From NCBI GenBank assembly GCA_963713615.1, contig CAVQMM010000001.1, forward strand, positions 3,040,001-3,104,000: a stretch of 64,000 bases of DNA, read 5' to 3'. Positions 1 through 64,000 of the stretch are shown here, piece by piece (position 1 is the stretch's first letter; each line of letters starts with the position of its first letter). Origin of the DNA: an uncultured Chlamydiae bacterium (GTDB lineage Bacteria > Chlamydiota > Chlamydiia > Chlamydiales > JAJFMA01). Position numbers and translations under genes: made by a program. The notes beneath the pieces were generated by a model. That model saw nothing but the letters and a program-made list of their open reading frames with translations, was not told the DNA's origin and did not search any database.

Positions 1-514
1 CCTCGCAACAGAGAAGCGCTACTGGTGGTTAACTGCCGCACAGGCAGCTCAGAAAAACGTTTCAAGTGAGGGGTTTGCGCAACAACTGTTAACTGCCGCA
101 CAGGCAGCTCAGAAAATGGAGACTCTTTACTCATGGCTAGCCTGCCGGTTAACTGCCGCACAGGCAGCTCAGAAATTGTTAGCAAGCACCACGGGATTGA
201 TCTTGTCGTTAACTGCCGCACAGGCAGCTCAGAAAAGTGAGTCGTAGGTCGGGGCACCAGTAGCGCTGTTAACTGCCGCACAGGCAGCTCAGAAAAGCCA
301 ACAGCACGCAAGATCCAGGACCAAAAGGTTAACTGCCGCACAGGCAGCTCAGAAAGTATAGGTCGGATGGCCTAAAGCCGAAGCCAAGTTAACTGCCGCA
401 CAGGCAGCTCAGAAATACTTGGCCATGGAGCAGCGCTACTGGTGCAGGTTAACTGCCGCACAGGCAGCTCAGAAAAGTGTCAAAAGACGCTGGGCGTAGT
501 TGCATGGGTTAACT
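1..514 (+). CRISPR. Type I-F CRISPR array, trailer end (array runs off the left edge)
   Basis: Eight identical 28-bp repeats GTTAACTGCCGCACAGGCAGCTCAGAAA at 28, 88, ... 448 (60-bp period, 32-bp spacers), then a truncated GTTAACT at 508. The CTGCC-N5-GGCAG hairpin and GAAA end match the Cas6f/Csy4 (I-F) repeat class. Confidence 0.97.
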
Positions 515-629
515 ATCGTGAGTTCTGTTGAATGAAGAAATTGGAGATTCTATCAAGTAATCAATTTTGTGTAAGCAAGCCTTTTCGATAAATCGACAAC
601 CGATAAGGGCCCCCTTGAGCAGGTCTTAA

Positions 630-1145
630 CTATAATGGAGAAAGTGAATCTGCACGATCCAGCAAAGCAATGATCGTCTTTTCAGAAACAGGTTTGTAAT
701 CCCAAACTTCGATGGAAAGATTGAGTTGCCGATCAATAAATTTGTTGGGTCGTTTTTCATGAACATGGCCATGAAGCTGAAAATGTGACGGTGAAGGCTG
801 AGCAGGGATATGCACAAGTTCGACTCGGTGACGCCCTATCTTGATGAAGGCGGATTCGAGCACAAGTAAAAATCCGATCTTATGCATTTTAGAGGGAGTT
901 CCATCGTGATTACCTCGAATGCAGACCTTATTTCTGCGAAGGCGTGAACAAAGATCGGCAAGAAAATCTGTTGTTCCTAGACCAAAATCGCCTAAAAAGA
1001 AAACTGTATCCTGCGGTTTAACGAGAGCATTCCAATTCTCAATAAGCCTCTCATTCATTTCGCTAACGGATTGAAAAGGGCGTCCAGTATAGGCGATGAT
1101 ATTGGCATGAGAGAAGTGAGTATCGGAAATGAACCATCTATTCAT
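630..1145 (-). CDS. Calcineurin-like metallophosphoesterase (phage/MGE type)
   Basis: Motifs SDTHFSH, LGDF, RGNHD and HGHVH. Confidence 0.9.
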   Translation of the reverse strand: MNRWFISDTHFSHANIIAYTGRPFQSVSEMNERLIENWNALVKPQDTVFFLGDFGLGTTDFLADLCSRLRRNKVCIRGNHDGTPSKMHKIGFLLVLESAFIKIGRHRVELVHIPAQPSPSHFQLHGHVHEKRPNKFIDRQLNLSIEVWDYKPVSEKTIIALLDRADSLSPL

Positions 1146-1341
1146 TTTTTACTCCAACAATCATTTGCTGATTCCTCCAACCTGGGCACTATTCTCAGTC
1201 AAGATAGGAAGGAAATAATCCCTAATTTCGAAGACCACTCTTTCCAGGGTATCGGATTATGTCCAATACCTTTAGAAAGGCATCCCGTCGTTCCAGTGTA
1301 AGCCTCAGAAAAGGCCTTTGGAATTTCCCGCATAGCCTTCA

Positions 1342-2022
1342 CTATCGTTTCTCGATGGGCGTTTTATACGCCTGCTGAGGATGGGCTGGCTGATCAGGAT
1401 ATCGATAGATCAGTTCCCCAGATTTAACCATCTTCGAAAGGAAATAATCCCTCAGGTATCTAGGGTCTCGACTTAGAATCTGTGCTAGTTGCGCTAGTTG
1501 TAAAGGTGCTACAGAACACAGCTTCTTTAGCAAATCTTTAATTTCTTTCGATTTGCAACGTCTTCTCAGGGAAACAATCTGCTGTGTTAGTTCATCTGAT
1601 AGAGGAGGAAACCCCGCTGGTATCGCAGCTAACCCCTTATACAAGGGGTTAGTATTGGGGGTTAACTCCCCTAATAAAGTGCTTATATGAGGGGTTAGCT
1701 CCCCCGATAAGGCACTTATATGAGGGGTTAAGTTTGCATTTGGACTCTTTATGTCTCCAGCTTCATTGATTTTAGGACCTAGAGTATAGTAAGTTCCGTT
1801 ACCCGCACCCTTCATGGTGAGGAGACTTAGATCTCGGAGACGACCCAACGCTTTACTAGAAGAAGCGGCGGAGGTCAGTGTCCCGTTGATCTGTCTATAG
1901 TCTTGATTCGTGATTGCTCCTACCTCTTTTGCAAATACCAGGGCTCGCATGTCGGCTTCCGAAAGCTCAAAATTTTTAAGCAGCGATAGCCATTTAAGGT
2001 TTTCCTCATCAAGCAGGTGATG
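1342..2022 (-). pseudogene. C-terminal remnant of an AlbA/HATPase (RecG-C-like) winged-helix protein, truncated by the IS66 end
   Basis: wHTH segment (GAITNQDYRQING...LGRLRDLSLL) and terminal YPDQPAHPQQAY. The ORF's first codons lie inside the IS66 inverted repeat at 2023, so the native N-terminus is missing. Confidence 0.7.
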
Positions 2023-2573
2023 GTGTCCCTCCCGTGAGCGTGCGTGAAATAAAATATTCCGCCATGGCATGATACCCCTCATTAACGTAGGAGGGTATCA
2101 TGTCCTATCTGGATAAATTGGCTAAAGTCGAGGCACTCCTTCAACGTGCTTCCTCTGAGGGAGAACGCCATGCAGCCGAGCTTGCCAAGCAACGAATCTT
2201 AGCCAGAATTTCCGATATACACACCAGTCGGCCCATCGAGTACAAGATCTCTCTGGATAGTCCATGGAAAAGACGGCTCTTTGCAACGCTCTGCTCCAAA
2301 CATGGTTATAAAACCTATCGATATGCACGCCAAAAGCGCACTACAGCTCATGTGATGATTTCTAAAAATTTGATGGAAGAGGTGCTTTGGCCTGAATTTT
2401 TGCGGTATGCAAAAATTCTGGAAGAACTCGTCGAGGAGATCTTAAAGGACTTAACGGCCAAGATCCATCATGTGGAAGAGGAAGAGTTAGAAATTGCTGG
2501 CGAGATCGCACATTAAGGAGGAGCAAGATTGTGTGAATAATTCCAGGGCAACCAAGCCTTGGGATCCTCTAAA
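2023..2573. mobile_element. Truncated older IS66 end (IR + passenger gene + last ~60 bp of tnpC)
   Basis: Near-identical to 2574-3123. Begins with IR GTGTCCCTCCCGTGAGCGTGCGTGA. Confidence 0.85.
2100..2516 (+). CDS. IS66 passenger protein, DUF2786-like N-terminus (copy 1)
   Basis: LDKLAKVEALLQRASSEGERHAA resembles DUF2786. GGAGGG RBS. Three aa differences from copy 2. Confidence 0.75.
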   Translation: MSYLDKLAKVEALLQRASSEGERHAAELAKQRILARISDIHTSRPIEYKISLDSPWKRRLFATLCSKHGYKTYRYARQKRTTAHVMISKNLMEEVLWPEFLRYAKILEELVEEILKDLTAKIHHVEEEELEIAGEIAH

Positions 2574-2649
2574 GTGTCCCTCCCGTGAGCGTGCGTGAAA
2601 AAAATATTCCGCCGTGGCATGATACCCCTCATTAACGTGGGAGGGTATC

Positions 2650-3066
2650 ATGTCCTATCTGGATAAACTGGCTAAAGTCGAGGCGCTTCTTCAACGTGCT
2701 TCCTCTGAGGGAGAACGCCACGCTGCCGAGCTTGCCAAGCAACGAATCTTAGCCAGAATTTCCGATATACACACCAGTCGGCCCATCGAGTACAAGATCT
2801 CTCTGGATAGCCCGTGGAAAAGAAGGCTATTTGCAACGGTCTGCTCCAAACATGGTTATAAAACCTATCGGTATGCCAGGCAAAAACGCACCACAGCTCA
2901 TGTGATGATTGCTAAGAATTTGATGGAAGAAGTGCTTTGGCCTGAATTTTTGCGGTATGCAAAAATTCTGGAAGAACTCGTTGAGGATATATTAAAAGAC
3001 TTAACGGCTAAGATCCATCATGTGGAAGAGGAAGAGTTAGAAATTGCTGGCGAGATCGCACATTAA
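2650..3066 (+). CDS. IS66 passenger protein, DUF2786-like (copy 2)
   Basis: Paralog of 2100-2516. Its stop overlaps the tnpC stop (shared TTAA). Confidence 0.75.
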   Translation: MSYLDKLAKVEALLQRASSEGERHAAELAKQRILARISDIHTSRPIEYKISLDSPWKRRLFATVCSKHGYKTYRYARQKRTTAHVMIAKNLMEEVLWPEFLRYAKILEELVEDILKDLTAKIHHVEEEELEIAGEIAH

Positions 3067-4676
3067 GGAGGAGCAAGATTGTGTGAATAATTCCAGGGCA
3101 ACCAAGCCTTGGGATCCTCTAAAGCACTTTCAGTATTCTTTTGGATTGCTGTGAGATAGTTATAGGGATTGATCTTATTTAGAGCGCAGGTTTCGATGAC
3201 ACTCATCAGAATATCAGCAATTTTGGCTCCAGTTTCATTTTTGAAAAAATAGGCGTTCTTACGGTTAAGTACGGCCCTTTTGAGTTGACGCTCGTTGTCA
3301 TTGTTTGAGACTGGAACTCCAGGAATACGTAAGAACAGTGTCAGCCCCTCCCAGTGATTATCAAGATATTGAATAGCCTTCCCAAAACTGCTATTGGGCT
3401 CTATTTGCTTGGAGTCTATAAGATCTTTGCAATAGGCTCTCATTTTGTTCATGATCGGAGCACTTTTGTCTTGATGCCACTTTAGTCTATCTTCAGGAGC
3501 CAGTCTTTCTTTTTTTGCTATTTTGTCGTTCAGAAACACTAAGTCAAAGGATGAGACTACATTTACGCACTCATTAGGCCAGTGCGATGCAATCTCATAG
3601 AAATTACGTCGTGCATGGGCATTACAATAGGCTAGTTGAGTCGAGTAATTCTTTGGAATGTTCCTTGATAGAGCATCGCAAGCTTGTATGGGTACTGGAA
3701 GAGCCTCGTCACGCATATCTAAAAGATCTTTTAAATTTTCTCCTGCGTGCTGTCTTCCAGTAAAAAACAAGGCGATCTCTTTGTCGTGTGCTTTTCCAAG
3801 AATGCCCGTTGTGAATATTCCCTTCCTTTCTGGATTGGCTACTTCGTTTTCCTTCATAAGGCTAAGCACTCTTGCCATCGTATCGTCGTTGTGAAGGCAT
3901 TCACAGTTGGCTGCGAGTTGGCACAGCTCTATGAAAACAGGCTCCATGCACTCTGCAACATCATGGGTCATGCCCCAAATTTCTGTATCTGAAATAGGGT
4001 TGCCCAAAATGGTCTGTATTTGCTCTTGACGATAGAAGGGCATGCCACCGCGATATTTAAGAATCGAGACAATAGCCTTAGCTGACTTATCGACTCTTGA
4101 CTCTTTGTAAAGCTCTTCGGGTAGTCTAGCGGTGAACACCTGTTGACAAATAGGACAGCGAAGTCTTTCAGGTTTGTAGATATGCACATTTAACCAGGGT
4201 TGCCCCACAATGCGAAGCACCGTTCCGGAAGCTAGATTGAATAATTTGCCTTTACCACACGCAGGACAGGTAGAGCCCTTTTTAAGAACCTCGTGGGCTA
4301 CTTTTATGAGCTGCGCTTCTTGATAATCGCTTGCTGGTCGATGCCCGTGCCCTTTTGCCGGACCTGCATCAGAAGGCTTCTCACTTGAAGTATCCTCAGA
4401 AGTGCTATTTCCTTTCTCGCTTCCAGTGTTTTTTGGTCGCAGTAGATTCTTTAACTTCTGTGCACTTTCCGTCTTAATCCCGAATACAGCTTTAAGCCTT
4501 GCAATACTCAAAGACTGCTCTCGAAGAGATCCCTCCATCCATATCATTGCCCTTACAAGATCAGCAAGCAAGGGGAAATCGTCTACCTCAAGGGATTGAC
4601 TCTCGATCCTCTGTATGAGGGATTCAATCTCTTCTGTAGTAAAATCTATGCGTTTAGGTCGCTTTGCCATCTTCAA
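3063..4676 (-). CDS. tnpC: IS66 DDE transposase TnpC
   Basis: CPACG/CPIC zinc finger, LHNDDT, CNAHARRNF, NNDNERQLKRAVLNRKN and C-terminal INPYNYL...WLPWN. Confidence 0.93.
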   Translation of the reverse strand: MKMAKRPKRIDFTTEEIESLIQRIESQSLEVDDFPLLADLVRAMIWMEGSLREQSLSIARLKAVFGIKTESAQKLKNLLRPKNTGSEKGNSTSEDTSSEKPSDAGPAKGHGHRPASDYQEAQLIKVAHEVLKKGSTCPACGKGKLFNLASGTVLRIVGQPWLNVHIYKPERLRCPICQQVFTARLPEELYKESRVDKSAKAIVSILKYRGGMPFYRQEQIQTILGNPISDTEIWGMTHDVAECMEPVFIELCQLAANCECLHNDDTMARVLSLMKENEVANPERKGIFTTGILGKAHDKEIALFFTGRQHAGENLKDLLDMRDEALPVPIQACDALSRNIPKNYSTQLAYCNAHARRNFYEIASHWPNECVNVVSSFDLVFLNDKIAKKERLAPEDRLKWHQDKSAPIMNKMRAYCKDLIDSKQIEPNSSFGKAIQYLDNHWEGLTLFLRIPGVPVSNNDNERQLKRAVLNRKNAYFFKNETGAKIADILMSVIETCALNKINPYNYLTAIQKNTESALEDPKAWLPWNYSHNLAPP

Positions 4677-4718
4677 CTATCCCCAGGGCATCTATTTGAA
4701 AATAAAAAAACAATATTG

Positions 4719-5075
4719 TCATCCAATTTTTCGCCATGTATCTGAAAAACAGGCAAGACCCGGGTCTCCATTCCACAGAAGTGTTTGGAGCTCACGAGCC
4801 TCCAAAATCACTTCAACACCGCCACTTGCTGGTTTAGGCCACCAAGAAAACCTTCCCTTTGAAAGACGTTTAATGCAGAGCCAAAACCCCTGTCCATCGT
4901 ACACTAAAACCTTTAGAGAGTTGACAGACCGGTTTCGAAAGAGAAAAACCGCACCACCAAAGGGATCTTTGCTTAAAGTCTGTTTACAACAAGCGGCAAG
5001 CCCATCGATTCCCTTGCGGAAATCGACGGGAGCGATGGCGACGTAGATGAGCATTTGAGGGGTGATTTGAATCAT
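4719..5075 (-). CDS. tnpB: IS66 accessory protein TnpB (Orf2)
   Basis: PVDFRKGIDGL, VFLFRNR, LVYDGQGFWLCIKRL and GRFSWWP. Confidence 0.95.
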   Translation of the reverse strand: MIQITPQMLIYVAIAPVDFRKGIDGLAACCKQTLSKDPFGGAVFLFRNRSVNSLKVLVYDGQGFWLCIKRLSKGRFSWWPKPASGGVEVILEARELQTLLWNGDPGLACFSDTWRKIG

Positions 5076-5467
5076 GAGAACTCCCCTCTAAAGAGTTTAC
5101 TAATAAGGGCAGGCAGATCCTTAACAGGCCCAGTCCAGCGAAGAGTAAGAGGCCCTGCTTGGTGCTTAAGAGTAATTTCAACAAATGAATGGGATTCACT
5201 AGGTAGAGGGCGTACTTGAGCAAAATCTTGGATGGTTTGTTTTCCACGCGCTAAGCGCTTCTTAAAGTACTGGACAGAGACGCCTATGGCAGATGCAATT
5301 TCAGCAACAGAGTAAGTCATCGTAAGATTGAACGCAGCTTGCCAGAGCTCCTTGGAGAAGCGTGGATGGCCCTTTTTTTGGGATCTAACGCGATGAAATT
5401 CTTGAGCGACTTGTTCGAGCGAAAGTGTAGCAGTTTTCATGAGCAACCTCCTTGGTTGTTTGCTCAC
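5072..5467 (-). CDS. tnpA: IS66 TnpA-like HTH protein
   Basis: Lies upstream of and overlaps tnpB. PRFSKELWQAA...VAEIASAIGV is HTH-like. Confidence 0.75.
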   Translation of the reverse strand: MSKQPRRLLMKTATLSLEQVAQEFHRVRSQKKGHPRFSKELWQAAFNLTMTYSVAEIASAIGVSVQYFKKRLARGKQTIQDFAQVRPLPSESHSFVEITLKHQAGPLTLRWTGPVKDLPALISKLFRGEFS

Positions 5468-5718
5468 GAATTTCGCTCAACCTTGTTTCAAAATCACGCA
5501 CGCTCACAGGAGGGACACTGTTGTTCTAGAGATTCTTTAAGGGCTGTTTTTAAAGCGAGGCTTTGGTTCTCTGTAAAGCCTAATAGGCTTCTCGGTTTCG
5601 TTGGAGCTTTTTCGAATTTGCTACCTCTTCCATTTGCGAATATTTTCTTGTCGACAAGTAAATTATTTGATATCTTCACGACCGCGAAAAATAACACCTG
5701 AAAAGATGGAGCGGAGAT

Positions 5719-6048
5719 ATGAACTGTAGACTACCTAAGTCATTGTTTTTGTCACTAGTTGTTGCATTTACTTGCCCTTTAGCGATTGGCGCTGTTGAAA
5801 TGAAGGACGCTTTTGAGAATCCCGTAACGCAGCATGAAAAAATTTACGTTTCTCCAGAGCAAATAGTACTTACTCCAGGGGCTATCTTCTTTTTATCGTC
5901 TGAAGGGACGTTAAACCAGGCTTCTTTGCTTTCCGCAGATGCTGAAGGTATTTTTGTGATTGCGGCGTATTACCAATGTCCTGCCTGTGGACACTGGAAT
6001 AATAAGAACAAATGTGGAAATAATAAATGCTCAATGTATGGTCGATGA
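5719..6048 (+). CDS. Small exported protein with C-terminal Cys cluster (CPACG...C...C)
   Basis: GGAG RBS, signal-peptide-like N-terminus, zinc-ribbon-like tail. Confidence 0.75.
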   Translation: MNCRLPKSLFLSLVVAFTCPLAIGAVEMKDAFENPVTQHEKIYVSPEQIVLTPGAIFFLSSEGTLNQASLLSADAEGIFVIAAYYQCPACGHWNNKNKCGNNKCSMYGR

Positions 6049-7091
6049 TTACGTTTTTAAACAAATCCTTATTTAGTTGTCACATTTATTTTAAGTTGGT
6101 GTGGTTCTTGTCCACACTTTTATGTTTTTTTGGGTGTCAATCCGCATCCGACAAGTCACATTCTCGCTATCGAGTTGCAGATACCCTGGCAAGCATTCCG
6201 GCTGAACATCGCCATTCGATTGATGTGTTGTTTTCTAGACTTATTCGAGACACCAGCGCCGCATACACGTTTTTTGGGCCTAAGCCGATCACAGTGGAGT
6301 CTTATGCAGATGGTCCTGTGAACTTTGACCCAAGTACCCTTTTACAGCCCGCAGAAAATTTAAGTCTCACAAAGGGTTGGCAATCCTGGGAACTTTATGG
6401 TCATTTGTTTCCTAGCAAAACGTTTATGCTACGCCGCATTCCTCTAAAGCTGAGTTCGTCCTTCTCTTATTGGTATCTTGTAGTCATTAACAAGCCAGCA
6501 ACTCTGGATATGATTAGTCGTCACTATGATTTTTTCGTGCCCTTGTTACCTGGATGTGAAAGTCCAGAACAATTTATGAGTGAAATGGAAGGTTCTGACG
6601 CATTTTTAGGTCGAGTATTGGGAGGTTCTGAAGGGTTAGGGATTTTGCTAGGTTATGGACGAGCAAATGCCCATGCATTTAATCGTAGAGCCAATACTTG
6701 TATCTATCTTAATCAACGAAGCGTGCCACCTTTGAAAGCTCCTTCAGATACCCGCTATCTATGCCCAAGAAGTAGCTTTTTTGTGAAGAGTTATCGTAGT
6801 TTTTGTTCGAAAAAAATAGCCTCGGTGGAGGCCCTTCAGGCCGATTTAGGGTTTAATAACCTGGCCGATGAACTCAACACGATCTGCGAAAATCTGAAAG
6901 GTTTTGATCTAGTTGCTGCGGATCTCCTGGAGCAATTCATGCCACCGGTTTTTATGGCATTTAAGAATGATCCAGAAACAGAGGAGTTGAGGCAAGCATA
7001 TATGAAAACACGTCAGGACCTTTCTCGTGTTTTGTCACAAAAACCTATACTTGAAACCGTTTTGACAAGATGGATGGAAGATGCTTCATAG
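6027..7091 (+). CDS. Hypothetical lipoprotein-like protein
   Basis: 354-aa ORF with a lipobox-like LLCFFGC, overlapping both neighbours as in an operon. True start uncertain. Confidence 0.7.
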   Translation: MLNVWSMITFLNKSLFSCHIYFKLVWFLSTLLCFFGCQSASDKSHSRYRVADTLASIPAEHRHSIDVLFSRLIRDTSAAYTFFGPKPITVESYADGPVNFDPSTLLQPAENLSLTKGWQSWELYGHLFPSKTFMLRRIPLKLSSSFSYWYLVVINKPATLDMISRHYDFFVPLLPGCESPEQFMSEMEGSDAFLGRVLGGSEGLGILLGYGRANAHAFNRRANTCIYLNQRSVPPLKAPSDTRYLCPRSSFFVKSYRSFCSKKIASVEALQADLGFNNLADELNTICENLKGFDLVAADLLEQFMPPVFMAFKNDPETEELRQAYMKTRQDLSRVLSQKPILETVLTRWMEDAS

Positions 7092-7785
7092 ACAATGTTA
7101 TTTAACTTGGTTGCTAGCTGCGGCAATGATTCTCACTATTTACTTGCCATTCGAAATTGGTCTACATGCCAGCGAGATGACAAGTGATGAAGATCCAGAG
7201 CTCATTAAGCTTTCATTCTATAGAGGATATCTGCTCTGGAGAGAACAGCTTATGCGTCCTGGGGTCTCCTACGACTTAGATCAGGTTATCGCTGGAATGC
7301 GTGCTGCCGAAAAAGGTGAATATCCAAAAAATGAGGACCCTGTCGAGCTTGAAAAACTTGTCAGAAAGCTTCAAGAACATATTTTGGCCAAAGAAAAGGA
7401 TAATAATTTAGCCAATGCGGAGTGTTTTCTAGCCAGTATCAGAGCGGAAAAAGATTCGATTGAGATCGTGAAGGACAGACTATATTTCAAGCGTTTGAAG
7501 GTAGGTTCAGGCCCAGCTGTAAAAGCAAATAGTTCTCCTGTTTTGACTTTTGAGGCACGAACACTGGAATTACAAGGAGAAGAGGATTTTTTTGACAAAC
7601 CCAATCAGGGAGCCATCTCTCTTCCCAACACAATTCCAGGTTTTGCCCAAGGTGTTACTGGAATGCTTTCAGGCGAACGGCGGCGGCTGTTTATCCATCC
7701 CGAATTGGCCTATGGAGTTGATGGAGGGCTAGTAGGACCAAACAGGCTTATCATATTCGACGTGGAGGTGGCAAGTCTCGAGTAG
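7081..7785 (+). CDS. Mip-like FKBP-type peptidyl-prolyl isomerase
   Basis: DLDQVIAGMRAA dimerisation helix and TIPGFAQGVTGMLSGERRRLFIHPELAYG...PNRLIIFDVEV. Confidence 0.9.
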   Translation: MLHRQCYLTWLLAAAMILTIYLPFEIGLHASEMTSDEDPELIKLSFYRGYLLWREQLMRPGVSYDLDQVIAGMRAAEKGEYPKNEDPVELEKLVRKLQEHILAKEKDNNLANAECFLASIRAEKDSIEIVKDRLYFKRLKVGSGPAVKANSSPVLTFEARTLELQGEEDFFDKPNQGAISLPNTIPGFAQGVTGMLSGERRRLFIHPELAYGVDGGLVGPNRLIIFDVEVASLE

Positions 7786-7836
7786 TTTTATTCAGCCCAT
7801 TCTGCTCGTGTCAAGGCATCATTTGCGAATGTCCTT

Positions 7837-8286
7837 CTATTCAGACATTGTGCTGTGAAAATGTTTTTGGTTGATTCTCAACTTCGTCAGCCAGCTATGT
7901 GTCGGTTTAGATGTTCCAAGTTTGCGTGGGAAATTGTACTGTTTGTAGAGGGCTACTGGTTCAGCAAATATTGGTGAGGCATCTCGCCGTAATGTTCCGT
8001 GCTGTTCTAGCGATTCCTTAAGGGCCGCTCTTAAAGCATTGCTAAGCAAGAAAGCCGCATGTTTTAGAGGGGTTTTGTAGGTGCCTCTCACCCATTTTTC
8101 TAGAAGGACTTGGGAAATAGAGTTTGCAAGAAAGCAGGTTAAATCCATGTCTTGAAGAAGTTTGCAGTCCATTTCTGGATTTCCCCCGAACAAACGTATA
8201 AGAGCATCTGCTCTTTTCTGATATGCAAATTGGCAAAGTCCCTCATGCTGTACTGCAAAAAGTTCTATGGGCTTTTGGAGCATCAA
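7837..8286 (-). CDS. Hypothetical protein or gene remnant
   Basis: 149-aa ORF. Its segment ALRAALKESLEQ resembles ALKTALKESLEQ in the 5519-5697 remnant. Confidence 0.4.
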   Translation of the reverse strand: MMLQKPIELFAVQHEGLCQFAYQKRADALIRLFGGNPEMDCKLLQDMDLTCFLANSISQVLLEKWVRGTYKTPLKHAAFLLSNALRAALKESLEQHGTLRRDASPIFAEPVALYKQYNFPRKLGTSKPTHSWLTKLRINQKHFHSTMSE

Positions 8287-8345
8287 TAAGATGGCCAGGT
8301 TCCCAAAAGGTCAGTGGAATGCCCATTCGAGGAGGAACGCCGGGG
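8283..8345 (-). pseudogene. traU: traU fragment distal to the IS607 insertion
   Basis: Minus strand reads PGVPPRMGIPLTFWEPGHLID, the conserved TraU G-I-P-x-x-F-W-E-P motif. Confidence 0.75.
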
Positions 8346-8413
8346 TTGGCAGCAGCTGCCAAAAATCTATATATTTCTTGACAACTCTATGCAAATTGCA
8401 TAGATTTTAGCGC

Positions 8414-9034
8414 ATGAAGGTGAGTATCAAGAAAGCAGCTCAGGAACTTGGCGTACACGAGGCTACACTCCGTCGTTGGGAGGCTGCTGGCAAAATCCAG
8501 GTTGAGCGTACACCCAAGGGACACCGACGTTATCTATTGTCTAGCCTAAAAGGATTTAGTCCTAAAGCCACCTCCTCTAAGGTTTCTAACGGTTTGACGC
8601 TCTGTTACGCGCGGGTTTCGAGTCATGATCAAAAAAAAGACCTCGTTTGTCAAAAAGCGGTGTTAGAGTCTTTTTGTGCAGCTCATGGATGGACCCATGA
8701 AGTCATTGAGGATCTCGGCTCGGGATTGAATTCTCAAAAGAAGGGTTTAAAAAAGCTCATTAAAGCGATATGCTCTGGCATCGTTGGCCGTTTAGTGATC
8801 ACACACAAAGATCGCCTGATGCGGTTTGGGGCCGAACTGATCTTTTCTCTTTGTGAGAGCTTTGGTACGGAGATTGTAATCATCAATGCTAAAGAAGACA
8901 CGACTTTCGAGGATGATCTCGTCCAGGACGTGCTAGAAATCATCACCCTGTTTTCGGCAAGACTTTACGGCGCAAGAAGCCGTAAAAATCAGAAGCTGCT
9001 TAAGGCACTTAGTAAGGCTGCTAATGCCGTCTAA
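8414..9034 (+). CDS. tnpA: IS607 transposase (MerR-like HTH + serine recombinase)
   Basis: AAQELGVHEATLRRWE, RTPKGHRRY, YARVSSHDQKKDL, DLGSGLN, THKDRLMRFG and FSARLYGARS. Confidence 0.97.
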   Translation: MKVSIKKAAQELGVHEATLRRWEAAGKIQVERTPKGHRRYLLSSLKGFSPKATSSKVSNGLTLCYARVSSHDQKKDLVCQKAVLESFCAAHGWTHEVIEDLGSGLNSQKKGLKKLIKAICSGIVGRLVITHKDRLMRFGAELIFSLCESFGTEIVIINAKEDTTFEDDLVQDVLEIITLFSARLYGARSRKNQKLLKALSKAANAV

Positions 9035-10667
9035 AGATGACTCTAAAACGTTTACATACCAAATGCGGCTTAATCTGGATAAGTCTTCTGCAAGCATTTT
9101 GGATGCTTGCGCGCAACTGTTTTCCAAGCTTGAACGTAAATTGTTTGCAGATGTCTGCAAAGGGAAGACTCCTGGTGAGCTTAAAGCAAGATACATTCGG
9201 GAATATGAAATTACCGCCCGTCATTTCAATGCTCTTCGTGTTCAGATCGAGGGGAAAGTGAGATCGATACGAGAGAGACGGCCGGGGCTGATTGCTGAAA
9301 TCCGGGATAAAATAGCGTCGGCTCAGAAGGTCATTGCACGTTTGGAAGAGAGAAAACTTAATTCCGAGAAGCTCCATCAAAAGAAGCGACGCTTGGGGAA
9401 TCTGAAACGTGGTCTTGAGAAACTCCAAGCGGATCAAGCGACGGGAAAAGTGTCCCTATGCTTCGGATCGAAGCGTCTATTTCGAGCTCAGTTCGCCTTG
9501 CATGAAAATGGCTATCAAAGTCACGAGGAATGGCTTGCAGAGTGGCGCCAGTCGCGGAGCAACAGCTTTTTTCTTCTCGGATCCAAAGACGAATCCAGTG
9601 GAAACCAATCCTGTACGGCTACGTTCACAGAAGAGGGCAGTCTAAGGTTACGACTCCGCCTTCCATCCGCGCTGGCAGGGCAAGAAAAGTACTTATGGCT
9701 TCCCCCGATTCGTTTTAAATACGGCCATGACAACATTGTGGAGGCTTTAAGATCCTGCGAGGAAAGAAAGCGACTACAGGCATCAAAAAGTCCTGAAGCG
9801 AGCCATTGTGGAGTGGCTCTCAGCTATCGATTCGTACGCGACGAAAAAGGATGGCGCGTGTTTATCAGCATGCCCGTTCAGAAACCCCAGACAGTCACTT
9901 CACAGCATCAGGGAGTCATCGGCGTCGACATCAATGCGAATCATCTAGCCATCACAGAAACAGATCGCTTTGGCAACCCTATCGCCAAGAAGTCGCTTCC
10001 ACTAAACACCTATGGAAAAAGTCGAAACCAAATCCAAGCTATCGTTGGCGATGCCTGTGCTAACCTTGTGGAAGCTGCGAGAAGTACCGGCAAGCCCCTA
10101 GTTATCGAACAACTCGACTTTCAAAAAAAGAAAGCAGAGCTAAAAGACCACGCAAGTCCCAAACTGGCACGAATGCTCTCAGGCCTAGCCTATAGTACCA
10201 TCATAAGCGGCCTGAACTCACGAGCTTGGAGATTGGGCGTAGAGGTCATGGAAGTGAATCCAGCCTATACTTCAATCATAGGACGCGTCAAATTTGCAAA
10301 AAGATATGGATTGTCAGTCCATCATGCGGCCGCACTGGTCATAGGCCGCCGATCCCTTAGAGCCTCCGAAAGAGTTCCTCGCGATCTGGACTCAATACCA
10401 GATGGCAAAGGAAGCCATGTCGCTTTGTCCCTACCCGAGAGGAATCGGGATAAACACGTATGGCATACCTGGGGAATCGTCAATAGAAGGTTTAAAACCG
10501 TGCATGCAGCACACTTCCGGGCGAAAAAAAATCGATCCTCATGCTCTAAGCCAGCATGCGTGATAGAGCCCATCCCGGATGTTGCCGGTGAGATTCCGGC
10601 TGGTGAATCCGTCAACACAACTGCTCGGTTGGCGTCCTTAACTAGGCCTACAACGATAAATGTGTAG
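9024..10667 (+). CDS. tnpB: Large TnpB (RuvC RNA-guided nuclease family), 547 aa
   Basis: RuvC-I VIGVDINANHLA, RuvC-II LVIEQLDF, VNPAYTS and RuvC-III-like SVHHAAALVIGRR. Confidence 0.9.
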   Translation: MPSKDDSKTFTYQMRLNLDKSSASILDACAQLFSKLERKLFADVCKGKTPGELKARYIREYEITARHFNALRVQIEGKVRSIRERRPGLIAEIRDKIASAQKVIARLEERKLNSEKLHQKKRRLGNLKRGLEKLQADQATGKVSLCFGSKRLFRAQFALHENGYQSHEEWLAEWRQSRSNSFFLLGSKDESSGNQSCTATFTEEGSLRLRLRLPSALAGQEKYLWLPPIRFKYGHDNIVEALRSCEERKRLQASKSPEASHCGVALSYRFVRDEKGWRVFISMPVQKPQTVTSQHQGVIGVDINANHLAITETDRFGNPIAKKSLPLNTYGKSRNQIQAIVGDACANLVEAARSTGKPLVIEQLDFQKKKAELKDHASPKLARMLSGLAYSTIISGLNSRAWRLGVEVMEVNPAYTSIIGRVKFAKRYGLSVHHAAALVIGRRSLRASERVPRDLDSIPDGKGSHVALSLPERNRDKHVWHTWGIVNRRFKTVHAAHFRAKKNRSSCSKPACVIEPIPDVAGEIPAGESVNTTARLASLTRPTTINV

Positions 10668-10710
10668 ATTTGTTAAGGTTTTTAGGAGCGGTTTAAAAAT
10701 CCCCCCTCGT
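10570..10710 (+). ncRNA. Putative TnpB omega/reRNA scaffold plus flank-derived guide
   Basis: Nested hairpins CGGAT..GCCGG-N7-CCGGC..ATCCG (10576-10611) and GTCAAC/GTTGGC overlap the tnpB 3' end up to the element end, the usual omegaRNA position. Confidence 0.55.
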
Positions 10711-10777
10711 TTCCCTCTAGGGAGATCGAGAGAAGCAAGGGAGAAATAAAGGAATATAGCAATTTTAAACGTTTCAT
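10690..10777 (-). pseudogene. traU: traU 5' fragment (signal peptide) interrupted by IS607
   Basis: MKRLKLLYSFISPLLLSISLEGNEGGFLN(P) directly follows trbC and matches the TraU G-x-F-x-N-P start. Confidence 0.7.
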
Positions 10778-11385
10778 TAAATCGTGCTGTTTAACATCTT
10801 ACTTTTTAGAATCTCAAGTAGATCGCCCGCAGTTTTTGTTTCTCCTTGTGCTTTGAATATCTCCAAAGCACATTGCGTCGAGATGTTTCCCGACACTTTG
10901 TCAAAGATCCCATCTTCAGGAAGAATGAAAGTGGGTACTTTAGTCACTTTATATTCCTGAAAAATCAATGGATTAAGCTCCACCTGTGCCTCAAAGCCCT
11001 TTTCTCTTAAATCGAATAGACGGCTGGCTAGGTCTCGGAAGCTATTGTTGGGTAGGCCCTGCAATACAACAATGCCGTTCAAGGCTCTAAGATCCTTTGT
11101 TAGTGCTATCCACGTCGTGTCTGGAACAGAGAATGATAAGCAAATGATTAATTTTGGGTGGCTTATATGAGGAGTAGGGCCAATCTGACACTTGCCTTTG
11201 GGTAAGGATGGCACGGTCATATTTGCAATGGAAATTCTCATATCAACCTTTTGCTTTAGACTCTTTCTCAGCCACTCAACTCCATCAGGATCAACGTTAG
11301 AAACGACCTGCTTAAGCCATGCTTCATCCATTTCAGCGTTACAGCTAGTAATAAGAAAGGCTAGGAAACCCAAAAGACGTTTCAT
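10777..11385 (-). CDS. trbC: F-type pilus assembly protein TrbC
   Basis: ICLSFSVP, VVLQGLPNNSF, LNPLIFQEYKVTKVPTF and DKVSGNIS. Confidence 0.9.
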   Translation of the reverse strand: MKRLLGFLAFLITSCNAEMDEAWLKQVVSNVDPDGVEWLRKSLKQKVDMRISIANMTVPSLPKGKCQIGPTPHISHPKLIICLSFSVPDTTWIALTKDLRALNGIVVLQGLPNNSFRDLASRLFDLREKGFEAQVELNPLIFQEYKVTKVPTFILPEDGIFDKVSGNISTQCALEIFKAQGETKTAGDLLEILKSKMLNSTI

Positions 11386-11645
11386 GCGTTGCGCTCAAGC
11401 TCTTCTTCAATTTCTTCTACAGTTGGTAGGCTACTCTTAAGGTCTTGCCTGTCCATTATCACCGTATTGTGCCCCCAATAAAATTGGGCAGCAGCTGCTG
11501 CTCAATTTTCATCATGAATTTAATAAGCCTGTTCTCAAACAACCTCGTTCGCAGGATGCTTGGGAATTTGTAGGCCCAATACTTGCCTTTGCAAACGCCA
11601 CAGCAGCTATCATGAGAAACAAACTGAGAAAGATACTATGTCCAT
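11382..11645 (-). pseudogene. Frameshifted remnant, possibly trbI
   Basis: A hydrophobic N-terminal fragment and ENRLIKFMMKIEQQL / HNTVIMDRQ fall in different frames between traW and trbC. Confidence 0.3.
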
Positions 11646-11675
11646 CTAACCTTTATAAAAAGATAATTTTATATT

Positions 11676-12308
11676 CTAATCTTTAACTTTTCCTTTATGG
11701 GGTTCCCATGGAGAACTCTTCGATTTTGATCCGCAAGCCATCTTGAGATACCTTTGCAGGTACGTGGGTAATGCCAAGCTTGCTTGTGAGGTATCCATAT
11801 TGGTCAAAAAAACACGTTTTTGATTACGGGCCTCTAATTCTAAAGGCCTTCCCTTAACTAATATCCACTTACTCCCCGATTCTTGCGCTTCGGCCCATTT
11901 CAGATGGGTCTCTTTCGATCCGTCGATAAACAGGAGGTTGTCAGTAAGCCCAAAAATCGTCAGTGGATTTATGGTGGTTCCCTTGGCAACAACGATATTG
12001 CCATTGTGATCCATAATATCTACTGACGCGATGGTGGAAGGGTCATAGAAGGAGACTCGATAGGTATTGGCTTCCTCTATACCCACTACAGGGATTGGTT
12101 CTTCAGCTAAACTGAAATAGTGCTGACAGACCTTTTTCTCTAGCATGGCTAAATCGCTCGTGGTAAATGCTCCGAGCTTTTTTCGAATATACTGGAGAAG
12201 GTCTTCCTCCATCACAGGAAATAGATGGCCTTGATCGCCCAAGTCTTTCGAAAACAAGGGCGCTGTAGCTACCCATGAAACTAACCAAAGTCTTAAAATA
12301 GGGGCCAT
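11676..12308 (-). pseudogene. traW: TraW with a frameshift near the C-terminus
   Basis: KDLGDQGHLFPVMEEDLL, FYDPS, GTTINPL and LLFIDG. The conserved FDQYGYLTSKLGITHVPAKVSQDG lies in another frame after a T7 run at ~11806-11812. Confidence 0.85.
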
Positions 12309-12766
12309 AACACATCCTGTATGTCAGTTATTCGTAATAGGCCAAAATTTGCGTATCTTGAGTCGAAGCTTTGAGGGTGATCTCCAGAGACAAATAGACA
12401 ACCGTCTGGGATCACATCGATTGCATTAGGAGCTAATGTCTTTCCGGAAGGTGTTTCGCTACAAATAGGGCCAACTAAGGTGTTGTTCACATAAATATCT
12501 TCAGACTCTACGTTCACCAAATCTCCTGGAAGGCCTACAACCTTTTTAGCAAGCTTTGTATTAGTACTAGGGAGATAGAATGAAACGAATGTGCCACGTT
12601 GAATGGTATCTAAATGCTTTGACGAGCTCATGAATACCCAGTAGGGCAGACTATTTGAACGGTTCACCCTCAGCCCATATGGTATGTCTATCGCATCCAC
12701 GTTCAGATACAGCAGAAATCCTGTCAGCATTATGGCTGTAGTGATAATCAATCCATTGCTATACAT
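12293..12766 (-). CDS. Conjugative S26 signal peptidase (TrsF/TraF-like pilin maturase)
   Basis: NRSNSLP, KKVVGLPGD and GDHPQSFDSRY. Confidence 0.9.
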   Translation of the reverse strand: MYSNGLIITTAIMLTGFLLYLNVDAIDIPYGLRVNRSNSLPYWVFMSSSKHLDTIQRGTFVSFYLPSTNTKLAKKVVGLPGDLVNVESEDIYVNNTLVGPICSETPSGKTLAPNAIDVIPDGCLFVSGDHPQSFDSRYANFGLLRITDIQDVLWPLF

Positions 12767-14200
12767 CCTTCCCCCTCAAAACCAATAGCTTTTCAATGGC
12801 TTGGGAGACGGAGCCGCCTTGTTGCTGAAGTGCCTTAATCTTTACGTACTCGTCTGCCTTGGTGGTGTAGAGCAACTCCGAAAATGGATCGAGCACCAGC
12901 CTACAAATAGTGTGACCTCGATCCGCATCGCAAATCATGACCTCACTATATTCCCCATGACGCGTTGTCACGCTTTCCAATGCGGCTCTCTTGCTATCGT
13001 CGAGGTCTAATTTATGCGATTCAACAAGAGCCCCAATAGAGCTTTTTTTCTGCGATAGCAAGCACATCCAATCGCTGTTATCAAATGCAGTCCTTGCCCC
13101 CGGCGTGGCAAAGAAGTCCTCAATGCTCTGTGTACCGACGACCAGTGAGCCGTTATACTTTCTGAGTCGTCTTGCTAACGTTTCTATAAACGGTCCCGAT
13201 TGTTTGCCCCTAAGTAAATCCCAGGCCTCATCTATACATAGATAGAAAGGTGTCTTGCGATCTCCAAGGAAGGCGGCGTTTGTGATTTCCATAATAAAGA
13301 GCTGGATCACCACTGCCTGAAGGTCTTTTTTCTCCTTGAGTTCTTCTAGTTCGATGAGAACAAGCTGCTCATCAAATCTCACATTATTGCAACCCTCAAA
13401 GTGCTTGGCATAGACTCCCATCCTGGTATAAGGCCTTAGCATGGTTCCCAAAATGTTTACTTGTGGATCCTCGTGTAAGCATAGCCATTCAGCAACGTCT
13501 GATATCGTCGCTCCCGTTTTATGCTTCTCCCAGGTCTCTTTGATCGCTGTTTCAATGATGGCATTTTCGTAATCCGTGGTCCCAGCGCTTGGTGCTGCCA
13601 TGTAGGCTATGACAGACTTTAAAAAGGTAAAGGCCGTGTCTCTTTCGTCTGCATCGTGCAGAGAAATGTGAGTGAAGGGATTCAGGCAAATCGTTGATTC
13701 TTTGGAAAATTCAATATTTTGGCCTTGAACTAGATCACACATTCTTTCAAAGCTGCGACCGACATCAAGGATGTATACACGAGCACCAGCGCTCAATCCG
13801 CTTACGAGCAGGTCTTGCATAAAAACGGACTTGCCGGCCCCGCTTCTTCCTACAACCGAGATATTGTAATTTCCTACCTTGTTGTCAAAGGGACACCAAT
13901 TTAGTAACTGCCCCCTCCTGCCCATTAAGAGCATTCCTGGCGTAGGTGTGCCGCCCCATTCTCCGTGTCAGGGCACAAAGTTAGTGCATTCAGTTGAAAT
14001 TGTCGTGCGAAATAGATTTAACTTTTTCAGATCGGGAACATACTCGGCCCATGTCATCGGTAACGCAGCTATAAAAGCTGGCAAATGTACACAACGATTA
14101 TCGGCTAATAGAAAGTGGTTAATTCGGAATAGGGTCTTAAGTGTCTGCTCTGACTGGTTAATGTAACGGCGGATGTTGAAGGCTACGTTGACAATGCTCG
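12759..14200 (-). pseudogene. traC: TraC (VirB4 ATPase), 5'-truncated with an in-frame stop
   Basis: Walker A GRSGAGKS, IDEAW and ARRLRKYNGS. The upstream frame continues through a TGA at 13968-13970 (FVP*HGEWGGT). N-terminal half absent. Confidence 0.9.
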
Positions 14201-14201
14201 A

Positions 14202-14690
14202 ATGCGCCAAATTACCGGGCATCATGCTTCCGACATAACCAAGCTTTTACAGGATCTAGTTAGTCGTGGGATTTTGTTTCAAAATGGCCAAGGACGTTGG
14301 ACGCAATACTGCCTTCCTTCGAATCTTAACTCTCCAAATATAGGCATAGACGATCACTCCGTACATAAGGACAGTCACTCCGTACATAAGGACGATCACT
14401 CCGTACATAAGGAAAAAAATTCCGATAAGCAATGGAATGCACTCACTAGAATTGCCGAACCAGCTAAACTAAATAAACGATTACCTCCCAAAGAGATGGA
14501 AGCTATTATTCTGCAACTCTGTAACGATCATTGGCTAACAAGAAAACAAATAAGCGATCTACTACAACGAAATTCCGATGGCCTCCGCTCTCGTTTTCTA
14601 ACATCCATGGTGGAACATGGTCTCCTGCAATTGCGTTATCCAGATAAACCAAATCGTGCCGATCAGGCGTACAGAACTGCCTTGCAATAA
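14202..14690 (+). pseudogene. C-terminal remnant of an AlbA/HATPase winged-helix protein
   Basis: ITKLLQDLVSRGILFQNGQGRWTQY and YPDKPNRADQAY. Same family as 1342-2022. Confidence 0.7.
14349..14411 (+). repeat. 3 x 21-bp in-frame tandem repeat (D-D/S-HSVHK)
   Basis: GAC(GA/AG)TCACTCCGTACATAAG x3. Confidence 0.95.
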
Positions 14691-14937
14691 GGTCTTAGCA
14701 TCCACCATCTCCTCCAGAGAGTGTGGCCAAACCACGATGGATTCATAGCTTTCAGCCTGATGGCTTTCCAAACTAGGCAATTGAGGTTTGAAATTTCGTC
14801 AGGCGCCTAGGAGCTTCCTAGAGCCTTTGGAAAATTTTCATGATGGGAAAAAATGCAGGTGAATTATAGTTTTGATTTTACAGTAAGACCTCTACTTTTT
14901 GATTAATGCTTCGCTAATACCTAATTGAGACAACGAC

Positions 14938-15351
14938 ATGGCAAACAGCTCTTCTACTACACCAGAGACCACTACAGATCTGCCCGACAAGCAAAAATTA
15001 CACTCCATAAAGATCGGAGAAATGCTGTATAGGCGTATTGACGATCATATTCGCACTCAAAAGCGTTTTGGAGAAAAGCGCCAAACGAAAAATGCATGGC
15101 TTGAGGAAGCTGTAAAGGAAAAGCTTGAATCAGAAAGAGATTTTAGCGCGGGTAATATACCGAGAGAAAAGCACCTATCAGTTTCCCTTAGTAAGTCACT
15201 CACCGATGAATTGGAAAAGCGTGTAGAACTCCTAAAAAACCTCCTAGAAGGATACTCCAAAAAGCGTTTTATTTTAGAAGCTGCTCTAGAGAAGCTTGAG
15301 CGAGAGGAAGCTGGTCTGAAGAAATTAATGGATCGTCAACACAACGCTTAA
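14938..15351 (+). CDS. Hypothetical protein with two ribbon-helix-helix-like repeats
   Basis: Internal duplication: SIKIGEMLYRRID...KNAWLEEAVKEKLE and SVSLSKSLTDELE...KKRFILEAALEKLE. Confidence 0.65.
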   Translation: MANSSSTTPETTTDLPDKQKLHSIKIGEMLYRRIDDHIRTQKRFGEKRQTKNAWLEEAVKEKLESERDFSAGNIPREKHLSVSLSKSLTDELEKRVELLKNLLEGYSKKRFILEAALEKLEREEAGLKKLMDRQHNA

Positions 15352-15364
15352 CAGTAGTACCAAA

Positions 15365-15598
15365 AGGCCCATATCGGTTCTAGCATAACTCCAAATTCGT
15401 AAGGAACTGTGATCGTAGAGTTGCCGTCCAAGGAAGTTCATCACAAAAAAAGATGCTCTTGTTCACGTTCGGAATTTTATTAATCGCTTGAGCAACGTCC
15501 TCAAGTGCATCAATCCAGTCCAATCTAGGAATTAGAGACAGACCTTGATAAAAAACAGTTCCGATCTGTTTGGCAAACTATCCCAACTGTTCCTCATT
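15365..15598 (-). pseudogene. Fragment of an AAA/archaeal-type ATPase
   Basis: Hand translation gives EEQLG*FAKQIG...DWIDALEDV...IFFCDELPWTATLRSQFL..LELC*N: a Walker-B-like FFxDELPW with two TAG stops. Confidence 0.65.
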
Positions 15599-15888
15599 TG
15601 ATGAATCGCACCACTAAAAATCGCTAAAGTTGGCGACTTCATCGAGTCGCCCAAATGTCGCAGTAACGGCGTGATTGAAAACGTCTTTTTAATGGCGATG
15701 CAATACAGGCCATTTTGTTCTAGGAGTATCCAAATAGCTTTCCAAGAGGGAAACTGAGCATTGATATTCTAGATTGACCTAGGTGCTGAACATGCCATCC
15801 GCCATTGAACACATAAAAAGTCTTTCATTTAATAAAAGCTTTTGATTACCGTCGTCATAGATTTTTTAACCATGGGAATTTTTAAACG

Positions 15889-18800
15889 ATGCCATATCTA
15901 TTCAACAATACATCTCTCTTATTTATTCGCCCTCAGTTGCTTGTAGGACGTTTTTTCGTCTGTATGACTACTGTCTTGTGTTGGTTTTCATGCTCGTTAC
16001 ATGCAGGAGACCTTCCCTCCGAGATGCGTCTAGGAGCAGAAAGCACCCCTTTAGCCACCGCTTATGATTGCGTTAACCTCATTACAGGTGATTTTTATCT
16101 AACTGACGGTTCTATTGTCATTGATGGTCCAGACCCTTTGCATTGTATTCAATTTTACGATACCGGTCATCATTACTTCAGCCCGCACGGTTGTGGAGTC
16201 GGCCTTAATTTCCCTTTCAGAGTGGGCTGGTTGAAGCATTCTTCTAGGAATGATCACAAGCAAATTGCATTAATCGCGGAGGAGCGTGAGTGCTCTACAA
16301 TTAGTTGGCACGGTTCAAGGAAATACCATACAAGCAAGTGTCAATCCGGAACTTTTTTCTCTCGGATACACCAATTATTCTGAGGGAATGAACGGTACAA
16401 GCAACATAAAAAATCGCAAATTGCACTTTTCCGGATGCGGAAAAGGTGATGCTAATGTGGGTTATACTGGCGGTCAATGCACCATGACGCTGGGATCAGG
16501 AAGCGTCCGCACCTACAGTTGGTCTCCAAAATCCAATTGCTGGTGGTTAAGTCAAGAAAATAAACCTAATGGCCACAAGCTTCTATTCACTTACAATGAA
16601 GGTGGATTAGACTTGCGAACGACAAATGCTTCTCAGAATGTCGTTTTCAATGCCGTACAGATGAGAGATGTACAAGGAGGGTATCGCATTACTGGAAGTA
16701 ATGGTCAATCTACTTTTTATGGGATTAGTAATGTCCTCTGCAAGGCCGGAAAGAAAAAGAAGAAAAAGGGCTTTTGGACCTTCGATCTGACGCAAATCAC
16801 TCCTTCACACGGTCCAAAACTTAGCCTGGAATACCATTATAAGCGTGATCGAGAGGACGGTTTATGGAGGAAGCTAAGTCATATTGGAAAGCCTGACGGA
16901 CGTTACCTTAAAATCGACTACCATCGCGACCAGGGCAAAGTCATGGCACTTAGAGCCCCTCTAGGCAGAGATGGCAAAGAAGGGACATTAGCTTCGTTCC
17001 ACTATCATAATGAAGTGACAATTGTCTGTGATGCCCTTCAACATCAAACGGCTTATCGCCTATCCCCTCACAAGCGCGTGACCGCCATTGAGCGATATAG
17101 CGGAGTCGGTGCCCAGAACTCACTATACTCATCTCAACAATTTGTCTGGGGAGACAGTGGATTGAACATGGGTCATCTCATGGCTCGGGGACTCCGTACA
17201 AGCAACAATACCTATGTCAACTATACCACAGGCATTTATGATAGCCGAGGCAATATCATCAAGGAGGAGCTTTTCGGAAATCTAACTGGAATGGGTTCGG
17301 ACACCTTTATCTTGGGACCAGACCAGCGTCCTATTGCCATTTTTACAGCAAACGAAAAAAAACAAGATGACCTCCCTTCACAGCCCTCATCTGCCCCGCG
17401 GCCTGTAGAATGCCACGTAACTCACTTCAGCTACTCCACCGATGGATTTAACCTACTCTTAGAAGAACGTCATCCTGATGGGAGGAGCATTTCCTATCGC
17501 TATAAACCTGGAACAGACCTACTTATTGCCAAACTGACGAAGTTTGGAGACCGGATCCTATCTCGAGAATTTCACGAATATGATGGGAATGGAATCTTAG
17601 TACAAACATTCCTAGATGATGGCTCAGGTCAGGCAATCGATAACTACACGGATGTTACAGGGCGAAAGGTTATCTGTTACACCCCCTTCGAAGAGTCCCC
17701 TTGGATAGGCTTTCCTAGACAGATCGCGGAACACTATTATAATCCCACAACCCAAACTGAGTATCACATAGGATCTGTTCTCAATACCTATAACGAGCAA
17801 GGTCAACTGACTGCCCAAGAGCATTATGATGCTGATGAGGTCTATCGCTATACACTGCTTTGGAAATACGACGAAAAAGGCAACCTGGTTAGTCAAACCG
17901 ATGCATTAGGTCAGCACTGCTTGATGGAGTACGACGATAACAAAAACAAGATTCGCGAAGAACTGATCGGCTCGGGCTTTCGCACCTTCTACAGATACGA
18001 TCTCATGAACCGTCTGATCAAATCGATTGAAAAGCATGAGCATGGGGCCTGCTTTCTCACGGAGTACCGCTATGACCTGGTGGGTAATAAAATTGCCCAA
18101 ATCGAATCCCACAACGAAACGGGTTCAGAAGAGACAGATGGCTTTAGCAATCAAACGAACTTTGTCTACGATGAATTCGGCCGCGAAATAGAAGTGCATT
18201 ATCCCGCTTGCGCCACATTAAGACATGGCTATCAGCCTTCACATATAAAGAAAGAATATAACATCTTAGATCAAGTGACTGCGGTCATCGATCAAAATGG
18301 TCACAGAACCACTACCACCTACAACCTGCGTGGACAACCTGTATGCATCACTTATTCAGATGAAACTCAAGAGCGTTATGAATATAACTTAAACGGCACC
18401 GTCGCGAAAAAATGGGAAAAAGAAGGCCTTTGCCATCACTACTCCTACGATGGAAGGAGCCGGCTCGTTCGCACCGATACATACGATGAATCAAACCATC
18501 TGCATTATTCGCTGCATCAAGAGTACCACGGAGATCATCTTATCCGTGAAACCGACGCTATGGGGTACGTCACAGAGTATACGTATGATGAAAGAGGACG
18601 CAAAAATGGCGTCTTAAAACAAACCGACACAGGTTTTGAGCGTACCTCCTTCACCTACAATGCCCTAGGGGGTCTAAGGGAGACAAAGCGGTGGTACGGC
18701 ACTGCAGAACACGAGTTCATCACGACTATAGAGGAGCGCGATCTTCTTGATCGCCTCGTCGAGGTACGTACAGAAGATGCTGGGGGTAATCTCCTCCGCA

Positions 18801-20962
18801 AAGAATCCTATGCTTATGACCGTCTGGGTAACCGCACTAAAACCCAAACATATGACAGCTTAGAGACTAGTTCCACGACTCAAACTCTCTACAATTCCAA
18901 AGGATTACCCATAGAGGAAATTGATGCCTTAGGTCATTCCACTCACATCTCTTATAACTACAGGTACATCAATCCTGTTTCCAATAAACAGGTTCTGCAA
19001 AAAATCACCACAGACCCTTTAGGGAATCAAACTCTCGAAACCCATGATGCACTCCAACGCCTGGTTTGCATTGAGAAGCTCAATGCCCAGGGTCGGACCA
19101 TCGCCATCGAAGAGCTCTGCTACGACCTCACCGGAGATAAGGTACGTCAGCGCAATAAAGTCCTCATTGGTGGGGCTCACTCTCACGATTACGTCGTGCA
19201 GTGGGAATATGACTGCATGCATCGACCGACCTTGATTGAGGAGAAGGGGCAGGGGCTACAAAAAATCACAAGACAGACATATGACTCTTATGGACGCCTT
19301 CAGACACTCACCAAACCTGATGGAGTTACCCTTCATCACGCTTACGATTCTTTAGGCCGTCTTGAGACTCTGAGCAGCTCTGATGGTACAATCTCCTATC
19401 ACTATTGTTACGACCTGCACAATAACCCCATCCTTACCACCGACCACGTAACTGCCTCCCGCACCGTACGGAGTTACGATGCTTGGAGTCGTCTCATCAC
19501 TGAAGAGCTTGCTACGGGCCTTTGTTTTCAATATTCCTACGACTCGCTCGGCCGATTACTATGTGTTGTTCTACCCGATGCTTCTTCCATTGCGTATACT
19601 TATGATGCCATACACCTGAAGAGGGTTCAGCGGCTTAATCAGGTTGCGCAACCGACATATCAGCATGAATACCTGGCCTATGACCTGGCGGGACATGAGC
19701 TCTCCTCTCGCCTGATCGGACAGGCCGGTCTTCAACAGAGATCTTGGGATCCTCTCGGAAGGAATACACGCATCGAGACAGCCTTCTGGGCAGAGACCAT
19801 TCTAGAGGATGGCTATGATGTGGCAGGGAACTTGCGCTGCATGCTCGTCAAAGACATCGCTGGAGATGTGTTTAGTCATTATTCATATAATGATCTATAC
19901 CAGCTCATTGCTGAAGAAAGCTTAACAGAGCATACCTATGCTTACGACTCTTTACACAATCGATTGCGAAAAGACGACGCGCCCTATGCTGTAAATGGAC
20001 TTAACCAGATTGTATCGGATTCCGAAAGCGTCTACCATCATGATGCCAATGGAAATCGCATTTCCAAGTGTGTTAATGACCAAGAAACGCATTATGTCTA
20101 CGATGCACTGAATCGGCTCACGTCTGTCCAAACATCCTCTTGGAAGGTAAGTTACTTTTACGATTCATTCGGAAGACGCCTTTCATGCACACACCATATC
20201 GGGCAAAATGACTGGGAGCCTCTCAAAAGAATATGCTATCTGTATCAGGGCCAAAAGGAGATCGGCGCGAATCGCAACGGTCATCTTGAACAGTTACGTG
20301 TATTGGGGACCGGTAAAGGCGCTGAGTTAGGCGCAGCAGTAGCTGTTGAGATTCTGGGTCATGTCTATGCTCCTATTCATGACCATCGCGGAAACGTCTG
20401 CTGCCTCGTGGAGAGTCAGAGCGGTCAGTTAGCGGAAGCCTATCGCTATACTGCATATGGAGAACATACTCTGTTCGGACCAAATGCTCAGACTATTCCA
20501 AGCAGTTTAGTGGAAAATCCATGGCTATTTGCTAGCAAAAGGTTAGATCCTCTTACAGGCTTAATTCAATTTGGCAAGCGCGACTATGACAGTAACCTGG
20601 GACGTTGGCTAACCCCCGATCCCGCCGGATTTGCAGATGGACCCAACCTCTATGCCTATGTGCACAATGACCCCATGACACTCTTTGATCCTTGGGGTTT
20701 GGCAATTAATTGGATGGGTCCTTCTGGTCTTGGCTACGACTATTTTGGTTCTAGTAATGCCTTTTCAAGCCGGCTTGGGCAAGGGTTTAACTCATGGAAT
20801 AGCCGTAGTTTCGAACCTTATTCGCTGATCAACAGGCCATTAGGTCAACCAAATTTAGGATTTGCTTCTCAAACCAATGGCGGACTACAATCGTTTGTTG
20901 GGATAGCTCCCATGGCTCTGCGTACAAGTTTGGATTGCACCCAACCTAAGAAGCCCTTTTGA
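15889..20962 (+). pseudogene. RHS/YD-repeat protein 1, frameshifted at ~16290, with a short C-terminal extension
   Basis: Signal peptide, DCVNLITGDF, many YD repeats and core end TPDPAGFADGPNLYAYVHNDPMTLFDPWGL. Comparison with RHS2 (EEREGSA) places the frameshift. Confidence 0.9.
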
Positions 20963-21012
20963 GCTTTATGTCCATTTCTGTCTATAGTGTCCGTGCTGTA
21001 AATGGACATTAT

Positions 21013-21332
21013 GAGACGATTGCAGAATTCGTTCGAAATGTCAGATGATTAATAAAGCCCTCACAATCATGTCTCGGCGCGAAGCGCTTTGGAGTGCGGT
21101 CGCTCGCGACCGCTTTGGATTTGGGCGAAGTTGGTATGACACGAAGCGTGACCTTCCGCTCTAGGGGTAATTGTGGGGGTTTGAGGCTCCATAGAACGAT
21201 GCGCGATTCAATAGGCTCGCCAAATCCAAAGCGGTCGCGAGCGACGCGCACTCTAAAGCGCTTCGCGCCGAGACACGATTGTGAGGGCTTTAATGGCTGT
21301 TTCGGCGTCGCAAGGAATTCTGCAATCGTCTC
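21013..21332. mobile_element. 320-bp MITE containing a REP-like palindrome pair (copy 1)
   Basis: TIR GAGACGATTGCAGAATTC...GAATTCTGCAATCGTCTC with internal inverted GCGAAGCGCTTTGGAGTGCGGTCGCTCGCGACCGCTTTGG. Confidence 0.85.
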
Positions 21333-21606
21333 AGTTCGTCCACAGCCCAAAGCCATGCGATATACCTGTTACTTGGAAGCGCTGCGCGCGTGTTATTTGA
21401 CGATTTGTGAATCGGGTCTGCATTCCTTAAGTGTTGCTAGCTCGTAATACCATCCTAATCATCTTAGTCTTCCAACCGGAGTCTGTTCCTACGACGTTTT
21501 GTACCGTGTTCCTTATGTTCTCTATGGTTGGCTGCTGTAGGTTCTGTACCTCTTCAACTACTTCGTTCATGCGCTCCACAGGAACATTAAAGGCTCCAAT
21601 GATATC

Positions 21607-22402
21607 TCATGGCAACAAGTTGACATTTAGATTCAACCGGGAAATTGCGAGGATTAGATCCTTTCTTCGCTCCTCGGGAACGTTTATTAAAGCTTCAATA
21701 ACCTTCTTGAAACTCAGAGAAAGCCCCCAGTCGGCCACTCCTCCGTAATAGGGAGCGATTCCTTTGTAAAAGGTGAATTTTTGGAAAACACTAGAGGCAA
21801 GTTTAAGTATACTGTACCTTTCTTTAGCTGGAACTTGCAAGATAGAATAAGGAAAATGCGGAGTCTCTTCTATAAATTTATCCTCATTACCAGGATAGAT
21901 ATAATCAGGATTGGTTGTATAGTAGAAGAGTAATTGAGATGCATCAGCTCTCTTATTCTGATTAATTCGATAAAAAAAATTTATTAGCTGGCGAACATTA
22001 AGTTTGCTGACATGCAAGCGTGTAGGTAGCGCGCAGATAAAATCGCTGGTTCTTGTTGATCTTCAGGAGGATTTATATTGGAAAAAGGGACAGTTTCTAG
22101 GGGATCGGGAATGATTTCAATTTTTTGATTATTGAAATCATATTCAATTTCGTTTTCGAAATCAATTTTAATTAATGGTGAACTTCTGTAAACGTACATA
22201 TTCATTTACCAATTGCCAACGTGGAAACTTCTGTTAACCCAAGCATTAAAACGATTGCTGAGCCTTCCGGGCTACCCAGGCAATAGTTTGCTGTGATAAG
22301 GTGAAGTTGACTTCTGTGGTTTCTTTCTGGAAGCGAATGGACAAAGTTGGACAGGTCCATTCGGTCCACTAGGCTCATGATGTCCACCGGCGCTACAGGC
22401 AT
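21607..22402 (-). pseudogene. Fragmented hypothetical gene (three overlapping short ORFs)
   Basis: Consecutive 66-, 73- and 136-aa ORFs on one strand in AT-rich sequence. Confidence 0.4.
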
Positions 22403-22419
22403 TAACGAGGCTTGCTTAC

Positions 22420-23427
22420 ATGGATTGGCAAGAGAAATTCGAACGCAAATATGAGATATTAGTCTGCTTGCTTGTTGAAAGTCGACGCAAGTTAGCGGAC
22501 AAGGATCCCTCTCTCGACGCCATTGCCCCGCCAGCGGAAGATTACATTGCGGCTCTAGACTTTGAGCTGAGCACTAAGGGTTTTGAACAAAGAATAGTAT
22601 TTCTCAATGAAGAACTTGCCAAAGCGCTATCCAGCGTTCCTCCTCAGCACCCCATCAGGCGAGAACTTCAACAAGAATATCAAAGGGACGTTCCAGAAAT
22701 TATTGGGATAGCCGCTAAGCGCATTCAAAGTGGCGAAACATTTGACCAGATTTTGGGATTTCTAGCTCATGAGCGCCAGCGCGTTGCGACGGAATATTGT
22801 CAGTATCCCATCGCTAAGTTTGGTAAGGCACGACAGGATCTTGTGCGGCTCTATAGATCAGCGATAGTAAAGGGAGGAAGGTTTGGCCATTACCGCGACA
22901 GAGCGTTAAGCTTGGTGGCAGTGGGTATGAAGGAGTTTCGTATGCCTGCAGCCTTCGATGTCGCTATAGGGTCCAAGTGGGCCACTCTGTTAGATGGGCT
23001 TACCATATGGGGCGAGGTGAATGAAGAAAAGGTCCCTCTAACGACTTTGCTGCTATGTTCTGAGCATCATGACGACGCTATGATGGAATGGTTATTTGGC
23101 GATAAGACCGTTATCTACCCATCGGCTACAATGATACATACGGATGTTCAGCAACTACCTAAGCTGTGGGTTTGGTGTAGAAAGCTGTTTGAAGAGATTC
23201 TCGTAGCTGAGGACTTTGTCAAGTCAGTCGCCAAATTTCACTGGTTTTTGTCACATGCTATGTTCTTTGAGCGCGGCAGTGCCGCGATCGGAGAATGGTT
23301 TGTGGAGGCGTTATTTCATTCTAAGAGACTTCGGGTGAGCTGGAAGACGCAGCCCGATTTAGAAGCTTTGCTGCAGGTAGATCTTCAAGGCTTCATCGAT
23401 CGCTATCCCGACATCGCAAATTTCTGA
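22420..23427 (+). CDS. AvrB/AvrC-like Fido-fold protein, candidate secreted effector
   Basis: C-terminal FHWFLSHAMFFERGSAAIGEW...PDLEALL resembles the AvrB-family HWxxAxAMPxxRGSAA motif. Confidence 0.65.
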   Translation: MDWQEKFERKYEILVCLLVESRRKLADKDPSLDAIAPPAEDYIAALDFELSTKGFEQRIVFLNEELAKALSSVPPQHPIRRELQQEYQRDVPEIIGIAAKRIQSGETFDQILGFLAHERQRVATEYCQYPIAKFGKARQDLVRLYRSAIVKGGRFGHYRDRALSLVAVGMKEFRMPAAFDVAIGSKWATLLDGLTIWGEVNEEKVPLTTLLLCSEHHDDAMMEWLFGDKTVIYPSATMIHTDVQQLPKLWVWCRKLFEEILVAEDFVKSVAKFHWFLSHAMFFERGSAAIGEWFVEALFHSKRLRVSWKTQPDLEALLQVDLQGFIDRYPDIANF

Positions 23428-23608
23428 TGCACACACAATCTGAAGCTTTTTTTTTCCACAGAGTGCACAGAGACGCCGAGATAGGGGAGAGAGGAGGATT
23501 TTTTTTTAGTTTTCTTTTTGGGATTCGTCCATATCGTCCATGATGTCCCATTTCTGTCCATATGGTCCATTCCTAAGTCCATCTTAGGAGAGGTCTAGTG
23601 GACGATAT

Positions 23609-23929
23609 GAGACGATTGCAGTATTCTTTTGAGATGTCAGATGAATTAATAAAGCCTTCACAATCATGTCTCGGCGCGAAGCGCTTTGGAGTGCGGTCGC
23701 TCGCGACCGCTTTGGATTTGGGCGAAGTTGGTATGACACGAAGCGTGACTTCTCGCTCTGGGGTACCTTGAGAGTCTGAAACCGCCAAAGAACGATGCGT
23801 GATTCAAGAGGTTCGCCCAAATCCAAAGCGGTCGCGAGCGACGCGCACTCCAAAGCGCTTCGCGCCGAGACACAATTGTGAGGGCTTTAATGGCTATTTC
23901 GGCGTCACAAGGAATTCTGCAATCGTCTC
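23609..23929. mobile_element. 321-bp MITE containing a REP-like palindrome pair (copy 2)
   Basis: Same TIRs as 21013-21332, flanked by a 4-bp direct repeat ATAT. Confidence 0.88.
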
Positions 23930-24082
23930 ATATACACGAATCCCAAAAAAACAAAAATTCTTTCCTCTCTCGGTGTCTCTGTGGCCTCTATCGATTAACA
24001 TGTGAGGAAAATATACCACACTCTACAGAAATTGGCAGCTCTGCTATTCTGGCGCTCCATTTGACACATTTGTAGGCATTTT

Positions 24083-25288
24083 ATGACACAGCTACCTGTT
24101 ACCGATTGGTATCCTCCTGAAGACCCCATCTTTGGTCTTATGGCGACATTTCGCAAAGATAGTAGAGCTAATAAAGTTAATCTAGGGATTGGAGCTTACC
24201 GCACTTCTGCCGGCGAGCCTTTGGTCTTATCCTGTGTGAGACACGCGGAGCAATTTTTATTTGATAAGAAGCTAAATAAAGAGTACCTGCCTATCGATGG
24301 AGATATTGAATTTTGTCGCTTGATAAGCGGTCTAATCTTTGGCCCATTGCTAGAAGAGGTACAGTCACGAACCTATGTCGCTCAAATGGTTGGCGGTACA
24401 GGGGCTCTCCGTATTGGGGGTGAGTATATTGCGTTGGGTGGGAAACGCAAAATATTTTTGTCTGTGCCTACATGGCCAAATCACAAGAATGTCTTCGGAC
24501 GTGCGGGTCTGGAGGTGGAAAACTACCCTTATTTCGACCAGATGCGTCATCACATCGACTTTGCAGCCATGTGCCAGAGCATTAGCAAGATGCCGCCTGG
24601 CTCTGTCCTTATGTTGCATGCTTGTTGTCATAATCCTACAGGGGTGGATCTTTCGATGGATCAATGGAAACAGGTCAGCAAGGTCGCCAAAGAACACCAA
24701 TTGCTGCCTTTCTTTGATATGGCTTACCAGGGTTTTGGCGAGGGGCTTGATGTCGATGCCCAAGCTGTTAGGCTGTTTGTTGAGGACGGTCATGATCTCC
24801 TCATCGCCTACTCCTGCGCCAAGAATTTTGGACTTTATAACGAACGTGTTGGGTTATTAGCCGCAGTGACGAAAAGCGCCTCCTCCGCAGATCTGTTGGG
24901 CAGGCAAGTCAAAACGGTTATTCGCGCTAACTACTCCAATCCGCCAGCCCATGGAGCGCGTATTGTCTCCACCATTCTGCAATCTGAGGAACTAAAAAAA
25001 GAGTGGTTTCACGAGCTTGACAGTATGCGAAAGCGTATTGAAGATATGCGTCGGGCATTGGTTGGTGGATTGCAAACCAATGGACATGCTCATCATTTCA
25101 ATGGCTTGATCAACCAAAAGGGACTCTTTTCCTATGGAATACTTAATAGTGATCAGGTGAATCGTTTACGTCAGCAGTTTGCTATTTACATTCCAGATGA
25201 TGGGCGCATCAACGTTGCTGGCTTAAGTCCAGAGAATCTACCGTATGTTTTGGAGGCTATAGAGGCCGTATCAGCGACGAATGTTTAG
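24083..25288 (+). CDS. aspC: Aspartate/aromatic amino acid aminotransferase (aspC/tyrB)
   Basis: KVNLGIGAYR, GGTGALR, LHACCHNPTGVD, FDMAYQGF and SCAKNFGLYNERVG. Confidence 0.97.
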   Translation: MTQLPVTDWYPPEDPIFGLMATFRKDSRANKVNLGIGAYRTSAGEPLVLSCVRHAEQFLFDKKLNKEYLPIDGDIEFCRLISGLIFGPLLEEVQSRTYVAQMVGGTGALRIGGEYIALGGKRKIFLSVPTWPNHKNVFGRAGLEVENYPYFDQMRHHIDFAAMCQSISKMPPGSVLMLHACCHNPTGVDLSMDQWKQVSKVAKEHQLLPFFDMAYQGFGEGLDVDAQAVRLFVEDGHDLLIAYSCAKNFGLYNERVGLLAAVTKSASSADLLGRQVKTVIRANYSNPPAHGARIVSTILQSEELKKEWFHELDSMRKRIEDMRRALVGGLQTNGHAHHFNGLINQKGLFSYGILNSDQVNRLRQQFAIYIPDDGRINVAGLSPENLPYVLEAIEAVSATNV

Positions 25289-26459
25289 AGGCGAGATGCA
25301 TCCAAATTCCTCGCGCACCTATCTTTTGGTAGGCCTGACGGCACTTTTACTGATTAGCTTGCCGCTGTCCATGGCAGAGCGCTTGCGCAGTTGGACCGTG
25401 GCGTTGGTGTCGCCATTGTGGCATCGGGCCAATATTATAGCCGTGATAGGTATTGGCAAGCCTATTCCACAAGGCAACGGATTGCGTCAGCCTCTCACAT
25501 TTCAGGAGCATCTAGAGGCCATTGAATTGGAAAATACGCAGCTCAGGGGTGAAGTCACACGCCTTACCGAGTTATTGGTTGCCGAGCAGGGCATCATCGA
25601 CCGCGTTCAGGCCTTTGCAAGCGATTCTATTGAGGTCGATTCCGTTTTAGCAAGACGTCGGCAAGAGCGTTTTAAACTCTTAGATCTCCAGTTGCAGTCG
25701 ATTCCTGCCAGAGTCATTTTTCGCTCACCGACATCTTGGAATAGTTCGTTTTGGTTGGATGTAGGTGAGGCAGACAACGAATTGCTAGGTCGCGTTGTGG
25801 TGGCAAAAAATAGTCCCGTAGTGGTGGGACATTCCCTGGTAGGTGTTGTTGATTTGGTTAATCGTCACCAGGCCCGTGTACGTTTACTCACGGATCCGGG
25901 CTTCAGCCCCTCTGTGCGTGCTGTGCGGGGGGATCCTCAAAGACAGGAGCTTCTGGAGCACTTTGATGCTGTGGCCAGTGGTTTGGCCCATGACGATGGG
26001 CTATTTCGGTCGGGTGATGAACGAACGAGAGTTCTGGAACTTCTGCTCGATATTCGTGAACGCCTACAGACTCATCAAGCCACCTGGCTACTGGCCAAGG
26101 GAGAGCTACAAGGAAGCACACTGCCACTATGGCGTCGCAAGGGAAGTGTTGTGCGTGGAGTAGGTTTTAACTATGACTTTGCTGATGAGGAGGGACCAGA
26201 GCGGGACCTTATCACGGGTAGACTGCTGGGTTGTGGCCAAGAATCTCGTGAAATGCCAATTCTTAAAGTGGATGATCTATTAGTAACGACAGGACTGGAT
26301 GGCATTCTCATTCCAGGGTTACATGTGGCAAGAGTCACGAGAGTATTGCCATTGGGAGAAGGTGACTACTTCTATGAGTTGGAAGCTCGTCCTACAGTAG
26401 GGGACACCGACGCTATCTCCTTGGTGTCTGTCCTTCCGCCATTAGAGCAGCCAGAGTAG
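25281..26459 (+). CDS. mreC: Rod shape-determining protein MreC (chlamydial type)
   Basis: TM helix, coiled coil (LELENTQLR), PARVIFRSP, LVGVVD...ARVRLLTD and DLLVTTGLDG. Confidence 0.88.
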   Translation: MFRGEMHPNSSRTYLLVGLTALLLISLPLSMAERLRSWTVALVSPLWHRANIIAVIGIGKPIPQGNGLRQPLTFQEHLEAIELENTQLRGEVTRLTELLVAEQGIIDRVQAFASDSIEVDSVLARRRQERFKLLDLQLQSIPARVIFRSPTSWNSSFWLDVGEADNELLGRVVVAKNSPVVVGHSLVGVVDLVNRHQARVRLLTDPGFSPSVRAVRGDPQRQELLEHFDAVASGLAHDDGLFRSGDERTRVLELLLDIRERLQTHQATWLLAKGELQGSTLPLWRRKGSVVRGVGFNYDFADEEGPERDLITGRLLGCGQESREMPILKVDDLLVTTGLDGILIPGLHVARVTRVLPLGEGDYFYELEARPTVGDTDAISLVSVLPPLEQPE

Positions 26460-26547
26460 CCCTTAGCCTTCTTTCCACAGTAAATGAGTGACACGAACCG
26501 TTCCATGCATGTAATATTTGTGGTTCTTGAGAGCAAGTTTGATTCCA

Positions 26548-26641
26548 TGGACTAATTGGACGATCTGGACTGATTGGACGAACTGGACAAAAAAGTGAAG
26601 TCCATTTTTGTCCAGCTCGTCCACTCAGTCCAGTTCGTCCA
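26548..26641. repeat. Inverted array of ~9-bp TGGAC / GTCCA units
   Basis: Five TGGAC units followed by five GTCCA units. Confidence 0.85.
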
Positions 26642-26677
26642 GAACGAGATTGAGGAACTAACGTGAAGGGATGCTCC

Positions 26678-27502
26678 ATGCCAAAACCTAGTGACACTCC
26701 GGTATTCATTCTCTGCGGGGGCTTAGGAACTCGTCTTAAAGAAGAGACGGAATTCCGTCCTAAACCCATGGTGCCTATTGGTCAGCATCCCATTCTTTGG
26801 CACATCATGCATAGTTATAGTCGTTTTGGATTTCGACGCTTTATTTTGTGTCTTGGATTCAAGGGGGAGGTCATTAAGGCCTATTTTCTGCATTATCCTT
26901 CGCTGAATAGCGACTTTACCATCGATCTTAAGAATAACAACCTTGTCATACACTCTACTATTGGTAACGAACCGTGGGAGGTCACATTGGCGGACACAGG
27001 TCAGGATACTATGGGCGGCGCGCGGTTGTTTCGAGCTGCTGAGAAGTACCTTGGGGATGCTGAGCATGCCGCGGTAACCTATGGTGACGGACTTTGCAAT
27101 GCTAACCTGATGGACGAGTTGGCCTTTCACCATGAGCACGGCAAGCTGGGGACCGTTCTTGGTGTAAACCCACCATCACGTTTTGGTGAAATTCAACTGC
27201 GTGGCGATGACGTCATTGAATTTTGCGAAAAACCTCAATTTAATGAAAAATGGATCAATGGGGGATTCTTCTTCTTCAAGCGAAGGTTCTTTCATGATTA
27301 TCTTTCTGCAGACTCTCAGTGTGCCCTAGAACGAGCTCCATTGGTGAAACTGGCTAAGGATGGAGAGCTCCTAATGTATCGTCACAAGGGCTTTTGGGCC
27401 TGCATGGACACTCAGCGTGATCGTGATGATCTTAATCAGATATGGAATTCCGGCAAGGCCCCTTGGTTGAACATCCATTCAGCAGAGAAAGAAGACGCAT
27501 GA
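26678..27502 (+). CDS. rfbF: Glucose-1-phosphate cytidylyltransferase
   Basis: ILCGGLGTRLKEETEFRPKPMV, TYGDG, WINGGFF and HKGFWACMDTQRD. Confidence 0.95.
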   Translation: MPKPSDTPVFILCGGLGTRLKEETEFRPKPMVPIGQHPILWHIMHSYSRFGFRRFILCLGFKGEVIKAYFLHYPSLNSDFTIDLKNNNLVIHSTIGNEPWEVTLADTGQDTMGGARLFRAAEKYLGDAEHAAVTYGDGLCNANLMDELAFHHEHGKLGTVLGVNPPSRFGEIQLRGDDVIEFCEKPQFNEKWINGGFFFFKRRFFHDYLSADSQCALERAPLVKLAKDGELLMYRHKGFWACMDTQRDRDDLNQIWNSGKAPWLNIHSAEKEDA

Positions 27503-28038
27503 AATTTACCCCTACCCCACTTGAAGGGGCCTTCTTGATTGACTTGGAAAAACGAGGCGATGAACGCGGTTTCTTTGGGCGTCTATACTGTCAAAAGGAG
27601 TTTGAAGCGAAGAACCTCACGCCTACCTTTGTTCAAGTCAACAATTCCTTGTCAAAGATTGAGGGAACCCTGCGCGGTTTGCACTATCAGGTAGCTCCCA
27701 AGGCAGAGGACAAGCTCGTTCGTTGTATTCGAGGGTCCATTTGGGATGTCATCTTGGATCTTCGTCCCACTTCGGCAACTTATGGACAATGGTATGGCTA
27801 CACCCTAACAGCCGAAAATCGCACGATGATGTACGTGCCCAAAGGTTTTGCACATGGCTTTGTTACTTTGGAGTCGGACAGCGAAATATTGTATTTCGTT
27901 TCAGAGTTTTACTCACCCGAGCATGAGCGGTGCGTTCGTTGGGACGACCCCTCTTTCAAAATCCGTTGGCCAAAGCAGCCCAAGGTGATATCTGAAAAGG
28001 ATGCCAAGGCTTTGGACTATAAACGAGAATCCGTATGA
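27499..28038 (+). CDS. rfbC: dTDP/CDP-4-keto-6-deoxyglucose 3,5-epimerase
   Basis: DERGFF, GTLRGLHYQ, KLVRCIRG and YVPKGFAHGF. ATG overlaps the rfbF stop. Confidence 0.95.
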   Translation: MKFTPTPLEGAFLIDLEKRGDERGFFGRLYCQKEFEAKNLTPTFVQVNNSLSKIEGTLRGLHYQVAPKAEDKLVRCIRGSIWDVILDLRPTSATYGQWYGYTLTAENRTMMYVPKGFAHGFVTLESDSEILYFVSEFYSPEHERCVRWDDPSFKIRWPKQPKVISEKDAKALDYKRESV

Positions 28039-28952
28039 AGCTTCTTTTTACAGGGGCAAGTTCTCTAACGGGCTACTGGTTTATCAAGGAATTGGTGAGT
28101 GCCGGACATGACGTTGTGGCAACCTTTCAAGGTCCACCAAGCTTTTATGAAGGCATCAGAGCTCGGCGTGTTGAGCTAGTCCAGCAGCTCTGTTCTTGCA
28201 CCTTTGATTGTGCCTTTGGGAGTGATCATTTTTTGGCTTTAGTAGCCTCTGAGCCCCATTGGGATCTTCTATGCCATCATGGAGCGAATGTCACAAATTA
28301 CAAAAGTGCTGATTTCGAGGTCATAGCCGCTGTTAAGAAGAACGTATGCAATCTGCAAACAGTTCTGGAACGTATGAAAGCAAAAGTCATACTTACTGGA
28401 AGCGTTTTTGAACAGCGAGAAGGAAATGGATCTGATTCCGAAGTTGCCGTTTCGCCTTATGGTTTATCTAAAGGGATGACCTCGGACTATTTTCGTTTCT
28501 ATTGCCAGGCGCAGGATATCGCCTTGGGTAAATTTGTGATTGCCAATCCCTTTGGGCCCTATGAGGAGGCACGTTTTACAAGTTTTCTAATGCATGAATG
28601 GTCCAGAGGCCAGGTAGCGCCCATTAAAACACCCGCATATATTCGAGACAACATACACGTTTCTTTGCTTGCATTAGGCTACCGAGCTTTTGTGGAAAAA
28701 TTGAAGGTGACAAATACGTTCTGTCGTTATGCCCCTAGTGGATATGTCGAAAGTCAGGGCGATTTTGTTCAGCGCTTCGCTGCAGCAATGCGCTCACGAA
28801 CGGGCTGGGAATGTCGATACGAAATTTTGCAGCAGAATAGTTTTCCGGAACCTCGCATACGGGTCAATGAGGAACCCGTTGTTTGCGAAGGGTGGAGCGA
28901 AGATAGAGCTTGGGATGACCTCGCTGATTACTATCAAAGGCTATTATCCTGA
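28035..28952 (+). CDS. NAD-dependent epimerase/dehydratase
   Basis: LFTGASSLTG Rossmann variant and YGLSK. Confidence 0.9.
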   Translation: MKLLFTGASSLTGYWFIKELVSAGHDVVATFQGPPSFYEGIRARRVELVQQLCSCTFDCAFGSDHFLALVASEPHWDLLCHHGANVTNYKSADFEVIAAVKKNVCNLQTVLERMKAKVILTGSVFEQREGNGSDSEVAVSPYGLSKGMTSDYFRFYCQAQDIALGKFVIANPFGPYEEARFTSFLMHEWSRGQVAPIKTPAYIRDNIHVSLLALGYRAFVEKLKVTNTFCRYAPSGYVESQGDFVQRFAAAMRSRTGWECRYEILQQNSFPEPRIRVNEEPVVCEGWSEDRAWDDLADYYQRLLS

Positions 28953-28958
28953 GGTGTT

Positions 28959-29909
28959 ATGGCGGATTCTATTGGCGTCGTGATCATCACACATGAGGCG
29001 AAGCAACACCTATCGCGTTGCTTGCCTCCTCTGTTAGCCTCTTCTTTGCAACCTAGGGTCATGGTGGTCAATTCCTCGTCGCAAGATGGGACCATTGAAG
29101 AAGCGCAAGGACTGGGGGCCGAGACATGGGTAGTCCCACGCGCGGCTTTCAATCATGGTACAACCCGAGAGCAGGCACGGCGCCGACTCGAGACAGATAT
29201 TGTGGTCATGATGACGCCCGATGCTTATGCCACCGATGCTAGTATGTTAGAAAGACTTGTGGAACCGGTAGTCTCTAGGAAGGCTTCGCTGTCATATGGA
29301 CGGCAATGTCCTAGGGAAAATGCTGGAGTTTTGGAATCCTTTTTGAGGCATTTTAACTACCCTGCAGAGAGTCATATGCGTAGTATCGCTGATGCTTCTC
29401 GTTGGGGCGTATATGCGTTTTTTTGCTCCAATAGCTGGGCAGCCTATCGTAACAGCGCCCTGGATGAGGTAGGGGGATTTCCCAGCGTATTGATGTCAGA
29501 GGATGCCTTGGTGACGGCGGCCTTGTTGCGTCGAGGACATTTCATAGCCTATGTTGCAGAAGCCGTGGTGCGTCATTCACACGACTACACACTTGTGCAG
29601 GAACTGCAACGGCATTTTGATACGGGGTATGTGCGTGCACAGCACGCTAAACTCATCGATTTTGGAGCTACCGATTCCCAGCGTGGCCGGCAATATTTTG
29701 TGGAACTCAATAAATTACTCTTCAAAGAACGTCCCTCCCTGTTACCTTACGCTTGGGCACATACCGCAGCGAAATGGCTGGGGTATCAGCTCGGCCGTCT
29801 CGGTCCACGCATCCCCGGGGCAGTAGCAAAACGGCTAAGCAGCCAGGGATATTATTGGAACTCTGATGATTATCTGAGGATGAATGAAAGTTCTGGTCAC
29901 AGGTCATAA
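28959..29909 (+). CDS. GT2 glycosyltransferase (rhamnosyltransferase-like)
   Basis: SSSQDGT, FNHGTTRE, MTPDA, FFCSNS, SED and VRHSHDYT. Confidence 0.92.
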   Translation: MADSIGVVIITHEAKQHLSRCLPPLLASSLQPRVMVVNSSSQDGTIEEAQGLGAETWVVPRAAFNHGTTREQARRRLETDIVVMMTPDAYATDASMLERLVEPVVSRKASLSYGRQCPRENAGVLESFLRHFNYPAESHMRSIADASRWGVYAFFCSNSWAAYRNSALDEVGGFPSVLMSEDALVTAALLRRGHFIAYVAEAVVRHSHDYTLVQELQRHFDTGYVRAQHAKLIDFGATDSQRGRQYFVELNKLLFKERPSLLPYAWAHTAAKWLGYQLGRLGPRIPGAVAKRLSSQGYYWNSDDYLRMNESSGHRS

Positions 29910-30888
29910 AGGCTATATCGGTGCACACCTGGTAGAGCTCCTTAAGGAAGCGGGTCACACTGTGACAGGTTGTGACCTCGGTCTGTTTACGGATTGTGCA
30001 TGGTCGTCGCTTCCTAAAGCAGATCGGGAAATGTTTAAGGATATTCGATCATTGACTGCAGAGGAGCTAGCCGGTCACGATGGAATCATTCACCTGGCCG
30101 CCATCTCTAACGATCCCATGGGAAAGCTTGATGAGGCGGTCACTTTTGGAATCAATAGGGATGCTTCGATCCATTTAGCTAAGTTAGCGAAGCAGGCCGG
30201 AATACCACGCTTTCTTTTCGCAGCCAGCTGTGCTGAGTACGGAAAGCAAGGCTCGGCACCATTAGATGAATCAACACCATTTGATCCACTGTCAGCCTAT
30301 GCCAAATCTAAAATGGAGGCTGAAGTAGCCATACGTCAACTTTCCGATGATAGCTTTTGCACAGTCAGCTTGCGGAATGCTACGGCATTTGGCGTGTCAC
30401 CGATGTTACGGCTTGATCTAGTGGCTAACAATTTGCTGGCTTCAGCATATGCCTTAGGGGAAATCCGCGTCATGAGTGATGGCACTCCGTGGCGTCCTTT
30501 GGTGCATTGCCGAGACATCGCTAGGGCCTTTGTCGCGTTTCTAGAAGCACCCATGGCATCTGTGAACAATCAAGCTGTTAATGTCGGTGGCAACAATGAG
30601 AACTATCAAATTAAAGATGTCGCTGCAGCCGTTCAGGCACTGATCCCTACAGCACCCCTTATTTTTACGGGAGAGATAGGTCCCGATGCGCGAAGCTACC
30701 GTGTGAAGTTTGATCTGCTGGGTAGGCTATTGCCAAATTTTAAACTTCACTACACATTACAAAGCGGCCTGGAAGAATTGCATCGCTCTTTTATTGATCA
30801 TGGGTTTACCGCTGCAGACTTCTACGGTGATAAGTACTTTCGTTTACGTGCCATCAAGAGCACCTTTGAACGGTTATTAGGTGGATGA
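29884..30888 (+). CDS. NAD-dependent epimerase/dehydratase (SDR)
   Basis: VTGHKGYIG, HLAAISNDP, YAKSK and LRNATAFG. Confidence 0.93.
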   Translation: MKVLVTGHKGYIGAHLVELLKEAGHTVTGCDLGLFTDCAWSSLPKADREMFKDIRSLTAEELAGHDGIIHLAAISNDPMGKLDEAVTFGINRDASIHLAKLAKQAGIPRFLFAASCAEYGKQGSAPLDESTPFDPLSAYAKSKMEAEVAIRQLSDDSFCTVSLRNATAFGVSPMLRLDLVANNLLASAYALGEIRVMSDGTPWRPLVHCRDIARAFVAFLEAPMASVNNQAVNVGGNNENYQIKDVAAAVQALIPTAPLIFTGEIGPDARSYRVKFDLLGRLLPNFKLHYTLQSGLEELHRSFIDHGFTAADFYGDKYFRLRAIKSTFERLLGG

Positions 30889-30936
30889 GAAGTCAGAGAA
30901 ATCAGGAATGAGGATTTTAACCACAGAGGACACAGG

Positions 30937-31368
30937 GTTCAGAACAACGTCAGCTTGTATACGGGTGTATCTTGTGAAGATGATGTCTTCATCGGTCCTA
31001 GCGCTGTCTTCACCAATATTTTGAATCCTAGAAGTGCGGTGAGTCGCAAAGACGAATTTCTTCCTACGATTTTACGTCAAGGAGCTACTGTTGGGGCGAA
31101 TGCGACGATTGTTTGTGGAGTTGAGCTAGGCGCTTATTGTTTGGTGGGGGCTGGTACGGTCGTCACAAAGGATGTGAAGTCCTATGCCTTGGTTTATGGC
31201 AACCCGGCTCGTCAAGAAGGATGGGTTAGCCGTCATGGAGAACGTCTTGAGCTGCCTGCGAGCCTCCCTGAGGGGCATGATCGTGAAGCCGAGTGTCCGG
31301 TGACAGGAGAGCGCTATCGTCTCGAGGGTAGTGACTTGGAATTGGTGTGCGCAGCAGTCATTCCCTAG
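30937..31368 (+). pseudogene. 5'-truncated hexapeptide N-acetyltransferase (WbpD/WlbB-like)
   Basis: QNNVSLYTGV...FIGPSAVFTN..NPRS...GANATIVCG...YGNPARQ. The N-terminus is replaced by an ACCACAGAGGACACAG repeat. Confidence 0.8.
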
Positions 31369-31522
31369 GAATAGAATGGAGTTTATAAGGTTTTTGCAGA
31401 AGTCTTGTGCTACACACACCATCGAATAACACACAGATCTACAAAAAATCCACAAAAAATCCCTTGTCATCAATCAACAAATAAATTAGCTTCTCCAAAG
31501 TAAAAATTTTGGAGGTAAGGCC

Positions 31523-34500
31523 ATGTTTCGTATCCTTCGTCTACTGCTTATTGCCCTTTTGGCATGCTCTGTAAGGACATATTCTCAGGAAAAACCACCT
31601 TTGGAGATGCGCTTAGGCCCTGATGCGCTGCCCCTAGCCACGGTATACGACTGTGTAAACGTCATTACAGGTGAGTTTTTTCTCTCCGATACAACGGTAG
31701 CTACAGAAGGTCCTAACGCACTGCTTTATTCACATTGCTATGACAGCTCTTCTAGGAGTAAGTATATCACACATAGTCCTCATGGATATGGCTTCGGCAT
31801 GGATTTTCCACTCAAACTGAGTGGACTATCCGCTTCAGGAATCAAAGATAGACCTTATGAAGTGTTCTTAGAAGAGCGAGAAGGGTCCGCTACAAAGTAC
31901 CTTGGCGTGTCATTGGGCGGCGATGCGGTTTTAGCGACTGTCGATGAAGCCATTTACACCAAACATGGTCAAACCAATTATGCCGGCGGGGGTATTTGTG
32001 GCGCTGATACCGTTAAGAACATCAAGCTACATTTCACAGGACTCAGCCCACGCCTCAACACGTCTAAATGCTGCAATCTCGGTCAATGTGAGATGTCATT
32101 TGGCTCAGGAGCCCACCGAACCTACTCTTGGCTATCACACGATACCCACTACCATAGCTCGTGGTACTTGAAGCATGAATCGCAGCCCAATGGTCATCAG
32201 CGGTATTTCGAGTACGATTCTGGAAATCTCCTGACTGAGATACGAAGCACCAACGCGAACGGCGACCTAACCTTCAATACCCTCAAAGTTGACAAAGTTG
32301 ACAATGGCTTTAAAGTAACAGCGAGTAATGGCCTATCCACTTCTTATGTCATCGAAGCGATCTACTGCAAGAACAAGAAGAAGGGGGAAAGAGGACCTTG
32401 CCCATTCATTCGGCAAATCATCCCCTCTAATGGACCGCCAGTGACGTTAACCTATCAGTACAAGACGAGCGATTCGGAAGCAGAGTATTATTGCAAATTA
32501 CGAAAACTCGAAAAGCCAGAGAATCATCACCTTTACATCAATTACCACGGAGATGGCAAGGTGTCCGATCTACAGATTCCTTATCCCCAGGGTCCTAAGA
32601 GGAAAAAACGGATCACCCTAGCAAGGTTTGAGTACAAGGATACGTATACAGACGTCTACGATGCCCATGGCATTCGTACCGCCTACGCTAGATCACCCGA
32701 AAAACGGATCGTGGCGATCGATAAATTCACGAGGCACAATCAGTACTACTCCACCATGCGTTATTACTGGTGCAAGGAGGGGGTAAATTTAGGAAATCTA
32801 CTCGCCAAAGGCCTATTCATCCCTGTTCCTAGAAATCCCTGTCTATATATCACTGTAGGAGCATACGATGATCGCAACAACCTCATCAGCGAAGACTTTT
32901 ACGGCAATCTCTCTGGCAATAACGATGCCAGCTTTGAACTTAGGGCGGACCATCGTCCTGATCGACCCGTCGAATGCTTCAGTCGAATAATGTCCTACTC
33001 CAATGATCGCTTCAATCTTCCTGTGCGTGAAGAATGCAGCGATGGCAAGGTCATCGCCATGGCCTACCTACCCGAAACAAACCTGCTGACCTCCAAACTC
33101 CTTGGAGACCATCAAAAATGGTACCAGAGAGAATTTCGCTCTTATGACTCCAATCACCTGCTCATTGAAATGATCACCGATGATGGCTCAGGCACGCACC
33201 AAGAGGATCTCACTGATGTTACCTGTCGTAAAATCACTACGATCGTGCCCCGTCTTACTGCTCCAGCCGTGGGTTTTCCGCAAACAACCATCGAAAGCTA
33301 CCTCGACTTGACCACGGGTGAACAAAAACAACTGAGACGCATTGAAAACATTTACAACGCCAGCGAGCTCTTGATTCGCCAAGACCTCTACGATGCCAAC
33401 GACCAGTTTTGCTACACACTAGCGTTCGACTATGACAACAAACGCAATCTCATCCGTCAGACCGATGCTCTGGGTCAAACCACCACCATGGCCTATGACG
33501 AAAACAAGAACAAAATCCGTGAAAAGCTAGAGGGTTCTGGATTCCATACGCTCTTCTCATACGATTTGATGGATCGTCTCATTAAGCGGGTCGAGAAACA
33601 TGATGATGGCCCCTGCTTTATCACAGAATATTGCTATGACCTTGTGGGCAACAGGATAGCTCAGGTGGAGTCCTACAATTCCATCGGTTCAGAACATGCC
33701 GATGGCACTGGGACAACAACCCACTTCAAATATGATGAGTTTGGAAGAGAAATCGAGGTCCAGTATCCTCCCTGTGCAACACTAGGACAGGGATACCAGC
33801 CCTCTTGGGTTCGAAAGGAGTACAATGTCCTTGACCAGCTCACAGCAGTCATTGATCAAAAGGGGCACAAAACAACCACCTCCTACAATGTACGGGGGCA
33901 GCCCGTTTGCATCACCTATCCCGATGGAACCCAAGAACGCTGTCAGTATCACCTCAACGGAGTCCTAGCAAAAAAATGGGAGAAAGAGGGACTGTGTCAT
34001 CACTATACCTACGATGGGTTTAGTCGCCTGATTCGCACCGATACCTATGACAGCCTGGGTATTCTGCAATACTCGCTTGAAAAGGAATATACGGGAGCCC
34101 ATCCCACGAGGGAAACTGACGCTCTGGGTTATTCCACCACCTTTGAGTACGACTTCGCTGGACGCAAAATAAATGAACGCAAGGAGGGCACGGGAGCATT
34201 TAGCCTATCCACCTTCGCCTATGATTCTCTGGGAAGATTGAGGACTACTCGGCAGTATTTTGGAAGTGCCGAGCCTGACTACATCGCGCAAATCCAGGAA
34301 TACGATTTTCTCGATAGGGTCATTGAGACACGCATTGAAGACTCCTCAGGAAAAATCCTTCGTAAAGAAACCCACCTCTTTGATCGACTTGGCAACCGAA
34401 CACAAACACACGTTTATTCTTCGGAGAATGTTTGCAGTACCACACAAACACTCTATGACTCGCATGGCATGCCCATCCAGCAGATTGATGCCTTAGGCAA

Positions 34501-37015
34501 CATCACCCAGATTGCCTATAATTATGAATATCGCAATGCACACAATCAGAAAGTTCTGCAAAAAACCACCACGGATCCTTTGGGTAACATGACTGTGGAG
34601 ACCTATGATGCTCTGCATCGTGTCGTCTGTGTGGAAAGGCGCAATGTCAAAGGCCTTACCACAGCCTTACAAGAAGTCTGTTATGATTCTGTTGGGCAGA
34701 AAATCCGCCAGCGCGAGAAAGTGATTACCTTTGGTACGCCCTCCCGAGACTATATCGTGAGCTGGGAATACGACAGCATGCAGCGTCCCCTAACAATGCT
34801 TGAGCAGGGCGATGCGCTCTTCAAAGCCACGAGCTATGCCTATGATGCTTATGGACGCCTTTCAGAGCTCACCAAGCCCGATGGGGTTACCTTGCACCAC
34901 ACCTACGATGCCCTAGGACGACTTGCGACCCTCACCTCCTCAGACAATACTCTTGCGTATCGCTATGTTTATGACCTGCATGGCAACCCGATTGAAACGA
35001 CGGATCTAACAACCCAACTCACCACCAGGCGCCAGTACGATCCCTGGAACCGTATGGTGAGCGATCAATTGGCGAATGGCATGATCTGTCACTATGCCTA
35101 TGATTCATTAGGCCGTCTAACAAACATGTCTCTGCCTGACCATTCGAGCATTGAATATACCTACAATGGCCTTGAAATCCGTACCATTGATCGACGCGAT
35201 ACTCAGGGGAACTCTCAATATCAGCATCATTATTTGAATTACGATTTGGCTGGACGTGAACTTGCTGCGCAGCTGATCGGGTTGGCAGGTCAGCAGCAAA
35301 GCGTGTGGGATGCTCTTGGACGTAACACTCAAATCATCACCAAGGCTTGGTCTCAACAAATTCCTCCAGATGGGTACGACGGTGTGGGAAATCTGCGTTG
35401 TATTCACAAGAAAGACATTTTTGGGGCGATTACTGAGAATTATCACTACGATGACCTCTATCAGCTAATCGGTGAAGATGGACCTTTGACGCATACGTAT
35501 GCTTATGATTCGCTGCAAAATCGCCTTCAAAAGGACATGCAACCCTATGCAGTGAATGGCTTAAACCAGATTACATCGGATTCAATCACCAGCTATGCAT
35601 ATGATTTAAATGGTAATCGCATCCGAAAGGATGCGCCGCAAGCCTCAACCCAGTATGTCTATGATGCCTTAAATCGCCTGGTTGTTGCTGAGCAGCCAAA
35701 CGCTTGGCAAGTCCGTTACAGCTATGATGCGTTTGGCAGACGCCTGACGCGAACCCTTTGTACCTGGAATGGTGAGTGGAACGAATCTGAAACGGTCTCT
35801 TACTTATATCAAGGGCAAAAAGAGATTGGGATGCTTCGTGAGGGGCATATCGATCAATTGCGTGTATTGGGTCACGGAAAAGGAGCGGAACTAGGCGCCG
35901 CTATCGCTTTAGAACTCCGTGGGCAAATCTATACACCCATTCACGATCATCGCGGCAACGTGTGCTGCTTGATAGACAGCACAACCGGCAACGTTGTAGA
36001 AGGGTATCGCTATACTGCCTTTGGTGAATTCATTCTTTATGACCATCAAGGCATTTCTTTAGACCAATCCTTGGTAGGCAATCCCTGGCTCTTTGCGAGT
36101 AAGCGTTTAGATGCGCATACGGACCTATTTCAGTTTGGTCGACGCGACTACGACCGTAATCTAGGACGTTGGTTGACTCCCGACCCTCAGGGCTACGCTG
36201 ATGGACCCAATCTCTATGCCTATGTCCACAACAGCCCCCTGATGTTTTTGGACCTCTGGGGGCTTAAGGCTAACTTATACGACCGCAATAGGGCTGGAGT
36301 GCATGCAAGAGCTAGTGTCGGTTGTAGGTCCGCAAGCAGAGAAGATTCTGATCGAAGCGGCAGCAGCAGCACCAGCTCTGCTGAACCAAGCGGGAACAGA
36401 ACTGTCTATCATAATTATTCCAATTCGCCAGACTATGGAATGAGTTGGGTCAACGATGCTGTTTGGAGCTATCGAGGCTTTAAAAGTAGTTGGAGTCAGT
36501 GGGATGCGCAAGAAAGAGCAATAACTTGCCTAGAATGCCTGAATGAAAGCGCCAACATGATGAGTGCGGCATCTATTGTAATTCCGGTCTTTCGACTAGC
36601 TGCTGCTCCAGTTCGAGTTACCACAGGGCTAGCCCTCAAGGTTCTTCGACAAGCTCCGAAGGCTAAAAGTCCTGAATCTGTTTCTGGTGCGGGCTTGGCT
36701 ATCAAAGACAGTTCACCTGGAATACGATTGCCTAAAGATTTGCAACCGGGAGTAGCGGTTACCAGGGTGACCGGTTATTCTAAGCACGGCTTGAATCAGG
36801 CAATCAGTAGAAACGATGGTAGGGGAGTCAGCTTGAAGGAGATGTTGCAAGCACTAAAGGCTCCTAAAAAGGTAATTGAGCAGGCCGATGGCGCGAAGAA
36901 ATTTATTGGTGAGAATGCAATAGTTGTCGTAAATTCCGAGGGGAAAATTATAACCACCTTTGGTCGGGCTCGAGGACCACAAGTTTGGGATTCTTGCGGA
37001 GTTGTGCAACCTTAG
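31523..37015 (+). CDS. RHS polymorphic toxin 2 with signal peptide and a C-terminal BECR/colicin-E5-like RNase candidate
   Basis: GGAGG RBS, signal peptide, YD repeats, core end DLWGL and tail SKHGLNQAISR..GRGVS...IVVVNSEGKIITT. Confidence 0.9.
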   Translation: MFRILRLLLIALLACSVRTYSQEKPPLEMRLGPDALPLATVYDCVNVITGEFFLSDTTVATEGPNALLYSHCYDSSSRSKYITHSPHGYGFGMDFPLKLSGLSASGIKDRPYEVFLEEREGSATKYLGVSLGGDAVLATVDEAIYTKHGQTNYAGGGICGADTVKNIKLHFTGLSPRLNTSKCCNLGQCEMSFGSGAHRTYSWLSHDTHYHSSWYLKHESQPNGHQRYFEYDSGNLLTEIRSTNANGDLTFNTLKVDKVDNGFKVTASNGLSTSYVIEAIYCKNKKKGERGPCPFIRQIIPSNGPPVTLTYQYKTSDSEAEYYCKLRKLEKPENHHLYINYHGDGKVSDLQIPYPQGPKRKKRITLARFEYKDTYTDVYDAHGIRTAYARSPEKRIVAIDKFTRHNQYYSTMRYYWCKEGVNLGNLLAKGLFIPVPRNPCLYITVGAYDDRNNLISEDFYGNLSGNNDASFELRADHRPDRPVECFSRIMSYSNDRFNLPVREECSDGKVIAMAYLPETNLLTSKLLGDHQKWYQREFRSYDSNHLLIEMITDDGSGTHQEDLTDVTCRKITTIVPRLTAPAVGFPQTTIESYLDLTTGEQKQLRRIENIYNASELLIRQDLYDANDQFCYTLAFDYDNKRNLIRQTDALGQTTTMAYDENKNKIREKLEGSGFHTLFSYDLMDRLIKRVEKHDDGPCFITEYCYDLVGNRIAQVESYNSIGSEHADGTGTTTHFKYDEFGREIEVQYPPCATLGQGYQPSWVRKEYNVLDQLTAVIDQKGHKTTTSYNVRGQPVCITYPDGTQERCQYHLNGVLAKKWEKEGLCHHYTYDGFSRLIRTDTYDSLGILQYSLEKEYTGAHPTRETDALGYSTTFEYDFAGRKINERKEGTGAFSLSTFAYDSLGRLRTTRQYFGSAEPDYIAQIQEYDFLDRVIETRIEDSSGKILRKETHLFDRLGNRTQTHVYSSENVCSTTQTLYDSHGMPIQQIDALGNITQIAYNYEYRNAHNQKVLQKTTTDPLGNMTVETYDALHRVVCVERRNVKGLTTALQEVCYDSVGQKIRQREKVITFGTPSRDYIVSWEYDSMQRPLTMLEQGDALFKATSYAYDAYGRLSELTKPDGVTLHHTYDALGRLATLTSSDNTLAYRYVYDLHGNPIETTDLTTQLTTRRQYDPWNRMVSDQLANGMICHYAYDSLGRLTNMSLPDHSSIEYTYNGLEIRTIDRRDTQGNSQYQHHYLNYDLAGRELAAQLIGLAGQQQSVWDALGRNTQIITKAWSQQIPPDGYDGVGNLRCIHKKDIFGAITENYHYDDLYQLIGEDGPLTHTYAYDSLQNRLQKDMQPYAVNGLNQITSDSITSYAYDLNGNRIRKDAPQASTQYVYDALNRLVVAEQPNAWQVRYSYDAFGRRLTRTLCTWNGEWNESETVSYLYQGQKEIGMLREGHIDQLRVLGHGKGAELGAAIALELRGQIYTPIHDHRGNVCCLIDSTTGNVVEGYRYTAFGEFILYDHQGISLDQSLVGNPWLFASKRLDAHTDLFQFGRRDYDRNLGRWLTPDPQGYADGPNLYAYVHNSPLMFLDLWGLKANLYDRNRAGVHARASVGCRSASREDSDRSGSSSTSSAEPSGNRTVYHNYSNSPDYGMSWVNDAVWSYRGFKSSWSQWDAQERAITCLECLNESANMMSAASIVIPVFRLAAAPVRVTTGLALKVLRQAPKAKSPESVSGAGLAIKDSSPGIRLPKDLQPGVAVTRVTGYSKHGLNQAISRNDGRGVSLKEMLQALKAPKKVIEQADGAKKFIGENAIVVVNSEGKIITTFGRARGPQVWDSCGVVQP

Positions 37016-37030
37016 CATGAACCAGGGACT

Positions 37031-37318
37031 ATGATGAGCAGTAAACAAATTATATTAAAAACAGAACAAGTAAATCTACTATTGAGTGTCTTAAAAAATG
37101 CTAATTTAGTTAATAAGTTGAATAAGTTTATATCTAATGGTTTGTTAAAAGAAAGCGGCTATGAGACAGATAGGTATTTAATAACGTTAACTGATTCAGA
37201 AATAGAAATTGTTTTAAATGAACTGACTTTTTATCTAACATCTTATGGATTAGATAAAAATGTAGAAGTGAATAAAACAGGGTTGAAAATTGAAGAGTTA
37301 ATAGACTTATTTTATTGA
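37031..37318 (+). CDS. Putative immunity protein of RHS2
   Basis: Small, very AT-rich ORF immediately downstream of the toxin tip. Confidence 0.75.
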   Translation: MMSSKQIILKTEQVNLLLSVLKNANLVNKLNKFISNGLLKESGYETDRYLITLTDSEIEIVLNELTFYLTSYGLDKNVEVNKTGLKIEELIDLFY

Positions 37319-37345
37319 CTCCTTGCTATCCAAGGCTTGCTTAAG

Positions 37346-37443
37346 GGTTCATCCGGTTAATGAGTGCGTCTGTTCATGCAGATGAAGCAGTCGCAGCTTA
37401 AAGTATTCCATGTCTCTGAATCCGTATGCTTGGCGTTTAAGGG
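37346..37443 (-). mobile_element. ISL3 right-end remnant
   Basis: LKRQAYGFRDMEYFKLRL is the ISL3 transposase C-terminal motif, followed by a GG-terminated end. Confidence 0.75.
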
Positions 37444-37530
37444 CTTCCCACACATCACATCGATGCTCTGGGGAACACCACCCTGATCGCCTATAATCAC
37501 CACCACCAGAATGCTCATGGACAAAAGGTT

Positions 37531-40077
37531 TTGCAGAAAACCACCACAGATCCACTTGGCAATCAGACCGTCGAAACCTTTGATGCTTTGTACCGCTTGG
37601 TATGCGTCGAAAAGCGTAATACCAAAGGCTTAGCGACCGCTCTGCAAGAAGTCTGCTACAGCCCCACTGGAGAGAAAGTACGCCAACGTGAAAAAGTCAT
37701 TACCTTCGGACAGCCCTCTCATGACTACATCATCAGCTGGTGTTATGACAGTATGCAGCGTCCGTTAAAAATGACTGAGCAAGGAGGAGCTTTATCGAAA
37801 GTCACCAACTATACTTACGACTCCGTGGGGAGACTGCAAACCCTCACCAAACCCGATGGCATCACCCTGCATCACCAATACGACTCGCTAGGTCGTCTAG
37901 CCAGGCTAACCTCTTCGGATGGAACGATTGACTATCACTATACTTATGACCTGCACAATAATCCCATTACCACCACCGACCTATGCTCACAGAGATCCAC
38001 CAGGCGTGAATATGACGCTTGGAACCATCTTGTTTTTGAAAAATTGGCTAACGAAACATGTTTTAGATATCGCTATGATAATCTCGAACGCCTCACTCAC
38101 GTGACTCTGCCCGATTTAGGAAGCATTGAATATTCCTACTATGGTCTAGAGCTTAGCAAAGTGAGTCGGTTCGACCCTCAAGGTCGTCTGCTCTACGAAC
38201 ATGCCTACTTGGATTATGATTTGGTTGGACGAGAACTAGCCTCACAGCTCATAGGGAAAGCTGGTCACCAGACAAGGCAGTGGGATGCGTTAGGACACAA
38301 TACTAAAATAGAAACCCCCTTTTGGTCTCAAGATATTCCAGAGAATGGCTTTGACCCTGTGGGTAACCTAAGCCACGTTTACAAGAGAGACCCTCTTGGC
38401 TCTGCGGAAGAACATTATCACTATGACGATCTCTACCAGCTAGTTGCAGAAGAGGGACCTTTAGCACACACCTATGCTTACGATTCCTTGCAAAACAGAC
38501 GGCAAAAAGATGCTCACCCCTATTCTGTGAATGAATTAAATCAAACACTCTCCTGTTCAGAAGCTCGCTATGAGTATGACCTGGATGGAAATCGGATAGG
38601 AAAAACTGAAGCTGACACGACGACCCACTATATCTATGACGCACTGAACCGCTTGACCTCCGTAGAACAACGCCAGAAATGGCGGGTAACTTATAGCTAC
38701 GACACATTCGGAAGGCGTTTAGCGCGCACTCTTTCGACCTGGAATATTAATGGCTGGTCTGACCCTCAAACCACTTCCTACCTCTATCAGGGCCAGAAGG
38801 AAATTGGAGCCATGGAGAATGGCCATATCATTCAGCTCAGAGTACTGGGAAATGGGAAAGGAGCCGAGCTCGGCGCTGCCATTGCATTAGAGCTAAATCA
38901 GAAAGTCTATGCGCCTACTCATGACCATCGAGGAAACGTCTGCTGCCTCGTGGACAGTGAAACAGGCATTGTCGTTGAAGGCTATCGTTATAGTGCATTT
39001 GGGGAACTTAAAATTTACGATGCGGCCAATGTTGCTCAAGCGCATTCAACAATCGCTAACCCATGGCTATTCGCTAGTAAGCGCCTCGATTCGCATACAG
39101 GGTTATTCCAATTTGGCAAGCGCGACTATGATACTTCGATAGGACGTTGGCTAACACCCGATCCACAAGGCTTTTCAGACGGACCCAACCTCTACGCCTA
39201 TGTGCACAATAATCCGTTGACCCTTATAGACCCTTGGGGACTCAGTGCTCTGTATGACCGAAATAAAGCGGCGGACAGTGGGCGAAAGACCAGCACTTCA
39301 AGGAACTGGGAATCACGCAGAGACAGCGTTCAAAGAGAGTCCACATATTCAAACTCTCATACATCAAGTGCTTGTAAGGGGATATGTGCCGGTATAGCAG
39401 ATTTTGGGTTATCCGTTTGTCATAGCTTTTGCGATTGTTTCTGCAATATAGGCCTATGGGATTCAGAATGTCCATCCGATGAGAAGTGTGCCATTAGGGA
39501 TTGCATTGACCAAACGCAGGAAACACATCGGCAATCCTTTGAGCAAGGGACGATGAATTTCTTGGGTATTGATCCCTCCGATATGACTTATCAAAATTAT
39601 CGCTATGGTGCTACAATGGCCTGTGAGGCAGCAGCCCTAGTATCTGGTGGATGGGGTTTAGCAAAGTTAGGTTGGTCTGTTGGAAAATTCGCTATAAGAG
39701 GGATTTCTACAGCGTTACCAAAGTTGCCAGTAACGTTAAACCGCTTTCACTTAAATGCCAGCCAGCTTCCCCCCACCGCCCAAAACAATATTCGCATACT
39801 ACGCGGCTGGGCCAAAAGCAAAGGATGGGAAAAACTGCCAAATCCCCATGGTGCGCCTGAAAAATGGGGGATATATAAAAATGGAGAATTTGAGTGGAGA
39901 CTGAACATTAAAAGTGAGCCCAGTGTTTCAGCTAACCTGAAGGCTGACAGTTACCTCCCGAGGTTTGATGCAAGATTAGATATTGGAGGTAGTCAATTTA
40001 TCAATCCGTTTTCAGGTCAAATTGGTGGCAGAGCAATAGGAACTCATTTGCCATTGGAAATGAATTATATTCAATAA
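37531..40077 (+). CDS. Orphan RHS core + toxin, allele A (no native start)
   Basis: Begins mid-core (LQKTTTDPLGN), DPWGL, Cys-rich linker and tip ending PRFDARL...INPFSG...GTHLPL. Confidence 0.85.
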   Translation: MQKTTTDPLGNQTVETFDALYRLVCVEKRNTKGLATALQEVCYSPTGEKVRQREKVITFGQPSHDYIISWCYDSMQRPLKMTEQGGALSKVTNYTYDSVGRLQTLTKPDGITLHHQYDSLGRLARLTSSDGTIDYHYTYDLHNNPITTTDLCSQRSTRREYDAWNHLVFEKLANETCFRYRYDNLERLTHVTLPDLGSIEYSYYGLELSKVSRFDPQGRLLYEHAYLDYDLVGRELASQLIGKAGHQTRQWDALGHNTKIETPFWSQDIPENGFDPVGNLSHVYKRDPLGSAEEHYHYDDLYQLVAEEGPLAHTYAYDSLQNRRQKDAHPYSVNELNQTLSCSEARYEYDLDGNRIGKTEADTTTHYIYDALNRLTSVEQRQKWRVTYSYDTFGRRLARTLSTWNINGWSDPQTTSYLYQGQKEIGAMENGHIIQLRVLGNGKGAELGAAIALELNQKVYAPTHDHRGNVCCLVDSETGIVVEGYRYSAFGELKIYDAANVAQAHSTIANPWLFASKRLDSHTGLFQFGKRDYDTSIGRWLTPDPQGFSDGPNLYAYVHNNPLTLIDPWGLSALYDRNKAADSGRKTSTSRNWESRRDSVQRESTYSNSHTSSACKGICAGIADFGLSVCHSFCDCFCNIGLWDSECPSDEKCAIRDCIDQTQETHRQSFEQGTMNFLGIDPSDMTYQNYRYGATMACEAAALVSGGWGLAKLGWSVGKFAIRGISTALPKLPVTLNRFHLNASQLPPTAQNNIRILRGWAKSKGWEKLPNPHGAPEKWGIYKNGEFEWRLNIKSEPSVSANLKADSYLPRFDARLDIGGSQFINPFSGQIGGRAIGTHLPLEMNYIQ

Positions 40078-40092
40078 TATAAAGGCAAAATT

Positions 40093-40422
40093 ATGTCCGC
40101 GAATATTCAAGGGCTTATCAGAGTTCTTTTAGACCCTTTGGCTCGAGAGGATGAAAGACATGATGCCGCCATGGATCTTGGCGATTTTAGCGACGATAGA
40201 GCATTAGATGCTCTGATAATAATTGGAACCAATTTGTCGGAAAATGCTATTATTTTGGATGCAGTTGGAGAATCTATAGGGGAAATATTAGTTAAACGAA
40301 ATAAATATAATGAAAAATTAATCAACAGTCTAGCTCCGATAGCGCAGAAAACTGCCATGGCTTACATTCATTCACATAAGCAAGAGTGGGTGGAGGGCGG
40401 GCCGGGCGGGGGACAGGCCTGA
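40093..40422 (+). CDS. HEAT-like immunity protein A
   Basis: LLDPLAREDERHDAAMDLG...GESIGEIL, directly after the toxin. Confidence 0.85.
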   Translation: MSANIQGLIRVLLDPLAREDERHDAAMDLGDFSDDRALDALIIIGTNLSENAIILDAVGESIGEILVKRNKYNEKLINSLAPIAQKTAMAYIHSHKQEWVEGGPGGGQA

Positions 40423-40429
40423 CACTATG

Positions 40430-42494
40430 CGCTTGGAACCATCTTGTTTTAGAATAATTGGCGAACGAAACATGTTTTAGATATCGCTATGATAATCTCG
40501 AACGCCTCACTCACGTGACTCTGCCCGATTTAGGAAGCATTGAATATTCCTACCATGGTCTAGAGCTTAGCAAAGTGAGTCGATTCGACCCTCAAAGTCG
40601 TCTGCTCTACGAACATGCCTACTTGGACTAAGACTTGGCTGGACGAGAACTAGCCTCACAGCTCATTGGGAAAGCTGGTCACCAGACAAGGCAGTGGGAT
40701 GCATTAGGACACAATACCAAAATAGAAACCCCCTTTTGGTCTCAAGATATTCCAGAGAACGGCTTTGACCCTGTGGGTAACCTAAGCCACGTTTACAAGA
40801 GAGACCCTCTTGGCTCTGCGGAAGAACATTATCACTATGACGATCTCTACCAGCTAGTTGCAGAAGAGGGACCTTTAGCACACACCTATGCTTACGATTC
40901 CTTGCAAAACAGACGGCAAAAAGATGCTCACCCCTATTCTGTGAATGAATTAAATCAAACACTCTCCTGCTCAGAAGCTCGCTATGAGTATGACCTGGAT
41001 GGAAATCGGATAGGAAAAACTGAAGCTGACACGACGACCCACTATATCTATGACGCACTGAACCGCTTGACCTCCGTAGAACAACGCCAGAAATGGCGGG
41101 TAACTTATAGCTACGACACATTCGGAAGGCGTTTAGCGCGCACTCTTTCGACCTGGAATATTAATGGCTGGTCTGACCCTCAAACCACTTCCTATCTCTA
41201 TCAGGGCCAGAAGGAAATTGGAGCCATGGAGAATGGCCATATCATTCAGCTCAGAGTACTGGGAAATGGGAAAGGAGCCGAGCTCGGCGCTGCCATTGCA
41301 TTAGAGCTAAATCAGAAAGTCTATGCGCCTATTCATGACTATCGAGGAAACGTCTGCTGCCTTGTGGACAGTGAAACAGGCATTGCCGTTGAAAGCTATC
41401 GTTATAGTGCATTTGGGGAACTTAAAATTTACGATTCCGCCAATGTTGCTCAAGCGTACTCTACAATCGCTAACCCATGGTTATTCGCTAGTAAGCGTCT
41501 CGATTCGCATACAGGGTTATTCCAATTTGGCAAGCGCGACTACGATACTTCGATAGGACGCTGGCTAACACCCGATCCACAGGGCTTTTCAGACGGACCT
41601 AACCTCTATGCTTATGTGCACAATAATCCGTTGACCCTCTTGGATCTTTGGGGACTCAGTGCTTTGTATGACCGAAATAAAGCGGCGGACAGTGGGCGAA
41701 AGACCAGCACTTCAAAGAACAGGGAATCACGCGGTGATAACGTTCAAAGGGAGTCCAATTATTCAAACTCCCGTGCATCAAGTGCTTGTAAGGGGATATG
41801 TGCCGGTATAGCAGATTTTGGGTTATCCGTTTGTCATAGCTTCTGCGATTGTTTCTGCAATGTTGGACTATGGGATTCAGAATGTCCATCCGAGGAAAAG
41901 TGTGCTATCAGGGATTGTATCGACCAAACGCAGGAAACACATCGGCACTCCTTTGAGCAAGGGACGATGAATTTCTTGGGTATTGATCCCTCCGATATGA
42001 CTTACCAAAATTATCGCTATGGTGCTACAATAGCCTGTGAGGCAGTAGCCCTAGTATCGGGTGGATGGGGCTTAGCAAAGTTAGGTTGGTCTGTTGGAAA
42101 ATTCGCTATAAGAGGAATCTCCACAACGTTACCAAAGTTACCGGTAACATTAAACCGCTTTCACTTCAATGCCAGCCTGCTTTCCCCTACCGCCCAAAAC
42201 AATATTCGCATACTACGCGGCTGGGCCAAAAGCAAAGGATGGGAAAAATTGCCTAACCCTACAGGTAAGCCAGAGCAATGGGGTATTTATCAAAATGAAA
42301 AATTTGACTGGCGAATCAAAATAAAGTCTGAGCCGAGCGTAAACAGTAATCTCCAAAGTGATAGTTATCGCCCAAGATTTGACGCTCGCCTGAAGGGGGA
42401 TGGAAGTTCAGGTAATGACTATATTAATCCATTTACTTCCGAAATTGGTAATAAATCTATAGGAAGGCATCTTCCATTGGATCAAGAATATTGA
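40430..42494 (+). pseudogene. Orphan RHS core + toxin, allele B
   Basis: ~1.8-kb near-identical repeat of 38016-39846 with an in-frame TAA at 40629-40631 and a divergent tip. Confidence 0.85.
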
Positions 42495-42507
42495 TGGAGA
42501 AATTTAT

Positions 42508-42813
42508 ATGGTTGATTTAATAGATGGCTTGATTACAGTATTGTTTGATCATAACGCTCGGGTCGATGAACGTGATGATGCTGCTATGGATCTGGGAGAT
42601 TTCGACGATAAAAGAGCGTTAGAGGCACTTTCTGCAGTAGCATCAAATTCTCAAGAAGATGAGATGATATTAAATTCATCAGCCGAGTCTATCGCACAGA
42701 TTTTAGTGAGAAAAAAGGAATTTAAAAAAGATCTAATCAAGGGCTTGGTACCCATGGCTCAAGATATCATCATGTCTTACATAAAAGCCGGCAAACCTGA
42801 GTGGTTTCAATGA
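42508..42813 (+). CDS. HEAT-like immunity protein B
   Basis: LFDHNARVDERDDAAMDLG...AESIAQIL. Confidence 0.85.
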   Translation: MVDLIDGLITVLFDHNARVDERDDAAMDLGDFDDKRALEALSAVASNSQEDEMILNSSAESIAQILVRKKEFKKDLIKGLVPMAQDIIMSYIKAGKPEWFQ

Positions 42814-42858
42814 ACTTCATTCTGATTTCAAGAGCAGCGATTCTAATCACTAATTCAT

Positions 42859-43969
42859 TGAAACAGGAATTGCCGTTGAAAGCTATCGTTATAGTGCATT
42901 TGGGGAACTTAAAATTTACGATGCGGCCAATATTGCTCAAGCGTACTCTACAATCGCTAACCCATGGCTATTCGCTAGTAAGCGTCTCGATTCGCATACA
43001 GGTTTATTCCAATTTGGCAAGCGCGACTACGATACTTCGATAGGACGCTGGCTAACACCCGATCCACAAGGCTTTTCAGACGGACCCAACCTCTATGCTT
43101 ATGTGCACAATATTCCGTTGACCCTCATAGACCCTTGGTGACTCAGTGCTCTGTATGACCGAAATAAAGCGACGGATAGTGGGCGAAAGACCAGCACTTC
43201 AAGGAACTGGGAATCACGCAGAGACAGCGTTCAAAGGGAGTCCACATATTCAAACTCTCATACATCAAGCGCTTGTAAGGGGATATGTGCCGGTATAGCA
43301 GATTTTGGGTTGTCCGTTTGTCATAGCTTCTGCGATTGTTTCTGCAATGTTGGACTATGGGATTCAGAATGTCCATCCGAGGAAAAGTGTGCTATCAGGG
43401 ATTGTATCGACCAAACGCAGGAAACACATCGGCACTCCTTTGAGCAAGGGACGATGAATTTCTTGGGTATTGATCCCTCCGATATGACTTACCAAAATTA
43501 TCGCTATAGTGCTACAATAGCCTGTGAGGCAGTAGCCCTAGTATCGGGTGGATGGGGCTTAGCAAAGTTAGGCTGGTCTGTTGGAAAATTCGCTATAAGA
43601 GGAATCTCTACAACATTACCAAAGTTACCAGTAACGCTAAACCGCTTTCACTTCAATGCCAGCCAGCTTTCCCCCACCGCCCAAAACAATATTCGCATAC
43701 TACGCGGCTGGGCCAAAAGCAAAGGATGGGAAAAATTACCAAATCCTCAGGGTGTACCGGAAAAGTGGGGTGTTTATGCAAATGAAAAATTTCAGTGGAA
43801 TTTGATCATAAAACCTGAAGCCAGTTTTCGACCAAACCTTGAGGCAGGAAGCCAACTTCCCAGATTTGACGCGCGCCTTAGTAAAGGAAATTATGTAAAC
43901 CCATTTACTGGAGAACGCGGTGGGGTGCAGTTAGGAACACATCTTCCATTGAACACAAACTGGTTTTGA
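42859..43969 (+). pseudogene. Orphan RHS core end + toxin, allele C
   Basis: Repeat of the core end. GGA>TGA at 43139-43141 inside the DPWG motif. Intact divergent tip. Confidence 0.85.
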
Positions 43970-43984
43970 GGAATGGGGAATATC

Positions 43985-44308
43985 ATGGTTGATAGAGTAG
44001 CCCTTTTGATTGAAGTCCTTTTTGATCCCACGGCACGCGAAGATGAACGTCACGATGCTGTAATGGACCTTGGGCGTTATGCGGACGAAAGGGGATTGAA
44101 GGCTCTGGTCCGAGTAGGATCCAATGCCTCGGAAGAGGATATAATATTAGATTCGTGCGGAGAATCAGTAGCGGAAATCCTGGTCAGCCGTGATGAGTTT
44201 AGAAAAGATGTTATCAATAAATTAGCTCCCTTCGCGCGCGATGTTGCATTAAACATTATTCAACAGCGTAAACCTCAGTGGTTGGAAGGGGAGAGGGGGC
44301 AGACGTGA
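43985..44308 (+). CDS. HEAT-like immunity protein C
   Basis: LFDPTAREDERHDAVMDLG...GESVAEIL. Confidence 0.85.
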   Translation: MVDRVALLIEVLFDPTAREDERHDAVMDLGRYADERGLKALVRVGSNASEEDIILDSCGESVAEILVSRDEFRKDVINKLAPFARDVALNIIQQRKPQWLEGERGQT

Positions 44309-44396
44309 CTTATTGACATGTCGTTGCAGAAGACTGTTTAAGCGTTGGGTGAAGCTGAATCAGGCAAAAAATCAACAAGTCACGACTAACCCCTCG

Positions 44397-45610
44397 CAGA
44401 GCTCGGCGCTGCCATTGCATTAGAGCTAAATCAGAAAGTCTATGCGCCTACTCATGACCATCGAGGAAACGTCTGCTGCCTCGTGGACAGTGAAACAGGC
44501 ATTGCCGTTGAAAGCTATCGTTATAGTGCATTTGGGGAACTTAAAATTTACGATTCCGCCATTGTTGCTCAAGCGTACTCTACAATCGCTAACCCATGGT
44601 TATTCGCTAGTAAGCGTCTCGATTCGCATACAGGGTTATTCCAATTTGGCAAGCGCGACTATGATACTTCGATAGGACGTTGGCTAACACCCGATCCACA
44701 AGGCTTTTCAGACGGACCCAACCTCTACGCCTATGTGCACAATAATCCGTTGACCCTTATAGACCCTTGGGGACTCAGTGCTCTGTATGACCGAAATAAA
44801 GCGGCGGACAGTGGGCGAAAGACCAGCACTTCAAGGAACTGGGAATCACGCAGAGACAGCGTTCAAAGAGAGTCCACATATTCAAACTCTCATACATCAA
44901 GTGCTTGTAAGGGGATATGTGCCGGTATAGCAGATTTTGGGTTATCCGTTTGTCATAGCTTTTGCGATTGTTTCTGCAATATAGGCCTATGGGATTCAGA
45001 ATGTCCATCCGAGGAAAAGTGTGCTATCAGGGATTGTATCGACCAAACGCAGGAAACACATCGGCAATCCTTTGAGCAAGGGACGATGAATTTCTTGGGT
45101 ATTGATCCCTCCGATATGACTTACCAAAATTATCGCTATGGTGCTACGATAGCCTGTGAGGCAGTAGCCCTAGTATCGGGTGGATGGGGCTTAGCAAAGT
45201 TAGGTTGGTCTGTTGGAAAATTCGCTATAAGAGGGGTCTATACAGCGTTACCAAAGTTACCAGTAACGTTAAACCGCTTTCACTTCAATGCCAGCCAGCT
45301 TTCCCCTACCGCCCAAAACAATATTCGTATACTACGCGGCTGGGCCAAAAGCAAAGGATGGGAAAAATTGCCTAACCCCCAAGGAGCACCAGAAAAATGG
45401 GGTGTTTATGTAGATGGAAAGTTTGAGTGGCGACTTAGTATAAAGCCTGAGGCAAGCTTTCGACCTAGATTAGAATCAGGTAGCTTGTTACCTAGATTTG
45501 ATGCGAGACTAGAGTCTATTGGAGGAAATCACTACATTAACCCTTTTTCCGCTCAGATAGGTGGAAAGGATATTGGAAGGCATCTTTCACTGAATGACGT
45601 TTATTGGTAA
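44397..45610 (+). CDS. Orphan RHS core end + toxin, allele D (no native start)
   Basis: Starts at AELGAAIALEL, DPWGL, divergent tip ending GRHLSLNDVYW. Confidence 0.82.
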
Positions 45611-45622
45611 AAAAGGTTCTTT

Positions 45623-45934
45623 ATGTCAGATAAGGTCGATGGCTTAATTGAAATTCTCCTTGATCCTCAAGCGCGTGAAGATGAACGGGATGATGCTGCG
45701 TCTTATCTTGGGAAATATGATGATGCTAAAGCATTAAATGCGCTAGTTAAGGTTGGATCTAGTCCTTTGGTAGAGGATATGGTTCTAGACTCTTGTGGTG
45801 AATCCATTGCAGAAATTCTGGTTAGACGAAATCAGTTTAACAAGCACATTATTGACTTGCTCGTTCCAACGGCACGAAGAGCTGCCTGCGCAGTGATTCA
45901 AGGTCAAAAACCTGAATGGTTACAAGAGTTCTAG
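45623..45934 (+). CDS. HEAT-like immunity protein D
   Basis: LLDPQAREDERDDAASYLG...GESIAEIL. Confidence 0.85.
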   Translation: MSDKVDGLIEILLDPQAREDERDDAASYLGKYDDAKALNALVKVGSSPLVEDMVLDSCGESIAEILVRRNQFNKHIIDLLVPTARRAACAVIQGQKPEWLQEF

Positions 45935-46012
45935 CTTTATGTGAGGGGTTAGACGTAGATTTGATCCTTGGACAGGTCTAATTCAGTTTGGTAAGTGAGA
46001 CTACAATACCAA

Positions 46013-47728
46013 CCTCATTTCCCGTGAAAATTGTAACTAGGTCTGGCCCGGCAACGCAATTTTTAGACCCTGTAAAATTTCCCTCTGTGGTTTTGTAACC
46101 TCGGTGAGGATATGGCCGTACTTACCAGAATACTTTATTTTAGTCAGTGTATCCATTTCTTGTAGAAGCTCCCGAACCGTGTATCGTTTAATAAGACCAG
46201 ACTGTCTCATTTCTTTGCGCAGAGCGCTCATGTAAATAAGGGCAATGAATTGCACAAAAAGCCTGCCATCAACAGTTGCTGAACTATGCATGCGTAAGCG
46301 TTTCATATCCAACTGATTTTTCAGGTCATCAAAGCACTTTTCTACCACATCTTTGTCTCGGTAGATTTGCAAGGACTCCACCGGATCCTTAATACTATTG
46401 GTCAACAGCGCTTGGAATCCAGCATAGCGGTTGATGTACTGACTCACAGCTTGATCATTGTACGAGACTCGTATGCCTCGCTTGCGGGTGGTCTTTATCA
46501 CAAAAAATGCGTCGTACGCATCTTGATGCGCGTTAATCAAATCTCCTGATTCCAGTTCCTTCTTATACCCAACCAATTCTTCAGTAAACTGATCGACGGC
46601 GGTGGCTCGTGCATGAGCATTGTAGTAGAGGTGTAGATAGCAGCGACGCTTGTCATCCCCCCATGGGTACAGACGAGAGTGAACATATAGGATCTCATTA
46701 TCAAGCTTTTGGTATCCCTCAGGCCCATGGATCACCCCATAAATGTCATTTATAGCGAGTTGTACCCACTTGTTCTTCAGAGGGATTGATAGAGTAAATC
46801 TGTCCCTGGCAGCAAGCAGGTGATCAACATTTTTTTTGCTGTAGAACCCTTTGTCCATCACGTAGTGAAGTTTCTTTATCTCCAGAGCTTTGAAGGTCTT
46901 CAAGAGGTTGTGTAATGTAGTCACATCGGTGATGTTGCCCGGAGTCCGTTCGAAATACACTGGCAAACGTCCCTTCTGGCCGAAGAGTATGGCAAGATTC
47001 AGCTGTGGTAACTTATCCAGGTCGCGGTTGTGGCCGTATTTGATGTATTCATTGAGCTCAGAATATGAGGAAATAGAAGTGATGTCGTAACAGAGATAAT
47101 CATCCTCTAACACTTTATTCATCCACTTGGTGAAAAAGGTTTGCTTCTTATCGATGCTAATGGCGCCAAGGATTTCGCTAATCCTCTGGCTGGTTAAGCA
47201 CTCAACGGAAGGCACATGGTTCTTGCACCATGTCCCGCAATAGCTCAGAGGCCCTCCTTGAATGGCAAGATAATAGGCCATTGCCTGAATCTGTTGGTAC
47301 TCCTGAGGGAAGCAAGACCTCAACAACTGTTTCAGGCCTAACTGCTCGGTAATAGCATCGAGCACGATCGAAGGTCCCACAACTTCAGCAGATGCAGTGA
47401 CCGCGGGATCTCGAATGACTGCCTGTTCAGGTTTAAGACGCTTGGAGGGAATGAACTCTCCGGTGACTGGATCGAGCTTACCCACACACACTTGCTTATT
47501 ACGAGACTGTTTTTTCTCTTTATCCCAGAATGAGGTGTATTCGTATACGTAGGTAACGCCGGTAGTCTTGTTTATATGGTTGACTCTGCATGGCATACAC
47601 TATTTCCTTCCTTAAATCGTTACAATTGTAACGATGAAAAATGAAAAAATCCAGCATAAAATGTGCGCAACAGGCTTTTTTTTAGTGAATTACGACAGAC
47701 CTAGTTACAATTTTCGCGGGAAATGAGG
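46013..47728 (-). mobile_element. IS1634-family element
   Basis: 33-bp IRs CCTCATTTCCCG(T/C)GAAAATTGTAACTAGGTCTG and a 7-bp target duplication ATACCAA. Confidence 0.92.
46037..47596 (-). CDS. IS1634-family DDE transposase
   Basis: YDITSISSYS, GHNRD...QLNL, VMDKGFYS and YRDKDVVEKCFDDLKN. Confidence 0.93.
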   Translation of the reverse strand: MPCRVNHINKTTGVTYVYEYTSFWDKEKKQSRNKQVCVGKLDPVTGEFIPSKRLKPEQAVIRDPAVTASAEVVGPSIVLDAITEQLGLKQLLRSCFPQEYQQIQAMAYYLAIQGGPLSYCGTWCKNHVPSVECLTSQRISEILGAISIDKKQTFFTKWMNKVLEDDYLCYDITSISSYSELNEYIKYGHNRDLDKLPQLNLAILFGQKGRLPVYFERTPGNITDVTTLHNLLKTFKALEIKKLHYVMDKGFYSKKNVDHLLAARDRFTLSIPLKNKWVQLAINDIYGVIHGPEGYQKLDNEILYVHSRLYPWGDDKRRCYLHLYYNAHARATAVDQFTEELVGYKKELESGDLINAHQDAYDAFFVIKTTRKRGIRVSYNDQAVSQYINRYAGFQALLTNSIKDPVESLQIYRDKDVVEKCFDDLKNQLDMKRLRMHSSATVDGRLFVQFIALIYMSALRKEMRQSGLIKRYTVRELLQEMDTLTKIKYSGKYGHILTEVTKPQREILQGLKIALPGQT

Positions 47729-48663
47729 ATACCAAGCTAGGATGTTAGTTCACGCTGGATCTCGCAGGATTCACCTTAATCCAAAGGAAATTAGGGCCCA
47801 TGGAGAATGGGCCACATCACTTAGCTCACAGACTCGACTTTAGGAATTTTTAGCATAAAAAAGGCAGATCAGTATCTTAAATCTTTTTTCTTACCACAGA
47901 CAAAGGATTTATGATGGCCGATCTGCCTGCAGCGATTTTACATGTTTTTGCTATGTTTGCACCACTATTTTCAAGGCCCGTCTACTACAATGCCTTTCAG
48001 CTATTTCTAGGGCATATTTTATGTAAAGGTCGCAGAACAATTGCTGATATTTTGCGTTGCATTGGCCTGAGGGACGTTAAAAATTTTTCAAAATTTCATT
48101 GGGTCTTAAATGGAGCAAAATGGAACTGTCTTGAAGGTTCCAAAATTATTTTTATGCAATTAATTCGTTTTGTTCCTTTTAACGATGAAATTACCCTTAA
48201 CATTGACTCAACCCTTGAACGACGTAAAGGGCCCAAAATTCAGGGTCTTGGACGACACAGAGACGCAGCTAGGTCCACAAAAAACAACAAGATTTTGAGT
48301 ATCGGCTTAAACTGGCTTGTGGCAGCCTTGAGCATTAGGTTACCATTTACAAAAGCAAAATGTGTACGGCGACAGTGATGATGGCACCTCGGCGACACGC
48401 AGTTGGCACCTTCCATCACCGCCCGGCGTCAGCGAGTTGGCACCTTCCATCACCGACTGACGACAACCTCCTGGCACCTCCTCCATCACCGACCCGCGAC
48501 ACGCGGTTGGCACCTCCCATCACCGCCCGACGACAGTCGGTTGGCACCTAAAAACAGGCCAGAATCACCCGGGCCCAGATCCTTCTCGTCTGAAGTCCTT
48601 TCTTGGGAGCTTGCAAGAGAGCATTTAGAATGCTGACGTCCCCAAACTTAAGCGAGAGTTAGG

Positions 48664-50160
48664 ATGTCAAATAGAATTACGAAAGAACAATTGAGGTTGT
48701 ATATGCAAATTAGAAACGGTGGCAGCATGCAGGCCACTGCCGCTGCCAAAGCGGGTATTAGTACGCGAAGCGCTAAGCGCTTCGAGAAAGGCACTCATAT
48801 CAAGGAGTATCGCTCCAAATCTGGATCTTCATCAGACCCCTTCGCGAAAGTCTGGAGGACCGAGTTCGTTCCCCTGTTGGAAAGAGATCCGTTCCTAACG
48901 CCCATTACCTTAATGCGGGATCTCCAGGAACGCTATCCACAGGAATATCCCGACAGCCTACTTAGAACCCTACAAAGAAGGGTTCGGCAATGGAAAGCAC
49001 TCCATGGAAGGGAGAAGGAACGGATCTTTCGGCAAAACCACCCTCCCGGTTTTCAGGGCATTTCTGACTTTACCAACTGCAATGAACTGCATGTAACAAT
49101 AGAGGGTACTTCGCTTCCTCATTTGCTGTATCATTTCAGGGTTCCATTCAGCGGCTGGGCATATGCCTTTGTCATTCTGGGAGGAGAGTCCCATGTAGCT
49201 CTCTCTGCAGGTTTTCAAAATGCGTTATGGGAGCTAGGTGGGGTACCTGAAACCCATCGTACCGATAGTCTTTCAGCGGCATATAAAAATCTAAATGAAT
49301 CAGCAAGAGAGGACCTTACAAACGCGTACAATGAAATGTGCGCACACTATGATGTAAAGCCCACGCGAAACAATAAAGGAGTAAAGCATGAAAATGGCAG
49401 TATTGAAAGTTCGCACAGACATCTTAAAAATAAAATCGATCAAAAGCTGCGCCTGAGGGGTTCTAGAGACTTTTCCTCACTGCAAGAGTATCGAAACTTT
49501 GTCGATGAAATTGTTAAAAGTGACAATTCGCGACGTCAGGCTGAAGTAGCTGAAGAACGAAAGCACCTAAAGCCTCTCCCAAAACATAAGGTAGGCAGTC
49601 ACGATATAGAAAACGTCGGTGTTCCTACCACGGGCATCATAACCGTACGACAGGCATATTATGCAGTGCCTTCGCGCTTGATAGGTCATACGTTAACGGT
49701 ACACGTTCATGACGACCGATTAGAGTGTTTTCATGCAGCCTCTCATATCATTACTTTTCCGCGATTACGTTGGAGCAAGACGGGTCCTCGCCCAAGAAAC
49801 ATCGACTATCGCCATGTCATTCCTGAGCTTGTCCGCAAGCCTCAAGCGTTTCGACACTACATCTTTAGAGATGATTTATTTCCCAGCGATGAATTTCGCC
49901 AGGCTTGGGTGTTACTGGATGCGCGGCTTGATGAGCGTATGGCATGTAAGGAAATGGTGAGGATCTTAAAGCTGGCTGCAGACGGTCACCAGCAACAAAT
50001 TGCAGCCGAGCTTCGAAAGGCACTAAACGAGCAACGCATACCAAGCTTTGAAGAGCTACAGCAACACTTTAAGGAAGCGAAGCACGTTGTCCCTCTGGTA
50101 GAGATTGAACAACACGATCTTGGCTCATACGACGAGCTGTTAAAGCACGCCACATTATAA
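48664..50160 (+). CDS. istA: IS21 transposase IstA
   Basis: LRTLQRRVRQWKA, SDFT, HRTDSLSAA, HENGSIES and YAVPSRLIG. Confidence 0.96.
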   Translation: MSNRITKEQLRLYMQIRNGGSMQATAAAKAGISTRSAKRFEKGTHIKEYRSKSGSSSDPFAKVWRTEFVPLLERDPFLTPITLMRDLQERYPQEYPDSLLRTLQRRVRQWKALHGREKERIFRQNHPPGFQGISDFTNCNELHVTIEGTSLPHLLYHFRVPFSGWAYAFVILGGESHVALSAGFQNALWELGGVPETHRTDSLSAAYKNLNESAREDLTNAYNEMCAHYDVKPTRNNKGVKHENGSIESSHRHLKNKIDQKLRLRGSRDFSSLQEYRNFVDEIVKSDNSRRQAEVAEERKHLKPLPKHKVGSHDIENVGVPTTGIITVRQAYYAVPSRLIGHTLTVHVHDDRLECFHAASHIITFPRLRWSKTGPRPRNIDYRHVIPELVRKPQAFRHYIFRDDLFPSDEFRQAWVLLDARLDERMACKEMVRILKLAADGHQQQIAAELRKALNEQRIPSFEELQQHFKEAKHVVPLVEIEQHDLGSYDELLKHATL

Positions 50161-50176
50161 ATTTAGGAGAAGATTC

Positions 50177-51001
50177 ATGGTTACAAAAGAAGAAGCAGTA
50201 CTACCGATACTACTCAAGCAGCTTCGCCTGCCAACAATGGCCGCTTTGTGGGAAGAAATGAGTCATCAAGCGGACCTTGAAGGGTGGGGAAGCGCCAAAT
50301 GCCTGAAAGTCTTGTGTGAACACGAATTAACAGGAAGAACGGATCGTCGTATGATCAGGCACCTGAAGGAATCCTGCCTGCCCCTAGGTAAAACACTTAC
50401 AGACTTCGACTTCAAAGTGACATCGCTCAATAAGACGTTGATTTGTACATTAGCCTCAGGTGGGAACTGGCTACGCGAGGGCAGAAACATTCTGATTTTT
50501 GGCCCCTCAGGAGTTGGTAAAACACATCTGGCAGCTGCAATTGGAGCGGGACTCTTAGAGCACAAGTTCCGTGTTTTGTTCATGCGTACCACCGAGCTCA
50601 TTCAAAGGCTTCAAGCCTCAAAACAGGCCCTGACGCTACCGACAACGCTAGCAAAGCTGGATAAATATGATTGTTTGATTTTAGACGATTTTGGCTATGC
50701 CAACAAGGATCTCATGGAAACAAATGTTCTCTTTGAGCTGATCTCAGAGCGATATGAGCGAAAGAGCCTGATCATAACATGTAATCAGCCATTCAGTGAA
50801 TGGACCAACATATTTCAAGATAAAGCTATGGCGGTGGCCGCAATAGACAGGCTGGTACATGACGCTCAAATTATCCAGATCAACGGCGAAAGTTATCGCA
50901 GGAACAGCTTGTCAGCTAAAGCAAGAGCCAGTGTGACCGACCAGGATCGGGCGAAAACATTGAGTACTTGCATGAATCAAGAAATACAAGATTCGAGGTA
51001 A
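50177..51001 (+). CDS. istB: IS21 helper ATPase IstB
   Basis: GPSGVGKTHLA, LILDDFGY and AAIDRLVH. Confidence 0.97.
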   Translation: MVTKEEAVLPILLKQLRLPTMAALWEEMSHQADLEGWGSAKCLKVLCEHELTGRTDRRMIRHLKESCLPLGKTLTDFDFKVTSLNKTLICTLASGGNWLREGRNILIFGPSGVGKTHLAAAIGAGLLEHKFRVLFMRTTELIQRLQASKQALTLPTTLAKLDKYDCLILDDFGYANKDLMETNVLFELISERYERKSLIITCNQPFSEWTNIFQDKAMAVAAIDRLVHDAQIIQINGESYRRNSLSAKARASVTDQDRAKTLSTCMNQEIQDSR

Positions 51002-51003
51002 AC

Positions 51004-51336
51004 ATGAAACATCATTCAGAAATACTTCTCAGTAGGGCTTTGGTTGAGGATTTACGAAATGCGGTGGCTGAGCTTGAGCGTAGAGCCGATAGCTCAATAG
51101 AAAACGCCCTAAGTGGAGACAGGACTTATGTGGCCCCATCTTTAGAGGTGCGAGAAGGGATTTTTCAGCTATTGGCCCTAGTAGCTGGCTTGGAGGAAGA
51201 TCTACGTAGACGTTTTAGAGAACTTGTTGCAGAATATCTGGAACAGATCTATGCCTTTCATGCAAAATTGGAGGAAGACTTGGAAGCTCCGGAGGGTAGC
51301 ACTAGAAAGACTATCGGAGACGATCCAGTGATCTGA
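51004..51336 (+). CDS. Acidic helical passenger protein inside IS21
   Basis: GAGGT RBS, ATG 2 bp after the istB stop, ends before the right TIR. Confidence 0.65.
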   Translation: MKHHSEILLSRALVEDLRNAVAELERRADSSIENALSGDRTYVAPSLEVREGIFQLLALVAGLEEDLRRRFRELVAEYLEQIYAFHAKLEEDLEAPEGSTRKTIGDDPVI

Positions 51337-52122
51337 GAAGAAATTAGAACAGATGGTCCATACTCGCCCTGCGGGTATGGACCGGGCTGGAAGGACTTCA
51401 GACGAGAAGGATCTGGGCCCGGGTGATTCTGGCCTGTTTTTAGGTGCCAACCGACTGTCGTCGGGCGGTGATGGGAGGTGCCAACCGCGTGTCGCGGGTC
51501 GGTGATGGAGGAGGTGCCAGGAGGTTGTCGTCAGTCGGTGATGGAAGGTGCCAACTCGCTGACGCCGGGCGGTGATGGAAGGTGCCAACTGCGTGTCGCC
51601 GAGGTGCCATCATCGCTGTCGCCGTACAAAAATGGTCATCGCCATTTTTAGCCATTCTAATGCCTCCCAAAAAGCCTTTGAGGTCATCAAAAAACACTAA
51701 AGACCTAACCAAAACATCCAAACATAAAAAAATGACCGACTGGGCTTGTCATGTGCCATCCCTACTACGTCGTTGGGTCGGAAAATCTAGGAAAATTACA
51801 ATTGTTGCAGATAGCGCTTTTGCTTGCTTCAAGTTTGCGCATGCCTGCATTAACCACCAGGTGAGCCTGATTTCCAGGCTTCGCTTGGATGCTAGGCTCT
51901 ATGATTTTATACCCATTAACCCAAGGGTAAAGAGGAAACGCGTCGTAGGAAAAGTGCTTCCAAAGCTATCAGTACTGGCGGAAAATCCTCTAAAAGAATG
52001 GGATGAGGCTACAGTAAGCTGGTATGGGGGTGTCACAAAAACGGTGTTTATTCAATCAGGAACGTGTCTGTGGTACTACATAGGGTTTTGTCCGGTTCCC
52101 ATTCGCTGGGTTCTAATTAAAG

Positions 52123-52282
52123 GGCCTTATTCACCTTTGCGGTCAGTTTTCGGTCGACTGCAAAAGGATCGTCTGTCGCGTTTTGCTCCTCGGACATAGC
52201 TGGCGCTATGCCCTCGTCACAAACCACGACATCCGACCTTTTTCGTCCGACCGAAATTCAGACCGTAAAGGTGAACAAGGCC
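52123..52282. mobile_element. 160-bp MITE
   Basis: TIR GGCCTT(A/G)TTCACCTTT(G/A)CGGTC and an 8-bp target duplication AATTAAAG. Confidence 0.92.
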
Positions 52283-52862
52283 AATTAAAGAAAGAGAGGA
52301 TTCAGCACCAGTTGCTCTGTTTAGTACCAACTTAAGCCACGATGCAACTCGAATAATTGAGGGATATGTGGAGCGGTGGCCCGAAGAAGTTACATTTGAA
52401 GAAGCTCGTCGTCATTTGGGCATGGAAACACGAAGACAATGGTCAGATGAAGCGATCGCGAGAACTACCCCCATAATTCTAGCGTCATTTTTAATAATAA
52501 CGTTAATGGGTTGGGAGCTTTCTCGGTCAAAAGGCGAGGAAATACGCCGCCAAAGTACATCGTGGTACAAAAAGGAGCATATTACGTTCTCAGATGTCCT
52601 AGCATACGTAAGAGAGGCCGTTATTCGAACGAAATATAGCCCTCTGGTCGGTAAAAAAGACGACCGGAGAAGAATGGATATAGAAGAATTCATCATGCAG
52701 ATGTCGGCTGCATGAAAACAGTCGTGAAACTCAAAAAATTCCTAAAGTCGAGTCTGTGTCCTCTATGGTGAAAACTCCCGATATTTTCAAGATAGCACTT
52801 GTATCAAAATAAGCATATTTGCAGTATGAGCCAAAACGTAGAGCACCTGGGGAGGAGCTATT

Positions 52863-53099
52863 ATGAAACGGTCTCATGCGAAACCGCAATATAGAACTGA
52901 GAACATTGGTGGTTACGATTGCCTCGTTTGGGATACCGTTGAAGACACCGAAAAAGTTCATGAATCCAAAGCATCTGCCGGCGATCGTTTGGAAAAAGAA
53001 TCTCATAATCAAAAGACTCTCCTTCGTCAAAATCTGAAGCTAGTAAACTTGCCAGCTTCCTCAGGACGTGCTAGTACATCGGCGCGTTCGGGTTTATAA
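52863..53099 (+). CDS. Small hypothetical protein
   Basis: GGAGGAG RBS before the ATG; 78 aa. Confidence 0.45.
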   Translation: MKRSHAKPQYRTENIGGYDCLVWDTVEDTEKVHESKASAGDRLEKESHNQKTLLRQNLKLVNLPASSGRASTSARSGL

Positions 53100-53176
53100 A
53101 GCATATATTTTTGCTAGTTTTTTGATTGGGTTTACGTTAAGATACCTCTCCTTATTAGGAACTTAAGGCGAGGAGC

Positions 53177-54175
53177 TTGACGATGGACTTCTTTTTTGGG
53201 TCGACGGTTAAAGTTGATGACAAGGGCCTTTATCACGAAAGTCGAAATGGTATTTTGGTTCCCATCGGGCCACTGGAACGAGGAGCACGTGGCCTCGCTT
53301 CTTTGTTTGGCGGTAAGCCTCAGGCCAAAGAGGATGTTGTTGTAGAGCATCAGGTACCGCGTCCAGCACCCATTTCTTCACCGCCCCCCTTCCTTTCGAG
53401 TATTAGTGGCATCATTGGATCTGTTGCGAGTGCTGTGCGCGAGCAGCTTGTTTGGACCCCTAGTCATCTTTTGGAGGCATTACCAAAGCTTGAGGAACGC
53501 ATTTCAAAGTTTGAGGATGAGCATGGTTGGCTTGATGTTGTGGCAAAGCTTAATGAAATAGATGCCATTTACAAAGAGAGTGTTCGGATTTTGGAAGGCG
53601 CTAAGTCCAACGTGGAAAATAAGGAGTGGCTTGAGCCTGCCCAGGCATTAGCTGACCGCATCAAGTCTCGGTATGACAGTGTTATGGAGAATATTCATGG
53701 GGACGGCTTGACTCAGATGAGACAAGAGATGGAACAAGCCGGTGACCATCTAGATTTGTTACAGAATTTAGCTGAGCGCTTGCGTATTTGGCAGGCAAGT
53801 TATGAGAGTGGTGGTCTTGACACCGAATATAGTCGACGATTGGCAAACGATGGCAAAATCCTAATGAAAGACCTTCAGGGCATTATAGCAGCCCTTCAGA
53901 ATGTCGAAGAGGTCGAGGAATTACCACCTGTTGTTCCCGTAGTAAATCCTTTGGATGTATTTAGGAAAGCATTTTTAGAGATTCGGGGACAATGTGAAGG
54001 GTTAATTGGCAATAAAGATTTTGATCATCAAGTGAAAGGTGGCATTTTGGCAGGGTTAAGGGCTGATGTAGAAGATCTTCAGAAGCAACTTGAACCTCTG
54101 TTGGGTGACAAAAGCCAGCTGCAGGGTGATTTGCAGCATTTTCTACAGACAATCGACGCTATGCAAGGGCATTAA
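53177..54175 (+). CDS. Helical coiled-coil hypothetical protein, possible T3SS effector
   Basis: 332-aa ORF with a Pro/Ser-rich N-terminal region, a helical acidic body and no signal peptide. Confidence 0.7.
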   Translation: MTMDFFFGSTVKVDDKGLYHESRNGILVPIGPLERGARGLASLFGGKPQAKEDVVVEHQVPRPAPISSPPPFLSSISGIIGSVASAVREQLVWTPSHLLEALPKLEERISKFEDEHGWLDVVAKLNEIDAIYKESVRILEGAKSNVENKEWLEPAQALADRIKSRYDSVMENIHGDGLTQMRQEMEQAGDHLDLLQNLAERLRIWQASYESGGLDTEYSRRLANDGKILMKDLQGIIAALQNVEEVEELPPVVPVVNPLDVFRKAFLEIRGQCEGLIGNKDFDHQVKGGILAGLRADVEDLQKQLEPLLGDKSQLQGDLQHFLQTIDAMQGH

Positions 54176-54244
54176 CATGTGCACGCAATGTTCTGGAGCC
54201 CCAACCGAAAGTAATAGGGGCTTGTGGAGCAGTCCATGACCATC

Positions 54245-54348
54245 TGTGGCGCAGTCATGGAATGATTGGGCCACATAGGATTGCGCTTCATGAGGTTGTG
54301 TGGGTTAAGGTTCATTGGCAGTCATGGAATGACTGCGCCACATAGGAA
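54245..54348. repeat. Short palindromic repeat (TGTGGCGCAGTCAT-GGA-ATGACTGCGCCACA type), two copies
   Basis: Copies at ~54245 and ~54317. A half copy ATGACTGCGCCACA also occurs at the parB stop (~61666). Confidence 0.7.
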
Positions 54349-54401
54349 GCCTTGTTACTTTCGGATATTCTCAAAGGGCTTCGCGCCTGGCAATGAGAAG
54401 G

Positions 54402-54439
54402 AAATAAAAATGCCTTCCTGCTAGGCAAAGAAGGCATTT
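54402..54439 (-). terminator. Intrinsic terminator
   Basis: AAATGCCTTC/GAAGGCATTT stem followed by a T-rich tail on the minus strand. Confidence 0.75.
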
Positions 54440-54634
54440 ATTGACCAACCGATGAAGCTCAAAGAGTTCCGTCAGCATATAATCACAGTTTTTTCATCTT
54501 TAGACGTTATGTCAGAACCTGAACACACGAAGAGCCTAAACTATTCCTTGGCATCCAGATCTTTCTCTGACCATGTCATGCTTATAGGCCTATCATTTTC
54601 TTCCTCCTTTAGATAATCTGCTTTTCTAAAGGTG

Positions 54635-56005
54635 TCAATTATATTGAAAACCGGCAATACCTGCAATATTTTTTTGAATCGCTAACCAGTTAGCTCGCCA
54701 AAGATACAAAGCAAGGTCAGCCAAATTAGAAAGGCTAAGAAAGGTCCAACATTGTTCAGGAGGCATCTCAAGGACCACTATGGCACAATACATAAGCATG
54801 TAATTCTTGATCCAACTCAACCCACCAGTAACTAAAAAAAAGTTGATGTCCTTAAATGCCAGCAAACGACTTACTGGAATGTATGCCAGGGTCCCAAAAC
54901 TAAATGACAACCATAATCCAAAAAAAACGTTCTTCAAGACACCATCAGAAAGAGATATGTCGGGAAACAATATCCGACATAGGGCCTCAGGAAATACAAG
55001 CATGGGTATCCCCAGCATCACAATGATCGTTGATATAACAAAAAATCCAGAAAGCTCCATTCTTCCCAAAAACTGAAAATTCTTTGCTCCCACGAGATTG
55101 GATGCAATCGTCGTCAAAGCCTGACAAATGGCCTCACCAATAAAGGGAAGGAAGAGACCTATAGTACTGCCCAATGACCAAATCAACAGATAGTCTCCCT
55201 GTTTTTCGATCATCAGACGAGCAATACACGCCCAACACAACACGACGGAAATACGATTCAGAGCCCTTAAAAGCCCCGGACGGATGCAGTCCCAGAAAAG
55301 CGTAGAATTAAAACGCCACTGATGCGTGCCATAGATCTGCGCATGCGCAGGAGAAAGAAAAATGCAAAAAAGGACAAGGCAAAGCCCCCCCTGTGCTACC
55401 AAATTGCTAATAGCGCCCCCAATTAGTCCTAGGGGTGGAATCCAGCCTTCTACTCCAAAAATCAACATATAGGCTAGGCATAGATTTAGCAGATTGGTTC
55501 CCAACGTAGCAAATAGGGTCAGTAACGTCTTACCTCGACCGATATAGAAACATGAAAGGCTAGTGCTCAATGGATAGAGAAAGTTGATCAACAGAAGAAA
55601 ATGGAGATAGGGCAAAGCTAATGACTCAATAGCTGTTTCTTCAAAATAAAACTCACCGAAGAGAAAGCCAAAGGGGACTACTATCAATGTCGATAGAATA
55701 GAGAACCAGATGAATTGCCAGATTGCACTTCCAATGGCTTGATCTGTCTGCGCCCCCTGATGCCTTCCAACGAAGACCTGGGCCATCATGACTAACACCA
55801 AACAGGGTGTTTGGAAGATATAGTAGACATAGACTACATTAACGGCTGCCTCTAAGGTTTCAGTAGAAAGGCGCGCAAAAAATAGCCTTTCGACGAAAAG
55901 CACGATGCTGCCGGAAAGGGTCATGAAAACTATAGGTAAAAAGAGACTGATGACTTCCCGAATTCCGCCAGTGAATTGAGACTTAGGTTGAGAAATACCA
56001 GTCAT
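54635..56005 (-). CDS. MATE-family efflux transporter
   Basis: About 12 hydrophobic segments, GGIREVISLFLP, FVERLFFARLS, FYIGRGKT and LIFGVEGWIPPLGLIGGAI. Confidence 0.92.
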   Translation of the reverse strand: MTGISQPKSQFTGGIREVISLFLPIVFMTLSGSIVLFVERLFFARLSTETLEAAVNVVYVYYIFQTPCLVLVMMAQVFVGRHQGAQTDQAIGSAIWQFIWFSILSTLIVVPFGFLFGEFYFEETAIESLALPYLHFLLLINFLYPLSTSLSCFYIGRGKTLLTLFATLGTNLLNLCLAYMLIFGVEGWIPPLGLIGGAISNLVAQGGLCLVLFCIFLSPAHAQIYGTHQWRFNSTLFWDCIRPGLLRALNRISVVLCWACIARLMIEKQGDYLLIWSLGSTIGLFLPFIGEAICQALTTIASNLVGAKNFQFLGRMELSGFFVISTIIVMLGIPMLVFPEALCRILFPDISLSDGVLKNVFFGLWLSFSFGTLAYIPVSRLLAFKDINFFLVTGGLSWIKNYMLMYCAIVVLEMPPEQCWTFLSLSNLADLALYLWRANWLAIQKNIAGIAGFQYN

Positions 56006-59000
56006 CGGCTTGCTACGTAACTGGTGATTGCTTTTTCATCCTCGTACGCACTAATGCTTTTCGCTAAATCGGTATGGAGATGATGCACCACCTCAAAACC
56101 CTCCTTTACCAGAGCTTGATAGGGTTGATAAAACAAGGGAATCACCAGCATTTCTTGGCACAGTTTTTCCTCCGCACGCATGAGATAGGAGGAGCGTAGG
56201 GAAGAGCTGACCTCCTGATCACTCAATCGCAGCCAATGCTGGAAGAAGGGGTCTTGGCAATTGGGCATATATATATTCTCCTGAGCATATCTAAAAGCAT
56301 TGAGAGTCGTAATGGGATCGTGAGTTCTAGGCCACCAAAATATTAAGCTCATTTGAAACTCTCCCTTCATCATCCTAGAAGCAATAGAGTTCCAAGGTGT
56401 TGGTACGGGATGACACTCGATTCCAAGCACCTCTTGCAATTGTTGAACTAGTTTAAAAACGATTTCTTCTCGAACCCCTCCGGGGGGATGGATGATTTGT
56501 AAGGGTCCTAGTTGATTTTTAGACATCCCCAATTCACTTAAACCCTCCTGCAGGTGCTGCTGAGCCCTTTGAATATTCTGCTGCGAAAAAAAGACCTGAG
56601 ATGGATGAGACGCATAAGGTAGAAGGGAATAAGCGGGGGTTAGCGGCAAGAACGTTTCTGCTATCATTTGTGCACGATCGATTGCAAAGGCAAAGGCACG
56701 ACGCACTTTACAATGTCGCAACAGGGGATGTACGGTGTTAAAGACAATCCAACAAACCGATGCGTTAGGAATTGAAATCTTCTGATCTCCCTGGCGAGCG
56801 GTATAGAAAGGATACCAACCTCCAAATGGATTTCCAATCCAGTCAAGTTCTCCTTTCCGAAATGCTTGAAGACCCTGATGGGGGTTAATTTGTGTCAAAA
56901 GAACCTCATCCAAAGCAACTGAGGCGGCGTCCCAGTAGGCCGGATTTTTTGAAAACCGATAGGTTTGATGGTTAGAATCATTGATTGCCAACTGAAAGGG
57001 ACCATTACATGGATAGTTATTTCCTACTTGATAGGGCCACTGAGGATACTTTTGATCTACCAGCTGATGTATAGGAGAATAGATAGGCTGGGCTGTTAGC
57101 TCCAAAAAGGAGGGGGTTGGATGAGCGAGATCGACCTTCAATGTGCGTTCATCCATTGCAAAAACCCCTACCCGATCTGGGGGAACTTTTCCCTCCTTAG
57201 CCTCCCGAGCATATTTGATAGGATAAAATAGATAAGCGAAGGCGGTTTTAAAGTCAGGAGAGAGAATCTTTTTCCACGCATATTCGAAATCACTGGCCAT
57301 GACAGAAGAGCCATCATTCCACTTGGCAGGGCGCAGTTTAAACACGTATTGTCTAAAATCTGAAGAGATGTCTATGGTTTCGGCGATGCCATTTTCCACA
57401 TCTCCATTTCTATTGATACGTGTAAGGCCTTCAAAAAGTAGCCGTAAGGTCTCACTAGAGAGGAAATCCCCGTCCACACGGGGGTCTAAGGATACCAACG
57501 CATACTCGGTTCCAATGCGCAGAATTCGTCGTTTTTTTATGATCTGATGCTTTTCGTGAAGCTCTCTTCGCAGTGTTTCTATTAAGGCTTCGCTGTCTTG
57601 GTCATGAGGTAATACACCGTGAAAAAAAAGACCTTCTGGAATATCGACAATAGTGTAGGTAAGGTCGCATCTTTGAAATTCGGGTCTTTCGATCACATCT
57701 AAGATGGTCTCCTTCCAAGATGTATTATGTCCTTGTAAGGCTAAGAAAATCTCATCTTCGTTTCTATGCGTTTCAAGTATGTAGGGAACGTCAGTCGGAA
57801 GCTTTCTATTATAACTATCCAAAAACTGCTGAAAAAGTGTTGCTAGGGTAACGCTCATGAGTAAAGCCTGCTTTTCTAACGGCGTCAACCCATAAAAAAA
57901 CGTTTCCATGAGCTCGGAATCTATTTGCGCAACCGCAGGAAAGCGCATTTTAAAGTCGTCCAATAGCTCGTGTTGCTTGATGAGGCTGCCGCCATTATAA
58001 TCGCGGAACTCGCCTATGGCAGAGCTAATGAGCGAAACGATCTTTTGCCGACTGGCATAAAAATCTAACGACCCATCCGACCTTACAAAAGAGAGCGTTC
58101 GATCGAGATGCAGACGAAAAACATGCGCTTCAATCGGATGCTCCTGCAGATGTCTTACGGTAAGGAGCCGTTCCGAAACAAAAGAACAATCTGGAGAGGA
58201 AGTAAAACACTTATGTAGGGGAAAATGACTTTTGGGGGACGCATAAACTAGAATGACGAGAAAGATCACTTCATCTCTTAGTTGCTGTTCAAAAGAAATC
58301 CATGCTTGAGGAATATCTTCTACCGAATGAATCTCTCTGCTTAAGGTGAGAATGGTTTTATACACCTCTTCCTCATTACGCCGCATGAACACCGTGGGGG
58401 CGAGTTTTTGAAAGCCTCCCCTGATCTGCTTCTCCAAATTGCTTCCTAAGCTATTGCGTTCGGTTAAAGAAAAGAGGGAGCCGTTTCTTTTTTCGATCTC
58501 AAAGTAGAGAATTTTGAGGTTTTTGTCGGGCATAACATGGAAATAGGAACTTTCCTTAACAATTTTGGCTTCAGGATGATTCTTCCGCAACACCAGAAGC
58601 ACATTTTCTTCATCGAACAGCTCATATCGGTCTGTCAGGTTAAAGCCTACTAGACACCCGAGAACAGTTTTTGATGAAAATGGAAATGACAGACGAGTAG
58701 GGATCCACTTGACTTCAAGATGACGTGCATGGGGAAAAGAGGCATAGGACCTCTGGAGGGTTTTTTGCATAAAGTGAATGGAGAGAATAAGGCGAGATAG
58801 GTGTGAGGCACTGCGATGGTCTAAAAACTTCTTGGTGGCCAGCAAGTAGAGGAGCATGAGGTCATTAAAAATGCGGTCATCTTTAAAGATAGGAAAGCGC
58901 AACTGCCACTTTTGCAAGGTTTCGTAGACTGAAAAAAAAGAAAAATGAGCAGGAATATAAACGCTTTGAGCAGCATTTTCGTCATGCGAATTCAGAGGTG

Positions 59001-59082
59001 GGCTCAACTTTATTCTTACCATGCGGGCAATGTTCTGCCGCCTGCGAAAAATTGTCAAGTCCGCTTCTTTGCGGGCGTGCAA
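56002..59082 (-). CDS. Fusion of a ~500-aa unknown N-terminal region to a family-5 (OppA-like) solute-binding domain; no signal peptide
   Basis: SLDPR...LFEGL, KWNDGS..ASDFEYAWK, CNGPF, KNPAYWD, VRRAFAFAIDR and IPLFY. The start may be the ATG at 59022. Confidence 0.88.
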   Translation of the reverse strand: MHARKEADLTIFRRRQNIARMVRIKLSPPLNSHDENAAQSVYIPAHFSFFSVYETLQKWQLRFPIFKDDRIFNDLMLLYLLATKKFLDHRSASHLSRLILSIHFMQKTLQRSYASFPHARHLEVKWIPTRLSFPFSSKTVLGCLVGFNLTDRYELFDEENVLLVLRKNHPEAKIVKESSYFHVMPDKNLKILYFEIEKRNGSLFSLTERNSLGSNLEKQIRGGFQKLAPTVFMRRNEEEVYKTILTLSREIHSVEDIPQAWISFEQQLRDEVIFLVILVYASPKSHFPLHKCFTSSPDCSFVSERLLTVRHLQEHPIEAHVFRLHLDRTLSFVRSDGSLDFYASRQKIVSLISSAIGEFRDYNGGSLIKQHELLDDFKMRFPAVAQIDSELMETFFYGLTPLEKQALLMSVTLATLFQQFLDSYNRKLPTDVPYILETHRNEDEIFLALQGHNTSWKETILDVIERPEFQRCDLTYTIVDIPEGLFFHGVLPHDQDSEALIETLRRELHEKHQIIKKRRILRIGTEYALVSLDPRVDGDFLSSETLRLLFEGLTRINRNGDVENGIAETIDISSDFRQYVFKLRPAKWNDGSSVMASDFEYAWKKILSPDFKTAFAYLFYPIKYAREAKEGKVPPDRVGVFAMDERTLKVDLAHPTPSFLELTAQPIYSPIHQLVDQKYPQWPYQVGNNYPCNGPFQLAINDSNHQTYRFSKNPAYWDAASVALDEVLLTQINPHQGLQAFRKGELDWIGNPFGGWYPFYTARQGDQKISIPNASVCWIVFNTVHPLLRHCKVRRAFAFAIDRAQMIAETFLPLTPAYSLLPYASHPSQVFFSQQNIQRAQQHLQEGLSELGMSKNQLGPLQIIHPPGGVREEIVFKLVQQLQEVLGIECHPVPTPWNSIASRMMKGEFQMSLIFWWPRTHDPITTLNAFRYAQENIYMPNCQDPFFQHWLRLSDQEVSSSLRSSYLMRAEEKLCQEMLVIPLFYQPYQALVKEGFEVVHHLHTDLAKSISAYEDEKAITSYVASR

Positions 59083-59102
59083 TCCAAACTTTTACGCAGA
59101 GC

Positions 59103-59133
59103 AAAAAAAAGCGGTCACCAGGTCGGTGACCGC
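59103..59133 (-). terminator. Intrinsic terminator after the 70-aa ORF
   Basis: Perfect 9-bp GC-rich stem GCGGTCACC/GGTGACCGC plus T8 on the minus strand. Confidence 0.9.
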
Positions 59134-59163
59134 TAAAACTTGTTATTTCCTACTAAAGAAAAG

Positions 59164-59376
59164 TTAGAAGGAAACAGTCATTTTTCCTTTGATGCAAACC
59201 ACTTCATCAGCTGGTATGGAATCATCTGCAAGGAAAACATCCTCGTTAACCACTGACGCTGCTTTAAAATGCTTGGCTGGAAAGGAAGGCCCAAAGGTCA
59301 ATCGTTGCAAGACCTTTAATCCCTGCCCCTCACCCTCCAACATTTCAAAAGCTAGCGAGCTTGTTGGTGCATTCAC
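59164..59376 (-). CDS. 70-aa hypothetical protein
   Basis: AGGTGGAG RBS before a GTG start, and a terminator 30 nt after the stop. Confidence 0.65.
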   Translation of the reverse strand: MNAPTSSLAFEMLEGEGQGLKVLQRLTFGPSFPAKHFKAASVVNEDVFLADDSIPADEVVCIKGKMTVSF

Positions 59377-59389
59377 AAATATTCTTCTC

Positions 59390-59897
59390 CACCTGTCCTT
59401 GTAAGGACAGCCGTAAGAGAATGCTAATTTAGGCTAAGCGAGTCTTAACAAACAATCCGAACTCCTCCAAGTTGAAATGCGTCAAGATTGTACCTCTTGT
59501 GTTACTTAGGGGTCCCCACCTTGTAAGCCGTATGGCTTTGAGGTTGCTTAAGCTGTTGCTCAGTATCATAGGATCCTTCTTCCCACTAACGTGGTTCCCC
59601 AACCGCGTTATAAGAAAGAGAGATGTCGCTAACAACTTCTATTTCGGGTCGCCCCGGCAACAGGTACCCTACCCGTTCACCGTAGCAGCATTTTTCTTAC
59701 ACGTTTCAATCTCACCGTTAAACCGCGAGGTTCAATCGATGAGCTCACTTTCTTACTCAAGACTCAATACCCAAAGTTTGTGGCTACGAGCGATAACAAC
59801 TGATGTCACCTCCTCATGTGCTCTCATGTTCCACCGTTATTGGGCTAGCACCCTCAGACAATCCAATAGGTCTTTCATATCATCTGAGGCATGATCG
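59390..59897 (-). ncRNA. Candidate large structured RNA or 5' leader
   Basis: At least seven hairpins plus nested long-range helices. G-U pairs favour the minus strand (see findings). Confidence 0.6.
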
Positions 59898-59908
59898 CGA
59901 ATTATGCC

Positions 59909-59923
59909 GCGACCTTATCGCCA
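59909..59923 (-). promoter_or_regulatory. Possible sigma54 (-24/-12) promoter
   Basis: TGGCGA-N5-TCGC has GG-N10-GC spacing and would start transcription just before the first hairpin. Confidence 0.3.
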
Positions 59924-59957
59924 CTCTAGGGCAATATAAAAAAAAAGACAAAACCTT

Positions 59958-60746
59958 TTACTGACGCAAGGATTTCTTTCGCGCTTCAATATAATCACTC
60001 AGTCCAATCTTGCCGGTTTTAAAAGTTGCGGCAACTTGTGCGAAAGCTTTCTTGTCAGCTTCGGCAATACGCTGGAGCTCCTGCCATGCCAGTAGTTCGC
60101 CTTCAGCATTATTCAATTTCTGCTGTAACGTCGCTTGGCGTAGGAGATTGCTCACGTAAAGGATATCACCAAATCCACGCGTTTGCCCTTCATGATTTGC
60201 GACTAAGCTCTCATTCATTTTCTTCGTTAGAAATTCGGAACGTTTTAGCGCCTCTGAGTCATTTCCACCGGCGATCAACAAAGATGTCTTGGAATAGTCT
60301 TCGTAAAAAGGAAGGTTTTCATTCGTGAGTTGCTTTAGCGCTTTTTGTCCATAAGTCAAGGCCATCTTCATGTCGCCTAGTCGCAAAAAGGTCTGTGCAA
60401 TTAACCCATCATAGCGGGTGCCTAACTCAGGATGACGCGATAGAACCTCTTTGAGTTGAACAAAGGCGGGGGTATTGGCTGGGTCCTTAACATCCGAACC
60501 GGTGGAACTAAATTCCCTATACGACACGGCAGCTTTGAGGTAGTCGGCTTCATCATCACCAGCGGTACGATAACTCCAGGCATACATAGCCACCAGCAGA
60601 ACAATAATGCCGACACCTGCATACAAGACGCTAGGTCCATGCTCCTGCACCCAATGGGCGAGACGATCTGCGAAGGTTTCCTGAACCAATGGTGTACCAT
60701 CACTCATCTGAACGATGCCATCGTGCTTACGCCGTTTGTCCACCAT
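59958..60746 (-). CDS. Membrane-anchored TPR-like (YfgM-like) protein
   Basis: Single N-terminal TM helix followed by helical repeats. Confidence 0.75.
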   Translation of the reverse strand: MVDKRRKHDGIVQMSDGTPLVQETFADRLAHWVQEHGPSVLYAGVGIIVLLVAMYAWSYRTAGDDEADYLKAAVSYREFSSTGSDVKDPANTPAFVQLKEVLSRHPELGTRYDGLIAQTFLRLGDMKMALTYGQKALKQLTNENLPFYEDYSKTSLLIAGGNDSEALKRSEFLTKKMNESLVANHEGQTRGFGDILYVSNLLRQATLQQKLNNAEGELLAWQELQRIAEADKKAFAQVAATFKTGKIGLSDYIEARKKSLRQ

Positions 60747-60856
60747 GTCTCACCACCTTTTGGTAGTTTCTTTCTTATTTATTAATGACAGATGGACTAT
60801 CATAATGGCTCTAGACCTAGAAGTAAAGGCAAAACGAAAACAATACTATTTAGCCA

Positions 60857-61669
60857 ATGTCAGACACCTGCTCTCCTGAGGAATTACGCGAGGTAGAGAT
60901 CGCGCACATCCGTACCAACCGATCTCAACCGCGTCGTCATTTTTCACGTGATGAGATAGCGCAACTTGCTGCTTCTATTAAAGCAGTGGGTATTATTCAT
61001 CCTCCCGTTGTTCACAGAATTGCCGGGGAAGAAGGATATGAATTAATCGCTGGAGAGCGCCGTCTCCGCGCCGCTCAAGAGGCCGGTTTAACACACATTC
61101 GAGTTCTTGTACGCCATGGTAACCCCACTCTGGCAGCGCAACTAGCTTTAATCGAAAACGTCCAAAGAGTAGATCTAAATCCATTAGAAATTGCACGCAG
61201 TCTTAAGCAACTGATCGACGACTTTGGATTGACTCAACGCGAAGTAGCAAGGCGACTTGCCAAAAAACGCTCTACGATCGCTAATTATCTCAGATTATTA
61301 AGCTTGCCAGCCCTTATTAAACGGAGTTTACAATCTGGAAAGCTCTCGATGGGCCATGCCAAGGCCATCCTTTCGGTAGTTTCTGCCGAACAGCAGGAAA
61401 TTCTTCATCGTGAAATCCTGAGGCAAAACCTAACAGTCCGTGAGGCTGAAGAGAAAGCTCGCAGCCTACCAAACGCCGAGCCAAAGGAACCCTGTGTGGC
61501 CACTGATGAGGCGCTGCACTTGAAGGATCTCGAGAACCGCATTCAGGAGCGCCTAGGTACCCGTACAGAGCTTCGTGGTAAGGGAACTAAAGGTCAGTTA
61601 ACCCTGCATTACTACGACTTAGATGACCTCGACCGGATCCTGCATTGCCTGGGAATCGAACCCGAATGA
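60857..61669 (+). CDS. parB: Chromosome partitioning protein ParB/Spo0J
   Basis: QPRRHF, YELIAGERRLRAA, ALIENVQRVDLNPLE, RSTIANYLRLL and LSMGHAKAIL. Confidence 0.97.
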   Translation: MSDTCSPEELREVEIAHIRTNRSQPRRHFSRDEIAQLAASIKAVGIIHPPVVHRIAGEEGYELIAGERRLRAAQEAGLTHIRVLVRHGNPTLAAQLALIENVQRVDLNPLEIARSLKQLIDDFGLTQREVARRLAKKRSTIANYLRLLSLPALIKRSLQSGKLSMGHAKAILSVVSAEQQEILHREILRQNLTVREAEEKARSLPNAEPKEPCVATDEALHLKDLENRIQERLGTRTELRGKGTKGQLTLHYYDLDDLDRILHCLGIEPE

Positions 61670-61755
61670 CTGCGCCACAGGATTGTGTTTCCTTTAAGAG
61701 AATTCCGCTTCTTGATACCTTGGATCTCCTTTGTTTTTCATGAGATCACCCAACC

Positions 61756-63909
61756 ATGCTCCTGCTTCGCTGGCTGCTAGCCCTTTGTCTTCTCTCCAGT
61801 GCTCAATTGCCTGGCCAATGCGACGACCTTTGTCCGGTCGATCCTGCGGCTGGGTTGATGCGCGATCTTATGATTGTCGAGCAGGTCAACTGCAAGCTTT
61901 GCGATCGCATGCCGGTGACCTATAACTACACCTTACAGGGTGGGTATTTCGTCATGCCATCGGCCCGTGTTGCCGGCGTAGGAAGTATTCGCGTAGGCTT
62001 TGCTTCGGTTCCGCCCTACTCTAATATTAATATCGTAGGCCAACCCTTTTCGAATCTTGAAGCCTCTTTTAACTACCGCATTTTCAATGATGTACCGGAT
62101 CCTAGATTAAGCCCTTTGGGTTTTGGGGATCTCTCAGACCGTGGTGTAAACGTAAAATTTGCATTATTACTTCCTGAAGACACTGGCTACGTACTACCTG
62201 GAATAGCCATCGGTTTTGATGATTTCCTCGGGACAAAAAACTTCTATAGTAGCTATATCGTAGCCACGCAGGTGTGGCCAAGCTTTAATCTAGAAGCCAC
62301 TCTAGGATATGGAGGTAACCGCATTAATGGTTTCTTTGGCGGTGCTCTCTGGCTTCCTTTTAGACAATGCGGTAACCCCTGGTTTAAAGATCTCGGCCTT
62401 GCCGTCGAATATGACGCCACCGATTACCAAAATCCCATTCACGAAAAACATCCGCGCGGGCGCGATGTCGCTCACCGCTTCAACTACGGTATGAAATATC
62501 GTCTGTGCGACTATCTGGACTTCAACGTTAGTAGCGTTCGCGGTAATCACGTGGCTTGGTCTCTATCGGCATGCTGGGATTTAGGAGCTCCCCTTCGCCT
62601 CATCCCCCCGCTTGATGATCCTATGCCTTACACGGCTCCCGTTAACCTGGAGCCAATGGGCGATTTGCGAACACCCACTGGTGTCGCTGAAGATCTTCTC
62701 TATGCTTTCCGCCAGCAGGGTATTGACGTGTGGGAGATAGGTCTAAGCAACACATGCTGCGGACAGGAACTCCATCTTTGGGTGTCCACTTGCCAATGGA
62801 TGTACGAGGGAGAGGTTTACTTACGCATCCGAGAACTTCTGCTAGCTTTAACTCCGCACGATGTTGACGTTGTTGTTGTTACGCTGGAATCAAAGGGCCT
62901 TCCGGTTCAGGAGTATGTGTTCAAGCAGCCTTTCATGATGATGGTGCGCAATAAGGAGATCTGTCGAACAGAATTGGGCATTATTTCACCGGAACGCGAA
63001 GCCTCATACCCTGACTGTGCAGGATATACGGTGTTGTACAAACGCGCACATCCCTGGTGGAACTTCTGGGCAGCCCCCAAGCTGAATTATCTCTTTGGCA
63101 GTAGCCAGGGTAAGTTCAAATATGCCTTGGGCGTGACCGTTGGTACCGATGGCTTCCTATTCGATCAACTTTTCTACCGCTTTAGACTAGGATACATCGC
63201 CAAGTCGAGCATTCCAAACACGGCAGTACAGGACACTTTAAATCCGTCACAACTTCCAAACGTCCATACTGACATTCTTACTTACTATGCTGTGCGACAA
63301 GTCACGGTCGACGAAGCCCTGTTACAGAAAAATCTTAACCTGGGTTGTGGATGGTACACGCGTTTCTCCACGGGTTTATTTAGCCAGTTTTACGGTGGTT
63401 TTGCCGGCGAGGTTTTGTATTATCCCGTATGCGCCAACTGGGCCATCGGCTTCGAATATGATAAGCTCTATAAACGTACCACCGAAGGGATAGGATTTAC
63501 CAAGACGATACGCAAACTAGATGGAATGGTTCCGACCTACATTCCTTTTCATGGCCAACAGTACTTCTTGGACCTGTATTACCAATGGGCGGAAGCGGAT
63601 CTCGATATGCAGCTAAGTCTAGGACGGTTTCTAGCGGGTGATCATGGAGGTCGCATCGAAGTCAGCCGCACCTATGCCAGCGGTTTACGGCTTAGTGCAT
63701 GGTTTACCTATACTGATGGACATGACCACATCAATGGGCATCTATACTTCGACAAGGGTATTGGCATCGAGATGCCTCTAGATGTCTTCCTGACCTATAG
63801 CAGTTGTGAAACATGGTGCAATTACCTCTCAGCGTGGCTCCGAGATGTCGGCTACCGCACGGACACGGGAGATACCCTCTACTGGCTGATTCGCCAAAAA
63901 CGGTTATAG
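61756..63909 (+). CDS. yjbH: YjbH/YmcA-family outer-membrane beta-barrel
   Basis: Signal peptide, GYFVMPSAR, LPGIAIGFDDFLGT, SYIVAT, GRFLAGDHG and FDKGIGIEMPLD. Confidence 0.88.
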   Translation: MLLLRWLLALCLLSSAQLPGQCDDLCPVDPAAGLMRDLMIVEQVNCKLCDRMPVTYNYTLQGGYFVMPSARVAGVGSIRVGFASVPPYSNINIVGQPFSNLEASFNYRIFNDVPDPRLSPLGFGDLSDRGVNVKFALLLPEDTGYVLPGIAIGFDDFLGTKNFYSSYIVATQVWPSFNLEATLGYGGNRINGFFGGALWLPFRQCGNPWFKDLGLAVEYDATDYQNPIHEKHPRGRDVAHRFNYGMKYRLCDYLDFNVSSVRGNHVAWSLSACWDLGAPLRLIPPLDDPMPYTAPVNLEPMGDLRTPTGVAEDLLYAFRQQGIDVWEIGLSNTCCGQELHLWVSTCQWMYEGEVYLRIRELLLALTPHDVDVVVVTLESKGLPVQEYVFKQPFMMMVRNKEICRTELGIISPEREASYPDCAGYTVLYKRAHPWWNFWAAPKLNYLFGSSQGKFKYALGVTVGTDGFLFDQLFYRFRLGYIAKSSIPNTAVQDTLNPSQLPNVHTDILTYYAVRQVTVDEALLQKNLNLGCGWYTRFSTGLFSQFYGGFAGEVLYYPVCANWAIGFEYDKLYKRTTEGIGFTKTIRKLDGMVPTYIPFHGQQYFLDLYYQWAEADLDMQLSLGRFLAGDHGGRIEVSRTYASGLRLSAWFTYTDGHDHINGHLYFDKGIGIEMPLDVFLTYSSCETWCNYLSAWLRDVGYRTDTGDTLYWLIRQKRL

Positions 63910-64000
63910 CTGCCTGATTCTCAGTTGGTTACCTTATCCTGGGGGCTACATCCTATGCATTTTGGGAACGCTCTTCCTTGGATGGACTAAAGGACCTAAG

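Follow-up and report, generated by a model that had tools for sequence, protein, structure and literature searches.

A conserved, apparently undescribed structured RNA of environmental chlamydiae whose core loop is complementary to the 3' tail of 16S rRNA

In stabilisers of the STAB-SD type, a bound ribosomal subunit blocks the 5'-to-3' exonuclease RNase J, and sponge RNAs of the CsrB/RsmZ type carry many GGA(GG) motifs in loops and bind CsrA. In Bacillus, mRNAs are stabilised by strong Shine-Dalgarno sites that no start codon follows; the cryIIIA STAB-SD of Bacillus thuringiensis and the 5' polypurine stabiliser of Bacillus subtilis are both such start-less sites in a 5' leader, located before the actual start site (consulted parts of PMC3997798). 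OLE, a large multi-domain bacterial RNA found mostly in Bacillota, is linked to the 30S platform and carries a mimic of the Shine-Dalgarno/anti-Shine-Dalgarno duplex that binds bS21 (PMC12054373, in part). In Chlamydia, the structured CPn0332/ltuB-associated RNA is co-transcribed with a small ORF, lies 3' of that ORF and does not co-sediment with ribosomes (PMC3333780, in part).

We analysed a stretch of 64,000 nucleotides (G000:C1:3040001-3104000, hereafter the window) from the 99% complete genome of an uncultured chlamydial bacterium. The studied region holds a single-copy RNA of Chlamydiales, here in its long form, which lies between a promoter-like site and a mini-ORF of 47-70 aa with a terminator (Table 1). 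The closest functional parallel is a STAB-SD element, here set within a folded scaffold. It shares with both Bacillus elements the strong, start-less Shine-Dalgarno sequence in a 5' leader. Unlike them, it presents this sequence in the loop of a covarying three-helix domain within a larger multi-domain RNA, at 84-506 nt from the start codon (many relatives have a much shorter leader than the window), its host lacks RNase J, and the RNA is kept after loss of the ORF. From OLE it differs by its unpaired Shine-Dalgarno sequence and its usual position as an ORF leader, and neither the region nor eight homologous loci gave an OLE match in Rfam. The CPn0332/ltuB-associated RNA is likewise chlamydial, structured and linked to a small ORF, but it lies 3' of its ORF, did not co-sediment with ribosomes and is described from Chlamydia, whereas the loop-motif RNA was not found in 27 small, Chlamydiaceae-like genomes of family f36. 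With CsrB/RsmZ sponges the RNA shares loops that carry GGA(GG) motifs, and its long forms have more than one. Nevertheless, we rejected a sponge of that type, since only one to three motifs are present, GGGGG variants occur and no CsrA was found in the window's genome.

The literature searched contains no description of this RNA, of regulatory RNAs from environmental chlamydial families, or of a start-less docking control of this type in chlamydiae. A term search of text and supplement of the motif-discovery survey PMC8632094 gave Chlamydia pecorum as the sole chlamydial genome analysed. The main text of PMC11109978 and the consulted parts of two motif-discovery preprints from 2026 hold no chlamydial term, while unnamed clusters there could include the motif, and the consulted parts of PMC5451489 do not mention the RNA. 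The structured RNA family is real, apparently undescribed and shared, as a conserved element, by many environmental chlamydiae. In a group with few known regulatory RNAs, this new, well-supported family comes with a sharp prediction, namely that its most conserved bases pair with the 16S rRNA tail.

Table 1. Position of the RNA, its parts and its neighbours in the window, and of porin-like genes at homologous loci.
Feature	Position	Strand	Details and basis
Upstream neighbour, 262-aa protein	59958..60746	minus	ORF; one hydrophobic N-terminal stretch; weak TPR-like matches
Predicted sigma66-type promoter	59923..59951	minus	-35 TTGTCT 59951-59946; 17-nt spacer; -10 TAGAGT 59928-59923
Structured RNA region (studied stretch)	59390..59897	minus	between upstream 262-aa gene and 70-aa ORF
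Two 5' hairpins	59852..59914	minus	include 11-bp stem 59889-59852; fold, z -3.49; within-family alignment
Domain I core	59770..59844	minus	RNAalifold; pair counts
Core helix P1	59844-59840/59774-59770	minus	
Core helix P2	59834-59831/59783-59780	minus	
Core helix P3	59823-59820/59791-59788	minus	closes 28-nt loop
Loop motif GAGGAGGUGA	59806..59815	minus	complementary to 16S rRNA 3' tail; pairing table, duplex scan
Domain II	59704..59755	minus	conserved A-rich flanks; hairpin of variable length (59743-59711); z -3.11
Long-range helix P6 with lineage-specific insert	59413..59700	minus	59700-59687 with 59425-59413; z -3.04
Second GGAGG motif, small hairpin loop	59460..59473	minus	33 loci; 77-99 nt before start codon
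Hairpin P7	59393..59410	minus	directly 5' of start-codon Shine-Dalgarno site
Shine-Dalgarno site and 70-aa mini-ORF	59164..59392	minus	site 59392-59384; GTG at 59376; 55-member alignment
Intrinsic terminator-like hairpin with U tract	59103..59134	minus	similar hairpins 3' of ORF in homologues
Porin-like full genes	L177:1935-2861, L178:1546-2457, L179:1870-2745, L180-L183		families f37, f10

The upstream 262-aa gene, which is divergent from parB, has an orthologue in 166 of 201 genomes. It is the usual, not the obligatory neighbour and lies outside the RNA: the RNA also occurs away from it, and three genomes (G067, G131, G035) have the RNA with the mini-ORF downstream and no match to the upstream gene. 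A TTG..N16-18..TA pattern was found at the stop of the upstream gene in 48 loci, compared with 7 in control windows (up to 88 loci), and a consensus promoter scan did not have the predicted promoter among its listed sites. We infer a transcription start near 59917 and a single transcript of ~815 nt that runs from the promoter-like site to the terminator. The 5' hairpins vary among genomes and are missing in some, and the genes 3' of the terminator vary among families.

The preliminary description of this DNA, made from the sequence alone, had proposed that a structured RNA of several domains, so far unannotated, forms the leader of the 70-aa ORF. This reading is supported, and none of the four refutation tests set there, all of which were run, went against it. 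All seven hairpins it named are present, as are the strands of its two long-range pairs, with coordinates that are exact or within one base. As it had supposed, the structure belongs to the minus strand, where folding beats that of shuffles (z -3.21, 0/100 as good); on the plus strand it does not (z -1.14, 13/100 as good). Rfam 15 gave no match in the region at gathering score; at E<=10 only chance-level matches appeared, the best of them (E 0.12-0.64) on the terminator, and eight homologous loci were also without a match. Rfam, tRNA and tmRNA scans of the region were empty, in line with the proposed lack of a tmRNA or RNase P signature, and the genome's own tmRNA and RNase P RNA are located elsewhere. 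Protein-level conservation of the overlapping plus-strand ORF (59472-59894, 140 aa) would have counted against an RNA; this candidate was rejected, because stops interrupt every plus frame in all three relatives tested (G001, G003, G004). Neither this ORF nor an overlapping minus-strand ORF of 68 aa has a Pfam match. The covarying homologues that had been called for were found, with compensatory changes in the core helices.

Other parts of the preliminary description have to be revised. Its outer long-range helix (GUUGUU..GCU..GUAGC with GCAAC..AAGCAAC) conflicts with the core and is unconfirmed, because 59800-59783 is assigned by comparison to P3, P2 and their loops. The helix UAAGAAAGUGAG/CUCUCUUUCUUA is found in the single-sequence optimum, but homologues favour P6 as the closing helix instead. 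Most of the named hairpins lie in the insert that P6 closes, which varies in length, and those between 59682 and 59525 are poorly alignable even within the genus. The conserved core and its anti-Shine-Dalgarno-complementary loop were not named there at all.

Known RNA classes were considered as well. 6S RNA is one long rod with a central bubble; we rejected it, since no RF00013 match was found anywhere in the genome and the RNA is multi-domain and usually an ORF leader. In T-box leaders an unpaired UGGN bulge pairs with the 3' end of a tRNA and an amino-acid gene lies downstream, while here GUGG is paired in P2 with compensatory changes and the downstream gene is the mini-ORF. A leader-peptide attenuator was likewise discarded, as there is no conserved peptide and the genes after the terminator differ among families.

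Homologues were collected by several routes. A DNA search gave homologues in 6 of 61 genomes, and a profile of the mini-ORF matched in 14 of 250, whose upstream regions have one motif in common. A pattern for this motif was found in 65 of 401 genomes, compared with 8 for the reversed control. Among 67 matches examined, 59 adjoin the upstream gene and/or the mini-ORF; the other eight were left out as non-syntenic. As a guard against circularity, 95 regions behind orthologues of the upstream gene were inspected, mostly from genomes missed by the pattern: 49 had no called ORF motif, four spurious ORF-motif matches were left out, and the loop motif was present in 35 of the 42 remaining regions, the ORF occurring without it at 7 loci. 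A covariance model matched in 45 of 151 genomes, each time with a single copy, or in 42 after three weak matches (G016, G146, G028) had been inspected and removed as false. These matches cover 16/17 genomes of family f32, 11/14 of f30, 4/4 of f37 and 2/2 each of f1, f27, f38 and f46; after the removal the model found none in f36 (0/27), f5 (0/19), f8 (0/22) and f44 (0/17). In four of five f36 genomes (1.1-1.2 Mb, probably Chlamydiaceae) the upstream orthologue was found beside parB and runs almost straight into another gene, with neither motif nor mini-ORF in between. A protein search found the mini-ORF in records named Parachlamydia; therefore, cultured hosts carry it. The 30 metagenome matches have the mini-ORF in 25 cases, are cut by the contig end in 2 and lack it in 3. 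A second copy in the window's own genome was rejected, the sole other match (E 0.10) falling inside an ORF.

The core comprises 75 nt in three stacked helices with internal loops, and compensatory changes occur in all three helices. In a plain MAFFT alignment all five P1 pairs show two-sided changes (43 cells, compared with 14.2 in shuffles); P2 and P3 hardly vary in this alignment, having been fixed by the pattern. A second alignment, of 28 homologues that were not used for training, is fitted to the model and its related members are not independent. In it, two-sided changes occur at 13 of 14 pairs, and 89.7% of cells pair, compared with at most 42.5% in slid controls. Clear examples of such swaps are GUAG/CUAC, GCGG/CCGC and AUGG/CCAU in P2 and AAGC/GCUU, GGGG/CCCC and GAAC/GUUC in P3. 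In families f3, f18 and f37 the helices drift while the loop motif stays; the consensus fold of six f3 leaders reaches only -1.49 kcal/mol and does not recover the core. A small hairpin beside the loop motif (GAC-NNNA-GUC) was rejected, with 66% of cells pairing and its middle pair in 21 of 51.

The consensus of the loop, RRGGAGGUGA, is the full complement of the 16S rRNA 3' tail, which in the window's own genome ends GAUCACCUCCUUU, as read from the genome. Positions -1 to +7 can pair with this tail in 49-50 of 50 homologues that were not picked by a motif search. A is replaced by G at the three positions that face U (12, 6 and 9 cases); among 250 cells of the five positions with G opposite C there is one change, and the U facing A shows none (50 homologues). 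The position table was cut by a pattern under which six of the eight core positions admit a single base or purines only, and its related genomes are not independent. With a duplex scan that uses no such pattern, the same loci again gave sites of equal strength (-13.9 to -21.5 kcal/mol), and a site of this kind was found in 35 of the 42 syntenic loci with the ORF. Each wobble variant occurs in at least six families, and in G096 and G154 the match is longer by two or more 16S bases. The mean energy of the loop duplex is -17.0 kcal/mol, compared with -7.3 kcal/mol for the start-codon Shine-Dalgarno site of the ORF, and in the window 5.9 kcal/mol is needed to open the loop, against ~17 gained from pairing. 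Moreover, the flanking helices change in sequence while the motif stays. Neither a start codon nor a peptide is conserved after the loop motif. A genome stretch 2 kb after the 16S end, presumably 23S rRNA, resembles the motif as well (AAGGGGGUGA), but there a C run follows that is absent from the RNA. From these sequence comparisons, we consider that the loop probably pairs with 16S rRNA.

The domains downstream of the core are less uniform. A strict pattern for domain II fits only 19 of 120 loci, with changed pairs. P6 is supported by position: of 49 long leaders, 39 have the best match to the pyrimidine strand beginning 95-145 nt 3' of the loop motif, where ~16 would be expected; in the window, a fold forced to contain P6 lies 8 kcal/mol above the optimum. 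There, a near-optimal alternative fold places the pyrimidine strand of P6 over the start site. Modelling thus allows a switch between P6 and the start site; among homologues, this strand pairs weakly with the start site and to varying extents (-1.3 to -13.6 kcal/mol). The second GGAGG motif is found mainly in long forms, with all three stem pairs in a fixed register in 15 of 33 loci. P7 occurs in the same register in 53 of 76 leaders, with alternative pair types at four of its five pairs; these hairpins were picked by pairing, so their percentage of paired bases is no test. In six loci (L083, L084, L210, L237, L249, L265) the insert contains a conserved strand resembling the 16S tail, GAUC(A/G)C(C/U)UU, which could pair with the loop, in that family (f27) only.

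The mini-ORF evolves as a coding sequence: in 12 close pairs, differences by codon position amount to 148/90/241, a coding pattern of change. In the 55-member alignment an N-terminal SLA(F/L) patch and a C-terminal, beta-strand-like V.I.G.ITVSF are conserved, with a variable linker before this last strand. Among 104 called starts, 68 are GTG, 23 TTG (4 of them miscalls) and 13 ATG. The mini-protein has no match in Pfam, PDB or Atlas and no obvious signal peptide, and its AlphaFold model is of low confidence (pLDDT 59). Six f37 genomes and one f10 genome encode, at the place of the mini-ORF, a protein of 290-308 aa with a signal-peptide-like start that ends in the same strand motif. The full-length f10 gene (G015) resembles the alginate-export porin PF13372 with E 1e-5, just under the cut-off, and the AlphaFold model of the full-length porin-like protein has a pLDDT of 32. 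No full-length porin relative was found in the window's own genome. Since f37 and f10 have the full porin-like gene at the same place, the mini-protein elsewhere resembles the C-terminal, beta-signal-like strand of a porin that stands alone and is maintained by selection. Alginate-export-like porins would share with it the last-strand motif, the only strand that the mini-protein keeps. This likeness raises a second question, in envelope biogenesis.

RNA and mini-ORF are linked yet separable, and the RNA moves with the ORF when relocated. Two lineages carry the RNA without the ORF, namely G032 with the metagenome contigs L237, L249 and L265, and G058. These ORF-less RNAs retain the core, domain II and the second GGAGG loop, and promoter-like site and terminator are intact in L210, L237, L249 and L265 (f27-like) and in L100 (G058). 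A search for the mini-ORF elsewhere in G032 or G058 found none; this search was weak, its positive control reaching E 0.002.

Pieces of 59187-59834 occur in seven metatranscriptomes from seven studies, and one exact RNA contig of 439 nt spans leader and ORF. These runs were found using this very stretch and the contigs carry neither strand nor level, so they are compatible with transcription and no more, and stretches they leave uncovered are no evidence of silence. Metatranscriptome X1 holds four further exact pieces from elsewhere in the window. In the same library, an RNA contig of another organism (record 6, window 59804-59844) matches the core with 6 differences, which suggests that a second homologue is present there.

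Based on the sequence evidence, we tentatively propose, with a probability of roughly 0.4, that the loop of the core docks 30S subunits without starting translation and thereby controls stability and translation of its own mini-ORF message. P1-P3 would keep the loop open, and a 30S subunit could dock there via the 16S 3' tail with no initiation at this point. By looping out the insert, P6 might make the structural distance between the docked subunit and the weak GUG/UUG start similar in long and short forms. Once docked, the subunit would protect the RNA against nucleases and could be handed on to the GUG/UUG start when P6 has formed, while in the alternative fold the pyrimidine strand of P6 over the start site may switch the ORF off. 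Given pairing with 16S rRNA, we favour such control in cis over any other single reading, since the RNA precedes the ORF at nearly all loci and is relocated together with it. How the message would be shielded differs from Bacillus: the window's genome encodes RNase E/G and has no RNase J (TIGR00649 gave only a partial match of 21.5 bits, against a cut-off of 400), and in Escherichia coli a 5'-bound ribosome gives downstream RNA no protection (consulted parts of PMC3997798), so that protection of the Bacillus type is not directly transferable. If docking in cis is true, start-less Shine-Dalgarno control extends to an organism with RNase E and to a folded scaffold.

However, a purely cis role leaves unexplained why G032, three metagenome contigs and G058 keep the RNA without the ORF. 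Since the RNA outlives the ORF twice and RNase J is lacking, a role in trans stays in play, although we regard it as unlikely: the unit would chiefly make the RNA itself, an abundant decoy mRNA whose one or two Shine-Dalgarno loops capture free 30S subunits, with the mini-ORF as a passenger. It might park 30S subunits or guard the 3' end of 16S rRNA against RNase R, perhaps in the dormant stage, the elementary body; Shine-Dalgarno oligonucleotides protect 30S from RNase R (PMC10901742, in part). RNase R is present in the window's genome, which has two genes of the RNase R/II family. Survival of the whole unit from promoter-like site to terminator after ORF loss, with no mini-ORF elsewhere in these genomes as far as the weak search goes, the second GGAGG loop of the long forms and the RNA contigs from seven studies, albeit without level or strand, all fit a decoy. 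Against it stands that the ORF is kept in cis at most loci. Furthermore, homologues of hibernation factors are near-universal (142 of 150 genomes), with or without the RNA. The two show no complementary distribution, and we therefore rejected the idea that the RNA replaces such a factor. If true, a trans role would be a new way of storing ribosome subunits, an RNA counterpart of the protein hibernation factors, and would bear on how elementary bodies keep their translation apparatus ready.

Less probable still is a core that serves as binding site for a protein or small ligand, as in a riboswitch-like or protein-regulated leader, with an incidental match to 16S rRNA. P2, P3 and the internal loops are conserved in sequence beyond the needs of pairing, and in the window one strand can pair either within P6 or with the start site, in the manner of an expression platform. 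Yet wobble-only substitutions in the exact 16S register would then be a coincidence, and the downstream gene offers no metabolic clue. As to CsrA as the protein, one of five genomes tested has it over the cut-off and the window's genome does not, and the GGGGG variants lack the GGA of CsrA sites.

We consider it improbable that the loop is a real, sequence-independent upstream start, where ribosomes would initiate four bases after GGAGG, on AUG or a near-cognate AUN, and remodel the leader. At that offset 23 of 120 loci have AUG, 16 AUU, 8 AUC and 7 AUA, and AUG occurs at most twice at each of eight other offsets tested. However, ATG, GTG or TTG 4-11 nt after GGAGG is no commoner than at a background offset (36/120 loci each), the peptides of 1-51 codons share no sequence across the 120 loci, the window has AUC there, and full 16S pairing would leave one base before the triplet. 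Pairing of the loop with another anti-Shine-Dalgarno-like RNA, an sRNA or a strand of the same RNA, instead of 16S rRNA is very improbable. The f27 insert (up to -16.1 kcal/mol) and some terminator arms (to -16.3 kcal/mol) could serve as partners, but no internal partner exists at a common position in 55 loci (mean best -11.6 kcal/mol).

Some further observations were made beside the RNA. A CsrA homologue over the Pfam cut-off lies at G097:C1:121976-122128 (L266), the four other Chlamydiales genomes tested being without one. The minus strand of the window encodes a 1026-aa protein (56002-59082) whose family-5 solute-binding domain is confined to residues 562-934, the long N-terminal part having no Pfam match. 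Two adjacent plus-strand ORFs at 51582-52715 of the window read like pieces of a transposase, which we assume from resemblance, and positions 28-475 hold a CRISPR array with eight CRISPR-DR4 repeats at a spacing of 60 nt. Elsewhere in the genome (G000:C1:3257263-3257487), three near-identical repeats with a spacing of 112 nt lie outside long ORFs, between two tRNA-Ser genes.
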